This document shows positions 1 through 64,000 of a stretch of DNA of 64,000 bases, one piece after another. The DNA lies in contig NC_135667.1 of assembly GCF_964188315.1 (NCBI RefSeq), positions 12,400,001 through 12,464,000 on the forward strand, read 5' to 3'. Under the pieces are notes generated by a model, which was not told where the DNA came from, did not search any database, and worked only from the letters and a program-made list of their open reading frames with translations. How positions within the stretch are numbered: the stretch's first letter is position 1; each line of letters starts with the position of its first letter. Both the position numbers and the translations under genes were made by a program. The DNA comes from Podarcis muralis. Taxonomy: Eukaryota.

Positions 1-784
1 ATATGGAGAACCCTGTTTTGCGTTGCAACCCCTTGGGTATGGCGTAGATCGTTATAAATATGTTTGTGTCCCATCTTTCCTCTAGGGAGGAGCATGTGAT
101 TATCCCTCTTCCCCATTTTATCCTCACAAAAACCCTGTGAGGTGGTTTAGACTGAGAGGTGGTGACTGGCCGAAGGTCACCCAGTGAGCTCCGTGGCTGA
201 GTGGAGATTTGAACCCCAGTCTTCCTAGTACAGTCGTACCTCCGTTTATGTAACCCTCTGGTTACGTAAACTTTGGGATCCGCGCACGGCAAACCCAGAA
301 CTATTTTACTGGGTTTCGCCATGCGCGCATGCACAGAAGTGGTCCTCGGGTTGCGGAAACCTTGGGATCCGACCGGACCTCCGGAACAGATCCCATCTGC
401 TCTTCTTTTTTTTTTTTGAAATAATTTTTCTTTGATTTTACAAGTATAAAATTATAACAATACAATCATACACATCCAAATTTAAACATTACAGTAGTAC
501 CTTGGTTCTCAAATTTAATCCGTTCCAAAACCAAGTCCGTTCCAAAACTAAAGCATTCTAAAACCAAGGCACGCTTTCCCATGGAAAGTAATGCAAAATG
601 GATTAATCCATTTCAGATTTTAAAATAACCTAAAACAGCGATTTAACGAGACCATTGATCCATAAAATGAAAGCAATAATCAATGTACTGTACAATAAAA
701 TAAATAAGACAGTATTGTAGATGATAAAAATTAAAATAATTTTTTTTTCTTACCTGCATTGCTTTTATCCATTTCCAGAGTCAC

Positions 785-815
<31 letters not shown>

Positions 816-3800
816 GTAGCTGAACTGGGTTCCACACAGTCACAAAAATAAATTAACTTTAAAACAAAAACAAAAGCTTTAAAAACAAAAGCGCCAAACT
901 TAATCCGTTCTGGAAGTCCGTTTGACTTCCGAAATGTTCAAAAACCAAGGCGCAGGTTCTGATTGGTGCAGGTGATCTGGAAACAAAAGCTGACAGCCGC
1001 ATCAGATGTTCAGCTTCTGAAAAACGTTCGAAAACCTCCCCACTGTTCTGCCAGTGTATGAGGGAAGGACCATAGATCAGTGGTAGAGCATCTGCTTCCC
1101 AAGGTTCAACCCTCGGCATCTCCAGGTTGGGCTGAGAAAGAAATTCTGGAGAACCACTACCAAACTTGGCCCTCCAGATGTTTTGGGACTACAATTCCCA
1201 TCATCCCTGACCACTGGTCCTGTTAGCTAGGGATAGCCAAACTTGGCCCTCCAGATGTTTGGGGACTACAATTCCCATCATCCCTGACCACTGGTCCTGT
1301 TAGCTAGCAATGATGGTAGTTGTAGTCCCAAAACATCTGGAGGGCCAAGCCTGGCCATGCCTGGTGTAGACCAACGTTGGGTCTCTAGCTGTTGTTGGAA
1401 TACAATTCCCATCATCCCTGACCTGCTGGCTTTGCTAGCTAGGGATGACGGGAGCTGTAGTCCAACAACAGCTGAAGACCCAGGTTTGGGAAACACTGGT
1501 GTAGACAATAATGAGCTAAATGGCTGGATGGACTGACTTGGTGTCATGCAGCTTCCCATGTGTACACAGTGATTTCATCCTAGGGGGTGGAGAAGAAAGA
1601 CCAACCCGTTTCCCTTGTCACTTCTAATGTCTAACAGCTCACTGGGAACCCCAGAGGCATCTCCACTGCCTATAAAGCACAAGGTCAAATCCGTGAGCAA
1701 CCAGGCAAAGGGCAAGATGCCAGGAGGCCCTGGGTTGTTCCTCACCTGCTCTCCCTCTCTCCCCATCCTCCCAAAGACTTCCGTGGGTACGCCAGCAGCA
1801 GAGTGGAAGAGGACACGCCGCCACCACCGCTAGGTGACCAAGGCATGGAGCATCTCTCGGGATGGAAGAAGGGGATCCAAGGTCACTGCAACTCCTGCTA
1901 TCTGGATGCCACTCTCTTCTGGTAAGGTTGCAGCAGGCAGGTGATGTGATGCAGAGACCAAGAAGTTTGCTTCCTAAGACTGGGGCAGGTGGAAGCCCTG
2001 AATAGATCTTGGAGGAGGAGAGGGAAGGGAAACTCCTTGTGCGAACAGGATGACTATTGGATATCACCCCACAAAAATTATTTCATGTAGATACAGGCAT
2101 GTCCAACAGGCAGATTACGATCTACTGGTAGATTGTGGGGGTGTTGCAGGTAGATTGTGGAATGAAAGTTTAGTGATCACCTTTGGCCAACCCTCCCATA
2201 AAAAAAGCTCAACAACTCCTGGCAATGACAATGAGTAGATCACTGTCAGTCTTTTTATACTGTGAGTAGATCACAGTCTCTTGGGAGTTGGACATGCCAG
2301 AATATCCGCACATATTTTAGAAATCGCAAATCTGTCACTTGGGACCAAAACGTGGATCGGCAAGTTGATTAAACATTTCCGTTCTGACAACCACAGTATT
2401 TGCTGCAGAGATGCCAACCAGATCCAACAATTTTAGCAAGGAGGGATAACTTCTGCATAACTGGACATGTAAACGTTGCATGGCCTTATCTTGGAGGGTG
2501 GTAAAGAGCTTCAGCAAAGCTCTATAATTGCCAGCTTGGAAGCAATATCATTTCATTTTTGTTAGAGCGGCTGATGAAGGCAGAAGCTGAAATGTTTTGC
2601 CTCATTAAGAAAATTGAGTGAGGGTTTTTTTGTTGCTGAAATCACAGAAACCTATATACTAACGTTAGGTAAACGAGCCCTGGATGCTTGAGTCCAGTCA
2701 AAGGTGACTATGGGGTTGCGGCACTCATCTCGCTTTCAGGCCAAGGGAGCCGGCGTTTGTCCACAGACAGCTTTCCGGGTCATGTGGGCAGCATGACTAA
2801 ACCGCTTCCGGCACAATGGGACACCGTGGCGGAAACCAGAGCGCACGTAAACACAGTTTCCCTTCCCGCCACAGCAGTACCTATTTATCTACTTGCACTG
2901 GCATGCTTTCGAAGTGCTAGGTAGGCAGGAGCTGGGACAGAGTAACGGGAGCTCACTCCATCACGGGGATTCGAACCACTGACCTTCTGATCAGTGAGCC
3001 CAAGAGGCTCAGTGGTTTAGACCCCAGCGCTACCCACATCCCCTTTACTAACTTTGTACACACAGAGAGGTAGGTAGATAGATATAAAAGGCTGATTCTG
3101 TCCTCTCTTTGACTTACAAGACATACATATCTTCTTCTCCATTCTCATTCCCTGAACTAAATGCTAGAAGCTGCTCCTAAGAGGTGGCAGGGACAGAATT
3201 CAGACATCTTAATAGCCACACTTTCTCTTTTTCTCGCTTGCAGTATGTTCACTTTTACCTCAGTGCTGGATTCGATGCTGCTGCGCCCAGCAGACAAGAA
3301 CGATGGTCCGTCTTACACTGAAACACGGGATCTGCTGAGAACGGAGATCGTCAACCCTTTGCGCAAGTAAGTTTGTGTCGCCCTAGCCATGGCTAAAATG
3401 CCTCGGCTACTTCCTCCTCATCCTTGGATCAGGCCTATGCCATCAGGAGCCGTATGTAACGGATAGGATAATGTCACAATATGGCATAGTTAAACGGATT
3501 TGACTCTGCGATGATATCGCTGAGGGGAGGTGAAGGCAAAGTTACATTAAGATATATAAAATTGGATGGGTCTTGCAGAAAAACTCTTTGCTTCCCCACT
3601 TTCCCACACTTTGAGTCGCTTCCCAATAAATCCTTTATATTTTCTGCTGGTGAACATGTAATGGAAAAAAAAAAAGAAAATAAGGGGGGAAAGCTCCAGA
3701 AGATGGTTTATCCATTTCTTTGTAAACCTTAAGAAATAAGTACAGGTAAGCAAAGCCTCTTTGACCAAGCCTCTGAGCTACTCAGGTTTCTTCTGAGCCT

Positions 3801-6800
3801 TGTATTCCGTTAAAACGCTCCCATTTCAGTAGAATTCAGAGTGGTTTTGCAGGAACTGTAGCATTGCTTATAAGCATGTGTTACATACTGCTGCTGCTTT
3901 TCCCCGCCGCCACTTTCTCTCTTTCAAAGTCTAACCTGGTAATGACACCACCGTTGTTATTGTTTTGTTTTTTTGCGGGGACAGGAATGGATATGTCTGT
4001 GCCACCAAAATTATGGCCTTGCGGAAGGTTCTGGAGACGGCTGGACACTCCTCTGGCTTCACCCATGAAGAAAAAGGTTTGATGGCAGCCTGTGCAGCGC
4101 TGTGGTGTGCTTGTGTATTGGATAACTCTGTATAACGAATTAGGAAGGGAGACAGATTCTGTGAACCTCAGAGCATTGTTCCCCCATTCTTTGTGCATCA
4201 AACAATCGAGCCCTCAAAGTGCCACATTAAAATCCAGTTCTCAATTGCAGTATAAAACACGTTGCCAGAAAGGATGATGCTCTTAACTCTCAACTTGATA
4301 ACTCAGGCAGCATGATTAGTTAGGGTTTTTTTGCTTGTTTTTAAGAAATTGATGTGACGGGTGGGAAACTGATATGTTTGAATTAAAGGTGTTGCTGGTG
4401 GGGCTTGATTACTTCACGTCCTCTCCCCTCACAGACCCAGAGGAATTTCTCACCCTGCTCTTCCGAGTGTTGAAAATGGAGCCACTCTTCCAGATTCGGT
4501 GAGTAAGGCTTGCCATCCATTTGCTACATGTGTGTATATCTTCTTATAGACATAAAAATGTAAGGTGGTTGTCATGCTGCAGCTCACATGACTGTCAATA
4601 AGTGGCCACTTCCAGCTCCAGCATAAGCACCAACTGGCAGGTGCAGCAGAGGTGGCCAGTGGCCCAGGCACGACTGGAGGGTGGGGAGACACTCCGCACA
4701 GCGTTTTAGCTCCCCACCTCCTTTGAAGGGGAATTGGGGGTGAATTGGGGGAGAGATTGGAGGAAAGCGTAGAGTGAACTATGAGTAGATAGGATAGGTG
4801 GCCCACTTAGATGTTGATGTCTTCTCACCTTTATTTTATCCTCATCCCATGAAGCTCTGCTGGTCAGGACCCCCACGGCTGCATTTTCTACCAGATATTT
4901 ATTGAGGATCACCTGACCCGGACAGTGCCCACAGTCCAGGAGCTTCTGGAGGGGTCTCTGGTCACTGGGGACCTCAAGTTCACAGAGGTGAGTTCAAGGA
5001 CTGGAAAGATGGTTGGGATCAAGTTCCACACCACCATATATGTTGCTGCAAGAGACCATAAACAGGTTCCAAAAACAGAGGTCATCTGTGTTTAGGAGAC
5101 CACATTTGTATGGTGAATGTTATGGAAAGGGCCCTTTCAATAGCTGCCATCCATTCTCCCTCTTCTCCCATTCCCCATTCTTCTTTACTCCCTGGCAGGC
5201 CCCCTCTTGCCTCATCCTGCAGATGCCGCGGAATGGGAAGAACTTCAAGGCCTTTCGCACCATACAGCCCAGCCTGGAACTTGACCTCACTGACCTTCTG
5301 GAAGACAGTAAGTGGTGGTGATGAGAGGCAGAAGTGAAGAGGGAAAAGGGTGGTGGTGGTGGGTTTTTTGGGGGGGAGGGTTAAGAGGGCTATCTCAGAG
5401 GGGATGGTGCATAAAGTATTTGAGAAAGAAAAGAGGAGTGGGAATGAAGATGGATTTGAGGAACCTGTACTTAAAAAAATAAATAAATGGTGTGTCTCCA
5501 TTCCCTCTGGAAGCTAAGCAACAATTTACAGAAAGGATGAGAAGCCATTCTTTAGTCCAAGGGACACATTCCATAGTGCGCAAGATCCTGGGTGCTGGTG
5601 GGTGAGTGTGAGGAAGGAAGGGTGGGTGGGTGTGGGTGTGTGAGAGAGATAATAAATGAATAGACTGGTGGTTAAAAGACCAAAGAAGGTGTATTACTCC
5701 TGGAAAAGAAAGCCACTGCAGGGCTGGTGGGGAATAAAGCCACAGGCATTTGGCTTTTTGCCCCTGGGAGGTTACTCAAAGGAATGTGGCCTTTGGGTTG
5801 GAAAAATGAGTTCCCAACCCCTGAAATAAAGAAGTCTACTTTGGAGGGAGAAAACTGCAAGTGGACAGGAATGGAGAAAGAGGAAACATTACCAAAACAT
5901 CAACAACCCCCTCACTATATTTCAGCCACTTTGAGCTCCTTGGAGAAAACACAAACTTCTGATAATTGAGTTCTAGAAATAAAGTTAGGTGTTTTATCTG
6001 TTTTATCATTTTATCTGTTAGGGAAAAAGGCTTCTTAGTCAAACTTGCAGAACAGAAAGGTTTTTCCAAGAGTTCCAATCCTGGGGGTGGGGTGGGGGAA
6101 GGCATTTTTGGAATGTGTGCAGTGGAAGTGTTTCTAGTTTACCATCGCTATAGTTGTTGTGCGTGTGTGTTTTTAGGCTATTTGCGTCTTTAACCCAAGA
6201 CTTCCACTTCTTTGACTGACCCAAATGTGTCCAATCAACCCATTGCAGGCCCTCGAGAGTGCTGCATTTGCCAAGGGCTGGCTGTGATTGAGTGTCCGGA
6301 TTGCTACCGGGACCACAGCTTCGGCGCTCGCCACATCAAGCAGTTCTGCAAGCTTTGCAGTCAGCAGGTACCGTGGGGTTGGTCACTAGCTTATCAAAGC
6401 GGGATAGAATTTCATTGATTTCATGTTACCTGAGCGAAAATGAGTCATAGTGGGGAGTTGGAGATTGTAGGCTGTCTAGGCCAGTCACCTCAAACCTGGG
6501 AATCTTACCTTTAGCCCAAATATGTGTTGGGTAGTTGAAGAATGTAATCCAGAATGTGGCAGCCAGACTGGTGATTGGGAGCGGCCACCGAGACCATATA
6601 TCACCGGTCCTGAAAGACCTACATTGCTCCCAGTACGTTTCCCAGCACAATTCAAAGTGTTGGTGCTGACCTTTAAAGCCCTAAATGGCCTTGGCCCAGT
6701 ATACCTGAAGGAGCGTCTCCACTCCCATCATTCTGCCCGGACACTGAGGTCCAGCGCTGAGGGCCTTCTGGCAGTTCACTCACTGCAAGAGGTGAGGTTA

Positions 6801-7076
6801 CAGGGAACCAAGCAGAGGGCCTTCTCCGTAGTGTCACCCGCCCTGTGGAATGCCCTCCCATCAGATGCCAAGGAAATAAACAACTATCTGACTTTTAGAG
6901 AACAACTGAAGGCAGCCCTTTTAAGGGAATTTTTCAATGACTGATGTTTGATTGGGCGGCTCCCAACCTAATATAAAAAACACAGAGTGGCTGGGGAAAC
7001 CCAGCCATATGGGCGGGGTATAAGTAAATAAATTATTATTATTATTATTATTTATTATTTATTTATTTATTTATAT

Positions 7077-7111
<35 letters not shown>

Positions 7112-7712
7112 TTATCTTGGGATTGGGCAGCCAAGTGGATTAAGGATAAATTTAATCCGTCAACATGAACAAGCTCAACCTCCAACAAAATATTGCAGCA
7201 CACCCTCGCTTCCTAGCAGGTGTGTTCCTGTTTAGGGTGAAGTCAGTCATGCTCTCCCTCCCAACAGGCCAGTGCGCCATTCAGCATGTGGCCGCTTCTT
7301 CTGAAAGAAGCTAAATTGCCTCTCTCTGCCACCCCCTCTCTTCTCAGAAAACTTTCAAATGCTCCAGTCTTAAGGTATCACTTTAGCGTACTCAGCCCAC
7401 CACATTAACGGTGTGATAAAAGAGTGCCAACTTGGGGTTGGGGATAGACCTTGGAGTCTCTAATTTCAGTCATGCCCTGTGCGATGCCCTCCACCTCTCG
7501 AACTCCATCCTAAATAATAGTAGTGGCACCCACCCTGTGGAACACCATCCCACCAGATGTCAGGGAAATAAACAACTATCTTGACTTTTAGAAGACATCT
7601 GAAGGCAGCCCTGTTTAGGGAAGTTTTTAATGTTTGATGTTTTATCATGCTTTTAATATTCTCTAGCGAGCTGCCCAGAGTGGCTGGGGAAACCCAGCTA
7701 GATGGGTGGAGT

Positions 7713-7749
<37 letters not shown>

Positions 7750-9328
7750 GTCCTGCTGGATTAGGCAAGTGACCCATCTAGTCTAGCTTCCTGTTCCTGC
7801 AGTGGCCAACCAGCTGCCTGTGGAACTGAGCACAAGAGCTCTCTCCTCTCTTGCGGTTTCGGGAATCTCATATCCACACATTCTGTGTGGAAAAGCACTT
7901 TATTTTGCCTGCCCTGAACCTTCCAATATGCAGCTTCGCTGGATGTCCGAGTTTCTAGTACAGTGGTACCTCAGGTTATATACACTTCAGGTTACATACG
8001 ACTCCGCTAACCCAGAAATAGTACCTCAGGTTAAGAACTTTGCCTCAGGATGAGAACAGAAATCGCGCAGCGGCGGCAGCGGGAGGCCCCATTAGCTAAA
8101 GTGGTGCTTCAGGTTAAGAACAGTTTCAGGTTAAGAACAGACCTCCAGAACAAATTAAGTTCTTAACCCGAGGTATCACTGTATTATGAGTGAGGGAGAA
8201 GACTTTCCTTCTTTTTACTACCTCATTTCCTGCCCTCTGTAGGTCCACAAACACCGTGCCCGGCGCAGCCACCAACCTCGCCCGCTGCATCTCCCAGAGG
8301 AGCTTTCCCGCTTGGCCTCCTTGCCGGACTTCATCCCCCGCCAGACCATGCAGCTCTTCGGCGTCCTTTGCATCGAGACCAGCCACTATGTAGCGTTTAC
8401 CCGCCATGGCCCAGATGTCCACCAGTGGCTCTTCTTTGACAGTATGGCTGACCGTGAAGGTGAGTGGCCTTATCCTGCCTGTTTGGAAGAACACCCAGAG
8501 CTACTTCCTGTCATAAACTCGGAAAAAGGGGTGTGGGTAGTGCAGTGCTGTGGTCTAAACCACTGAGCCTCTTGGGCCTGCTGATCAGAATAATAATTGT
8601 TATTGTTGTTATTGTTATTACAGTGGCGCCCCGCAAGACGAATGCCTCGCAAGACGAAAAACCCGCTAGACGAAAGGGTTTTCCATTTTTGAGTTGCTTC
8701 GCAAGACGAATTTCCCTATGGGCTTGCTTCACAAGACGAAAACGTCTTGCGAGCCTTGCGATTTTTTTTCGCCCCCCCCTTTTCTAAGACGCTAAACTGC
8801 TAATAGCCTTTTAGCCGCTAAGCCGCTAAGCCTTTAATAGCCGCTAAACCGCTAATAGCGCTAAGCCGCTAATAGGGTTGCTTTGCAAGACGAAAAAACC
8901 GCTAGACGAAGAGACTCGCGGAACGGATTATTTTCGTCTTGTGAGGCACCACTGTATTTGTTTCCCCAGCCACTCCGAGCGGCTTTCAACAGAGCGTATT
9001 CCCTGAAGGGAGGGGTATAAACTGAACGAATTAATAGTTATTTCCCCCCCATGTAGATACACTTTTTGGGGAGCCTTTTGCTTTCTTTTTCTCCTTGTCT
9101 TCTTCCCCTCCTCCTAACCCTATTGATTTCTTTATTTTTCCAGGTGGGCTGAATGGCTTTAACATTCCCCAAGTCACACCCTGCTCGGAAGTAGCGGACT
9201 ATTTGGCAATGCCCCCTGAGGCACTCCAAGGCCTGGATCCCAAATCCTTGCCCACGTATGCCCGCCGGCTGCTTTGTGATGCCTACATGTGCTTCTACCA
9301 CAGCCCTTCCCTTGGCCTGTACAAATAA
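1..9328 (+). CDS. Ubiquitin carboxyl-terminal hydrolase CYLD-like (CYLD paralog), 3' part; 5' exons lie outside the window
   Basis: Spliced exons with GT/AG sites and consistent phases: <1-36, 1777-1921, 3244-3366, 3985-4076, 4435-4498, 4855-4987, 5199-5307, 6249-6367, 8243-8459, 9144-9328 (TAA). Translation gives [47 protein letters not shown], a B-box (CCICQG..ECPDC..KQFCKLC), [31 protein letters not shown] and [13 protein letters not shown], which are CYLD USP-domain motifs. The catalytic Cys/His/Asp positions are intact. Confidence 0.95.
85..225. mobile_element. Degraded MIR/L2-type SINE fragment
   Basis: tcctcaca..accctgtgagg and gtgactggccgaaggtcacccag..gatttgaaccc motifs typical of core/L2-tail SINEs. 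Confidence 0.45.
231..400. mobile_element. Tc1/mariner (Tigger-like) MITE fragment
   Basis: ta-cagtcgtacct terminus of the same type as the complete MITEs at 7961 and 29603; right end not found. Confidence 0.45.
492..1040. mobile_element. Tc1/mariner (Tigger-like) non-autonomous element, partial; contains an (AATC)n microsatellite near 787-814
   Basis: ta-cagtagtacct terminus; ttaatccgttc motif repeated near 515 and 900. Confidence 0.45.
1062..1560 (+). mobile_element. tRNA-headed squamate SINE split by hAT MITEs
   Basis: Head gggaaggaccatagatcagtggtagagcatctg (A-box) and ggttcaaccctcgg (B-box) at 1062-1160; body resumes gtgtagacaataatgagcta...gcagcttcccatg at 1499-1560. Confidence 0.7.
1160..1498. 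mobile_element. Two adjacent hAT-family MITEs (1160-1363, partly duplicated internally, and 1372-1498)
   Basis: Hairpin MITE bodies (gactacaattcccatcatccctg / gggatgacgggagctgtagtc); TIR ends ggccatgcctg and tttgggaaacactg; each followed by the 8-mer gtgtagac (1364-1371, 1499-1506). Confidence 0.75.
2094..2300. mobile_element. hAT-like MITE
   Basis: Terminal inverted repeat caggcatgtccaac ... gttggacatgcc(a)g; no clear TSD. Confidence 0.55.
2666..3043 (-). mobile_element. Sauria SINE
   Basis: Reverse complement of the head gggatgtgggtagcgctggggtctaaaccactgagcc, central gtgcaagtagataaatagg and 3' gactggactc region; similar to copies at 23156, 32520 and 51096. Confidence 0.85.
6530..7115 (+). 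mobile_element. L2 LINE 3' fragment with (TTA/ATTT)n tail
   Basis: ORF 6522-6944 contains [27 protein letters not shown] and [15 protein letters not shown], the typical L2 ORF2 C-terminus. Confidence 0.85.
7530..7750 (+). mobile_element. Shorter L2 3' fragment with (TTG)n tail
   Basis: Similar to 6836-7020 (ccctgtggaa..ccatcagatg..ggaaataaacaactatct..gagtggctggggaaacccagc). Confidence 0.8.
7961..8181. mobile_element. Complete Tc1/mariner MITE
   Basis: TIR cagtggtacctc ... gaggtatcactg flanked by TA on both sides; inverse copy at 29603-29811. Confidence 0.85.
8621..8954. mobile_element. Complete Tc1/mariner MITE with internal ccgctaa repeats
   Basis: TIR cagtggcgcc ... ggcaccactg with TA TSD; preceded by a truncated Sauria SINE head near 8530-8590. 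Confidence 0.8.
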
Positions 9329-10752
9329 TACATTCCCGGGTGAAGAATGTGAGGTTCCAGGAGATGAAAATACAGAATTATAGGACTCCCATGCCTGGAC
9401 AGGTTATGCTGTAGATGTGGCTGGGAACCTGAGTCTCAAACCAGAGTTGTGCGGATTCCCAGCCCGCAACAAACAGTGTGGAAATGTGCGCTATAGGTTC
9501 ACAGAGCCCACTTCCTGCTTCAGGAACATTCTCTGCCCTGATTGGCTTGCAGTAATCCCTACCTGGATTGGATGCATTGCACACTGTTTTTTAGAGACAA
9601 ACTTCTTAATTTAGGTTGGGAGTGGCGGTGTTTTCTCTCTCGTCCTTTTCAACCCAAGGGTTACATTTCCTCATGGGCAAATTTTCTGGGGCCACATGTC
9701 TGTGGTTAGGCAAAAGTAGTTGGAGCACTTTTCTCATTCACAAAAAAAATTTTTTTGCCATGCCTTGGAGGTTACTACACACACACTCACACTACTCGTG
9801 TGAGAAGCAGCCTCAGAAATTCAGAAGTGCATTCCAGACAGTAAGAAGCACATGAGGGAGTGAAACCTGGCCAATGAGGGTTATGGCTTGGGAGATGTAA
9901 TTCAGCCTTAGAAAAAGACACGGCCTGGTGGGGGCATCTTGAGGGCCATATCTAGGACCAGAGGACCGCATTCAGCCATTGGGCCTGAGTCCTGTCCCTT
10001 CTGATTTAGACAAGACATCACTGGAGTCTTTCCCCTCGCTCCAGAGTATTGGTGGTAGCTACTCTACATGGACAGAAAAACTGCTTTTCACCCCTTCAGA
10101 CCAGGAACAGGGCGTCTGTGGTCCGTCCAGATGTTGTTACTCTAATTCCCTTCATCCCCAGTCATGGACTTGCTGGAGCTGATGGGAGTTTGAGACCAGC
10201 AACATCTGGAGGGCCACAGGTTCCTCACAGCTGCTTGAAACATTCCACTGACAGAGGCACTTTGTGTGTCAGTGACTTCTGTTTGCTACCTGTGGCCACC
10301 TCCATGCTCTCCTCCTTCCTGCCCACTTTGAATAGTGTGTATTCATCGATCCTGAATTACTGTATTGTGAAGGACACCCTCGTGCCACACAAACCTGTGT
10401 GAACCTTGCTGTCCTAGCTGGTGGACGTTGACCAAGTCTTCCCGCTATCTGAAGTTCAGGTGAGAACTGACTGGAGGGCGTCTTTCACCTGTGGCGCTTC
10501 ATAATTAGAATTCCCTCTCCAAAGAAGCTTGCCTGGTACCACTTTTGTCCTCCCAGCACTAGGCCGAGGCAGAATTGTTCAGGTATCCCAGCATTTTGTG
10601 TAGCTGGGGTTTCAGGTTTCTGTGCATTTTTTATTGTTGTTGTCGTGTAAAGGCCAACATTTTTGTACTGTACATTTGAATTTCAATGTATTTGTGTGCA
10701 TTGCTTTCAAGGCATGCTAGCCTGGGAGCTTTTGCTGGTTTATAAGCTTTAA

Positions 10753-10758
10753 AATAAA
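10753..10758 (+). promoter_or_regulatory. Candidate polyadenylation signal of the CYLD-like gene
   Basis: AATAAA ~1.4 kb after the stop codon, followed by T-rich sequence; not verified by transcript data. Confidence 0.4.
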
Positions 10759-12647
10759 CACATAGCCATCTCTGCCTTCTGAAGTGTTTCTATTATTTAA
10801 TTGGCTGTGGCTGTTTCCTTATGAGTATTTAATAGAACTAGTGTGACCTGCAAGCAAAGACTGTGTCTTGCCAAATGCAAGGTGGTTCTTTTGTTTAGGA
10901 TTCAGAAGCAATATGAAACACAAGTGGGTGAGAAGAGGATTTTATTCCTAAATAGCAAGCAAGCAATACATATATATACACACATACCAAGACATGCAGT
11001 TCTATCTGTCACTTGGAAGCCCTCAGAGAAGTGGTGAAGTGACTCCCCCAGGTAGCCTTGGATTGCATTGCCCTGCAGCCAATCAGTCTGTGCACGAGCT
11101 TCTAAGTTTCTCTGCTCAAACCATCTGATTTTTATAGAGAGCCACCTCCTTTCAATGCCCTCCCTCCGGTAACAATTTCCGACATCAGAGAAGGTTCCCA
11201 GCATTGTTTTCCTAGACTGATTCAGGTAGTTGTGAGGGGGCTTCAACTGTTTTCAACTGATTTTGACACTGGAGAAGGTTCTCATACCTTCAAAAACTTA
11301 GCAACTGCAAGGGAGGGGGAAGGAGCAGAGGCAGGAAGGGTAACCATGTTAGAATCACTACCTCCTTGATATACAATTGGTCTTCCGGTTGGGTTTTCCC
11401 ATACAGACTGCAGTCTGGGCTGTTGCTGATTGCTGCGACTTCTCCCTTCACCCAGTTTTCCATTCCCCAACTCACCCTTTCCTCTCAGTCATGCTCTGCA
11501 GGTTTTGCATAGATTGGAATTTCCTCCAAACTGCAAGCGGTATTTCGGTACAATGCTTGGTTTTAATTATGCCTTTAATTCTGAGCAATACGACAATATA
11601 TTTGCTTAACTCTGTAGACTCCGTTCCAGTACAGTTGAACGATCTGGATGATACCATCATAATAAGTGTGATAACATTGTGACATCATATTACAGTCATA
11701 CCTTGGATCTGGAAACGGCTCAGTTGCCGAACGTTTTGGTTTCATTCTTTATATAGCATGAATATTTAACACATGTATGTTTGAAGAGAGTTTATGCCCC
11801 CTAAGGAACCAGGTTTTATCTTCTGCTATTTATGCATTACTATATCTAATCTATTTCCTAGAATTGAGCTCCATATTTTAAAGTCCTGATTCAGGAGTGC
11901 TATAAGATAGTACCACTTGATTTAGAAGGATCTTTATTTATTACCACTATTCTTGCCATTTCCCATATTTGAGGAAAAACATGACTTACCATAATTTCAT
12001 TTAATGTCTCTAACAAAGAGTGTTTTAATTCATTCAAAAATTAGTTATACTACTCAGCTGTGAAACTATCTTATCTGGGGACTTTGCATTTTTAAAACTG
12101 ATTGACCACTCTGTGGAGTTTAGAGATTGTTATAGGAGATTGAAGTTTATCAGATTCAGATTGGGTTAGACATGGAAATTTAATTTTCCATATTTTTTCA
12201 TACTTTCTCATAGATTTTTTTTATAAAAAAAATCATTTGCAACATCTTCAGATCTTGCAATCAACTTATCCTCATTGGTCTTTAGATTTTGGACCAAAGT
12301 ATTACGTTGTTTCTGTTTTAACAAATATAAGAGTTAGCCAGCTTTGTTTCCTTTTGCAAAGGAAAACTGTCTTATGAATGGTTCTCTGAGTTACAATGGA
12401 ATGGATTTCTTGCATTTTGGAGAATTTAAGGAGAAGCCCTCCTGCGGAAGGCAGTGACCAACTGGGTAAGTCAGGGATAATATTATAATACCGCACCGCC
12501 ACTAGTCCAGTGTGTGAACAGATGAGCAGAGAATCAGTACTCTCTCAATCCAGCAACTGTGATTTAATAGTCATGGCAAGTGACTGACAAACCCCTGGGA
12601 CAACGGCAGGACTGATTAAGAAAGACACCAGTGCTAAACTTTGCCAT

Positions 12648-13580
12648 TTAAAGTTTGGTTTTTTTCATCACCCTGGCCACTGCCCCATGGACGTCCTTGT
12701 TACGCAAGGTGTAAATGACCGGGTTGAGTAGGGGGGTGACCACAATGTAAAAGAAAGCAATTTGCTTGTCCTGGTTGGGAGCGTTGGCTGACGCTGGCTT
12801 CAAGTACATGAAGATGAGGGTGCCATAGTACAAACTGACCACAGCCAAGTGGGAAGCACATGTGGAGAAAGCCTTGCGCCAACCAGCCCTTGATCCCATT
12901 TGTAACACAGACGACAGGATGAGTCCATAGGAGGTTAAGACAATGGAGAGAGGACAGAGGAGGACCACCACCGAGGTCCAGAAAACAATGGTTTCTGTTA
13001 CATAGGTGTTGTCACATGCGAGCTTCAGCACCAATGGTAGCTCACAGAAGAAGTGGTTGACATGGTTGGGGCCACAGTAGGGATGTTGGAAGGTGCAGCC
13101 TATGTTCAGTGCTGCAATGAGGCAGCAAATGATCCAGGAAGCGGAAGCAAGCTGCCATCGGCGGCTCCTGTCCATGGCGATGGTGTATAATAGTGGATGG
13201 CAGATGGCCAGGAAGCGGTCATAGGCCATGACAGCCAGCAGGAAGCACTCGGTGCCGCCTAGCGTCATGGTGGTGTACATTTGGATTGCGCAACGAGTGT
13301 GGGAGATGGCTCCATTTCCGGAGAGCAGGTGAGCTAGCATTTGGGGCACGGTGCTGGTGGTGTAGCAGATCTCCAAGACGGAGAGGTGAGTCAGGAAGAA
13401 GTACATGGGCGTGTGGAGTCTAGGGTCAGCCTGCACAATCATGATGATCACCAGGTTCCCCAGAAGGGTAAGTGAATATACAAGGAGAATCATGAAGAAG
13501 AGGAGAAGCTGGGTTGTGCGGTGACTGCTGAGTCCCACCAAGATGAACTCTCGGACGGAGGTTTGGTTTTCAGGTGTCAT
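12648..13580 (-). CDS. Olfactory receptor (class II), intact, 310 aa
   Basis: Start MTPENQTS (N-glycosylation sequon); LHTPMYFFL, MAYDRFLAICHPL, KAFSTCASHL and PLLNPVIYTLRNKD motifs; single-exon ORF. Confidence 0.97.
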   Translation of the reverse strand: MTPENQTSVREFILVGLSSHRTTQLLLFFMILLVYSLTLLGNLVIIMIVQADPRLHTPMYFFLTHLSVLEICYTTSTVPQMLAHLLSGNGAISHTRCAIQMYTTMTLGGTECFLLAVMAYDRFLAICHPLLYTIAMDRSRRWQLASASWIICCLIAALNIGCTFQHPYCGPNHVNHFFCELPLVLKLACDNTYVTETIVFWTSVVVLLCPLSIVLTSYGLILSSVLQMGSRAGWRKAFSTCASHLAVVSLYYGTLIFMYLKPASANAPNQDKQIAFFYIVVTPLLNPVIYTLRNKDVHGAVARVMKKTKL

Positions 13581-14917
13581 TCTGCTCTGCTTAGCTGCAG
13601 AGACAATGTGCCGCCGCTGGAGACAGTCTGATTTTCTTGGAGACAGCCTTAACAATGAAAAGTTACTCTTTGGTTCCTGAAAGGGAACAATGAATCCCAA
13701 AGCAATCTATGAAGATAAGAGAGAGAGAATTTGGTTCCTATAGAAGACTTCATTTTCCAGTGCTCCATTACTGCAAGTTAACATTTAGTGTCTTGAATTA
13801 TGTCTATTAGTATCGCTTTATAATTCTGGGGTGGGGTGTTAGGGGCGGGATATGATGGGTACCTTCTTGGGCACTCAGTTCTCACCTGTGGATCCTAGAA
13901 GCTGTCATTCGATAGCAGCCACACCCCAGGAATGGCTTCGACTGGACAGCTAAACCAGGTGAGGAAATTAATGTTCATGGCTAACTTAGATTCATAAATT
14001 TCATTGGGTCTACTCTATGAGTATGACCAGTATTGGAAACAACCCTTTGTAATAGGTTTGCTTTGAAGTCATTACATTCTGCACTAGGTAAAGTAATCTT
14101 TAGTCAGCCCAATTCCCCCCTCCACGTTTCTCATCTTTTGCCTGACCAGAGGTGGCAACCCTAGGTACCAGTCCAGGTTCCACCAGTCTGAAAGAATAAG
14201 AGCTAAAAAACAAACAAAAACAAGATGAGCCCATTCCTCCACAACAGAGCTTTCCAAAATTTTCATGTTGATGGCACACTTTTTACACATGCATCATCTC
14301 ACAACACAGTGATTCAGCTTTACTAGCAAAATGGAGGTTAACCTAACCCCATTCCAGCCCCAGGAGGTGGGTTTGCGCAAACACCTACACACTACAGCTG
14401 ACACGCTAGCGTGTCATGACACAGTTTCGAAAGCACTGCTCCGCAATCTTACTGTACTTCCCAATAGTAAACAAGCCACAATGTGAGATGCTTGCTTTGC
14501 ATGGAAACTCTATCACTGTTCTCCAGTCTTGGGCAGATGGCTTTCCTCTGCTTCATTAAGAGTTTGTTGTTTTGTTATGTTATTTGGGTATCCCAAGAGC
14601 AACAGGATTGTCACACCACAGAGGAAAAGAGTCATTTAACCTTCAAACAAAAGATTGCTGGGATGAGGAGAATCCCGTGGCACATCTTCCCAAACACTAC
14701 GCAGGCCTGCCCTGCAAACACGGTTGATATGCCCCTTTAATACATAGAGCGTCCATTCAAATCTGGTCATTAAATTTTATCGCTTGCATGGCAGTCCTGT
14801 ACATGTCTACCCTGAGTTACGTTTAATTGAGTGCAATGGGACTCATTCCTTTACCTCTTTTAAACTTTGCAGTAACCAAGTCTGACAGATCCACTCCAAT
14901 TCAACATGGGGAGGAGT

Positions 14918-15673
14918 TGTGGTGGAGCGCGTGGCCACCCACTCTCCTCTGGGGACAGGGACGAAGTCCCGCATTGCCCGGGGATCCCGGCCACGTAAGC
15001 GGCCAGCCAGCCAATCCGCTGGCTGGTGGGGGTGTGGCCAGGACCATTTAGGCTGAGGCGTGAGCCAGGGGCTTCCTCTTGGCTTGCTTCCTCAATCTCC
15101 CATCCTCCCTATTTTTCAGGTTTTAGTCATTGGCCTTGCTATGGAGCTTGGTTGGTTGCCGTTGAGGGGCCTGGTAGGAATTTTTCCACTTGGCAAATTG
15201 GTATCAGCCATTTGGTTTTCGCCTACCTCATAGCAATTGTCACAACTTTGTTAGGGTGGTGGTTAGGCATTGTTTGACCTTATAATGGGGGAGGGGAGGT
15301 GTGGCCATCACCTGCCCTTCCAAGCTTAAGGGCATTCCGTTAAAGGAATCCGGGGGTGTGGATCTTGTCCAAAGCCCAGGGCAGGGCTAGGGCCATGACA
15401 CAACCCTGATGGGAACACCCAGGGGAGCTCGAGTTGGTATGCATTGATGGGGCTCCCCCTTCTGGTGGTTTACCCTTACTGGACTCTGTGCTCAATGGGC
15501 AGGAGTCAGATATAGTTGGGTCCAAACAATGCCTAAGCCAATACCGCTCACATTCTGTAATCAATCAATAAAGTTGTGGCCAAATTTTGCCCAATAACAT
15601 TAACTTAATATCTGTGTCCTTGTGTGGGTTATTCTTCAAAGAGGGGTTGGTTTCGGGGTCTCAACACGCAACA
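14918..15673 (+). mobile_element. LTR-like repeat, possibly a solo LTR
   Basis: GC-rich block starting TGTGG and ending ...CAACA, with CCAAT and AATAAA (~15567); no convincing TSD found. Confidence 0.4.
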
Positions 15674-15899
15674 TCTGGACAGCCACCTGCCCATGGTGCA
15701 AAGTGGGAACAAATTGCAAATGAAGACAATGCATTGATGTGTGGAATCAAGTATAAATTGAAATCGCTATTGGTTTTGCAGGCTGAGACTCAGTGCATAT
15801 GTGTACAGCGTGTGGGAGGTGGGCTCCCCCCTCCCCAAGGAACCAGGGCACCAACTATAGGGGGTGGAAGGTGATGTGTGCGTGTGTGATGAGGTTTTT

Positions 15900-16350
15900 T
15901 TAAAAAAAGATGTTTAAAATGAGTATATCAAAAAAGCTCAAAGCATTTCTGTCAGGGATTAAAGGAGCAGAAGTCCCCCTATAAATATTAAACAACAACA
16001 GCTAGGCTTCTATATGTGCAGAAATGGAAGGAAGAAGAAGTTCCAACAAAAGAAGAATGGATAAGTAAGATGCAGTAATGGACTATCCAGAACTGGCAAA
16101 ATTAACAGCAAAATTAATCGTGTTTTATGGAAGAATGGATGCCTTTTTCAGACTATTTAAATAAATATTGCAGTATGATGAACTGGTGAGCAGGATTTGA
16201 GCTATGAGCAGAAGAAATAATTAGATTATAATATTGTGGTTATGATTTGATAGATGGGGTGCAACAGAAGGGGAGAAACAGCAAGGGGTGCGGAAAGGGG
16301 GTGGGAAGTCGACAAAAATAAGAGAAAAGATGAAATTGTCTATTGACTGC
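15900..16350 (+). mobile_element. L1/Tx1-clade LINE 3' fragment, degraded
   Basis: Broken frame resembling the reptile L1 ORF2 C-terminus (cagaaatggaaggaagaagaagttccaacaaaagaagaatgg = KWKEEEVPTKEEW). Confidence 0.6.
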
Positions 16351-16473
16351 ATATGTTTTTTTCTTTTCTTTTAAATAGAAAATTTGCATTTTTTAAATGT
16401 CACATTGAATTCCAGTACAGTTCAGTCCAAGAAAAACAACAAGTGACAGACCGAGTAACAAGTACAGGGAGGG

Positions 16474-16522
<49 letters not shown>

Positions 16523-16605
16523 CTTTCGTAGATTTTCACGGGTACAGGAATGCAGGTTTTGGTGTCCTCGGGTGTCTTCCCGTGTAAAAGATGGGGTGTC
16601 TAGGC

Positions 16606-16639
16606 GACGTTTCGACGAGGTCTCACTCGTCATCTTCAG
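16606..16639 (-). ncRNA. Minimal hammerhead ribozyme core motif (antisense pLTR, module I)
   Basis: Reverse complement of CTGAAGA-T-GACGAG-tgagac-CTCGTC-GAAA-CGTC. Confidence 0.6.
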
Positions 16640-16700
16640 GCTGGTGTTTTCGGCTTCTTGTTACTTGTTCTTCCAGTAACAAGAAGCCGAAAACACCAGC

Positions 16701-16734
16701 CTGAAGATGACGAGTGAGACCTCGTCGAAACGTC
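16701..16734 (+). ncRNA. Minimal hammerhead ribozyme core motif (module I)
   Basis: CTGAAGA, 6-bp helix II GACGAG/CTCGTC, GAAA, palindromic ACGT and a GTC cleavage triplet; helix I is weak. Confidence 0.6.
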
Positions 16735-16785
16735 GCCTAGACACCCCATCTTTTACACGGGAAGACACCCGAGGACACCAAAACC

Positions 16786-16819
<34 letters not shown>

Positions 16820-16953
16820 CTTTCTGGGACAAATGCAAACAACTAGCCGTCTGGAGAGCTGAAACAGAGACCTCACATAAGACAGACACACACACCAACA
16901 AACTCCACAAACTAGAGAAACGCCAGAAGCCCAGCCACCCTCCACAACAACCC

Positions 16954-19380
16954 ATGAAACAAACAGTACATAACATATCAGACAGGATCCTCACCTCAAC
17001 TGAAACCAAAGTACTCTCCAAAGGTTTCAACTTTGCAGTCGCCCCGAGACGCATCCCCACGGAAAACATCATATGCGGAGTCGAAGCTAGCCTAACCAAA
17101 ATCAACCCAGATGAAGCCAATAAAATCAGACTTGAAGTCACCAACATCCTCTGCTCCAGCAAACCACCCAGAAGCAATTTACACAAAGAAGAACAGAAAG
17201 CACTCACCAACCTGAGGAAAGACAACAACATAATCATTCTCCCAGCAGACAAAGGTAATGCCACTGTTGTGATGAACACATCGGACTACCAAGCAAAACT
17301 ATCAAATCTACTCCAAGACCCTACCTATCAACCTATAAAAACAGATCCCACCACCTATCTGGAAAAAACCACCAAATCCAAAATAAAAGCCTCTCCTATC
17401 AGTGAAGAAATCCAGCTAAGAATCATCCCCAGAGAAAAATCATCCAGATGCCCCAAACTCTACGGCCTCCCCAAGATACACAAAGAAGGAACACCACTCA
17501 GACCAATAGTCAGCTCCATAGGCTCACCTCTACAAAATCTCGCTAAATTTCTCGCCAAGCAACTTCAGCCCTATGCAGAATCCATCTCTTCACACGTTCC
17601 AAACTCCTTCCAGTTCATAGAAACAATAAAGAAGCAAAACCTACATCCCAATGACCTACTTGTGAGCTTCGATGTTGTATCTCTCTTCACACAAGTGCCC
17701 ATTAATGAAGCCTTGACAGCCATTCAAAACAAATACAATCCCCCCGAATACATCTTGGACCTGACCAACCACTGCCTAACCAACACGTACTTCATCCACA
17801 ATGGACAAAGATACAAACAGATAGAAGGAGCACCTATGGGATCACCCCTCTCACCGGTCATCGCAAACCTGTACATGGAACACTTTGAAACCAATGCTTT
17901 AGACAAGTCAGAACACAAACCCAAACTTTGGCTCAGATATGTTGACGACACCTTTGTAATTTGGCCACACGGGAAAGAAAAACTGGACAGCTTCCTCACA
18001 CATCTCAACAGCCTACACCCCAAAATACAATTCACTATGGAAATAGAAGCCAACAACCAACTTCCCTTCCTTGACGTCCTAATCTACAAAAAACCTGATG
18101 GCTCCCTAGGACACACTATCTACCGGAAAAAAACACACACCAACCGCTACTTACATGCACAATCACACCACCACCCTGCACAAATAAACTCCGTAGCCAA
18201 GACTCTCATCTCCAGAACCAAACGCCTGGCTGACAAAGACCACCTGACAACTGAGTTACAGAATCTCTCAAATGTGTTAATTGCCAATGGATACCAGCAA
18301 AACAGGGTTATGAAGCTAATCCAAAAAGAAACACCCCCCAAAAACCAAGACACAGAAGAAAACAATGGCATGGCCCTCCTTCCTTATATCAAGGGCACTA
18401 CAGATAAAATTAGCAAAATCCTCCATAAACACAATATCAAAACAGCCTTTTGCACCAACCAAAAAATAGCCAATATCCTCAGAAACCCCAAGGATAAAAT
18501 CCAGTTGGAAAACCAAGGGGTCTATGAAATACCCTGCAAAGTCTGCCCAGCCACGTACATTGGACAAACAAACAGACGAATAAATGCACGTATTGCAGAA
18601 CACAAGAATGCCGTCAAAAAAGAAGAAAAAACTTCCTCTCTTTTCCAACACATGAAAGAAACAGGACACGAAATTAATTTTGCAGATTCCAAATTGCTCT
18701 TTAACATGGAACATCACCACAAGAGAATAATCATGGAAGCCATCGAGATAGAGAAACACCCTCACAACATGAACAAGCGTGACGACACATCCCGCTTGCC
18801 AGACATCTGGAAATTAGCCCTCCCCACAAAAACTGACACCAGAGCCAGAGGCACACAGAACGCCATCACCAATCAACCACACCAGATCCAAACCCAGTCC
18901 CTCTCCACAGATAAATTACAGACACCATCCAGTAGCCAAACCATGGTGGCACCTCCGGATGCTGCACCCCCCTGCAATCCCTACACAGATCTGGCTGGCA
19001 CAGGCCACAAAACCACAGCTCGCCCCTATACACGAAGCCAAGCCAGAGCACAACTAATTTCAGTACAGCCATCTTCTCAGAAAAACTCTTCACAAAGTTC
19101 AAGAGGTCAAGACACAAAGGCCTTAGCAACTAATCCACACCTAATGACCCACCTAAGTGGTACTCAGGATATCACTCAAGAAATCACTCAAGATATCCCT
19201 CAAGTAATTAAGGAACAAAAGAAGAAAAGGCACACTAGCCTGGGAACTTCCTCTCTGCCCAGAACATTGGAGGCTATACACCACACCTCCTCAACAGTAT
19301 TTATAGGAACTCAAACACTGAGATCCTGCTCTGTTCCAGTAACAAGAAGCCGAAAGCACCAGCCTGAAGATGACGAGTGA
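16954..19380 (+). CDS. Penelope-like RT plus GIY-YIG endonuclease polyprotein (808 aa from first ATG; frame open upstream to at least 16825, so probably 5'-truncated)
   Basis: VHNISDRILT..VLSKGFNF, LYGLPKIHK, PLRPIVS, SFDVVSLFT, GAPMGSPLSP, WLRYVDDTF (RT); GVYEIPC..YIGQT..EH (GIY-YIG); no stops or frameshifts. Confidence 0.96.
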   Translation: MKQTVHNISDRILTSTETKVLSKGFNFAVAPRRIPTENIICGVEASLTKINPDEANKIRLEVTNILCSSKPPRSNLHKEEQKALTNLRKDNNIIILPADKGNATVVMNTSDYQAKLSNLLQDPTYQPIKTDPTTYLEKTTKSKIKASPISEEIQLRIIPREKSSRCPKLYGLPKIHKEGTPLRPIVSSIGSPLQNLAKFLAKQLQPYAESISSHVPNSFQFIETIKKQNLHPNDLLVSFDVVSLFTQVPINEALTAIQNKYNPPEYILDLTNHCLTNTYFIHNGQRYKQIEGAPMGSPLSPVIANLYMEHFETNALDKSEHKPKLWLRYVDDTFVIWPHGKEKLDSFLTHLNSLHPKIQFTMEIEANNQLPFLDVLIYKKPDGSLGHTIYRKKTHTNRYLHAQSHHHPAQINSVAKTLISRTKRLADKDHLTTELQNLSNVLIANGYQQNRVMKLIQKETPPKNQDTEENNGMALLPYIKGTTDKISKILHKHNIKTAFCTNQKIANILRNPKDKIQLENQGVYEIPCKVCPATYIGQTNRRINARIAEHKNAVKKEEKTSSLFQHMKETGHEINFADSKLLFNMEHHHKRIIMEAIEIEKHPHNMNKRDDTSRLPDIWKLALPTKTDTRARGTQNAITNQPHQIQTQSLSTDKLQTPSSSQTMVAPPDAAPPCNPYTDLAGTGHKTTARPYTRSQARAQLISVQPSSQKNSSQSSRGQDTKALATNPHLMTHLSGTQDITQEITQDIPQVIKEQKKKRHTSLGTSSLPRTLEAIHHTSSTVFIGTQTLRSCSVPVTRSRKHQPEDDE

Positions 19381-19397
19381 GACCTCGTCGAAACGTC
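19364..19397 (+). ncRNA. Minimal hammerhead ribozyme core motif (module II), overlapping the ORF stop codon
   Basis: Same 34-nt motif; the ORF ends CCT GAA GAT GAC GAG TGA inside it. Confidence 0.6.
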
Positions 19398-19448
19398 GCC
19401 TAGACACCCCATCTTTTACACGGGAAGACACCCGAGGACACCAAAACC

Positions 19449-19505
<57 letters not shown>

Positions 19506-19588
19506 CTTTCGTAGATTTTCACGGGTACAGGAATGCAGGTTTTGGTGTCCTCGGGTGTCTTCCCGTGTAAAAGATGGGGTGTCTAGGT

Positions 19589-19622
19589 GACGTTTCGACG
19601 AGGTCTCACTCGTCATCTTCAG
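19589..19622 (-). ncRNA. Minimal hammerhead ribozyme core motif (antisense arm, module III)
   Basis: Same 34-nt motif on the minus strand. Confidence 0.6.
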
Positions 19623-20400
19623 GCTGGTGCTTTCGGCTTCTTGTTACTGGAACAGAGCAGGATCTCAGTGTTTGAGTTCCTATAAATACTGTAGAGGAGG
19701 TTTGGTGTATAGCCTCCATTGTTCTGGGCAGAGAGGAAGTTCCCAGGCTAGTGTGCCTTTTCTTCTTTTGTTCCTTAATTACTTGAGGGATATCTTGAGT
19801 GATTTCTTGAGTGATATCCTGGGTACCACTTAGGTGGGTCATTAGGTGTGGATTAGTTGCTAAGGTCTTTGTGTCTTGACCTCTTGACCTTTGTGAAGAG
19901 TTTTTCTGAGAAGATGGCTGTACTGAAATTAGTTGTGCTCTGGCTTGGCTTCGTGTATAGGGGCGAGCTGTGGTTTTGTGGCCTGTGCAATCCCTACACA
20001 GATCTGGCTGGCACAGGCCACAAAACCACAGCTCGCCCCTATACACGAAGCCAAGCCAGAGCACAACTAATTTCAGTACAGCCATCTTCTCAGAAAAACT
20101 CTTCACAAAGGTCAAGAGGTCAAGACACAAAGACCTTAGCAACTAATCCACACCTAATGACCCACCTAAGTGGTACTCAGGATATCACTCAGGATATCAC
20201 TCAGGATATCACTCAAGAAATCACTCAAGATATCCCTCAAGTAATTAAGGAACAAAAGAAGAAAAGGCACACTAGCCTGGGAACTTCCTCTCTGCCCAGA
20301 ACAATGGAGGCTATACACCAAACCTCCTCTACAGTATTTATAGGAACTCAAACACTGAGATCCTGCTCTGTTCCAGTAACAAGAAGCCGAAAGCACCAGC

Positions 20401-20434
20401 CTGAAGATGACGAGTGAGACCTCGTCGAAACGTC
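20401..20434 (+). ncRNA. Minimal hammerhead ribozyme core motif (sense arm, module III)
   Basis: Same 34-nt motif. Confidence 0.6.
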
Positions 20435-20485
20435 GCCTAGACACCCCATCTTTTACACGGGAAGACACCCGAGGACACCAAAACC

Positions 20486-20544
<59 letters not shown>

Positions 20545-22024
20545 CACAATATGTGTTGGTATAATACAGTTGTGACTGAATGGTAGAAATTAGCTTGAAC
20601 AGCTGTCAGGAATATAGCACTCAATGCATTTCCAAAATAAGCACTAATGTTTAATTTCAGCACTTAAAAACACATTAGACCTTGGTCTTTTTCTAAACTA
20701 AAAAATGTTAACAGCAAGCTAGCTGAGTACCAGTAACTGGAAAGGTTTGGATAGAGAATGCTCTCCCCAGGCTTTCATACAGTGGAGAGATTATTATACC
20801 CACAACAATACACATGGCTAAAATCCATGCTGAATGTCAAACTGGCGATGTCCACTAATATCTTGTTCTAGGGAACTGTGTTCTAGAAGTTATCCTTTTG
20901 CATAAAAGCAAACAACAAGGTATAATCTTATGCAAAAATATTTCTCAAATCGTTTTAAATTGAGCAGAAAACTATAGGTATGTCATCATTATGAAAGAAA
21001 GTCTAAATACCATATTTTTCCGTGTATTAGACGAGGTTTTTTGACTCAAAAATCATGTCAAAAAACGGGGGTCATCCTATACACGGATAGTGGCATGGTG
21101 GGGTGCAGCACAGAGGATGAACAGAACCCATCATGCTAGCCCAGACCTTGCACTGAGTGGGGGGAGGGCACAAAGCGTTTACAGAGCCCACTGCTCCAGC
21201 CCAGCCCTCGCCACCAGAGTCACGTGGATCCACACTGGATGTCTGCCCGCCCACACTGCAGGGAGCCTGGCTGGTTGAATCAGCCCTGGGCAGGTGGCTA
21301 GTGGGCAGGCGTGACCTTTCCAGACCTGGTAAAAGGCCAAGGCATGCTGCCACTCTGTGTCTTTTCCATCTTCCTTTCGTCCTTTGAACTGCTGGACTGC
21401 TAGCCTGCAGTCACTAGGTAAATCTCCCTTATGGGGTAAACCTGTTTTTATACGTTTGTAACTTTAAGTCTAAAGCCTGCCTTCAGGGATCACACTGTGC
21501 TCTGCCGGATCGTGAGCAAGCTTTCTTTTTATTGCTTACGAATAAAGACACTGTCGTCTTCATTCTTTTAGGAGGAATTCAAGGGGTCTTACCAGGAAAA
21601 TGTTCGAACACCTTTCAATCTGGACAAGCCAGATTGAATTGCGTATTGTCTTAAGAAACTCACATGAGTTTGCAACTAGTTTTCTGCTGTGTAAAGGGGA
21701 ATGCACTCTGCTAAGTAAAGGAACTTGCCAGCGTAAGTTAGGAAGGATATTAATAAACAATATATACTCTCCTGCCACCCTGAACATTCCCACAGCCCAC
21801 ACATGATGTTTTGAAGATACAAATAGGGCTTGTGATTTGCTTCTGTGGGAGCAAAAGAGTAAGAGAGACTGCTCAGAACCTAAGACCTCTGACTAGGCTT
21901 CAGGACTGAGCGGAGACTTGATATGCAAATACAAAGCACATTAGGCCTTCTGGCACAGCATTCATTAAGGGGAACTGGCAGAAACTGGACAACACCTGGA
22001 CTAATGACACAAGACGTCAGCATC

Positions 22025-22954
22025 TTATTCCAAGCCCCTTCTGCGCAGGACTTTTGCTGCTGCTGCGTGGATATCCTTGTTGCGCAGGGTGTAGATGATT
22101 GGGTTGAGAAGAGGGGTGACCACGATGTAAAAGACAGCGAGTTTCTTGTCGCTGTCGGGGTCTGTGACTGACGGGGGTTTCACGTACGCAGCAATGACCG
22201 TGCTGTAAAACAGGGTGACGACCGCCAGGTGGGACACACACGTGGAGAGGGCTTTGCGCAGTCCAGTGGTTGAGTGCATCTTCAGCACAGAGAACAAAAT
22301 GAGCCCGTAGGAAGCCAGAATGACAGCCAGAGAGGTCAGGATCACCACCGCAGACGTCCCAAAAACAATCATCTCTGTGGAATGGATGTCGGCGCATGCC
22401 AGCTTCATCACGATCGGCAGTTCACAGATGAAATGGTTGACGCGGTTGGGGCCGCAATATGGGAGACGGAGGGCACAGATGACGTTTGTTGTAGAGACAA
22501 TGATGCCACCAGCCCAGGAGGCTGAGGCCAGCTGCACCTGGCGCCACCTGCCCATGAGGATGGTATATAGCAGCGGGTGGGAGATAGCCAAGTAGCGGTC
22601 GTAAGCCATGACACCCAGGAGAATGCACTCGGTGCCGCCCATGCACGCAATTGCATGCATCTGGACCACACAGCGTGTGAAAGAGACGGTCCCATTCTGG
22701 CTCAGGAGGTTTGCCAGCATCGGGGGCAAAGTGCAGGTGATGTGGCAGATCTCCAGGCAGGAGAGGTTGGCTAGGAAGAAGTACATGGGCGTGTGGAGCC
22801 TCAAGTCGGTCCACACCAGCGAGATGATCACCAAGTTCCCCATAAGAGTGAGGGAGTAGATGATGAGGATGATCACAAAGAGCAGAATCTGCGTCTTTCG
22901 GTGGTTGGTGAGTCCAACCAAGACAATCTCAGTGATCGACGTGCTGTTTTCCAT
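22025..22954 (-). CDS. Olfactory receptor (class II), intact, 309 aa; paralog of 28410-29345
   Basis: MENSTS start; LHTPMYFFL, MAYDRYLAISHPL, KALSTCVSHL and PLLNPIIYTLRNKD motifs. Confidence 0.97.
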   Translation of the reverse strand: MENSTSITEIVLVGLTNHRKTQILLFVIILIIYSLTLMGNLVIISLVWTDLRLHTPMYFFLANLSCLEICHITCTLPPMLANLLSQNGTVSFTRCVVQMHAIACMGGTECILLGVMAYDRYLAISHPLLYTILMGRWRQVQLASASWAGGIIVSTTNVICALRLPYCGPNRVNHFICELPIVMKLACADIHSTEMIVFGTSAVVILTSLAVILASYGLILFSVLKMHSTTGLRKALSTCVSHLAVVTLFYSTVIAAYVKPPSVTDPDSDKKLAVFYIVVTPLLNPIIYTLRNKDIHAAAAKVLRRRGLE

Positions 22955-23101
22955 CCCCGCACTGGCCTCCTACTGGCAGGAAAATGACAACTCATTTTGG
23001 CAATTGAAAAGAAAAGAAAGAGAAAGCAGCAACAGTGAGAGACTGCAACATTCTTTGGGAACTGAGAGGAGTGAGATTGCTGGAGCATCAAGATTTATAT
23101 C

Positions 23102-23600
23102 CAGTGCTTTAAATTTTTTTTAAAATTAAAAGCTGCCAGTACTCACCATGAAAGAGGGACGCGGGTGGCACTGTGGTCTAAACCACTGAGCCTAGTGCTT
23201 GCCGATCAGAAAGTCGGCGGTTCAAATCCCCGTGACGGGGTGAGCTCCCGTTGCTCGGTCCCTGCTCCTGCCAACCTAGCAGTTCGAAAGCATGCCAAAG
23301 TGCAAGTAGATAAATGATGTGAAGGTAAACGGCGTTTCCATGCACTGCTCTGGTTTTGCCAGAAGTGGCTTAGTCATGCTGGCCAAAAAAACTGTCTGCT
23401 GACAAACATCGGCTCCCTCAGCCAGTAAAGCGAGATGAGCACCACAACCCCAGAGTTGTCCACAACTGGACTTAACAGTCAGGGGTCCCTTTACCTTTTT
23501 ACTCACTATGAAAATATCACAGTAAGTGCACTTTTAACATTTTGAGGGGAGGAAGGTGCCAGTACTGCGTACCCCATGTATACCCCCAGCAAAAACACTG
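23102..23600. mobile_element. hAT-like MITE, interrupted by a Sauria SINE; also present in copy B at ~29459-29587
   Basis: TIR cagtgcttt ... aaaacactg; 8-bp flanks tttatatc / tttatatt. Confidence 0.65.
23156..23500 (+). mobile_element. Sauria SINE
   Basis: gggacgcgggtggcactgtggtctaaaccactgagcc head and tttacc tail; TSD actcac(c/t)atgaaa; empty site in the paralog near 29488-29500. Confidence 0.9.
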
Positions 23601-23619
23601 TTTATATTATCTATATATC

Positions 23620-23797
23620 CAGTGCTTTGGTGGGGGGACACAGGGGTATGCATACCCCTAAACATTTTGTGAATCTTTGCACTTTTGTCCATTTACTGTA
23701 GGTATTTATTTTTCCCAATTTCAACTATAAACTGGTGATTTTCTTGAGTTAAAATGAGAGTACCCCTAAACATTATTTTTTTAAGAAAAAAGCACTG
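23620..23797. mobile_element. hAT-like MITE present only in copy A
   Basis: TIR cagtgcttt ... aaagcactg; flanks tatatatc / tatatata. Confidence 0.65.
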
Positions 23798-25567
23798 TAT
23801 ATATATCTCTATGTCTATCTCTATCTCTGTCTCTACAGCCCAACATATTTTGACCAGTTTTCCTTCCCAGGGACACTCTTGAACATCAAATTTCAATAAG
23901 CTAAAGATCAGTCTGGTAAATTCTACCAGTATTTCTATAGTAATGTTTAGTATTATTTTATATAAACTACTTAAGAATGTGTGTGTGATATACTTTAATT
24001 AAGTGACATTAAATAAAATTAATACTTGGTATCTGTATGTTACTGCAACTTTTTCCAGCATCTCCTCACCCCCTAGCAGTTAATCCCACCTAGCTCACAG
24101 GTTGCCTGTTGAACAGTTTTTACAACCTGCTAAGTCAAGAAGTTAAAGCTGCCCTGGATTGTACCATGCCAGATGGTTATGTGCAAGACAAATGATTTTC
24201 TCTTTTTAAAAAAGACATTTTTGCACATTATAAAATATTGCCAAGACTACTGGGAGGACCATGAGGATGGGTCCTGCAACCACAAAGATGGAGAAAGCTC
24301 CAGTGAACTCCTAGGCAGTTAGAGACTTCCCCCCCCCCCTTCCTTTCCATAGGATTGGTTCCTTTCCGCTTTTCTGCCCTCCGTTCTCTGGGATCGGGGC
24401 AACCCTAAACCCATACAAATTATAATCCCCAATCTATTGAATTGAAATGGGTGAGCTTTCCTTGAGCAAAAGGCCCACAGTATTAGCAACTTAAACAAGA
24501 GGCATAGTAATTAATTAATTTCTCCTAAAACAACGAGATGTGCTCTTCTATTCCTCTGGCATGTCTGGACCAAGACGTTTTGCTGCCTAAGGCAAATAAC
24601 ATGATGGTGTCTCTTTTCTGCCATGTACTGAAATCAATTAGACCAATGGTTGAATCTGATTTTGACATTAGTGATGGGACAGAAATGCAAGGGGGCACAA
24701 GACACACAGCTGTTCTCCAGCACCTCACAACTGTTGCTTGCTCCCCCACATCTGTGGCCCATTGTCACTCCGCCTAATGATAGGAATGGACCTCCCTCCC
24801 TCCCACCCACCCACCCATGCACACCAATCTCAATTCCAAATGGCTGAACAGGACTTTACCTTCATGCTTCTCTCTGATCTTCCTCCTCAAGAAAGTGGGT
24901 TCCACTTCACTTTCTAAGGCAGGATACTGAACAGTAAAGCTGATTGTCGAACTACCAGAAACTATGCAGGGAGACTTGTGCCATTTTTTTCCTGCCCAAA
25001 CATGCACCAATGATGGAGGTCAGTGATCTCTGTGCTGCTTCCAAAAGATGGCTTGTGGCAGGATCTTGGCAGCCTTGTGCCTAGTGGTTTCCTCCTTCAG
25101 CACAGAAGTGTGAAGTATCTGCAGCTGCCTACTGAAGACCCATTGGAATTAATTATGGAGATGGGCTGCAGGCTGTTTTTATTTTCTCTCTGACCTTCTT
25201 ATTGTATGAAGGTTTAGGATCCAGTAAGATAATGAACCTATGCCATGGGGACTGTTCCAACCCCCCTTTGGTGCTTTCCTTTGCATCATTATCAACCTGC
25301 TATTGTTGTTGCCTCTTGTCTCAGGGGGGTCAATGAACACAAAAGCAGGGGGAGAGCGAGAGCAAGCAGGGGTTGCCAGAGCTCTCTTCATCCTGAGCTG
25401 CCCAGAGGCAAGGTGCACCCCAGGTTGCTGTACTGGAGGGAAATATATGGGGATACACCTTTGGGGCTTTCTTTTTCCAGAGCAGGAATGATGATGCATT
25501 TAGAGTATATCAGACTTTACCTCATATCAAGAACCACATTTTTCACTGAATTCTCAATTATTATCTC

Positions 25568-26730
25568 TTTTTTAAAAAATATTTTTTATTAATTTTCCGT
25601 TTAACAGCCCAGTCATATCACATTAATTACTCCGAATTATATCAATACATATCATAAAAATCCAAATATTTTGCTGAATTTTAAATTTTTGTTGGGGGTA
25701 CCCATGGTTCGAGTTCAGAAAGGGTCCAATCATCTCATATTTCTGCTGCTTTGATATTTCACAAGTCCTATCTTCCACTCTTCTTGCTGTTATAATTTTT
25801 CTTCTTAATAACCTTCGAGTTGTTTCCACAAACGAGATGAAGCAAGCAATATTATGTTTCTGTGTGGGCTTACACATTGATCCAAAAGTCTTGTTCACGC
25901 GGCAGGCGCCATTTCGACAGTTCCGATGAAATACAGTCTAAGTGTCTGCTCATTAATTTTCCCAGACCAGTTGTTCCATAAATCAGTCTTTCCAGGGGGG
26001 ATATTGCCGAATAGACATAATCCAAATAAAATAGCAGAACAGTGGCTCACCTCCCCCTTTGACTGTAAATCTCGCAACAAAGTCTGTCTCTTAATGGCGG
26101 ATCCCGATTTATGACTGCGTCACCAAGAAAGCCTTTCGTTTCCTTTCCAAATCTTCAACAAAGCAAAGCCTTTAATTAATATTTGTTTCCACACAGTTTA
26201 TTTTCCAGTCTCACTTGCTATAAATCATTGTGACGGTTCTTCTAGGGGAGGGGTTGTTAGGTAAAACATTGAAAAAGAAAGAAGTCCCCCCCTCTTCCGT
26301 TCCGTTTCAACATACCGACATAGCTGTGATTCTTTGCTGTAGTCTTCTGTTCAATCCATCCCATCACTCTTAACTTCTCAGCGGTAGATTTGATTAGCAG
26401 ATAAAACACCCTCTCCTTCGCTCGAAACATGTGCATTTACTTTTTACATCAAATTATTTTATCTTAAGCAATGCAACTAGGTCGCTCTCAGAAGCAGCGT
26501 CAGGGAGATCCAAAGCTCACTCAAGGGCTTTCCGTCCAGTGCCCCCACCCCCTCCTTCTTTCAAACTCGGGGGTGATTTATTGGCAACCATGGATGAGGC
26601 TGTGTCTCCCCATCCCCTGGGGAGACCCCGGGAGGCAAATTTACTCCCATCATCAGCCCCTTAATTACCTCGTGTGAGCCGGAGAGATGGTATTGTCGGC
26701 CATCTTCCAAGGCACCCCTAGTGACCCCCC
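25568..26730 (-). mobile_element. 5'-truncated L1-clade LINE
   Basis: T-rich tail at left; degenerate ORF2 C-terminus on the minus strand; 14-bp TSD tcaa(t/c)tattatctc (25554-25567, 26731-26744); absent from the homologous intron near 36600. Confidence 0.8.
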
Positions 26731-26818
26731 TCAACTATTATCTCAAGATAATGGAAATGAATGTCTTAATACCTGAGTGAAAGTACATTTGATAGGCTCT
26801 AGGCATGATATGTGTTAC

Positions 26819-26908
26819 CTATTTGGTTGGAAAGCCACTCTTGTGGATACAGAATGCAATCATAGCAGCAAAATGGTTCCCCTTCCTTCTTTGCTTTATA
26901 GTAACCCA
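26819..26908 (-). pseudogene. Truncated relic of V2R exon 5 (cysteine-rich domain)
   Basis: Minus-strand translation [29 protein letters not shown] followed by a GT donor; 5' part cut at the duplication junction. Confidence 0.85.
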
Positions 26909-28005
26909 GGCTTTCATACAGTGAAGAGGTCATTATTCCTACAACAATACACATGGCTAAAATCCATGCTGAATATCAAACTGCCGCTGTCCACTAATAA
27001 CTTGTTCTAGGGAACTGTGTTCTAGAAGTTACCCTTTTGCATGAAAGCAAGCAACAAGGTATAATCTTATGCAAAAATGTTTTTCAAGTTGTTTTTAACT
27101 GAACTGAAAACTATAGGTATGTCATCATTATGAAAAAAAGTCTAAATATATCAGAAGCTCTCAACATTTTCAGCTACACCGATTTCTGTAATCTTTTACA
27201 GAAGAAACAAAAGGACAAAGTAAAATGGTCAGTTAGCTAAGCTAATGCACCAAGCTGTCTTGTAACTTTTGAATAAATGTTATTTAATTTTTGTTTTGCT
27301 TTTTAAGTCCCAAGAGAAGCCGCACCAGATAAGCATGAATTACAGAGACTTTGGCTTCTCAAATAGCAGCATCCTGAAGACTGAAAGAGCCAGTGAGGAA
27401 TGTTTGTGTGTGCTTTTAAAAACTGACCAGCTTTAAGAGTGCTTACTGTATTTGCCTATACACCTCTTTCCAGCATACTCAACCTATAGCACTTCCCTTC
27501 TGATGGATTAAACACACCCAGCACTGTTGGGGATATTGGAGGATGGTGTACAAACTCCAGATTCCTCTTTGTCAGTCTTTCCGAACCTGACTCCCCTCCC
27601 CCCCCCCAGACAATTTGGACCATAACTGACATCAGTCTCTGCCAGCATGGCCAACGGTCAGGATTGATTTAGTTGTGGGAATCTGCTGTATACTGAGTTG
27701 GCAGAGTTGTGCCATTTGTTGGCACATGTGTGCCAGGTGGGGCACAGCACGAAGGATGAACAGAACCCATTATGCCAGCCTAGACCTTGCACTGAGTGGG
27801 GGAATGGCATGAAGCGAGGAGGCCAGGGATGCGGTGGCAAGGCAAAGCTGGGTTCTGGGGCCCAGAGACACCCAGTGGTAGGCAGGGCAGGATGGCAGGA
27901 TGGGGATTCTTGCGTTGGGGTGCCTGGTTCACTCCCCCTCAAAATCATGCACCTGGGGCTATGGCCCCCATGCTCCCCCCCTCCACTATTTGTCTGTATT
28001 GAGTC

Positions 28006-28166
28006 AAGCCATTAGTCCACTAAGATCAGTATTGCTGATGATGTATTGCCATTGGCGCTTTAGGGATTCGGGCAGGAGTCCTTCCTAATGCAACCTGGAG
28101 ATGCCAGGGATTGAACCTGGGGCTTTTGGAATGAATAGCACATGCTCTGCCACTGAGCTATGACCC
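28006..28166 (-). mobile_element. tRNA-headed SINE (same family as 1062-1560)
   Basis: Reverse complement ggtcatagctcagtggcagagcatgtgct...ccaggttcaatccctggcatctccagg. Confidence 0.75.
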
Positions 28167-28409
28167 TGATACCCTGTGTGCCCCCACACGACCTTTTGAA
28201 GATACAAATAAGGCTTGTGATTTGCTTCTGTGGGAACAAAAGAGTAAGGGAGACTGCTCAAAACCTAAGCCTTCTGACTAGGCTTCAGGGCTGAGCAGAG
28301 ACCTGATACGCAAATACAAAGCACATTAGGCCTTCTGGCACAGCATTCATTAAGGGGAACTGGCAGAAACTGGACAAAACCCAGACTAACAAGAGAAGAC
28401 ATCAGCATC

Positions 28410-29345
28410 TTATTCCAAGCCCCTTCTGCGCAGGACTTTCACTGCTGCTGCGTGGATATCCTTGTTGCGCAGGGTGTAGATGATTGGGTTGAGAAGAGGG
28501 GTGACCACGATGTAAAAGACAGCGAGTTTCTTGTCGCTGTCGGGGTCTGTCACTGACGGGGGTTTCACGTATGCGGCAATTATCGTGCTGTAAAACAGGG
28601 TGACGACCGCCAGGTGGGACACACACGTGGAGAGGGCCTTGCGCAGTCCAGTGGTTGAGTGCATCTTCAGCACAGAGAACAAAATGAGCCCGTAGGAAGC
28701 CAGAATGACAGCCAGAGAGGTCAGGATCACCACCGCAGATGTCCCAAAAACAATCATCTCTGTGGAATGGATGTCGGCGCATGCCAGCTTCAACACAATC
28801 GGCAGTTCACAGATGAAATGGTTGACGTGGTTGGGGCCACAGAATGGGAGGCGGAGGCCGCAGATTATGTTTGTTGTAGAGACAATGATGCCACCAGCCC
28901 AGGAGGCTGAGGCCAGCTGCACCTGGCGCCACCTGCCCATGAGGAGGGTATATAGCAGCGGGTGGGAGATAGCCAAGTAGCGGTCGTAAGCCATGACACC
29001 CAGGAGAATGCACTCGGTGCCGCCCAGGCACCCAATGGCATGCATCTGGACCACACAGCAAGTGAAAGAGATGGTCCCATTCTGGCTCATGAGATTTGCC
29101 AGCATCGGGGGCAAAGTGCAGGTGATGTGGCAGATCTCCAGGCAGGAGAGGTTGGCTAGGAAGAAGTACATGGGCGTGTGGAGCCTCAAGTCGATCCACA
29201 CCAGCGAGATGATCACCAAGTTCCCCATAAGAGTGAGGGAGTAGATGATGAGGATGATCACAAAGAGCAGAATCTGCGTCTTTCGGTGGTTGGTGAGTCC
29301 AATCAAGACGATCTCAGTGATCGAGGTGATGTTTTCCTTCCCCAT
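28410..29345 (-). CDS. Olfactory receptor (class II), intact, 311 aa
   Basis: MGKENITS start; same OR motifs; near-identical to 22025-22954. Confidence 0.97.
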   Translation of the reverse strand: MGKENITSITEIVLIGLTNHRKTQILLFVIILIIYSLTLMGNLVIISLVWIDLRLHTPMYFFLANLSCLEICHITCTLPPMLANLMSQNGTISFTCCVVQMHAIGCLGGTECILLGVMAYDRYLAISHPLLYTLLMGRWRQVQLASASWAGGIIVSTTNIICGLRLPFCGPNHVNHFICELPIVLKLACADIHSTEMIVFGTSAVVILTSLAVILASYGLILFSVLKMHSTTGLRKALSTCVSHLAVVTLFYSTIIAAYVKPPSVTDPDSDKKLAVFYIVVTPLLNPIIYTLRNKDIHAAAVKVLRRRGLE

Positions 29346-29602
29346 GTTGGTCTCCTACTGGCGGGAAAAAATGGCAGGGAAAGCAGTGACAATGAGAGAC
29401 TGTAGCATTCTTTGGGAACTGAGGGGTGAGATTGCTAGAACACCGGGATTTATATCCAACGCTTAAAATAATTAAAAAGGTGCCGGTACTCACCATGAAG
29501 ATATTACAGTAAGTACACTTTTAATATTGGGGGGGGGGAAGGTACCATTAATGTGTACCCCATGTGTACCCCCAGAAAAAGCACTGTTTATATCTATCTA
29601 TA

Positions 29603-29811
29603 TAGTGGTACCTTGGGTTAAGTACTTAATTTGTTCCGGAGGTCCGTTTTTAACCTGAAGCACCGCTTTAGCTAATGGGGCCTCCCGCTGCCGCCACGCC
29701 GCCGGAGCATGATTTCTGTTCTCATCCTGAAGTAAAGTTCTTAACCCAAGGTACTATTTCTGGGTTAGCGGAGTCTGTAACCTGAAGCATATGTAACCCA
29801 AGGTACCACTG
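29603..29811. mobile_element. Tc1/mariner MITE present only in copy B
   Basis: (t)agtggtacctt ... aaggtaccactg-ta; reverse orientation of 7961-8181. Confidence 0.85.
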
Positions 29812-32153
29812 TATGTCTATATGTCACTAAAGCCCAACACATAACTGGTGTGGAAATTTTTTTGTCACCCCCCCCCCCCCGAAATTGAAATCTGTCAAAG
29901 ATAGCCAACCCCCCCCCCCCCAATGAAAGCCGTGCAGGCAATGCTGTGGGGTCCTGATCCCACTTTGCTCCTTCTCGCCTCCCTCCTCTCCCGCCAACCA
30001 TCTCTCTCTCCCCCCTTAAACCAGTTGGGCTGCAGAGATCACCTAGGCACCCCATCTTCTCTCCCCACAACCCTCAAACCAGTGTGCCTTGGTCCTTAAA
30101 TGAAAGGCGGCATCTGGCTGTCCACTGAAGGAGAGAACTTGTTCAGAGAACACCGCCCTGTGACTCCAGTCTCAGTCTCCCACTCAGACACAGGAAGCGA
30201 AGGCTGTACACATCGTGGGTGTGCCCACTGACTTGAGAGAATGTTTTTTCTCCTTTAACTGGCAAGATTCTCTCTTACGAAGATGAAACCAAAAGGAGAA
30301 GACTGATCTTTCCCTCACTCTCCGTAGATCAAAAAAAAGGTTCCTGCTCTTGCATATATGAAAATTTTCAAAGTATGGATGCTAATGCAACAACCTGGTT
30401 TTTAAAAGTCGTATTTGCAAGAAGATATGTTCCATTGGGATCAGCAGCAGTCTGAGCATGTAAGAACTCGGGCATCTGCATGATTTTTTTCCCAGGACAG
30501 ATGCAGCAAAGTACAAAATGTGGTGGCGAGGCCTGGCACCATGTCTGTTAAGCTGAGTATTGACTGCCTTTGAAAAACTAATGGATCATATTTCTCCCAC
30601 TCTGTTATTTCTCGATGGGCAGACCTACTGATCAGGGAAATGCAGACTTGCTGTTTGACAATATTTTTCCACCACAGCTGAAACCTTCAGTTCTTTCCCT
30701 GGCTCCCCTTCCACTGCCCACCCTGAATTCATTGCACTGCTGCTCCAAGCAACCTCACAGTCCCCTCGCATTTCCCCTTTTAAAAACAGAAGAAAACGTG
30801 GAGGACACTGCCCCCCCTTCCTCCACTACTGTTCAGGACTCTTGAACATCAAATTTCAATCAGCTAAAGATCAGTCTGGTAAATTGTATAAGTATTTCTA
30901 TGTGAATGCTTAGTATTATTTTATATAAACTATTTAAGAACTTTTATATATTAAAAAGTGACAAATTCTTTAATTAAGTGTACTGCCATGTACTGAAATC
31001 AACTAGACCAGTGGTTGAATCTGATTTTGACATTAGTGATGGGACAGAAATGCAAGGGGGCACAAGACACACAGTTGTTCTCCAGCACCTCACCACTGTT
31101 GCTTGCTCCCCAGCATGTGTGGCCCATTGTCACTCCGCCTAATGATAGGGATGGACCTCCCTCCCTCCCTCCCATGCACACCAATCTCAATTCCAAATGG
31201 CTGAACAGGACTTTACCTTCATGCTTCGCTTCACTTTCCAAGGCAGGGTACTGAACAGTAAAGCTGATTGTCAAACTACCAGTAACTATGCAGTGAGACC
31301 TGTGCCATTTTTTTCCAAACGGGCACCAATGATGGAGGTCAGTGATCTCTGTGCTGCTTCCAAAAGATGGCTTGTGGCAGGATCTTGGCAGCCTTGTGCC
31401 TAGTGGTTTCTTCCTTCAGCACAGAAGTGTGAAGTATCTGCAGCTGCCTACTGAAGACCCATTGGAATTAATTATGGAGATGGGCTGCAGGCTGTTTTTA
31501 TTTTCTCTCTGACCTTCTTATTGTATGAAGGTTTAGGATCCAGTAAGATAATGAAAGGCAGGGGACCTATGCCATGGGGACTGTTCCAACCCCCTTTGGT
31601 GCTTTCCTTTGCATCATTATCAACCAGTTGTTGTTTTGCCAATTGTCTCGGGGGGGGGGGGGGGGAGGTCAATGATCACAAAAGCAGGGGGAGAGCCAGA
31701 GCGAGAGCAAGCAGGGGTTGCCAGAGCTCTCTTCATCCTGAGCTGCCCAGAGGCAAGGTGCACCCCAGGGTGCTGTACTGGAGGGGAAATATATGGGAAT
31801 ACACCTTTGGGGCTTTCTTTTTCCAGAGCAGGAAGGATGATGCATTCAGAGGCATACTGAATCTGATAACTTCCACCAACTCTAAGCAGCATGGTCATTA
31901 AGTCAGGGGTCATGGAAGTTGTAGTCATATAGAGGGAATAAAATTGGTTACCTTATGAAATAGGAATTTCAATCAACTTCCATATGTTGATCAAAGGAAT
32001 TTCCCCCAAAACCATAACACAAACTGACCTAACACAAAAAACCTAGTTTTATTATTAACAAACATATAAAACCAGAAGCTCTGAGGTCATTAACACAATT
32101 TAAAAAATTCTTAAACCAAAGGGGTAGAGAGAGAACATGGTTAATTTCTAAAG

Positions 32154-32450
32154 CAGGGGTCAGCAAACTTTTTCAGTAGAGGGCCGGTCCACTGTCCCTC
32201 AGACCTTGTGAGGAGCTGGACTATAATTTTTTTGGCGGGTGGGGGAATGAACAAATTCCTATGCCCCACAATGAAAGCACATATACTACTCATGTAAAAA
32301 CATCAGGCAGGCCCCACAAGAGATGCATTTTAAATAAAAGGACACATTCTACTCATGTAAAAACACGCTGATTCCCGAACCGCCCATGGGCTGGATTTAG
32401 AAGGCGATTGCGCCGCATCTGGCCCCCGGGCCTTAGTTTGCCTACCCATG
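32154..32450. mobile_element. hAT MITE
   Basis: Perfect 8-bp TSD ttctaaag (32146-32153, 32451-32458); ends caggggtcagcaaact ... agtttgcctacccatg. Confidence 0.85.
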
Positions 32451-32519
32451 TTCTAAAGTGTACACTATATTGCTGAGTGGCAATTTAGAGATTTATGGAA
32501 CCTCTTTAAAAGATATAAA

Positions 32520-32873
32520 AAGGTAAAGGTACCCCTGCCCGTACGGGCCAGTCTTGCCAGACTCTAGGGGTGTGCGCTCATCTCACTCTATAGGCCAGGG
32601 GCCAGCGCTGTCCGCAGACACTTCCGGGTCACGTGGCCAGCGTGACAAGCTGCATCTGGCGAGCCAGCGCAGCACACGGGACGCCGTTTACCTTCCCGCT
32701 GGTAAGCGGTCCCTATTTATCTACTTGCACCCAGGGGTGCTTTCGAACTGCTAGGTTGGCAGGCGCTGGGACCGAACGACGGGAGCGCACCCCGCCGCGG
32801 GGATTCGAACCGCTGACCATGCGATCAGCAAGTCCTAGCCGCTGAGGTTTTACCCACAGCGCCACCCACATCC
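32520..32873 (-). mobile_element. Sauria SINE
   Basis: aggtaaaggta tail at left; reverse-complement head gggatgtgggtggcgctgtgggtaaaacctcagcgg at right. Confidence 0.9.
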
Positions 32874-34077
32874 CATTTAAAAAGATATAGGAACGAGATA
32901 TTGGCACACAGATTTTTGCCAAGGATTGGAATAAAATCTTGGAAACTTGACCCTTAAAATCTGCTTCCAGTTTTCTTAGGGGAAACACTCATAAATGATA
33001 GAAATGGGATTTTAAAAGAGAAACATATAGTAAACAGCAACTTAATTCATAAAATGCAAGAGGTTGAAACTCAGCATGAGCACACTCAAATGGGGCTCTG
33101 CAAATTAACTGATTTTTTAAAGAAAATAATCACAATCCTCTTACTATTTCAGAAATTAACTTTATATTGAGTGACATAGCCTGTAGCTGGCTATAGATAT
33201 ACCAGGTCATGCATGTTCTAAACCAAACAAGTATATGAGCTCAGGCACTATGTAATCTAAATAGTTTTGAACAACTTCTTGAAAGGTCCAAGCCTCTAGG
33301 TAAGGACATTATTTCTCAAATATACAAAATTCTCACACAATGGGCTCCTCCTCTCCTTGTCACAACACTATTAAAGTGGAGGAATATTTTGGAGAGGAAA
33401 TAGTTGAACAACTTTGGGATCAAAATTGAAATAGTTTGCTGTTTGGTTCAGCTTCAGTGAAGACTTGAGAAAGTGTTTTAAAAGTAGGACGGCTTCAATT
33501 GTCTGCCTACTTTGAAACATTACTATAAGCACCAGCTGATATTTACCTTAACCATTTCTGAAGCTCTGTATTCCCTTTCGGTGAAATAATGACATCATTT
33601 TTCATGTTCACATTGTTAACTGAGATTAAAAGCAATTAAAATAAACTTCTAAAGAGCATGTAATGTGGCTATGATCCCAATTTGCAGGAGAAGACTGAAG
33701 GAAGGTGTTAGTTTTGTTCCAAAAATTAATTATGCAAATTATGCAAGCATTCTGTCTTAAGAAAATAAATTGCATTCAAAAATTATCTAAAGGGAGGGGG
33801 ACGTTCTGCAGTAATCCTCAGCTGCTGTGTGAGTGTTTTTTAAATGCTTATTTTTGAGGTGGCCAAGGAGCATTGAATGTAACTTTTCTTCCATTTGCAC
33901 TATATTTACATTTTATTGAGGGAAGAAAAATGCAAAAGTTACATAGTTCCCATTTCTGATTAAACTATGACATGATGGCTATCAATTGAATGGGATAATA
34001 CCAAAATGGTTGGAAATACCACGTTCCTTTATCACAACTAACTTAAGATGGATATGGGCTACAGAATGTTAGATTTG

Positions 34078-37000
34078 TCAATCCTTTCTTCTTAGTTGCT
34101 CCCTACTATTCAGCTGAGGCCTCATCAGAATAATATAACATTTTGGGGAAAATATACAGCCGAGTAAACCAGCACTGGAGGCTAAGATAGAGAAGATCTC
34201 CACAGCCACCATATATTTTCCTCTTGTGCTCAGATAGGTTGGAACAAAGGACAGCCACACACTGCAAAATACCAGCATGCTGAAGGTGATAAACTTGGCT
34301 TCATTAAAGCTGTCAGGTAACTTCCTGGCTAGGAAGGCTACAGAGAAGCTGACAGTGGCCAGCAAGCCCATAAAGCCCAAGACACAGTAGAACATGGAGA
34401 CTGAGCCTTCATTACATTCCAGAACTATTTCTTTAGTCACAGAGTGCATATCCAAATCTGGGAATGGGGGAGACGTTGCCAGCCACACACAACAAAGAAC
34501 GGCTTGAATCAGGGAGCAGGAAAGAACTATGGAGGTGGCCTGCTGTCTCCCCACCCATTTCCTCATCCTAGAACCTGGTTTGGTGACTCTGAAAGCAAGA
34601 ACCACAATGATCGTCTTGGCCAACACACAAGAAACTGCCACTGAAAAGATGATGCCAAATGCTGTTTGTCGAAGGAGACAGGTCACTTTCTCAGGTCGAC
34701 CGATGAATAGAAGAGCACAAAGGAAAGCAAGAAAGAGGGAGGTGAGGAGAGTGTAGGTGAGGTTCCGGTTGTTGGCTTTGACTATGGGAGTTTCCCGGTG
34801 CTTAATGAAGACCCAAAGCACCAAAGCTGTGATGAAAGAAAGGGAAAGAGCTAAAGCAGTCAAAGTGATCCCCAAAGGTTCTCTATAAGACAAGAAACTG
34901 ATGTCCTTCGGCATGCATGAATCCTGTTCCATGTTTGGGTAATGATCTTGTGGGCACTGAAGGCATTCATCCATGTCTGAAAAATAAATAAATTCAAGCT
35001 TCTATGCATTGCAGCACAATTTTTTTTCTACTAAAATAATCCAAAATAATGACAAAATATTAAATATGAGTTGAAAGGTATAATCCAAAAGATTCTTCTG
35101 CTTCCTTTCCCTATATCCAAGATTCAGCCACATTCAGTGATGATTTGCTTCTTTCTCCCCTCACCCTCCTCAATGCAAGATTTTTGGGTGAAACTCAGTT
35201 AACATGTTATCACTTAACATGAAAATTCTTGAGATTTTACTTTCTCTTTACTTGTATATATGGCAGATTTTCATTGACTAGAAATAACTGATCAATTGAT
35301 CCCTAAAAATAATTGTGGAATATGTTGGTTTTCTGTCAAAAAGAGTAAGTTGATAGGTATAAACTGGTGAGTACTGTGTTCCATAGTCAGAGAAGTGAAA
35401 ATTTCTATATTTAGTTATGCTCCCACGCACACATTATTCCAACCACTTCTTTTAATATATAGTACAAATTTGTAAACATCAACTTGGTGTCTTGTTTATG
35501 ACGAAGTGAAAAAAAAATTTGGGTTAACCTTTCTAAAAAAGCCAGAGTCCTTTTTACTAAGCATCATAGGCAATGACATTCCAAAAAATTTAAGAGAAAT
35601 ATTTTTATATGACACAGCAGCAGCCCAAACATTGATAGCAATGAACTGGAAAGGAGAAAATTCTCCAACTATAATGGATTGGCAAAACAAGTTACAGGAA
35701 TATGTAGAAATGGCGCAAGTGACTAACAGCTTGAGAGGCAACACAAGGCAAGCATTTGCGCAAAAATGGGGAAAATAAAATAGATATTTACGAAATTACA
35801 ACAGTGGTATAAAGCAGTGTTTCCCAACCTTGTGCCTCCAGCTGTTTTTGAACTACAACTCCCATCATCCCTGACTAGCAAGACCAGTGGCAAGGGATGA
35901 TGGGAATTGTAGTCCAAAAACAGCTGGAGGCACAAGGTTGGGAAACACTGGTGTAAAGTCTATAGCAGCATTTGATTGATACTGGATTAATGAAATATAA
36001 ATCAAATAAGTCAAAGGTTAAGTACTGTTCTAAGAATGTATTAGAAAGGAAACAGAGGATAAGCTAATAATGTTAGGTATATTCACAAGCAGAAAGAAAA
36101 TACACATCGGGAAATGATAGGAAGTCCAATTATGTGGTGGTTTTTTTAATCTATGTTAATAAATAGAGAAGAAAACAAGAGATAGTAGAAATATAAATTA
36201 AGTTTATTGTTTGTTAACAAATTCAGTATCTGAAGAAATGTGCATGCACACAAAAGTTCATACCAATAACAAACATAGTTGGTCTCTAAGGTGCTACTGG
36301 AAGGATTTTTTTTATTTTGTTTCAACTATATTTGTTGTATAAGATTGTCAATATAGTATTAAAAAATAATACTAATAAAAGGGAAGGATCAATACACCTC
36401 TAGCTATTTCCAAAAAGTTCTTTTTTGTAACTCTGCAATCTTCAGTTTCCCCTTCAAACAATCATGATATCTTCTTCCGAAAGGGTGATGGTTTTTTCTT
36501 TCCTTTTTGGTGCAAATAATAACCTCAATGACTTGGGACTGCTATGGTTAACTTTATCAGACTTTACCTCATATCAAGAACCACATTTTTCACTGAATTC
36601 TTAACTATTATCTCAACATAATGAAAATGAATGTCTTAATACCTGAGTGAAGGTACATTTGATAGGCTCTAGGCATGATATGCATTACCTGTTTGGTTGG
36701 AAAACTTCCCTTGTGGACACAGAATGCAATCATAGCAGCAAAATGGCTTCCCTTCCTTCTTTGCTTTATAGTAACCCAAAGGGCATTTATCATTACAAAG
36801 AGAAAGGGGCTGCACCTGTCCACAAATGAAAGAAGAGAAGGTTTTCTCTTTTGCAAGCTTGTATATCAACATTGGGAACTATGAATAACTCTGGAAGTAA
36901 TGGATATGGTGCAAAATACGAATGGACCTCACCTGGTTAAAACTGCTGGGCCACACAAAGTCTTCTTCCCAAATCCTCAACACTTCTTCTTGGGGAGCCA

Positions 37001-40000
37001 TGGAGTCTATCTTTCCAACTTTGATTCTCTGAAAGGACTGATTTGGAAATGTGATCCAGTTTATAATATCAAATCCAGCCTCTATCTCTCCATTTTCATT
37101 GAAGGAAACCTTTTCCCCAACAGTGTTATTAAATACTATTCTCTTAACAAAGTGGTTAAGCTAAAGAAAGCGGGGATAAAGAAAAAACAATCAATGGATA
37201 TGTCAAAGGCTGTGGATCATTCCCACTTCATCCCAAAACTCTTGAAAAACTTTACGCCTGGTAATCGTAGATATAGCGAGTGGGAGAAGTGGGAGAAGAC
37301 TATTGCCAGAATGCTCTGCTTGATGGCTTCCCCAAGCTGTCTGCTTGTCTGCTATAGGAAGCCCTTCCTCCTTTGTTCTTAGTGTATTCAGGACATTACC
37401 TTCCACAACTCTTGATTCTGAAGTTTCACTCCTCCATTTACTATCACTCTGTCTTTGTATCTAGATGAATGCATGGCCTGCAATGCATGTGCTACTGCAA
37501 AGGCAGCTGTGTAGACACAGTAGCTGTGGCCAGTCATGCTCATTTCAATAACAGATGCAGGAAGGGTCTCCAACTTCTCTTCTCCACTGCAGATGTCTTT
37601 ATCCTGTAGGTCTACCATAGAGTTGGGCAACTGACACCCAAATGCCTGCTCCCAGAAAACCCTAAGGAAGCCATCTTCTTTCTCTGAAGAAGGGTTTCTC
37701 AACAGAAGAAATTTCTGGAATCCTACAACCTCACTGGAGTGAACAGCAAAGGATATAGCACCATGTAGGAAGCCTAGGTCCCAATCTCTTTGTACAGTAA
37801 AGGAAGTGAACTCCATCTGTGCTGTCATAATCCAAACTTTATCATTTCTCTTTGTTGAGGGAAGCTCATGTGCTAAAACATGGGAGAATGCCCTCAGGAT
37901 GAGCATGGTTTCAATTTCACCATGCATGACCAATGCATTGACAGTGCTCCTCATAATGCTTTCTTTCATTGCAAATCCTTCTTCCACCATCTTCTCAATA
38001 TCACTGGTAAAAGACATTTTGGGAATTCTCGCTATGAAATCAAAGCAGATACCTCTCTGGGAAAATTTGTGGATCACATTTTGTTCAAATCTCTCTCCAT
38101 TGTCATCCTGCCCAGAAATTACTCCAATCCATGTCCACTTGAAATATAGCAGTATCCGGACAATTGCCTCATATTGATGCTCCAAATTTGGGAACATTTG
38201 GTGATAGAAAGCAGCTTGGGTTTTCTTATCTATCACTGCCGGAGAGCCGTATATGATCTAATGGAAATTTTAAAAGTTATGTGAGGAGAAAAAGACCAAT
38301 CAGGTGTGTTCAAAGATTCTGTGGTGTTTTGGAAAGGCATGTAGGAGTGGTGATGCAGAAGTGAGGTCTTTGTAGTGCAAATACACTGTTGATGTCAATA
38401 TGACAGTCCCACTATTGCATTTGTATCAGGCTGACTTCTCTGACATTCCTGCCACCCCATCTGAAGCACTGTAATGACATCAGTTCAGGGAGGTTAGGTA
38501 AGCACCCCTATCTGACCCTGCCATTACTGGTTGCTGCTCCACCAGGCCACAGAGTGTGAACAATACTTTAGATGATACTTTAAAATTTTCATTTTTATAT
38601 TAGCACTTTCCTTCCAGCTATTTAAGATCTATTTTGAGGAGTGCATGGTGATTGGCAGGAAGCAATCAGGTTGGAATTGGAGCCAGGTCCTGGACTTCCG
38701 GGGAGAAGCCATAGCAGGTTGGTTGCATCTGTCATGAGCTCTTGACAGATGTAATAAAGTGGTGATTAATGATAGAGCAGTGATGGGAAACTGAGGGTTG
38801 GCCTCCTTCACCCCAAAATCTTAGGCTTCAAAAAGCAAGAAAGTATTGCAGACAAGTTTAAATGTAATAAACCAGAAGGGGAAGTTGAGGGAAGTCAGGT
38901 GGGGTGGTGGTGCAGGGAATTTAATTAGTTATTATTTGTCATGATGTGATTATGGAAAAAACAATAATGTAAAACTCAATAAAAATATTTTTTTAAAAAG
39001 AGAGCCTGTCTTCTCCTCCTGCCTCCCTCCATCTCTGTGCAGGCGAAGCTCTTGCTGGTCCTGATCCCACCTTCCCTCGTCAGAGACCCGGCTCCTTCTC
39101 ACCTCTCTCCTCTCCCCCCCCCCCAGCACCTCTCTCTGTCTCTTCTCAAACCAGCTGGGCTGCAGAGCTCTTTCAAACCCAGCTTTGGAGCCGTTGTCTT
39201 TCTGGTTGTTGAGGAGCATGCTGTGCTCCAGCTGCCTTGGGCCCGCCATTGACCCAGTTCAATCCCGTGATCGACTGACCAATCAGGATCGACGGGTCGG
39301 ACATAGAGGATGTATGACAAGCTGTCTGATGGAGAAGGAATTCCTTCTCCTTTGATCTCCCCCTTAATTTAAATTGAGTACTACTAGCTTTTAGCTAAGC
39401 AGCTCCAACCCCTGTCTTTATAACTGATTTGATTAAACAGAACTTCTGATTCTAATGATTTATTTGTTCTTCCAAACAGATGCATCAGACAAAATAACTA
39501 CGTGTCTCCTCCTCCTGATTTGCTGCAATCTTACGCAGAGAAATAGAGTAAGAACAATGAACACAGAACAACCATCAACGGAGAGAAATTTGAAGACAGA
39601 GAGGTCACTTCTGCAACAGCGATGAAGGAAGCAGTTAATGACAAAGTACAAAATCCACACTCTGCATTTGAGAAAATGCCTTTGACAGTATCGAAAATCA
39701 TCTAGAGAAAAACAAAAATGAAGCTACGGTACTGAGTATGAAAAAGAAAAGAAAATCCTTCTACAAACTAACAAAGAGTTAACTGACCTCCTTGATCACT
39801 AAGAAAATATGAGGAGACCTTGGATTTAATATTCTAAGACACTACAGAAGATAAAGCAGGAGATTAAAAAAAAACTTAATAACATGATGAGCAACAGAAA
39901 TTCCAGAAGTCCTCATTACAGTAAGATATAGAAATTGTTCATAGCAGTCTAGCTTCCAATCAAAATAAGTTCAGTATTTTCCCATGATATTGTTTTTTTG

Positions 40001-42162
40001 CTTTGACAAATTTATAACAAAATGGCAGTTATTTCATCCTGCAATCCATAGAAATAATATGATTTACTTCCACTATGCAGAGGAGGGCAGTTTCAAAATT
40101 TTCATCTATTATTGGCTTTCTCACCTACAGTTTACTGTTGTACCTTTACAGGCTACCACAATTTAAATATTGTGTTACAGGATTCAATAATTACATTGGA
40201 ATTCCGCTTAAGATCCTTTGGATATTGTTCCTTGTTATTCTTAATGTTCTATTTTATTTTTTGAACACTTGCAACCTCGACTGGACACAACTGAAAGCAA
40301 TATATCTGCTGATCATTTTGAGTTTGGTAATCTTTTTTACTATATGTTGGAACTTGTTATTTATTTGACCGTGTTGCATGAAATACCTCACTTTCAATTA
40401 TCTATTTTATATGTCTGACGTTATCCAAGGTCATACCTTGAAATGTTAAAGGTTTTAGCAATCAAAGTGCATGCATCTTATCTGTGGAATCTTATGCACA
40501 ATACTGGATACCAATTGCTGTGAAGTGTGGAGAGTGATGTTGTGCTCATGTCCTGCTTGTGGGCTTCCCAAAGGCATTTGATTGGCCACTTTGAGAACAG
40601 AATGCAGGATTAGATAGGCTCCTGACTTGATGCAGAAGGAGTTTTTTAATACTCTGACTTCTGGAAGCCTCACATGACAAAACATTGCAAATAAAACTTC
40701 TGAAAGGAAACAGATGAGCAAATGCCTTGTTACCCTTTTCTACTGCATTCATACATCTTACCTGTGGAATCTTATAGATGCTTGGGATATCTCCCACGTG
40801 GTGACAGACTTCAGAGACAGGTCCCCCAATGACTGCTCCTGGATTGTTCTGTCTATTACATTTGTAGTTGGGGGTTAATTTGCCCAGTGTGGAGAAGAGT
40901 TCCAGTGAGGCATGATAGGTCCACCTTGCCTCAAAATAGCTGTTATAGATATGGAATCCCAGGGTGACATTCGGTAAAATGTGTGGGTTTTCATTGATCT
41001 CCTTGACAGCAAATATCAAGGCCAGGATATGTTGGTAGATGTGGGTCATCACCCTGCAAACAGAGTTACTTGCACTATGAGAGTGGATTTGCTGCCAAAT
41101 ATGACATATGCTTCTCTTAAGTTCCATGCATTATTACTGAATACATTACAGTATAATGGTTCAGATCTAAGTATGCATGAGGAGCTATTGTTACATGCAG
41201 TTGTGCTCACCAGCACAATGCTGATACAGCCCTCAGAACATCTTGGGAATTCCTCACAGTCCAATAGCTCTGCAGATTTTCAAGGTATTTGATTACATAC
41301 CATGCTATTCGGCATCAGTCATATTCAGAGTAAACTCACTGAAATAGTTGAACTTAGTATCCCAATTCTCTTCATTTCAATGGGTTTACTCTGAATATGA
41401 CTTAGCTGACTATCACCTTTCGTGTTGTTCTTCAAAACGGGGTCAAATATAAATAAAATCAAATGTAATGAAAAATAACTTAGGAACATAGGATGCTGCC
41501 CTCTAGCTTAGTAGTGTTTACACTAGTTGGTCATGGGTCTCTGACATTTTCTCTGCCCTACCTCAAGATGTCAGGGATTTGAAACAGAGACCTTCTCTGG
41601 ACAATGAAGATGCTCTATGTTGAAGTGACAGCAACTTCCACTTATCAATACTTTCACAGCAAATAAGAAACAATCCAGAGAAAGCAATAAACATAGTAAT
41701 AAAAAAGGACCAAAATCAAAAATAATCCTCATCTCCAGTCACTGCTCTCTCGTGGTTTCTTCCTTACAACCTGGAAATTCTTAAATACTCCTAAGCAGTA
41801 TTATCATCTCAAAGCTGAAGGGTAATGTGGCATAGCTAGGACAGAAACAGGGCATTCAGATACATGGTGTTACAAAGGAACTTTAAAAAACCAAAGACTT
41901 ACACAGTGTCTTCAAAGATGTCATTAGAAGGCAATTTTCTGAAAGAGATTGGAATGGAAAATCTATATATCTGAGCTATAATGCTGGCAATGATGAAGTC
42001 TCCTGGTTGGTAGAACTTGTGGAGAATAGGAAGAGAGTTGCTGACACTGCATTTGATGTCAGGCGTCTTGTATGCCACCAGAGGCAAAAAGACCAGGACT
42101 GCCAATGGCAGTAGCTTCTGTGAAATAATTCCTTCACTACACCCATTCTGTTGCCTCCACAT
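34078..42162 (-). CDS. Vomeronasal type-2 receptor (class C GPCR), V2R-1, apparently intact six-exon gene of ~887 aa
   Basis: Exons 42162-41903, 41053-40762, 38257-37400, 37160-36933, 36815-36689 and 34976-34078, all GT/AG and in phase. [59 protein letters not shown] motifs. Start codon uncertain (first in-frame ATG used). Confidence 0.9.
35470..36170 (+). mobile_element. L1-clade LINE 3' fragment in V2R-1 intron 5
   Basis: ORF 35506-35778 ([27 protein letters not shown]) matches an L1 ORF2 C-terminus; split by a MITE. Confidence 0.7.
35815..35950. mobile_element. hAT MITE
   Basis: TIR cagtgtttcccaacctt ... aaggttgggaaacactg; TSD gtataaag / gtgtaaag. Confidence 0.85.
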
Positions 42163-43019
42163 TATACCTAACTGGGTTCTGTGCTGAGTCCCACAGCCTG
42201 ATTTGAATGGCCCCACACAGGATGATGTGTGGCTCTGACTGTGCCATCTAATATGTCCATTGATCAGATTTACGAAACCCTCACACCAAATTGGATGGGG
42301 GATAGTTATGGAATCCTTGTGTCTTTTGTGTTTTTGTCATGGTTACTACAGCTGCCTTGAGACCTGGAGAAGTAGCAGCATGTAATCAAAATTAATTAGA
42401 TAATTATAAGGGAGGTAAGAGCCTATTCAGAATTACAATTTTTGTGAGACCTTGCAAAATAAACCGTGTATCTCCCCGGGATAGCAAGAGATATTGAGGC
42501 ATCTACTGATTCACATCAACAAAAGGCCTTCAGTATAATGAGATATTCAGAAGAAGAAAGTACCACAAGAGAAGTCTGCATTTGGCTTCAAAGTTGACAT
42601 TTTATTCATTTATTCATTAATATTATTGCATCTTTATTTTTAGACATAGACATAGAAACAAACCAAAGGGGTAGAAACAAAAAGTTTTAAAGCCCTCGGG
42701 ACACAGATTCCAAGCTGAGCTGAGTGTTTTATCAACCAGTCGAGAAGGAGCGGAGAGTTTGGAGTTTGACCCTTACGGTTAAACTGTCAAATAGGAATTG
42801 GGAAGCACTTAGACAGAGCTTAAACGTAAGATATGGCTCAGACAGGGATTAAATTAGAGCCTCAAAAGGGCTTTATTGGGGGCTAGCTAGGCAGGGTAAC
42901 CTAGATTATGAAAGTTCCTAGAAGGGGCTGCCACTGGGTTCCTGGCTTCATGAAGCACAATAGAGAAAAATCTATGAGAAATCAGTTGAATCCTGAACAT
43001 TTTAAGTGAGAGTTTTAAG

Positions 43020-44253
43020 GGTGGACTAAACTCAACTCCAATTTTATGAAATATCCTATTATCCTGGAGACTATTAAAGCACCTATAAAAATTTGGATGA
43101 ATATAAATAAAAATAATAAGGATGACTCCTATCAGCTTGAGAAATTAACAATATGGGCCAACGCAAAATTAAAAATTGGAAATCAAGTAATAATTTGGCA
43201 AAATTGGATAAAAAATGGTATTTTGACATTGAATCAATTAATTGATGGAAATTACAAATTTGTGGAGTATAAGACTTTGCAAGTAAAGTACGGATTAACC
43301 AGTGAAACACAATGGCAATACATCCAGTTGAAACATACGTTGGAAAGGCAGTTTGGCCCTGACGCTATTGCAGCATTGGAAACACCCATGCTGCTACAAG
43401 ATTTAATCTCTGCAACAAAAACAAAAAACTCTGCACTTGCACTATATAAAACCCTACTCAACATGAAGAAATATGATTTAGAATATGACAGACAAAAATG
43501 GAGTGAAGAGTTAGGGGTACAGATAACAAATGATATATGGGAGTCAAGTATAAAATCAACAGAAATAGCCTCTATGGGTCTAAGACTGAGACTTATTCAA
43601 CAGAAAATAATATTCAGAGTCCACTGGATTCCAGCAAAACTATACCAGAAGAAAATAACAAGTGCAGACAACTGCTGGAGATGTGGGAGTAAAAATGTGA
43701 ACTTAATATATATGATGATTAACTGCCCAATGATAAGATCATTTTGGTGCGAGGTGAGGATATTTATAGCAAGAGTAATTAAAAATAAATTGTTATTTAG
43801 GGGAATTGAATTTAATTCTAAATTATATTCCGGAAACATGGGAGATTTCAAGGGGTCAAAAATAAAATAAAATGGATGTACTGTTAGAAGCAAAAAAAAA
43901 AACTTGTTTTGAGGAATTGGAAGAGCTGCAAAAAGATTCCATTGAGCACATGGATTGATAATATGGACAGATTAGCTATATACGAACGAATTACAAGTCG
44001 ACGCCAAACAAGAATGGATAGATATGAAGAAATCTGGAACGAATATTTAAGCGATAAGGTGGATAGTGGTGGGAAGAAGGGGGAGGAGAGAGAGGTGGGA
44101 AAATATGGTTTAAAAAGGTGTAGTCATAGGTATATCAGTGTATCCAAATCTGAACTGTCAAATTGTGTTATTATTGTTATTATGGTTTTTGTTGTATGTG
44201 TCTTTTGCGGTTGTTTGTATCGAAAAAATGATTAAATAATTTTTTAAAAAAAT
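43020..44253 (+). mobile_element. 5'-truncated L1/Tx1-clade LINE
   Basis: 274-aa ORF 43046-43870 with CWRCG..YMMINC zinc-knuckle relic, continuing after a frameshift; A-rich tail; 14-bp TSD gtgagagttttaag (43006-43019, 44254-44267). Confidence 0.85.
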
Positions 44254-46886
44254 GTGAGAGTTTTAAGTAATGTTCTTCACCATCTCTGTAAAGAGTTTTG
44301 ACTGAAACAAAATGTTAGTGTCTTATCAGAATAACAATTATGTCATAACCCTTACCACGTTTGTTTAAATGAAATTCCAGATTGGTTTAGATTATTGCAG
44401 CTTTAGGATGTAGCTTAAATAAGTGTGTCCCCTGACGCTTGCCCTTCTTGGCTCTTAGAGTTTGTCATAGAGGGTTGACTGTGGGTCCAGGCACTGATTT
44501 GTATTATTAGTATCAACCACAAGTTTCATTTCAATCATATTCCTAACCTACCCAGTTTTCCAACTCCTCCCTCCCTCAATAGTTATTCCACATTCTGTAA
44601 TGTTTTTATTTTTTCTGAAAACATTTGTATGTTGTCGAGCTTATACAAACATCTGCTTCCAGGTTCCCAGTTGAGCTAGCTGACCAGGTTGGGGAGGTTA
44701 CACTACGTAGCCCTGACTGATCTGGGATGAGAATATTGTTCCGGCAGAGCTCAGCAAGAGCATTCCAAGGTCCACCTATTCCAAACCCTTTCTTCTCAGC
44801 AGATTTTGGGTCCCAAGCAGTGAGAGAGAATGGAGGAACTCGGCAATATTTACTGATAGAAATAACCTGGTCTGCATATTCAGAGAATTGCAAAATTCCG
44901 TTTGTCTCTAACATCAGCCAAACCCGTAGTAGCTCAACTGAAATGAATAGTCATGATTAAATAAGCTCCATGCATTTTTGGGAGTTTTATTGAAGCAGAA
45001 TTTAGTTAGATCCAGCCCTAAATTCCTATCCATACAATATTCAATTCAATTCATTTTCATGTATATGGACAAAAAGTAACACAAAGGCATATATAATATT
45101 TATTTATTGCACTGAGTGTAGAGTTCAACTAGCACAAATGTGGCTGAGAAAGCAATGTACTACCAGGGAGTCAGAAGATTTTTCAGGACTGCAGTTGGAT
45201 CAGCTAATAACTGGGATGAGATTAGGGCCTGGAAAGAGCTTTATTAGGGGTTAGTTAGGCAGGGCAACCTAGAATATGAATCAGTTTATTCCCGAACACG
45301 TTAAAGTGAGAGTTTTAAGTTATTGTCTCTGTAAAGCGTTTTGGCAGAAACAAAGTGTTTCAGAGTAACAATTAAGCTATAACCCTAATCAAAAGTGTTT
45401 AATGAAATTTCAGGCTTGTTTAGGTTATTGCAGCTTTGGGATGTAGACAAGCTGCTTTAATAAGTCTGCTCCCTTGACCATGGCCCAACTTGGCTTCCTA
45501 GAATGTATCATAGAGGGTTGACCGTGTGGGACCAGGCACTGATTATTATTAGTACTTACCATCAAACAGTCAGCCTACCACTCCTGCACATAGATAGATT
45601 GAAGCCAAGAGGACACAGAAATACATTTAAAACATCCTGCCCACTTCTAAAAGGCCACAGATAGTTAAAGGCTAAAGGCCTGGTTATGGAGGAAAACTTT
45701 GGACTGCCGCCTCCTTAGAGATAGCATTCCACAAACAAGCAGCTGCAGAAAAAGTCCATTCTCGTGTTGCTACCCTCTGGGCCTCTCATGGAGGAGAAAC
45801 GTGAAGATGGGCCTCATATTATGGTAGCAGGGTCCTGGTTAGTTCATACGAGGAAATGCAGTTTTTGAGGTATTGTGGTTCTGTTCCACTGAAGGTTTTA
45901 TAACTCAAAACCAGCAGTCTGATTGTTCCTGATCTCCAGCAAAAGCATTATATAGGCTTTCCCTTCCCTTTGCAAGGGCTCATGGGACATCTTTTTCCCA
46001 TGAGTCTTTTGCACGGAGAAGGTACTGGGCAAAACCTTGCCCAGCATTTTGCTGCAATCTATGGGCCACCAGCACTGCCAGGCAAAGGCATCACACACTT
46101 ATTGGGTGCAGAACATGGCTTAGTGGTATAAAGTGACTATGAATTTAAGATATAAAGTTAGTAATGAAGAAGCTTGACAGTGTACTGGTAGTAGCAATAG
46201 GGTGCTTGCTCAGGAACAATGCTTGATATAACTTGCAATCCATCTTGATGGGGAACATTGGCAGAAAGTGATTCAAAATCTATTTATGTTGTGGTTGTTC
46301 CCCCTAGGAAATATTTAAGAGTTTTATATACATACTAATGCAGAGATAGAATTGCTGTGCAGAGTTGCCTTATATATATATATAGCATACCAAGCACTAG
46401 GGCAGTGCAGGAGTTGCAGTGCATGGCTAAATGGAAACAACTGGGGTTTGGCTGATGTGACATTAAAGGAAATGAAAAGGTACAGATTGGAGGGGAAAAC
46501 TGGAAGCTAAAAATTTCCTCTCCTGGGGGTGGAAGAGTAGTAGAACAAGAGTTTCACAGTAACTTTTGGGTGAGAGATTGAAGTTGCAGCTGTGTTTGGG
46601 GTTCCTTGCAATAAATCAAGAAAGTGTGTGTGTAGAAATATTTTCATGAGAGAGAGAAACTTCCCAATTAAAAACAAAATATATTTCCTTGTAGGGGTAC
46701 ACTTCTGAAGAATTGTGCTTCCTGAAGAGGTAGTAAGCTGGAAAAATATATAGCTGTACAGTTTTGCCACTGCACAGCTTGTGGGTGGTTATGAGAGGTT
46801 CTCTAGAAAATTGGATTCAGATGACTCAAGTTCTTCTATTTGGGAAGTGGCATTGGATGGCTGGACAGTGTTCTTGAAGCTACCAG

Positions 46887-46999
46887 CATGAGTTTGACCA
46901 AACTATGGGAGGCAGTGGAAGACAGAAGTGCCTGGCGTGCTCTGGTCCATGGGGTCATGAAGAGTCGGACACGACTAAACAACTAAACAACAACAACAA
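46887..46999 (+). mobile_element. BovB/RTE 3'-terminal fragment
   Basis: Matches the 3' end of the element at 61138-61260 (gagtcggacacgactaaac) with a (CAA)n tail. Confidence 0.9.
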
Positions 47000-47110
47000 A
47001 TTAATTCTTTCCATGAGAAGTGAGATTGTACCCAAGGTGACCGAGGCTAAGAAAATAAAGAGGCACATTCGAACGAGCATGAACTTCAGCTGAACTGGGG
47101 CTTTGTACTT

Positions 47111-50100
47111 TCAGATTTGTACATTCCTTCTTCTTACTAACTGCCCCTTGCTGTTCAGCTCAGGCTTTAGCAGAATGATGTAGCATTTAGGGGAAAAGAT
47201 GCAGCCCAGTAATCCAGCACTGGAGGCCAAGATGGAGAAGATTTCCACAGCTACCATGTATTTCCCCTTAGTGCTCATATAGGCTGGGACAAAGGTCACC
47301 CAAACACTGCAGAAGACCAACATACTGAATGTGATGAACTTGGCTTCATTGAAACTGTCTGGCAACTTCCTGGCTAGGAAAGCCACAATGAAGCTGACAG
47401 TAGCCTGTAAGCCCAGGAAGCCCAGGACACAGCAGAACATGATGACTGAACCTTCATTGCAGCCCAGAACAATCTCTTCAGCCATTGTGTTCATGTCTAC
47501 ATCTGGGAACGGGGGCGATGTTGCCAGCCACACCACACACTGACTGGCTTGAATCAGGGAGCAAAAAAGAACAACAGAAATGGCCAGTCTATTCCCCACC
47601 CATCTTCTCAGGCTGGACCCTGGCTTGGTGGCCATGAAGGCTAAAAGGACTATGACAGTTTTGGCCAAAATGCAAGAAACTGCCACTGAGAAGATAATGG
47701 CAAAGGCAGTTTGTCGAAGGAGGCACGTCCCTTCCTCGGGTTGGCCAATGAATAGCAGAGAGCAGAGGAAGGAAAGCAGGAGTGAGACAAGGAGGGTGTA
47801 GGTGAGGTTCCTGTTGTTGGCTTTGACTATGGGGGTATTGTTGTGCTTAATGAAGATTCCCAGCACAAAAGCTGTGGTGAAAGAAAAGCAAAGAGCAACA
47901 ATGGCCATACTTATGCCCAAAGGTTCTCCACAAGACAAGAAGATTATATTTTTTGGAATACATAAATCCTGCTCCCGGTTTGCATAATGATCACTTGGAC
48001 ATTGTAAGCAGTCAGCCATGTCTGGGGAGAAAAACAGGCTTTAGTAAAACCAATCTGCATTTTCCTCCTTCTCTTTTCTTTCCCCCACCTTCAATACTCA
48101 TTTGAGGCAGACCTATTTGTCTTCATGATCTGCCTCCTCTGCCACTTATTCATCTCTTTACATTCCTCTGTGCTCTCAATTTAAAATTCGCATCCCTTAC
48201 CTATCAGGTTGGAAATCTTCCCTTCTGGGCATGAAACACAGCCATAGCAGCAAAATGGTTTCCCTTCGATCTTAGTCTTCCTAGAGCCTGGATGGCAGAA
48301 TTCATTACATACAGAAAAGGGCTGTGCCTGTACAGACATGAAATCAGTGAAAGTCTGAGACAATTGTATCCACTATGTCAAAGGGGAATTTTGTCAAAAA
48401 TGCACACATCCTGTTCAGACTGGCTAAGGCCATTCCTTGAATCTTTTACAAATGCATAAGAAATATTTTTGGCAAATAATTACACTTACTCCAGGATTTG
48501 GCCAACATGTTTCCCACTCAACAGAACACTTTGCCACAACCATCCATCATTTTATGAATTTCACAGTTTTGTGTGGGTACATGTTGATTAATCTTTCATT
48601 ATATTTTTAAAATATCAAATGGCATTCAAAACTAGAGGTTAATAGTTTAGTATTAAATGGGTCTAAACACTAAGTAGGTATTCACAGAATGAGAGCCTTA
48701 AGAGTTCAAGATTTTGCAAAGTAATTTTCCTTCCAGTTATTTAGGTATGTATTGACCATACCTGGTTAAATTTGGTAGGCCATACAATATCATTAGAAGA
48801 AATGTTCAATGTTTTCTCTTTGGGAGCAATGACATCTATCTTGCCAAGTTTGACTCGAAGAAAGGAGTGGTTTGGGAATGTTACCCAGTTGATAATATCA
48901 AATCCAGCTGTTAATTCTCCATTTTGATCAAAGGAAACCTTTTCCCCAGCACTGTTGTTAAAGGAGACCCTTTTAAGGAAGTCATGGAGCTAAATTGAAA
49001 CAACAGGAAAGTCAACAAACTATGTTTTGGAGCCCGCTTAAAAGTTCATATTCACTCATAATGGTAGTAAAGCACTCTGATAATGGAGTAAATCTGATAT
49101 ACCCTATATTAAAATCTTCATGATCATCACCCATCAGATTTTAATGAGCTATATCCCCAGGATATCTGCCAAGTCAGAAAAAATCACATGAGGAAAAGAC
49201 CATGCGACATTAATGTTGAGAAAGCTGTCAGCTATCAGGTATGAATTCAGTTTCCCTGTTCTTGAAGGACAAAGTGCAGAGACTATAGGTGCTCCTAGAT
49301 CAAACTGTGTTGCTGGAGAAGCAGGTTTCCTTAGTGGCTGGGAGTGGTTTTCAACAACTTTAATATATGAATAAGGATCTAGTGGTATTTTGCCAAACCT
49401 AAGGTAAACACTGTGCATGTGAACTCTTTTTGGAGTTGGGTTCCAAAATGTTTTTAAAAGTAACAAGTAGAAACATACCATTATTTTCCCAAACATTAGC
49501 AAAAGTATGCCAGCCTGGTGGCCTCTCTTGCACCACTCCATTTTCCTGAACTTATGATGTGCTGGTGGTGGCATGCATGAACTCTCCTGAATCTCTGGGC
49601 TCAAGAAATTACCTGCCATGGTTCTTGATTCAGAAGCTCCCCTCTTCCTCCATCCATCTTTGTTGCATGTTTCAATTTGAATGACTGCATGGATTGCAAA
49701 GCATGTGCTACAGCAAAGACTGCATTGTATACACTGTAGCTGTGGCCAGTCAGGCTCATTTCAAAGACAGATGCAGGAAGTGTCTCCAGCTTCTCATCCC
49801 CCGTGCAGATTTCCCCAGCCTCCCATTGTACCTCACTTTGGGGGAATATACAATTAAAAGCCTTTTCCCAGAAGATCCTAAGAAATACATCTTCTTTTGC
49901 AGAGAAAGGATTTCTCATCTGAATGAATTTCTGGAATCCTAGGACCTCCTTGGCATGAACTGCAATGGATAAAGCACCATGGATGATGTCTATGTCCCAA
50001 GTATTTTGGATGTGAATTGATGTGAATTCCATCTGGGCGGTCATAACCCAGACTTTTGTCTTCCTTGTAATATCCTCTACTTCTAAAACCTGCGGAAGCA

Positions 50101-52347
50101 TTCTCAAGCATATCATAGTATGAATTTCACCATGTAGAATCACAACGTTGGCAGTGCTATCTATAATAATCTTATATGTTTTAATCCACTCAACAAACGT
50201 TTCATCAACATCCTCAGTAAAATAGAGTGATGGTAAAGCTTCTACAAAGTCAAAGCAGATGCCACTCTGGGAAAACTCAGGAAGCACAGTCTGTACAAAA
50301 CTCTGCCCATTGTCATCATCTATGAAAACCACCCCAATCCATGTCCAGCTGAAAAACAACAGCAATTGTAGGATCCCAGCATTCTGTCGGTCCACATTTG
50401 GGAACATCCTCTGGAAGAAAGCTCCTTGAGCATGACCTTTAATCACAGGGGCAGAGCCATACCCAACCTATAAATATGCAAAAAGAATGTTGTTTTACAT
50501 AAATTCTATTTATTTCCTTCGTAAATAAGAGCTTTTGAAGAAGTTTCTTTAGCATGCTGCTTTCATCTCTGAATCTTTAAAGTCCATCTAACAGGCATCA
50601 GAAGGATGACTGAATTCTTAAAGTCCAGGGCCTCAGGAGCAAATCTTACCTGTGGGATTTTGAAGATACCGAGAATGGTTACCATGAAAAAACAAACATC
50701 TGAATTAGGTCCCCCAATGACAGCTACAACATTATCCCCCACATCACACTTATAGTTTGGGATGAATCTTCCCCATGTGGAGAGGAGTTCCAGTGAAGCC
50801 AGATAAGTCCTGCTAGCAATAAAATGGCTATTGTAGATGTTGAAGCCCAGGGTGAGGTTGGAAAAGATCTGGAGATTCTCATTTATCTCCTTTACAGCAA
50901 ATACAAAGGCTAGGATGTGCTGGTAGCTCTGAGTAATCAACCTGCAATTAGATTTTTATGCTGTGTCAGAGTGTTTCACATTTAGAATACAGGACGTGGT
51001 GCATCTCTATTCAACGAATCTCTGAATTTTACCCCAATAAATGCCTCTTATTTAGAAACCAGACATATGCATTCATGTGCAATGTTTAAAAGCTAGGGAG
51101 TGGGTGGCACTGTGTGCTGTGTTACGGGGTGAGGTCTGTCCTAGCTTCTGCCAATCTCAGTTTAAAAGCACACCAGTGCAAGTAGATAAATAGGTGCCGC
51201 TCGGCAGGAAGATAAGCAGGGTTTCCTTGTGCTCTGGCTTCTGTCACAGCCCTCCATGTGCCAGTAGTGGTTTAGTCATGCTGGCCACATAACCCGGAAA
51301 GCTGTCTGAGGACAAATGCCGGCTCCCTCGGCCTGAAAAGTGAGATGAGCGCTGCACGCCATAGTCATCTTTGACTGGACTTAACCATCCAGGGGTCCTT
51401 TACCTTTACCTTTTTTACCTTATTCAGAAACCAGACATATGCATTCATGTTCAAAAGCCAGGTTCATACATGTAAATGCTACTGATATAAAATTTGTTTT
51501 ATGCAGATGTGAGCTCCTTTGTGTTGATATATTCTTATACTTTCTACTAGACTGATCATCCCTCAAAGGGTGAGGTGACAATGATATAAATGCCACTAAA
51601 ATTGATCAAAGGCCATAAAGAAACCTGAAGGCAAAGCAAAGTTAAATGGGAAACCATAAAACCTGCAGTGGAGGGGTGGTTCAGTCCAGAAAATCCAACA
51701 CAATTATGGTGAGACCTAAATCGCAAATCCAGTCTCAGCAAACCTCTTCTGAATATAGAAGAAAATTATTTACCAGGAGAAAGCTGGTTCAAGATTTACA
51801 ATGCCTCATTTAATTGTGAAAAGATGTGCATGCAATTCCATTTTCATTTGTAATCAGATCACACTTTTATGGTGTCTTTCTATATATTAAATAAATTTTG
51901 TATGGATTGTATATATGGATTTTGATGATGATGAAGAAGAAGAAGAATGTTTACACCTGTCAATATATAATTTCGAGTGACAAAGGTAACTAAAAACAGC
52001 TATAGCAAAAGTTGCAAAATGTTTGATGCAAAATATTATAAAGGTTGATAATAATCTAGTCACAGCTCTAAAATATGTCTTAAGTTCATGGCCAGTCATC
52101 GAGTCTTGGCTGTTCTAACTACAAAAAATTAACACAGGTACATTTTCTTGTTTCTAAAGCAATCAAATTCTTACAAGATGTCGTCAAGGAGTTCTTCAGA
52201 GGGATGTTTTTTGAAGTTTATAGGGTTGGAAAGCGTGTAGATCTGAGAAACGATGGCAGCAATGGTTAGGCCTCCAGAACGATAATAGTTGTGGTTTACT
52301 GTGAAAGGTTCACTCATATTACATTGAGCAACATTAAGGCCCCTCAT
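47111..52347 (-). CDS. Vomeronasal type-2 receptor V2R-2, six in-frame exons but no signal peptide evident
   Basis: Exons 52347-52175, 50941-50650, 50467-49613, 48989-48762, 48327-48201 and 48021-47111, GT/AG and in phase. Exon 1 reads [26 protein letters not shown]..., with an in-frame TAG five codons upstream. Confidence 0.85.
51096..51420 (+). mobile_element. Sauria SINE (diverged head) in V2R-2 intron 1
   Basis: gtgcaagtagataaatagg core and tttacc tail; flanking 25-bp direct repeat agaaaccagacatatgcattcatgt. Confidence 0.85.
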
Positions 52348-54441
52348 TTTGCACGAAATCTATCTGAATATCGATATTCCTATTCCCTCATTGCTATTCA
52401 ATTATGTGTCTTTAAGTAGCACAGCCTAACTTGAATGGCCACTCAGTTGACCTTTTGGCAGCCAATACTATAATACCAGTTATGGTCCCCCACCTGTCTT
52501 AAGCCCTGCTCTGAATAACACACAGGATATTAATCACACCCATCCACATTGGGTCATTGTTTTCATAGTAGCTCCTGGAACTACCTTGGGACTTACAGAA
52601 AAAGTTGAAGTAATCATGGTCAATTGGATAATTCTTGGGTAGATAATCATGGATGCAGAATTAGAGGTTCTCTGCAAGTTGCAGGTGCAAACAAGCCTAT
52701 TGTGTGTTTTTGAAGAAGTTTCATTTGGTCCACCTGTGAAGAAACATTTCTGCACTGTTGAGATATGACAGGCACCCACCATTGGTGCTTTCCAGGAATA
52801 ATGGAAGTAATTCTTCTTTCAACAAGCATTTTCAGCCAGGTGGAATGGTCTCAGCTTTAGATGTTTATTTTGTATTGTTTTTCTAACTTTTTTTTAATTT
52901 TTACATCATTTAAACTGTTTTACTTGTTCACATGTAGAACAAATTGCAATTGATGACGTACCATTACAAATTGAAAGACTAAATAATGATCTTTCAGTTG
53001 ATCCCAATTTTTTCTCCAGCGTTGTTTTTATTGTGCCTTCCCATCAGTTTTCTCTCTCTGCTTTATTTTGTTCCATCTATTAATAACTCATAACTTTTTC
53101 ACTGGTTGTTTTCATTTTCTACTATTGCTTTTAGCATGTAGACAACCTGCTTAAATAAGTCAGCTCCCTTGACCCTGACCCAACTTGGCATATCATAGAG
53201 GATTGACTGTGTGGGTCCAGGCACTGATTAGTATGATTATTAGTACTTGATGTTCTTAAATGGGCCTTCTCACCACCGTTTTCTCTCTATGCTTTATTAC
53301 ATTACATCTAATTATTTTTTACTAGATCCCCACTGTTTTCCTTTTTCTATTATTACTTTCCCCACATTGTCTCCCATGTTAGAACAAATATTGAGCCCAA
53401 TGCTTTTCCAAAGGAAAAACCTTTCCATTTGGTTGAGGGGTGTTCTCAGAGCCAAGCATCCCTGAGTGGTCATTGCTCAGTAATATTCCTTCTTCCTCTT
53501 GCATTTTCCATGATCACTCAGGCAGCTGTGGCATACTAAAGTAACTCACCCAGATTACAGATGACAGAGCTTTTTGTTAAGCATGGCAATGAAATTCTGG
53601 TCTTAGATATACTGTATGCTGTAGCTGGCTAGGAAGTGCAGGTCATGCACTTTCTAAACCAGCCAAGTATATGTGATCAGGCAGTACGTGACCTAAATAG
53701 TTTTGAACAACTTCTTGAAAGATCTAAGACACTGGGTAAAGGTATTATTTCCCAAATATAAAATATTCTCACACAGTGGTCTTCTCCTCCTCTCATCACA
53801 CTATGATTAAAGTTGGGAAACGTTTGGTTGAGAAACTAGATGAAGAACTTTGGGATCGAATCGGAAGGCTAGGGAGGCTGCACAGCACTGGGGAAAGGTT
53901 GAGCGGAATGCAGAATTCACACATGCACACTCTCATCCACTTCACAACAAGAAGGCAAGTTAAATGTTGAGCCTACTGAAAGGACAAAGAAATTGTCCTG
54001 CAAACAAGGCACAAAGAAAGTCCAGAAAATAACACAAAAAATCAAAACTGTATCATAAACCTCAGTTCCAATAAACATATAAAATGATGATGGTTCCCAG
54101 TTGAATATGATAATGAAGAAGATAATTGTGTCAATTCTTTATTCATCTATTTTGCTCTGTCACGCACAAAAATAAAACATTTTGGGGAACATGTGCAGTC
54201 TAATAACCCAGCATTGGAGGCCTGGTTCTCTACAGCAACCATATATTTAACAGAAACATATCAAACATTTATAAAGAATAACAATTTGCATGGCATTTAC
54301 ATTTTACTGAGGAGATAAAACTGCAAAATATGACATGATGACTATCAAAGGAACGGGATAATAACCAACATGATTGTAAATATCTGATTGCTTTATCAAA
54401 GCTGATTTAAGATGGATAAGGGCTATATAATATCAGATATG

Positions 54442-56384
54442 TCAATCCTTTCTTCTTTTTAGTTGCTCCTTGCAGTTCAGTTGAGGTCTCAACACAATAA
54501 TGTAGAATTTTGGGGAAAATATGCAGCCTAGGACACCAGCACTGGAGGCTAAGATGGAGAAGATCTCCACAGCCACCATATATTTTCCTCTTGTGCTCAG
54601 ATAAGTGGGGACAAAGGACAGCCACACACTGCAAAAAAACCAGCATGCTGAAGGTGATAAACTTGGCTTCATTAAAACTGTCAGGTAACTTCCTGGCTAG
54701 GAAGGCCACTGTGAAGCTGACAACAGCCAACAAGGCCAAAAACCCCAAGACACTATAGAACATGGTGACTGACCCTTCATTACATTCCAGAACAATTTCT
54801 TTAGACACAGAGTGCATATCCAAAAATCTGGGAATGGGGGAGACATTGCCAGCCATACACAACAAAGAACGGCTTGAATCAGGGAGCAGGAAAGAACTAT
54901 GGAGGTGGCCTGCTGTCTCCCTGTTGGTTTGCAAGCCCCCTCCTCAGAGGCTGGCCCCTCTCACTGTCCTCGGAGCTTGCATACCGGTAACCTCCTCTGG
55001 CTGATATCCAGACAGACCAGGGAGATTTTGATAGGCGACATTTTCCCAAGCGTGGGTAAAATGCACAACCCCTCCCTCCTGCTTCCGCAGGGGAAAGAAA
55101 ATAAGTCAGAAATCTATTTACATGATGTTTATTTCTGACATTACAGCACTAGAGAAAAACACGTCCTTTTAGTTCAGTTCTTCTAGCACGTCTGACAAAC
55201 TTCCTGAACATGCGCAGTCGGAAGGTTTCAAGTTACACTCTTCACGAAGACTTATCCAGCCTGTGAACGTCCTGGGAAATTCTTCTTTCCCACAGATAGG
55301 CGCATCATGTGATGTCAACAATCTGGCTGTCTGCAGCGGTGATGTTTCCATATACTGACATTCCCCACCCATTTCCTCATCCTGGAACCTGGTTTGGTGA
55401 CTCTGAACGCAAGGACCACAATGATTGTCTTGGCCAACACACAAGAAATTGCCAATGAAAAGATCATGCCAAATGCTGTTTGCTGAAGGAGACAGGTCAC
55501 TTTCTCTGGTTGACCAATAAATAGAAAAGCACAAAGGAAGGCAAGAAGGAGGGAGGTGAGGAGTGTGTAGGTGAGGTTCCGGTTGTTGGCTTTGACTATG
55601 GGAGTGTCTCGGTGCTTAATAAAGACCCAAAGCACCAAAGCTGTGATGAAAGAAAGGGAAAGAGCAAGAACTGCCAAAGAGATCCATAAGACAAGAAACT
55701 GATGTCCTTTGGAATACACGAATCCCGTTCCATGTTTGGGTATTGATCTTGTGGGCACTGAAGGCATTCATCCATGTCTGAAAAAGAAAATTCAAGGTTC
55801 TATGCAGTGCAGCACAATTTGTTTTCTACTAAAATAATAAATATTAAAATAACAAAATAATAAATATGAGTTGAAAGTTATTTTTGTATTTCCCTTGGCC
55901 TTTTCTATGGTAACTGAGCATGCTGAGCCCTCTTTGTGCCTTATCCTTAAGATGGAAAGGCTGTTATAACTTTAACTTTCCCTCCAAAATTGTAACTCTG
56001 CAATCTTCAGATTTTCTCTGAACAAACACTATAACTTCTTCTGAGAGAGTGGTGGCGTTTTTTTCCTTTTTGCTGTAGATAATGACCAGCTCTCAATCAC
56101 TTAGGACTGCAATGGTTGAGGATATCATGCTATATCTTCATATCAAGAACCGCATCCTTCACTGAATTCTGAAGAATTTTCTCCACACAAGGGAAATGGG
56201 TTTCTGAATACCTGAGTGACGCTTCATTTGAAAGGCTCTGTGCATGATGTCTCTTACCCATCTGGTTGGAAAACTTCCCTTCAGGACATTGAATGCAGTC
56301 ATAGCAACAAAATGGCTCCCCTTCCTTCTTTGCTTTATGGTAACCCAAAGGGCATTTATCATTACAAACAGAACGGGGCTGCAC
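54442..56384 (-). pseudogene. V2R pseudogene fragment (exons 5-6 only), close paralog of V2R-1
   Basis: Exon 5 at 56384-56258. Exon 6 at 55777-54442 has a deletion near its start, an LTR insertion and indels near 54635 and 54822. Homology to V2R-1 stops near 56440 and exons 1-4 are not seen. Confidence 0.9.
54922..55360. mobile_element. Solo LTR inserted in V2R exon 6
   Basis: 439 bp with TG...CA ends (tgttggt / actgaca) and 5-bp flanks ctccc / ttccc; the empty site tgctgtctccccaccc is visible in V2R-1 near 34541. Confidence 0.8.
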
Positions 56385-56949
56385 CTGTCCACAAATGAAA
56401 GAAGAGAAGGTTTTCTCTTTTGCAAGCTTGGATATCAAAAGGACATTACATTCTGGAAACTTGAAGAACTGTCTCATACAGTGCCACCATATGGGAAAGA
56501 AGGAAGAAGCTTAGATTACCTATAAAATGAAACTATATAAAATCAGTTGGTCTCTGTCTTATGGGGCTTTTTAGTTGAAACAACTGAGTTTCATTATATC
56601 AGGAGCTAATGAAAACCTGGATCGACCTGGAAGAGAAGATTATAAACCTCTGATCCTCTGTAATATTCCCTTCACAGAGCTACAATTTCCAGAGTGGTAT
56701 AGCAATCAATCTCTCTGATAACTGTAGCTCTGTGAGGGGAGAGGGGGTCTCCTAACATCCATGAGGACCCTTAACAAACTGCAGTTTTAAAAAAATGGGA
56801 TGGGGAGCAATGACTATTTAAATTAGTATGCTGCTGCTTTAAATGCATAGTACAGATGGTCCTCATAATGGTATGTTTAAATACAGCCTCACTGTTCAAG
56901 CCATACCTGTTTTTTTGCTACAAAGTACATATATATGGGCTTTTTTATT

Positions 56950-57185
56950 AGGGCTTTTTTTCAGCCAGAACTCACTGGAACTCAGTTCCGGCACCTCTCA
57001 GGTGGGAGCCATTGCCATTCTAGGAGAACAAGGGAGTATACTATACTATACTATACTATACTATACTATACTATACTATACTATACTATACTATACCATA
57101 CCATACCATACCATACCATTCTAGGAGAACAAGGGAGGCCTTCATGTTGAGTTCCGACACCTCTTTTTCTAGAAAAATAGCACTG
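56950..57185. mobile_element. MITE-like repeat containing a (TATAC)n/(CATAC)n microsatellite at 57037-57115
   Basis: agggctttttttcag ... agaaaaatagcactg ends; 22-bp direct repeat around the microsatellite. Confidence 0.5.
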
Positions 57186-57466
57186 CTACTGAGTAATTAT
57201 CAAATTCACCATGATTACTTCGTCTTCTTCTCTGAGTCCCAAGGGAGTTCCATTAGCCACAGCAAAAACAAAGGCCCAAGACTGATGGGTGCTATTAACA
57301 TTCCCTGTAGCATCCAAAGCAGGTGCTTAAGACAGGCAGGTGGTGGTCACTCTGACTGCTGATACTCTGCAGTGTAGAGTCTTGGCTGTGAATAAGTCAA
57401 AAGAGTGACCATTCAGTGCTGCTCAGGGAACATGAGAATAAGTGTTAAGACAGATGTGTGTTCAAG

Positions 57467-60400
57467 ATGGTATGTTTCATGCTCTTGGTATTGCTGCTGC
57501 TTCCTTGGGCTGTGTGGAATCTAACTGTAGCTCAATGTGGTATCAATGACCGTCTTCCAGTAAATCACAAGTATTATCAGTCAGGAGACCTCATCATTGC
57601 TGGCATCATATCTCAGATCTACACATTTTCCAGCCCTATAACTTTCGAAAAACATCCCTCTCATGAACTCCTTGATGAAATTGTGTAAGGAATTAATTTC
57701 TTGATCATATCATTTTCCAGACGGTCTAGTTGTGTTAGTCTGTTGCAGCAAAAAAAGAGAAATGGCGGGAGGGGGACTCCTATTATAGCATAAGCTTTCA
57801 TGGGTTAGAGTTTATGATGAAATGCACTTAAGCACAAAAACATTTATGCCATAATACATTTGTTAGTTTTAGGTTTAAACCATTATCTGCCCAGATAAGA
57901 TTCTTAGAATAAACTAGGAGTAAAATTACTGGGATTCCATCACTCTCTACATCTCAGTGTGCATTGGTGGTAGTGGATGGTTTGTAGTTCCGGTGCTTAT
58001 ATCCAAAGCATCTTCCTCCAACTCTCATTCATTTTTAAGAGTGTTGATTAGGATGAATGATGCCTACATTTCAGTCACTTTCTTAAGACAGACATGGCTA
58101 AGCTATTGTCCTCTAGATGTTGCTGAACTTCAATTCCCATTTGACGCAGGCCATGGTGGCCAACGGTCAGAGATGTTGGGAGTTGCAGTTCGGCAGCATC
58201 TGAAGGATGCTAGCCAGCTCTGCACAGTTTAGATTTGTGGATAGATTTTGAAACCTATTCATGTATATATTTATGGATATTGCAATAATAATAGCAGCAA
58301 CCACTGCCAAACTTGGGGAGGAGAATGAGCCATGTGCTGACAGCGGAAAACCCAGCAAAGAAACCCACAGCTTGGCGCAAGCAACAGGATTCGTCGCACA
58401 AATCCTGGGGTTCTCTCCATAAAAAAAGGTCGACAACTCTGGGCAACATAGGGGCAGGGGTGCCGGATGGATCTTTGCACCCTGGCACCGCATATGCTTA
58501 AGACGGCCCTGGCAGAGTGCAAGGAGTATTGGTTTTAAATGAAAATCACCCAATGCTTGCCCCTTTCTAAAATTTCTTCATTGGGGTGTGTTTTTTCTTT
58601 TTATAAATCTACCAAAGAATGAAATGAAATGAAATCAGGATGGAGGGGTTTTCTCAGGACAGTGGAGAGGGTGTGTGCTCTGTCCCATTGGTGTGGTGGT
58701 GGTGTCACTTGCTTCTCCTGATAGAAAATACTCTGGGGGGGGGGGAGAAATGGGAGGGTCAAGGAGGGTTAGTTGGGGGAGTGAGATATGTCCCCATTTT
58801 CATCTGAGGAATGTTGGAGGGTATGCACCTTTATTCGAATGTGTGAAAGACCACACAGCTCCCTCACCTGAAGATCTTGTTCACAAGGCAATACACATCT
58901 CCCTTTCAGACCTCTCTCCAAATCACTATGACTTAGATTACCTGCCCATCAAAGATCCATTTTCTAAGACATGTAAATTCCTCCAATCAATTTTGTCGCC
59001 CCACCCTGTGAGAGCAGATCAGTGTAACAGGCATTACTAGAATAATATTAGCAGAAGAGACGTACAGATCCATAAATGAAAGTGGATATCACTGCAGATG
59101 TGAAGCAGGGTGAATGTGTATGTGTGGATTCAAAATAGATTAGGGTAAAATTCAGAGATGCACATATTCTGAAGCAGAGATGCTCTGACACAGCATGAAA
59201 ATCTGATTGCAGATATATGACTCAGACCTACCAGCACATCCTGTCCTTCATATTTGCTGTAAATGAGATCAATGAAAATCTCTGGATCTTATCCAACCTC
59301 ACCCTGGGCTTCCACATCTATAACAGCCATTTCACTGCAAGAGAGACCTATCTGGCCTCAATGGAACTTCTCTCCACAAGGGGCAGATTCATCCCAAACT
59401 ACAAGTGTGATGTGCATGATAATGCAGTAGCTTTCATTGTGGGTCCTAATTCAAATGTGTGTCTCTTCGTGGCAATGACTCTATATATCTACAAGATTTC
59501 GCAGGTAATGTGTATCCATGGAACATAGGATTGAAACAAACCAGTTATACTACCCTTTCTTTCTCCTCTGATAAAATTTTGCTCTTCATATTTTATATTT
59601 ATGAATGAAAAGGATGGCATCAGACTTTCCATGTCTAGGAAATGTCATTATAGAGGGTGAAGAGTAAACAGGATTTTGGAAATAACTCTTAACATTTCAT
59701 ATCTCTGGATTTTATTTTATTTTTCATATAGTTTGGATATGGCTCTGCTCCAATAATAAATGACCAAACCCAAGAAGCATTCTTCCAGAGGATGTTTCCT
59801 GCCGAAGAGCATCAGGCTGCAGGAATCCTCCAGCTGCTGCTGTTTTTCAGGTGGACATGGATTGGGGTGGTTTTTATCAATGGCGACAATGGAGAGAGGT
59901 TTGTACAGACTGTGCTTCCTGAATTTTCCAAGGGAGGTATTTGCTTCGACTTTATCCAAAATTTGCCAACACTGTATTTTACCACTGGCACGAACGATAT
60001 GGTGACTGAGTGGGTCAATACATACAAGGTTATTGTTCGAGGCACTGCCAACGTCGTGGTATTACATGGCGAAATAAATACTGTGATATTTCTGAGAATG
60101 TTTCCCCGGCTTTCAGAACTGGAGGACATAACAATGAATGCAAAAGTTTGGATCATGACGGCACAGATGGAATTTACATCCGTTTCCTTTCAAAGAGATT
60201 GGGAAATAGACATTATACACGGTGCTCTATCCATCGCAGTTCACTCAAAGGAGATTGTGGGGTTCCAGAAATTTATTCAGGGGAGAAATCCTACCTCAGA
60301 GAAAGAAGATGCTTTTCTTAGGGTCTTTTGGGAAACAGCTTTTGACTGTTCTCTCCCTAAAACTGATACAGAAAGAGACGATAGAGACATCTGCAGTGGG

Positions 60401-60583
60401 GAAGAACAGCTGGAAGCACTTCCTGCATCTGTCTTTGAAATGAGCCTGACTGGCCACAGCTACAGTGTGTACAACGCAGTCTTTGCTGTAGCACATGCAC
60501 TGCAGGCCATGAATCCGTCTAGATACAAAGGCAGAGTGACAGTGGATGGAGGAGTAAAACTTCAGAATCAAGAGTTATGGAAG
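57467..60583 (+). CDS. Vomeronasal type-2 receptor V2R-3, exons 1-3; remainder presumably beyond the window
   Basis: Exons 57467-57684 (signal peptide MVCFMLLVLLLLPWAVW), 59213-59504 and 59732-60583, GT/AG and in phase. Confidence 0.9.
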
Positions 60584-61137
60584 GTAATGTCCTGAATAAA
60601 CTAAGAACAAAGGAAGGACCCTGCTGGCTCAGTCCAAGGCCTTCCTATAGCAGACAACCAGACAGCTGGGGGAAGCCTTCAAACAGGACCTTCTGGCAAT
60701 AGTCTTCTCCCCCTGTTCTTCCCCATGATGCATTTCTTTCTGGAGAATGTCTTTATCTGCCTTGAATGTTAGCAATAGCTTTTCTGTTTCCCCCATGAAT
60801 TTGCACATGCTTTGCAACCCATGCACTCATTCATATTCAAACACGGAACTATGGTGCTAGGAAGTGGTCAGCAGTTTCTAAATCAAGAGCCATGGCAGGT
60901 AAATGCCCAGATCCTGCAGCCCCAGAGAGAGGCCACAAAGGGCTGGGGCTCAAATAACTTCCTTCATTAAAAACAAACAAACAAAAAATTTAATTGCTTT
61001 CACTTTAAAAACCATTTTAGACCCCACCCCTAAGAAGAATCATGCTGGGCCTTCTAGGGGTTACCCTATATTTGTCTTATTTGGAACGAGGTCCTTGGAG
61101 GCATGTTGGCATTTTCTAATGTTTGCATTTATTTGAT

Positions 61138-64000
61138 TGATTGTTGTTTAGTCGTTTAGTCGTGTCCGACTCTTCGTGACCCCATGGACCAGAGCACGCC
61201 AGGCACTCCTGTCTTCCACCGCCTCCCGCAGTTTGGTCAGGCTCATGTTTGTAGCTTCGAGAACACTATCCAACCATCTCATCCTCTGTCGTCCCCTTCT
61301 CCTTGTGCCCTCCATCTTTCCCAACATCAGGGTCTTTTCCAGAGAGTCTTCTCTTCTCATGAGGTGGCCAAAGTATTGGAGCCTCAACTTCACGATCTGT
61401 CCTTCCAGTGAGCACTCAGGTCTGATTTCCTTAAGAATGGATGCGTTTGATCTTCTTGCAGTCCATGGGACTCTCAAGAGTCTCCTCCAGCACCATAATT
61501 CAAAAGCATCAATTCTTTGGCGATCAGCCTTCTTTATGGTCCAGCTCTCACTTCCATACATCACTACTGGGAAAACCATGGCTTTAACTATACGGACCTT
61601 TGTTGGTAAGGTGATGTCTCTACTTTTTAAGATGTTGTCTAGATTTGCCATCGCCTTTCTCCCAAGGAGCATGCGTCTTTTAATTTCGCGACTGCTGTCA
61701 CCATCTGCAGTGATCATGGAGCCCAAGAAAATAAAATCTCTCACTGCCTCCATTTCTTCCCCTTCTATTTGCCAGGAGGTGATGGGACCAGTGGCCATGA
61801 TCTTCGTTTTTTTGATGTTGAGCTTCAGACCATATTTTGCGCTCTCCTCTTTCACCCTCATTAAAAGGTTCTTTAATTCCCCCTCACTTTCTGCCATCAA
61901 GGTTGTGTCATCTGCATATCTGAGGTTGTTGATATTTCTTCCGGCAATCTTAATTCCGGCTTGGGATTCATCCAGCCCAGCCTTTCGCATGATGTATTCT
62001 GCATATAAGTTAAATAAGCAGGGGGACAATATACAGCCTTGTCGTACTCCTTTCCCAATTTTGAACCAATCAGTTGTTCCATATCCAGTTCTAACTGTAG
62101 CTTCTTGTCCCACATAGAGATTTCTCAGGAGACAGATGAGGTGATCAGGCACTCCCATTTCTTTAAGAACTTGCCATAGTTTGCTGTGGTCGACACAGTC
62201 AAAGGCTTTTGCATAGTCAATGAAGCAGAAGTAGATGTCTTTCTGGAACTCTCTAGCTTTCTCCATAATCCAGCGCATGTTTGCAATTTGGTCTCTGGTT
62301 CCTCTGCCTCTTCTAAATCCAGCTTGCACTTCTGGGAGTTCTCGGTCCACATACTGCTTAAGCCTGCCTTGTAGAATTTTAAGCATAACCTTGCTAGCGT
62401 GTGAAATGAGTGCAATTGTGCGGTAGTTGGAGCATTCTTTGGCACTTCCCTTCTTTGGGATTGGGATGTAGACTGATCTTCTCCAATCTTCTGGCCACTG
62501 CTGAGTTTTCCAAATTTGCTGGCATATTGAGTGTAGCACCTTAACAGCATCATCTTTTAAAATTTTAAATAATTCAGCTGGAATATCATCACTTCCACTG
62601 GCCTTGTTATTAGCAATGCTTTCTAAGGCCCATTTGACTTCACTTTCCAGGATATCTGGCTCAAGGTCAGCAACCACACTACCTGGGGTATATGAGACAT
62701 CAATTTCTTTCTGGTATAGTTCCTCTGTGTATTCTTGCCACCTCTTCTTGATGTCTTCTGCTTCTGTTAGGTCCTTTCCACTTTTGTCTTTTATTATGGA
62801 AATCTTTGTACAAAATGTTCCTTTCATATCTCCAATTTTCTTGAACAGATCTCTGGTTTTTCCCATTCTATTGTTTTCCTCTATTTCTTTGCATTGCTCG
62901 TTTAAGAAGGCCTTCTTGTCTCTCCTTGCTATTTTTTGGAAATCTGCATTCAATTTCCTGTATCTTTCACTATCTCCCTCGCATTTTGCTTGCCTTCTCT
63001 CCCCCGCTATTTGTAAGGCCTCGTTGGACAGCCACTTTGCTTTCTTGCATTTCCTTTTCATTGGGATGGTTTTAGTTGCTGCCTCTTGTATAATGTTACG
63101 AGCCTCCATCCATAGTTCTTCAGGCACTCTGTCCACCAAATCTAAATCCTTAAACCTGTTCCTCACTTCCACTGTGTATTCATAAGGAATTTGACTTAGA
63201 TTGTATCTTACCGGCCCAGTGGTTTTTCCTACTTTCTTCAGTTTAAGCTTGAATTTTGCTATAAGAAGCTGATGATCTGAGCCACAGTCAGCTCCAGGTC
63301 TTGTTTTTGCTGACTGTATAGAGCTTCTCCATCTTTGGCTGCAGAGAATATAATCAATCTGATTTCGATGCTGCCCATCTGGTGATGTCCATGTGTAGAG
63401 TCGTCTCTTGTGTTGTTGGAAAAGTGTGTTTGTGATGACCAGCTTGTTCTCTTGACAGAACTCTATTAGCCTTTGCCCTGCTTCGTTTTGAACTCCAAGG
63501 CCAAACTTGCCAGTTGTTCCTTTTATCTCTTGACTCCCTACTTTAGCATTCCAATCCCCTATAATGAGAAGAACATCCTTCTTTGGTGTCACTTCTATAA
63601 GGTCTTGTAAGTCTTCATAGAATTGGTCAATTTCAGTTTCTTCAGCACCAGTAGTTGGTGCATAAACTTGGATTACTGTGATGTTAAAAGGTCTGCCTTG
63701 GATTCGTATCGAGATCATTCTATCATTTTTGAGATTGCATCCCAGTACAGCTTTTGCCACTCTTTTGTTGACTATGAGGGCCACTCCATTTCTTTTACGG
63801 GTTTCTTGTCCACAGTAGTAGATATGATAGTCATCCGAACTGAATTCGCCCATTCCCGTCCATTTTAGTTCACTGATGCCCAAGATGTCAATATTTATTC
63901 TTGCCATCTCATTTTTGACCACATCCAACTTACCCAGGTTCATGGTTCTTACATTCCAGGTTCCTATGCAATATTTTTCTTTACAGCATTGGACTTTCCT
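61138..64000 (-). mobile_element. BovB (RTE-clade) LINE, 5' end outside the window, antisense within V2R-3 intron 3
   Basis: 3' end gactaaacgactaaacaacaa; uninterrupted ORF. Confidence 0.95.
61148..63943 (-). CDS. BovB/RTE ORF: APE endonuclease plus reverse transcriptase, 931 aa in window
   Basis: GISELKW, QVYAPT, GDWNAKVG, NQIDYI, SDH (APE); NYRTIALIS, QAGFR, FIDYAKAFD, GVRQGCILSP, LRYADD (RT). Confidence 0.97.
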   Translation of the reverse strand: MNLGKLDVVKNEMARINIDILGISELKWTGMGEFSSDDYHIYYCGQETRKRNGVALIVNKRVAKAVLGCNLKNDRMISIRIQGRPFNITVIQVYAPTTGAEETEIDQFYEDLQDLIEVTPKKDVLLIIGDWNAKVGSQEIKGTTGKFGLGVQNEAGQRLIEFCQENKLVITNTLFQQHKRRLYTWTSPDGQHRNQIDYILCSQRWRSSIQSAKTRPGADCGSDHQLLIAKFKLKLKKVGKTTGPVRYNLSQIPYEYTVEVRNRFKDLDLVDRVPEELWMEARNIIQEAATKTIPMKRKCKKAKWLSNEALQIAGERRQAKCEGDSERYRKLNADFQKIARRDKKAFLNEQCKEIEENNRMGKTRDLFKKIGDMKGTFCTKISIIKDKSGKDLTEAEDIKKRWQEYTEELYQKEIDVSYTPGSVVADLEPDILESEVKWALESIANNKASGSDDIPAELFKILKDDAVKVLHSICQQIWKTQQWPEDWRRSVYIPIPKKGSAKECSNYRTIALISHASKVMLKILQGRLKQYVDRELPEVQAGFRRGRGTRDQIANMRWIMEKAREFQKDIYFCFIDYAKAFDCVDHSKLWQVLKEMGVPDHLICLLRNLYVGQEATVRTGYGTTDWFKIGKGVRQGCILSPCLFNLYAEYIMRKAGLDESQAGIKIAGRNINNLRYADDTTLMAESEGELKNLLMRVKEESAKYGLKLNIKKTKIMATGPITSWQIEGEEMEAVRDFIFLGSMITADGDSSREIKRRMLLGRKAMANLDNILKSRDITLPTKVRIVKAMVFPVVMYGSESWTIKKADRQRIDAFELWCWRRLLRVPWTARRSNASILKEIRPECSLEGQIVKLRLQYFGHLMRREDSLEKTLMLGKMEGTRRRGRQRMRWLDSVLEATNMSLTKLREAVEDRSAWRALVHGVTKSRTRLND

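Follow-up and report, generated by a model that had tools for sequence, protein, structure and literature searches.

How did three copies of a Penelope-like element (PLE), each with an inverted partner, come to be stacked in a single TA microsatellite? The question arises at positions 16477-20543 of the window, that is, of the whole 64-kb stretch of Podarcis muralis DNA analysed here, where four (TA)n tracts, each 100% pure according to TRF, separate three modules (Table 1). In a motif scan these four were the only long TA tracts in the window, and BLAST found no further copies of the element within it. In every module the inverted copy comes first, beginning with ttgctttc, and the sense copy comes last, ending in aaaacctgca; all six module ends abut (TA)n. 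A preliminary description of the locus had proposed this arrangement, and TRF and alignment confirmed it almost to the base, with arm lengths (147+116, 9+2630 and 485+505 bp for modules I, II and III) that were right within a few bases. Arm borders were set by repeat finding, BLAST and our own alignment. The array occupies intergenic DNA within a cluster of wall-lizard chemoreceptor genes.

Of all retrotransposition pathways, PLE integration is the one least understood, and its sole in vitro system, that of PAc from Anolis, ends at first-strand initiation. The Podarcis locus and its squamate relatives represent natural PLE end products.

Table 1. Positions of TA tracts, module arms, open reading frame and candidate hammerheads in the window.
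Feature	Position	Strand	Basis
(TA)21.5, left-most target tract	16477-16519	.	TRF, 100% pure
Module I inverted arm; tail = first 31 nt (16520-16550)	16520-16665	-	Repeat search, alignment
Candidate minimal hammerhead core, module I inverted arm	16606-16639	-	Motif scan
Module I junction tgttc, 5 nt, stutter-like filler between arms	16666-16670	.	By eye vs module II
Module I sense arm, ending in aaaacctgca (proximal site), without tail	16671-16788	+	Repeat search, BLAST, alignment
Candidate minimal hammerhead core, module I sense arm	16701-16734	+	Motif scan
(TA)14	16789-16816	.	TRF, 100% pure
Module II ttgctttc, 8 nt, only the start of the inverted tail	16817-16824	-	Sequence
Module II sense copy, 2627 nt, 5'-truncated, ending in aaaacctgca	16825-19451	+	BLAST, homologue comparison
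Open 808-aa ORF: DKG motif, RVT_1, GIY-YIG/CCHH endonuclease	16954-19380	+	ORF list, Pfam, alignment
Candidate minimal hammerhead core, module II	19364-19397	+	Motif scan
(TA)26	19452-19503	.	TRF, 100% pure
Module III inverted arm; tail = first 31 nt (19504-19534)	19504-19989	-	Repeat search, BLAST, alignment
Candidate minimal hammerhead core, module III inverted arm	19589-19622	-	Motif scan
Module III sense arm, ending in aaaacctgca	19987-20488	+	TRF, repeat search, BLAST, alignment
Candidate minimal hammerhead core, module III sense arm	20401-20434	+	Motif scan
(TA)27.5, right-most tract	20489-20543	.	TRF, 100% pure

The arms of module I are complementary at 116 of 116 positions (repeat search and alignment), the inverted arm beyond its first 31 nt being the complement of the sense arm. 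In module III the arms overlap by 3 nt (tgc) at the junction. Its sense arm extends 25 nt further 5' than its inverted arm, and two extra units of a 12-nt coding repeat at 20175-20239 add 24 nt to it; the inverted arm carries two private substitutions. The short inverted piece of module II is identical to the first 8 nt of inverted arms I and III, a match with a chance probability of about 1.5e-5, and the 98-100% identity of arms over 116-2600 nt cannot be due to chance. A 31-nt tail is present on inverted arms I and III, with its first 8 nt preceding module II, and is absent from all three sense ends. In every module the sense arm reaches further 5' than the inverted arm. BLAST found no head-to-tail direct repeat, and so no direct pseudo-LTRs (pLTRs), inside any module; direct repeats occur only between modules, spanning the TA tracts. 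A reading of module II as a complete unit, whose 5' end (tgggac) would follow in frame directly after the distal site gaaagcaa, was rejected because a further 120-140 residues precede the conserved HPxLW motif in full-length homologues and a viper copy extends 21 nt further 5'. By comparison with the full-length homologues, module II lacks about 140 N-terminal codons.

Judged by its domains, motifs and identity, the element is a Poseidon-type PLE of the Penelope/Poseidon clade, which bears out its earlier assignment to the Penelope-like elements. The frame of module II is open back to 16825, and its ORF matches RVT_1 in Pfam (E = 6e-16), contains ADKGNATVVM in alignment with ADKGNATVIM of PAc, and shares 47% amino acid identity with PAc over 620 aa. 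The GIY-YIG Pfam score (19.7 bits) is just below the cut-off of 22.6; the endonuclease (EN) pattern GVYEIPCKVC...YIGQT...H...H matches that of PAc residue for residue in alignment. A regular-expression search of 851 codons found no CX2-5CxxC linker before the EN, the feature that separates Neptune/Nematis from the Penelope/Poseidon clade. Identity to a Podarcis muralis protein is 96%, and divergence of 1-1.5% together with open ORFs supports the earlier view that the family is young.

The element also contains a candidate minimal hammerhead, CUGAAGA-U-(6-bp helix II)-GAAACGUC, with an ATG at core position A9. A motif scan of the window found five exact CUGAAGA...GAAACGUC cores with the bulged U and 6-bp helix II, and these agree with the published description of minimal hammerheads (min-HHR) and with the layout of PAc, whose consensus has its ATG at the same core position A9 (PMC4209133). 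The core in module II contains both the stop codon of the ORF and the ATG of the next-unit ORF. An Rfam scan gave no hammerhead match at E <= 1; its only matches were spurious ones to miRNA hairpins, caused by the palindromes.

Counted from the hammerhead-embedded ATG, the tail occupies +85 to +114. The tail of PAc spans 85-119, between two reverse-transcription start sites mapped in vitro, and in vitro the PAc protein, a predicted dimer, cuts both target strands and extends them, with no difference between top and bottom strand in start-site use (PMC11167929). The end points of the Podarcis arms match these two start sites. The motif ttgctttc, previously taken for the end of the element, is instead a start site that lies inside the ORF, 114 nt from its beginning. 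The centroid structure of the start-site region has a CACGGG/CCCGUG stem around an AC-rich loop, although the region folds no better than shuffled sequence (z = -0.85).

Diagnostic variants bear on the question of whether the modules have a common source. All six that had been reported are present in our alignment: gaaaAcacc (A for G) is private to module I and found in both its arms, and five positions are common to both arms of module III and absent from module II. At a second Podarcis locus (L001), a single difference in 2312 nt separates the two arms, against 26-28 differences between either arm and module II; the arms of one viper module (B) are 99.86% identical, and the neighbouring viper module (A) is only 66-80% similar. 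Since module-private variants are common to both arms, these data support the proposal that each module was copied from its own template, which served for both of its arms and was not shared with the other two modules. The likeness of arms could alternatively come from gene conversion between palindrome arms or from assembly polishing. A parsing of the array into tail-to-tail pairs across each TA tract was rejected because variants are not common to neighbours across a tract.

Six related loci beyond the window (L001-L006), taken from protein hits, were compared by means of a composite ruler (module II sense copy plus the 31-nt tail) that served only as BLAST query. All but one of their scorable ends abut (TA)n and almost all of their long TA tracts adjoin PLE ends, which, with the six ends in the window, supports the reported association: the family sits in (TA)n. 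Stacking also occurs at L002 and L005; related copies are stacked in TA tracts of a viper (Vipera) and an agamid (Phrynocephalus). The idea that the family builds arrays is strengthened to this extent. That it re-targets its own TA tails was an inference and overstated the case, since the array is accounted for just as well if a preferred target was hit repeatedly or if long TA target-site duplications were made.

The tail-bearing arm was the shorter arm in all seven one-tail modules (I, II and III of the window, L001, viper A and B, and a mini-module at L005) and the longer in none (two-sided binomial ~0.016, for a small and non-random sample taken from protein hits). Both ends of L003 carry a tail, so a start at the distal site is also available to the longer arm. 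The relatives further include simple truncated copies, two-tail copies and twin-priming-like inversions, of which the L005 main copy and L006 are true examples. The inverted-arm layout is thus frequent but not universal in the family, and the common fold-back plan claimed for the three modules, though found in each of them, is neither new nor shared by all relatives. A literature search for a squamate TA-specific Penelope gave nothing specific.

We consider it probable that the array arose when a young Poseidon-type PLE was retrotransposed into the same TA microsatellite three separate times, each time by a two-primer route. The GIY-YIG endonuclease would nick both (TA)n strands. From one 3'-OH, reverse transcription would start at the proximal internal site, at +84 counted from the ATG in the hammerhead, and give the cDNA that becomes the sense copy and ends at a variable 5'-truncation point. 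The 3'-OH of the other strand would prime at the distal site (+114); in the simplest case it would use the same RNA and follow the first polymerase. The arm so begun would therefore carry the 31-nt tail. After copying 8 to about 2300 nt, the second polymerase would jump to the first cDNA, joining its 3' end at a microhomology of 0-3 nt, and copy it back. The two arms would then form an inverted repeat, head to head, in which the shorter arm has the tail and a 'loop' of 5-25 nt reads in sense orientation. As TA would be left on both sides after each insertion, the tract would remain a target and modules could accumulate. We infer the order of events, and the use of two primers on the same RNA, from the end products only. 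A stricter version is put forward tentatively and with some doubt: in an ordered, PLE-specific pathway, the two TA strands would prime on a single RNA at fixed sites separated by 30 nt, and the polymerase that trails would always jump onto the leading cDNA, which would account for the lack of modules whose longer arm bears the tail; each event might also turn most of the TA tract into a long target-site duplication, multiplying landing sites and building arrays.

The same three insertions might instead have folded back by self-priming, the first cDNA snapping back and the endonuclease resolving the hairpin near the proximal site, so that one arm only would retain the tail. Palindromes at inverted junctions led Arkhipova et al. 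2013 to propose self-priming, and Craig et al. 2021 ascribe the tail to EN-mediated resolution (PMC8557442). The near-equal arms and tiny loops of modules I, III and L001 are hairpin-like, and ATT, the cut motif preferred by PAc, lies exactly at the Podarcis proximal site (gcATTcc). It is absent from the viper proximal site, however, and self-priming would not be expected to produce the 8-nt tail of module II, the L005 mini-module in which the tail stands alone before the switch, or the arms of viper A and B, unequal by 460-1100 nt; we regard this route as unlikely. An origin of the whole array in one complex event or in later rearrangement of the DNA (serial template jumps, unequal crossing-over, ectopic recombination between TA tracts, or duplication) seems very improbable. 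Template jumps are common for PLE reverse transcriptases and long pure TA tracts are recombinogenic, but the modules are unlike in arm lengths, junctions and diagnostic bases, their variants are common within modules and not between neighbours across a TA tract, and the stacked viper modules are subfamilies only 66-80% alike. Duplication would be expected to give matching modules.

There is very little likelihood that the array is an artefact in which different genomic copies were falsely joined through TA tracts or arms were homogenised by polishing, even though Craig et al. 2021 caution that tandem and inverted PLE structures trouble assemblies (PMC8557442). The block is just 4 kb, well inside single long reads, all junctions are clean and typical of the element, and independent viper and agamid assemblies have the same stacked layout. 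Twin priming was rejected as the origin of the three modules. In L1 twin priming the inverted piece derives from RNA upstream of the sense piece; as reportedly described by Ostertag & Kazazian 2001, the RNA is the template for a second cDNA, primed by the second target strand, and joining of the two cDNAs gives an inverted segment. At the Podarcis locus, in contrast, the sense arm is duplicated by an inverted arm that begins at the 3' start site.

The literature already describes inverted 5'-truncated arms, tails on one side and AT/(TA)n targeting, and in the textbook PLE layout a 5'-truncated inverted copy stands head to head and one end carries a tail of 30-40 bp (PMC3846280, PMC8557442); the locus is therefore a clean specimen of known biology rather than a new kind of element. 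What is new is the stacking of related copies in TA tracts of viper and agamid, the shorter length of the tail-bearing arm in all seven one-tail modules, and (TA)n targeting without a Neptune-type Cys linker. The shared arm variants point to one template per event and, with tail polarity and linker-free targeting, constrain models of second-strand synthesis and target choice. For annotation, long pure TA tracts of squamates are often PLE landing pads with stacked palindromes.

Among known systems, PAc (Poseidon_Ac) of Anolis carolinensis (Frangieh et al. 2024, PMC11167929; Arkhipova 2006) resembles the Podarcis element in its domain order, in a minimal hammerhead (a candidate here) with the ORF ATG at the start of stem II, in two insertion end points ~30 nt apart, ~85 and ~115 nt into the ORF, and in AT-rich targets. 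Both target strands are used by PAc and, under the mechanism proposed here, would be used by the Podarcis element. The two differ in that only the Podarcis element has a long repeat-bearing C-terminal extension, and in that the Podarcis family ends in long pure (TA)n, whereas one PAc copy (L007) is a pLTR-ORF-pLTR partial tandem in non-microsatellite DNA, with the direct pLTR that the Podarcis locus lacks. Direct pLTRs from partial tandem copies are frequent in PLEs but not obligatory.

Penelope of D. virilis and Pen2a of Adineta vaga (PMC3846280) share with the Podarcis modules an inverted 5'-truncated copy head to head with a sense copy, a 31-bp tail on only one inverted repeat, and junctions formed by short palindromes or microhomologies. 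Their copies lie in unique DNA with target-site duplications of 8-10 bp, and direct pLTRs are present, whereas the Podarcis locus has TA flanks, in which no such duplication can be read, and three stacked events. Naiad and Neptune PLEs (Craig et al. 2021, PMC8557442) likewise show a strong (TA)n preference, complex tandem and inverted insertions and a tail. Naiads, however, have an N-terminal endonuclease and no canonical hammerheads, in contrast to the C-terminal EN and candidate hammerhead of the Podarcis element. The TA bias of Naiads has been tentatively ascribed to a CX2-5CxxC linker; the Podarcis element sits in (TA)n without it.

Four perfectly pure TA tracts (21.5, 14, 26 and 27.5 repeats) lie within 16477-20543, and these are the only TA runs of more than 7 repeats in the window. 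Between them sit three blocks of a single repeat family, modules I, II and III, each with an inverted and a sense part of a Penelope-like element (PLE). Every sense arm in the array ended at aaaacctgca (the proximal site), and every inverted part began with (t)ttgctttc (the distal site). Inverted arms ran 31 nt past the sense-arm stop point in every case; numbered from the ATG inside the hammerhead, +84 is the last position of the sense arms and +114 the first of the inverted arms. No further copy of the family was found in the 64-kb window beyond the three modules. The stack occupies intergenic DNA within a chemoreceptor cluster, and a long ORF near the window's end is apparently an intact LINE ORF2.

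Features of the PLE array and its surroundings (window coordinates)
Feature	Position	Strand
77-bp unit x1.9, unrelated to PLE	1160-1307	
Olfactory receptor ORFs (7tm_4), three, intact, ~310-350 aa	12651-13700, 22028-22954, 28413-29345	-
Module I inverted arm	16520-16665	-
Module I junction between inverted and sense arms, five bases		
Module I sense arm	16671-16788	+
Module II start, eight bases (ttgctttc)	16817-16824	-
Module II sense sequence, 2627 nt, directly after ttgctttc	16825-19451	+
Module III inverted arm	19504-19989	-
Module III sense arm (3-nt tgc common to both arms at junction)	19987-20488	+
V2R-type 7tm_3 exons, two	34081-34974, 47114-48019	-
(TATAC)16 microsatellite, unrelated to PLE	57037-57116	
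931-aa open ORF, APE endonuclease and RT domain	61151-63943	-

Module II contains an 808-codon open ORF with RVT_1 and GIY-YIG domains. Its identity is 96% to a protein from Podarcis muralis and 47%, across 620 residues, to PAc, the Poseidon element of Anolis carolinensis. The DKG motif and CCHH endonuclease core are present and the CX2-5CxxC linker is absent from this ORF, a combination that fits the Penelope/Poseidon clade and not Neptune. As judged by homology, module II is 5'-truncated and incomplete, with the first ~140 residues (the N-terminal helical domain) missing. The core CUGAAGA-U-GACGAG...CUCGUC-GAAACGUC was present in each arm; it has the bulged base and 6-bp helix II of PLE minimal hammerheads and is a putative ribozyme, and the ORF ATG has the same position in it as in the PAc consensus (PMC4209133). 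Rfam did not call the element core as a hammerhead. The cores at 16701-16734 (module I sense arm) and 19364-19397 (module II) lie on the same strand, 2663 nt apart, so a read-through transcript would be bracketed by two ribozymes, which come from separate insertion events and not from a tandem unit. Stretches of this PLE's ORF also occur inside the host gene models TSNAX (Podarcis, P0136), P2RY1 isoform X3 (Ahaetulla, P0123) and ACOT12 (Pseudonaja, P0147), probably through exonisation or annotation artefact.

Six related squamate loci (L001-L006) were obtained via protein hits. L001, from Podarcis, runs from (TA)24 to (TA)22.5; in between come, in this order, a 2341-nt inverted arm that bears the tail, a loop of 8 nt and a 2320-nt sense arm that stops at the proximal site. 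Each arm differs from module II at 26-28 positions, but the two differ from one another at just 1 of 2312. In the viper Vipera latastei (L002), two stacked modules in opposite orientations lie among four TA tracts of ~40 repeats each; their subfamilies are just 66-80% alike, and the arms of module B are 99.86% identical. The Phrynocephalus locus (L005) comprises a main copy and a stacked mini-module (tail, filler and 53-nt sense end) between (TA)71 and (TA)54. Judged by these six loci, this PLE lineage habitually targets TA tracts and stacks its copies across Squamata. The fold-back grammar set out in the preliminary description was common among them but not exclusive: L003 has a tail at each of its two ends, L004 is a plain 5'-truncated copy within TA, and L006 and the L005 main copy have inversions resembling twin priming.

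Flanking TA repeats number 50-71 in Phrynocephalus forsythii, ~40 in the viper and 14-27 in Podarcis, and tract length looks species-typical; either long TA target-site duplications or subsequent microsatellite dynamics may explain why flanking tracts are similar in length. Upstream of the twin-priming-like copy in P. forsythii, (TA)50 is continuous with (GA)13 (L005 4718-4845). In the viper, a 306-bp non-PLE insert (L002 3951-4256) lies between two (TA)~43 tracts, adjoining the stacked modules. On visual inspection it resembles a tRNA-derived SINE, in which case other retroposons also insert into these TA tracts.

All arms were aligned, each in sense orientation, and the diagnostic variants claimed earlier for modules I and III were real. 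Both arms of module I have A where all other copies have G, and both arms of module III have five bases absent in module II; the module III inverted arm has two additional private substitutions and its sense arm two additional copies of a 12-nt coding repeat. Since each variant is present twice, in opposite orientation, base-calling errors are unlikely to have produced them. Variants were not common to neighbours on either side of a TA tract, so the original division into three modules is the parsimonious parse. That the modules differ in arm length, in junction and in variants favours three separate events over a duplication or one serial-jump event, both of which are unlikely; the two distinct subfamilies stacked in the viper support the same reading. 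Of the 12 differences that separate module II from L001 in the RT/EN part, 8 are synonymous, which suggests an origin of the variants in active source lineages rather than through post-insertion decay. Between-arm differences (from 0/116 via 2/455 to 1/2312 in L001), together with open ORFs, indicate a young family. The 12-nt repeat, ACTCAGGATATC, lies in the C-terminal extension (19162-19208, 19782-19818 and 20175-20239) and differs in copy number between arms (3.9, 3.1 and 5.4), even within module III; this could be due to RT slippage or later expansion. One terminal-region site has three states in young copies, acca-C/A/T-acc in module II (19296), module III (19717 and 20320) and L001 (alignment column 334).

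The tail-bearing arm was the shorter arm in 7/7 single-tail modules (I, II and III, L001, viper A and B, and the L005 mini-module); the reverse polarity, a tail on the longer arm, occurred in 0/7 (two-sided binomial about 0.016, in a small, non-random sample). This regularity may be new. Where arms are near-equal, the tail-less arm extends 5-25 nt further 5', leaving a small loop in sense orientation. Junctions have microhomology of 2-3 nt, or stutter. Snap-back and resolution would account for the near-equal arms, but this explanation fails for module II, with only 8 nt of tail, for the L005 mini-module and for the strongly unequal viper arms. Polarity and shared arm variants, read from end products, point to an ordered process. 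One nicked strand would prime at the proximal site and run ahead; the other would prime at the distal site, in the simplest case on the same RNA in the wake of the first enzyme, and the trailing enzyme would finish with a jump to the first cDNA's 3' end.

Earlier work on PLEs already covers the architecture, the tail and the preference for AT/TA. The typical Penelope structure has an inverted 5'-truncated copy placed head to head, with one of the inverted repeats bearing a 31-bp tail (PMC3846280; also PMC8557442), and a (TA)n bias is reported for some PLE clades (PMC8557442). The preliminary description had thus correctly read this signature from raw sequence, but its "grammar" is not new. For PAc, two internal reverse-transcription start sites have been mapped (Frangieh et al., PMC11167929), the stretch that separates them is the genomic "tail" (nt 85-119), and at AT-rich targets the protein was shown to nick and extend both strands (PMC11167929). 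The only PAc copy retrieved, L007, differs in being a classic partial tandem that lies outside microsatellite DNA and has no inverted arm; its period is 2638 bp (L007 3614-6756) and it ends at +118, tail included. The array is real, an example of PLE insertion fit for a textbook, in which a single microsatellite took three independent events. To the known picture it makes modest additions: the polarity rule, pending a proper census, stacking across species, and TA specificity in a Poseidon-type family without the linker.
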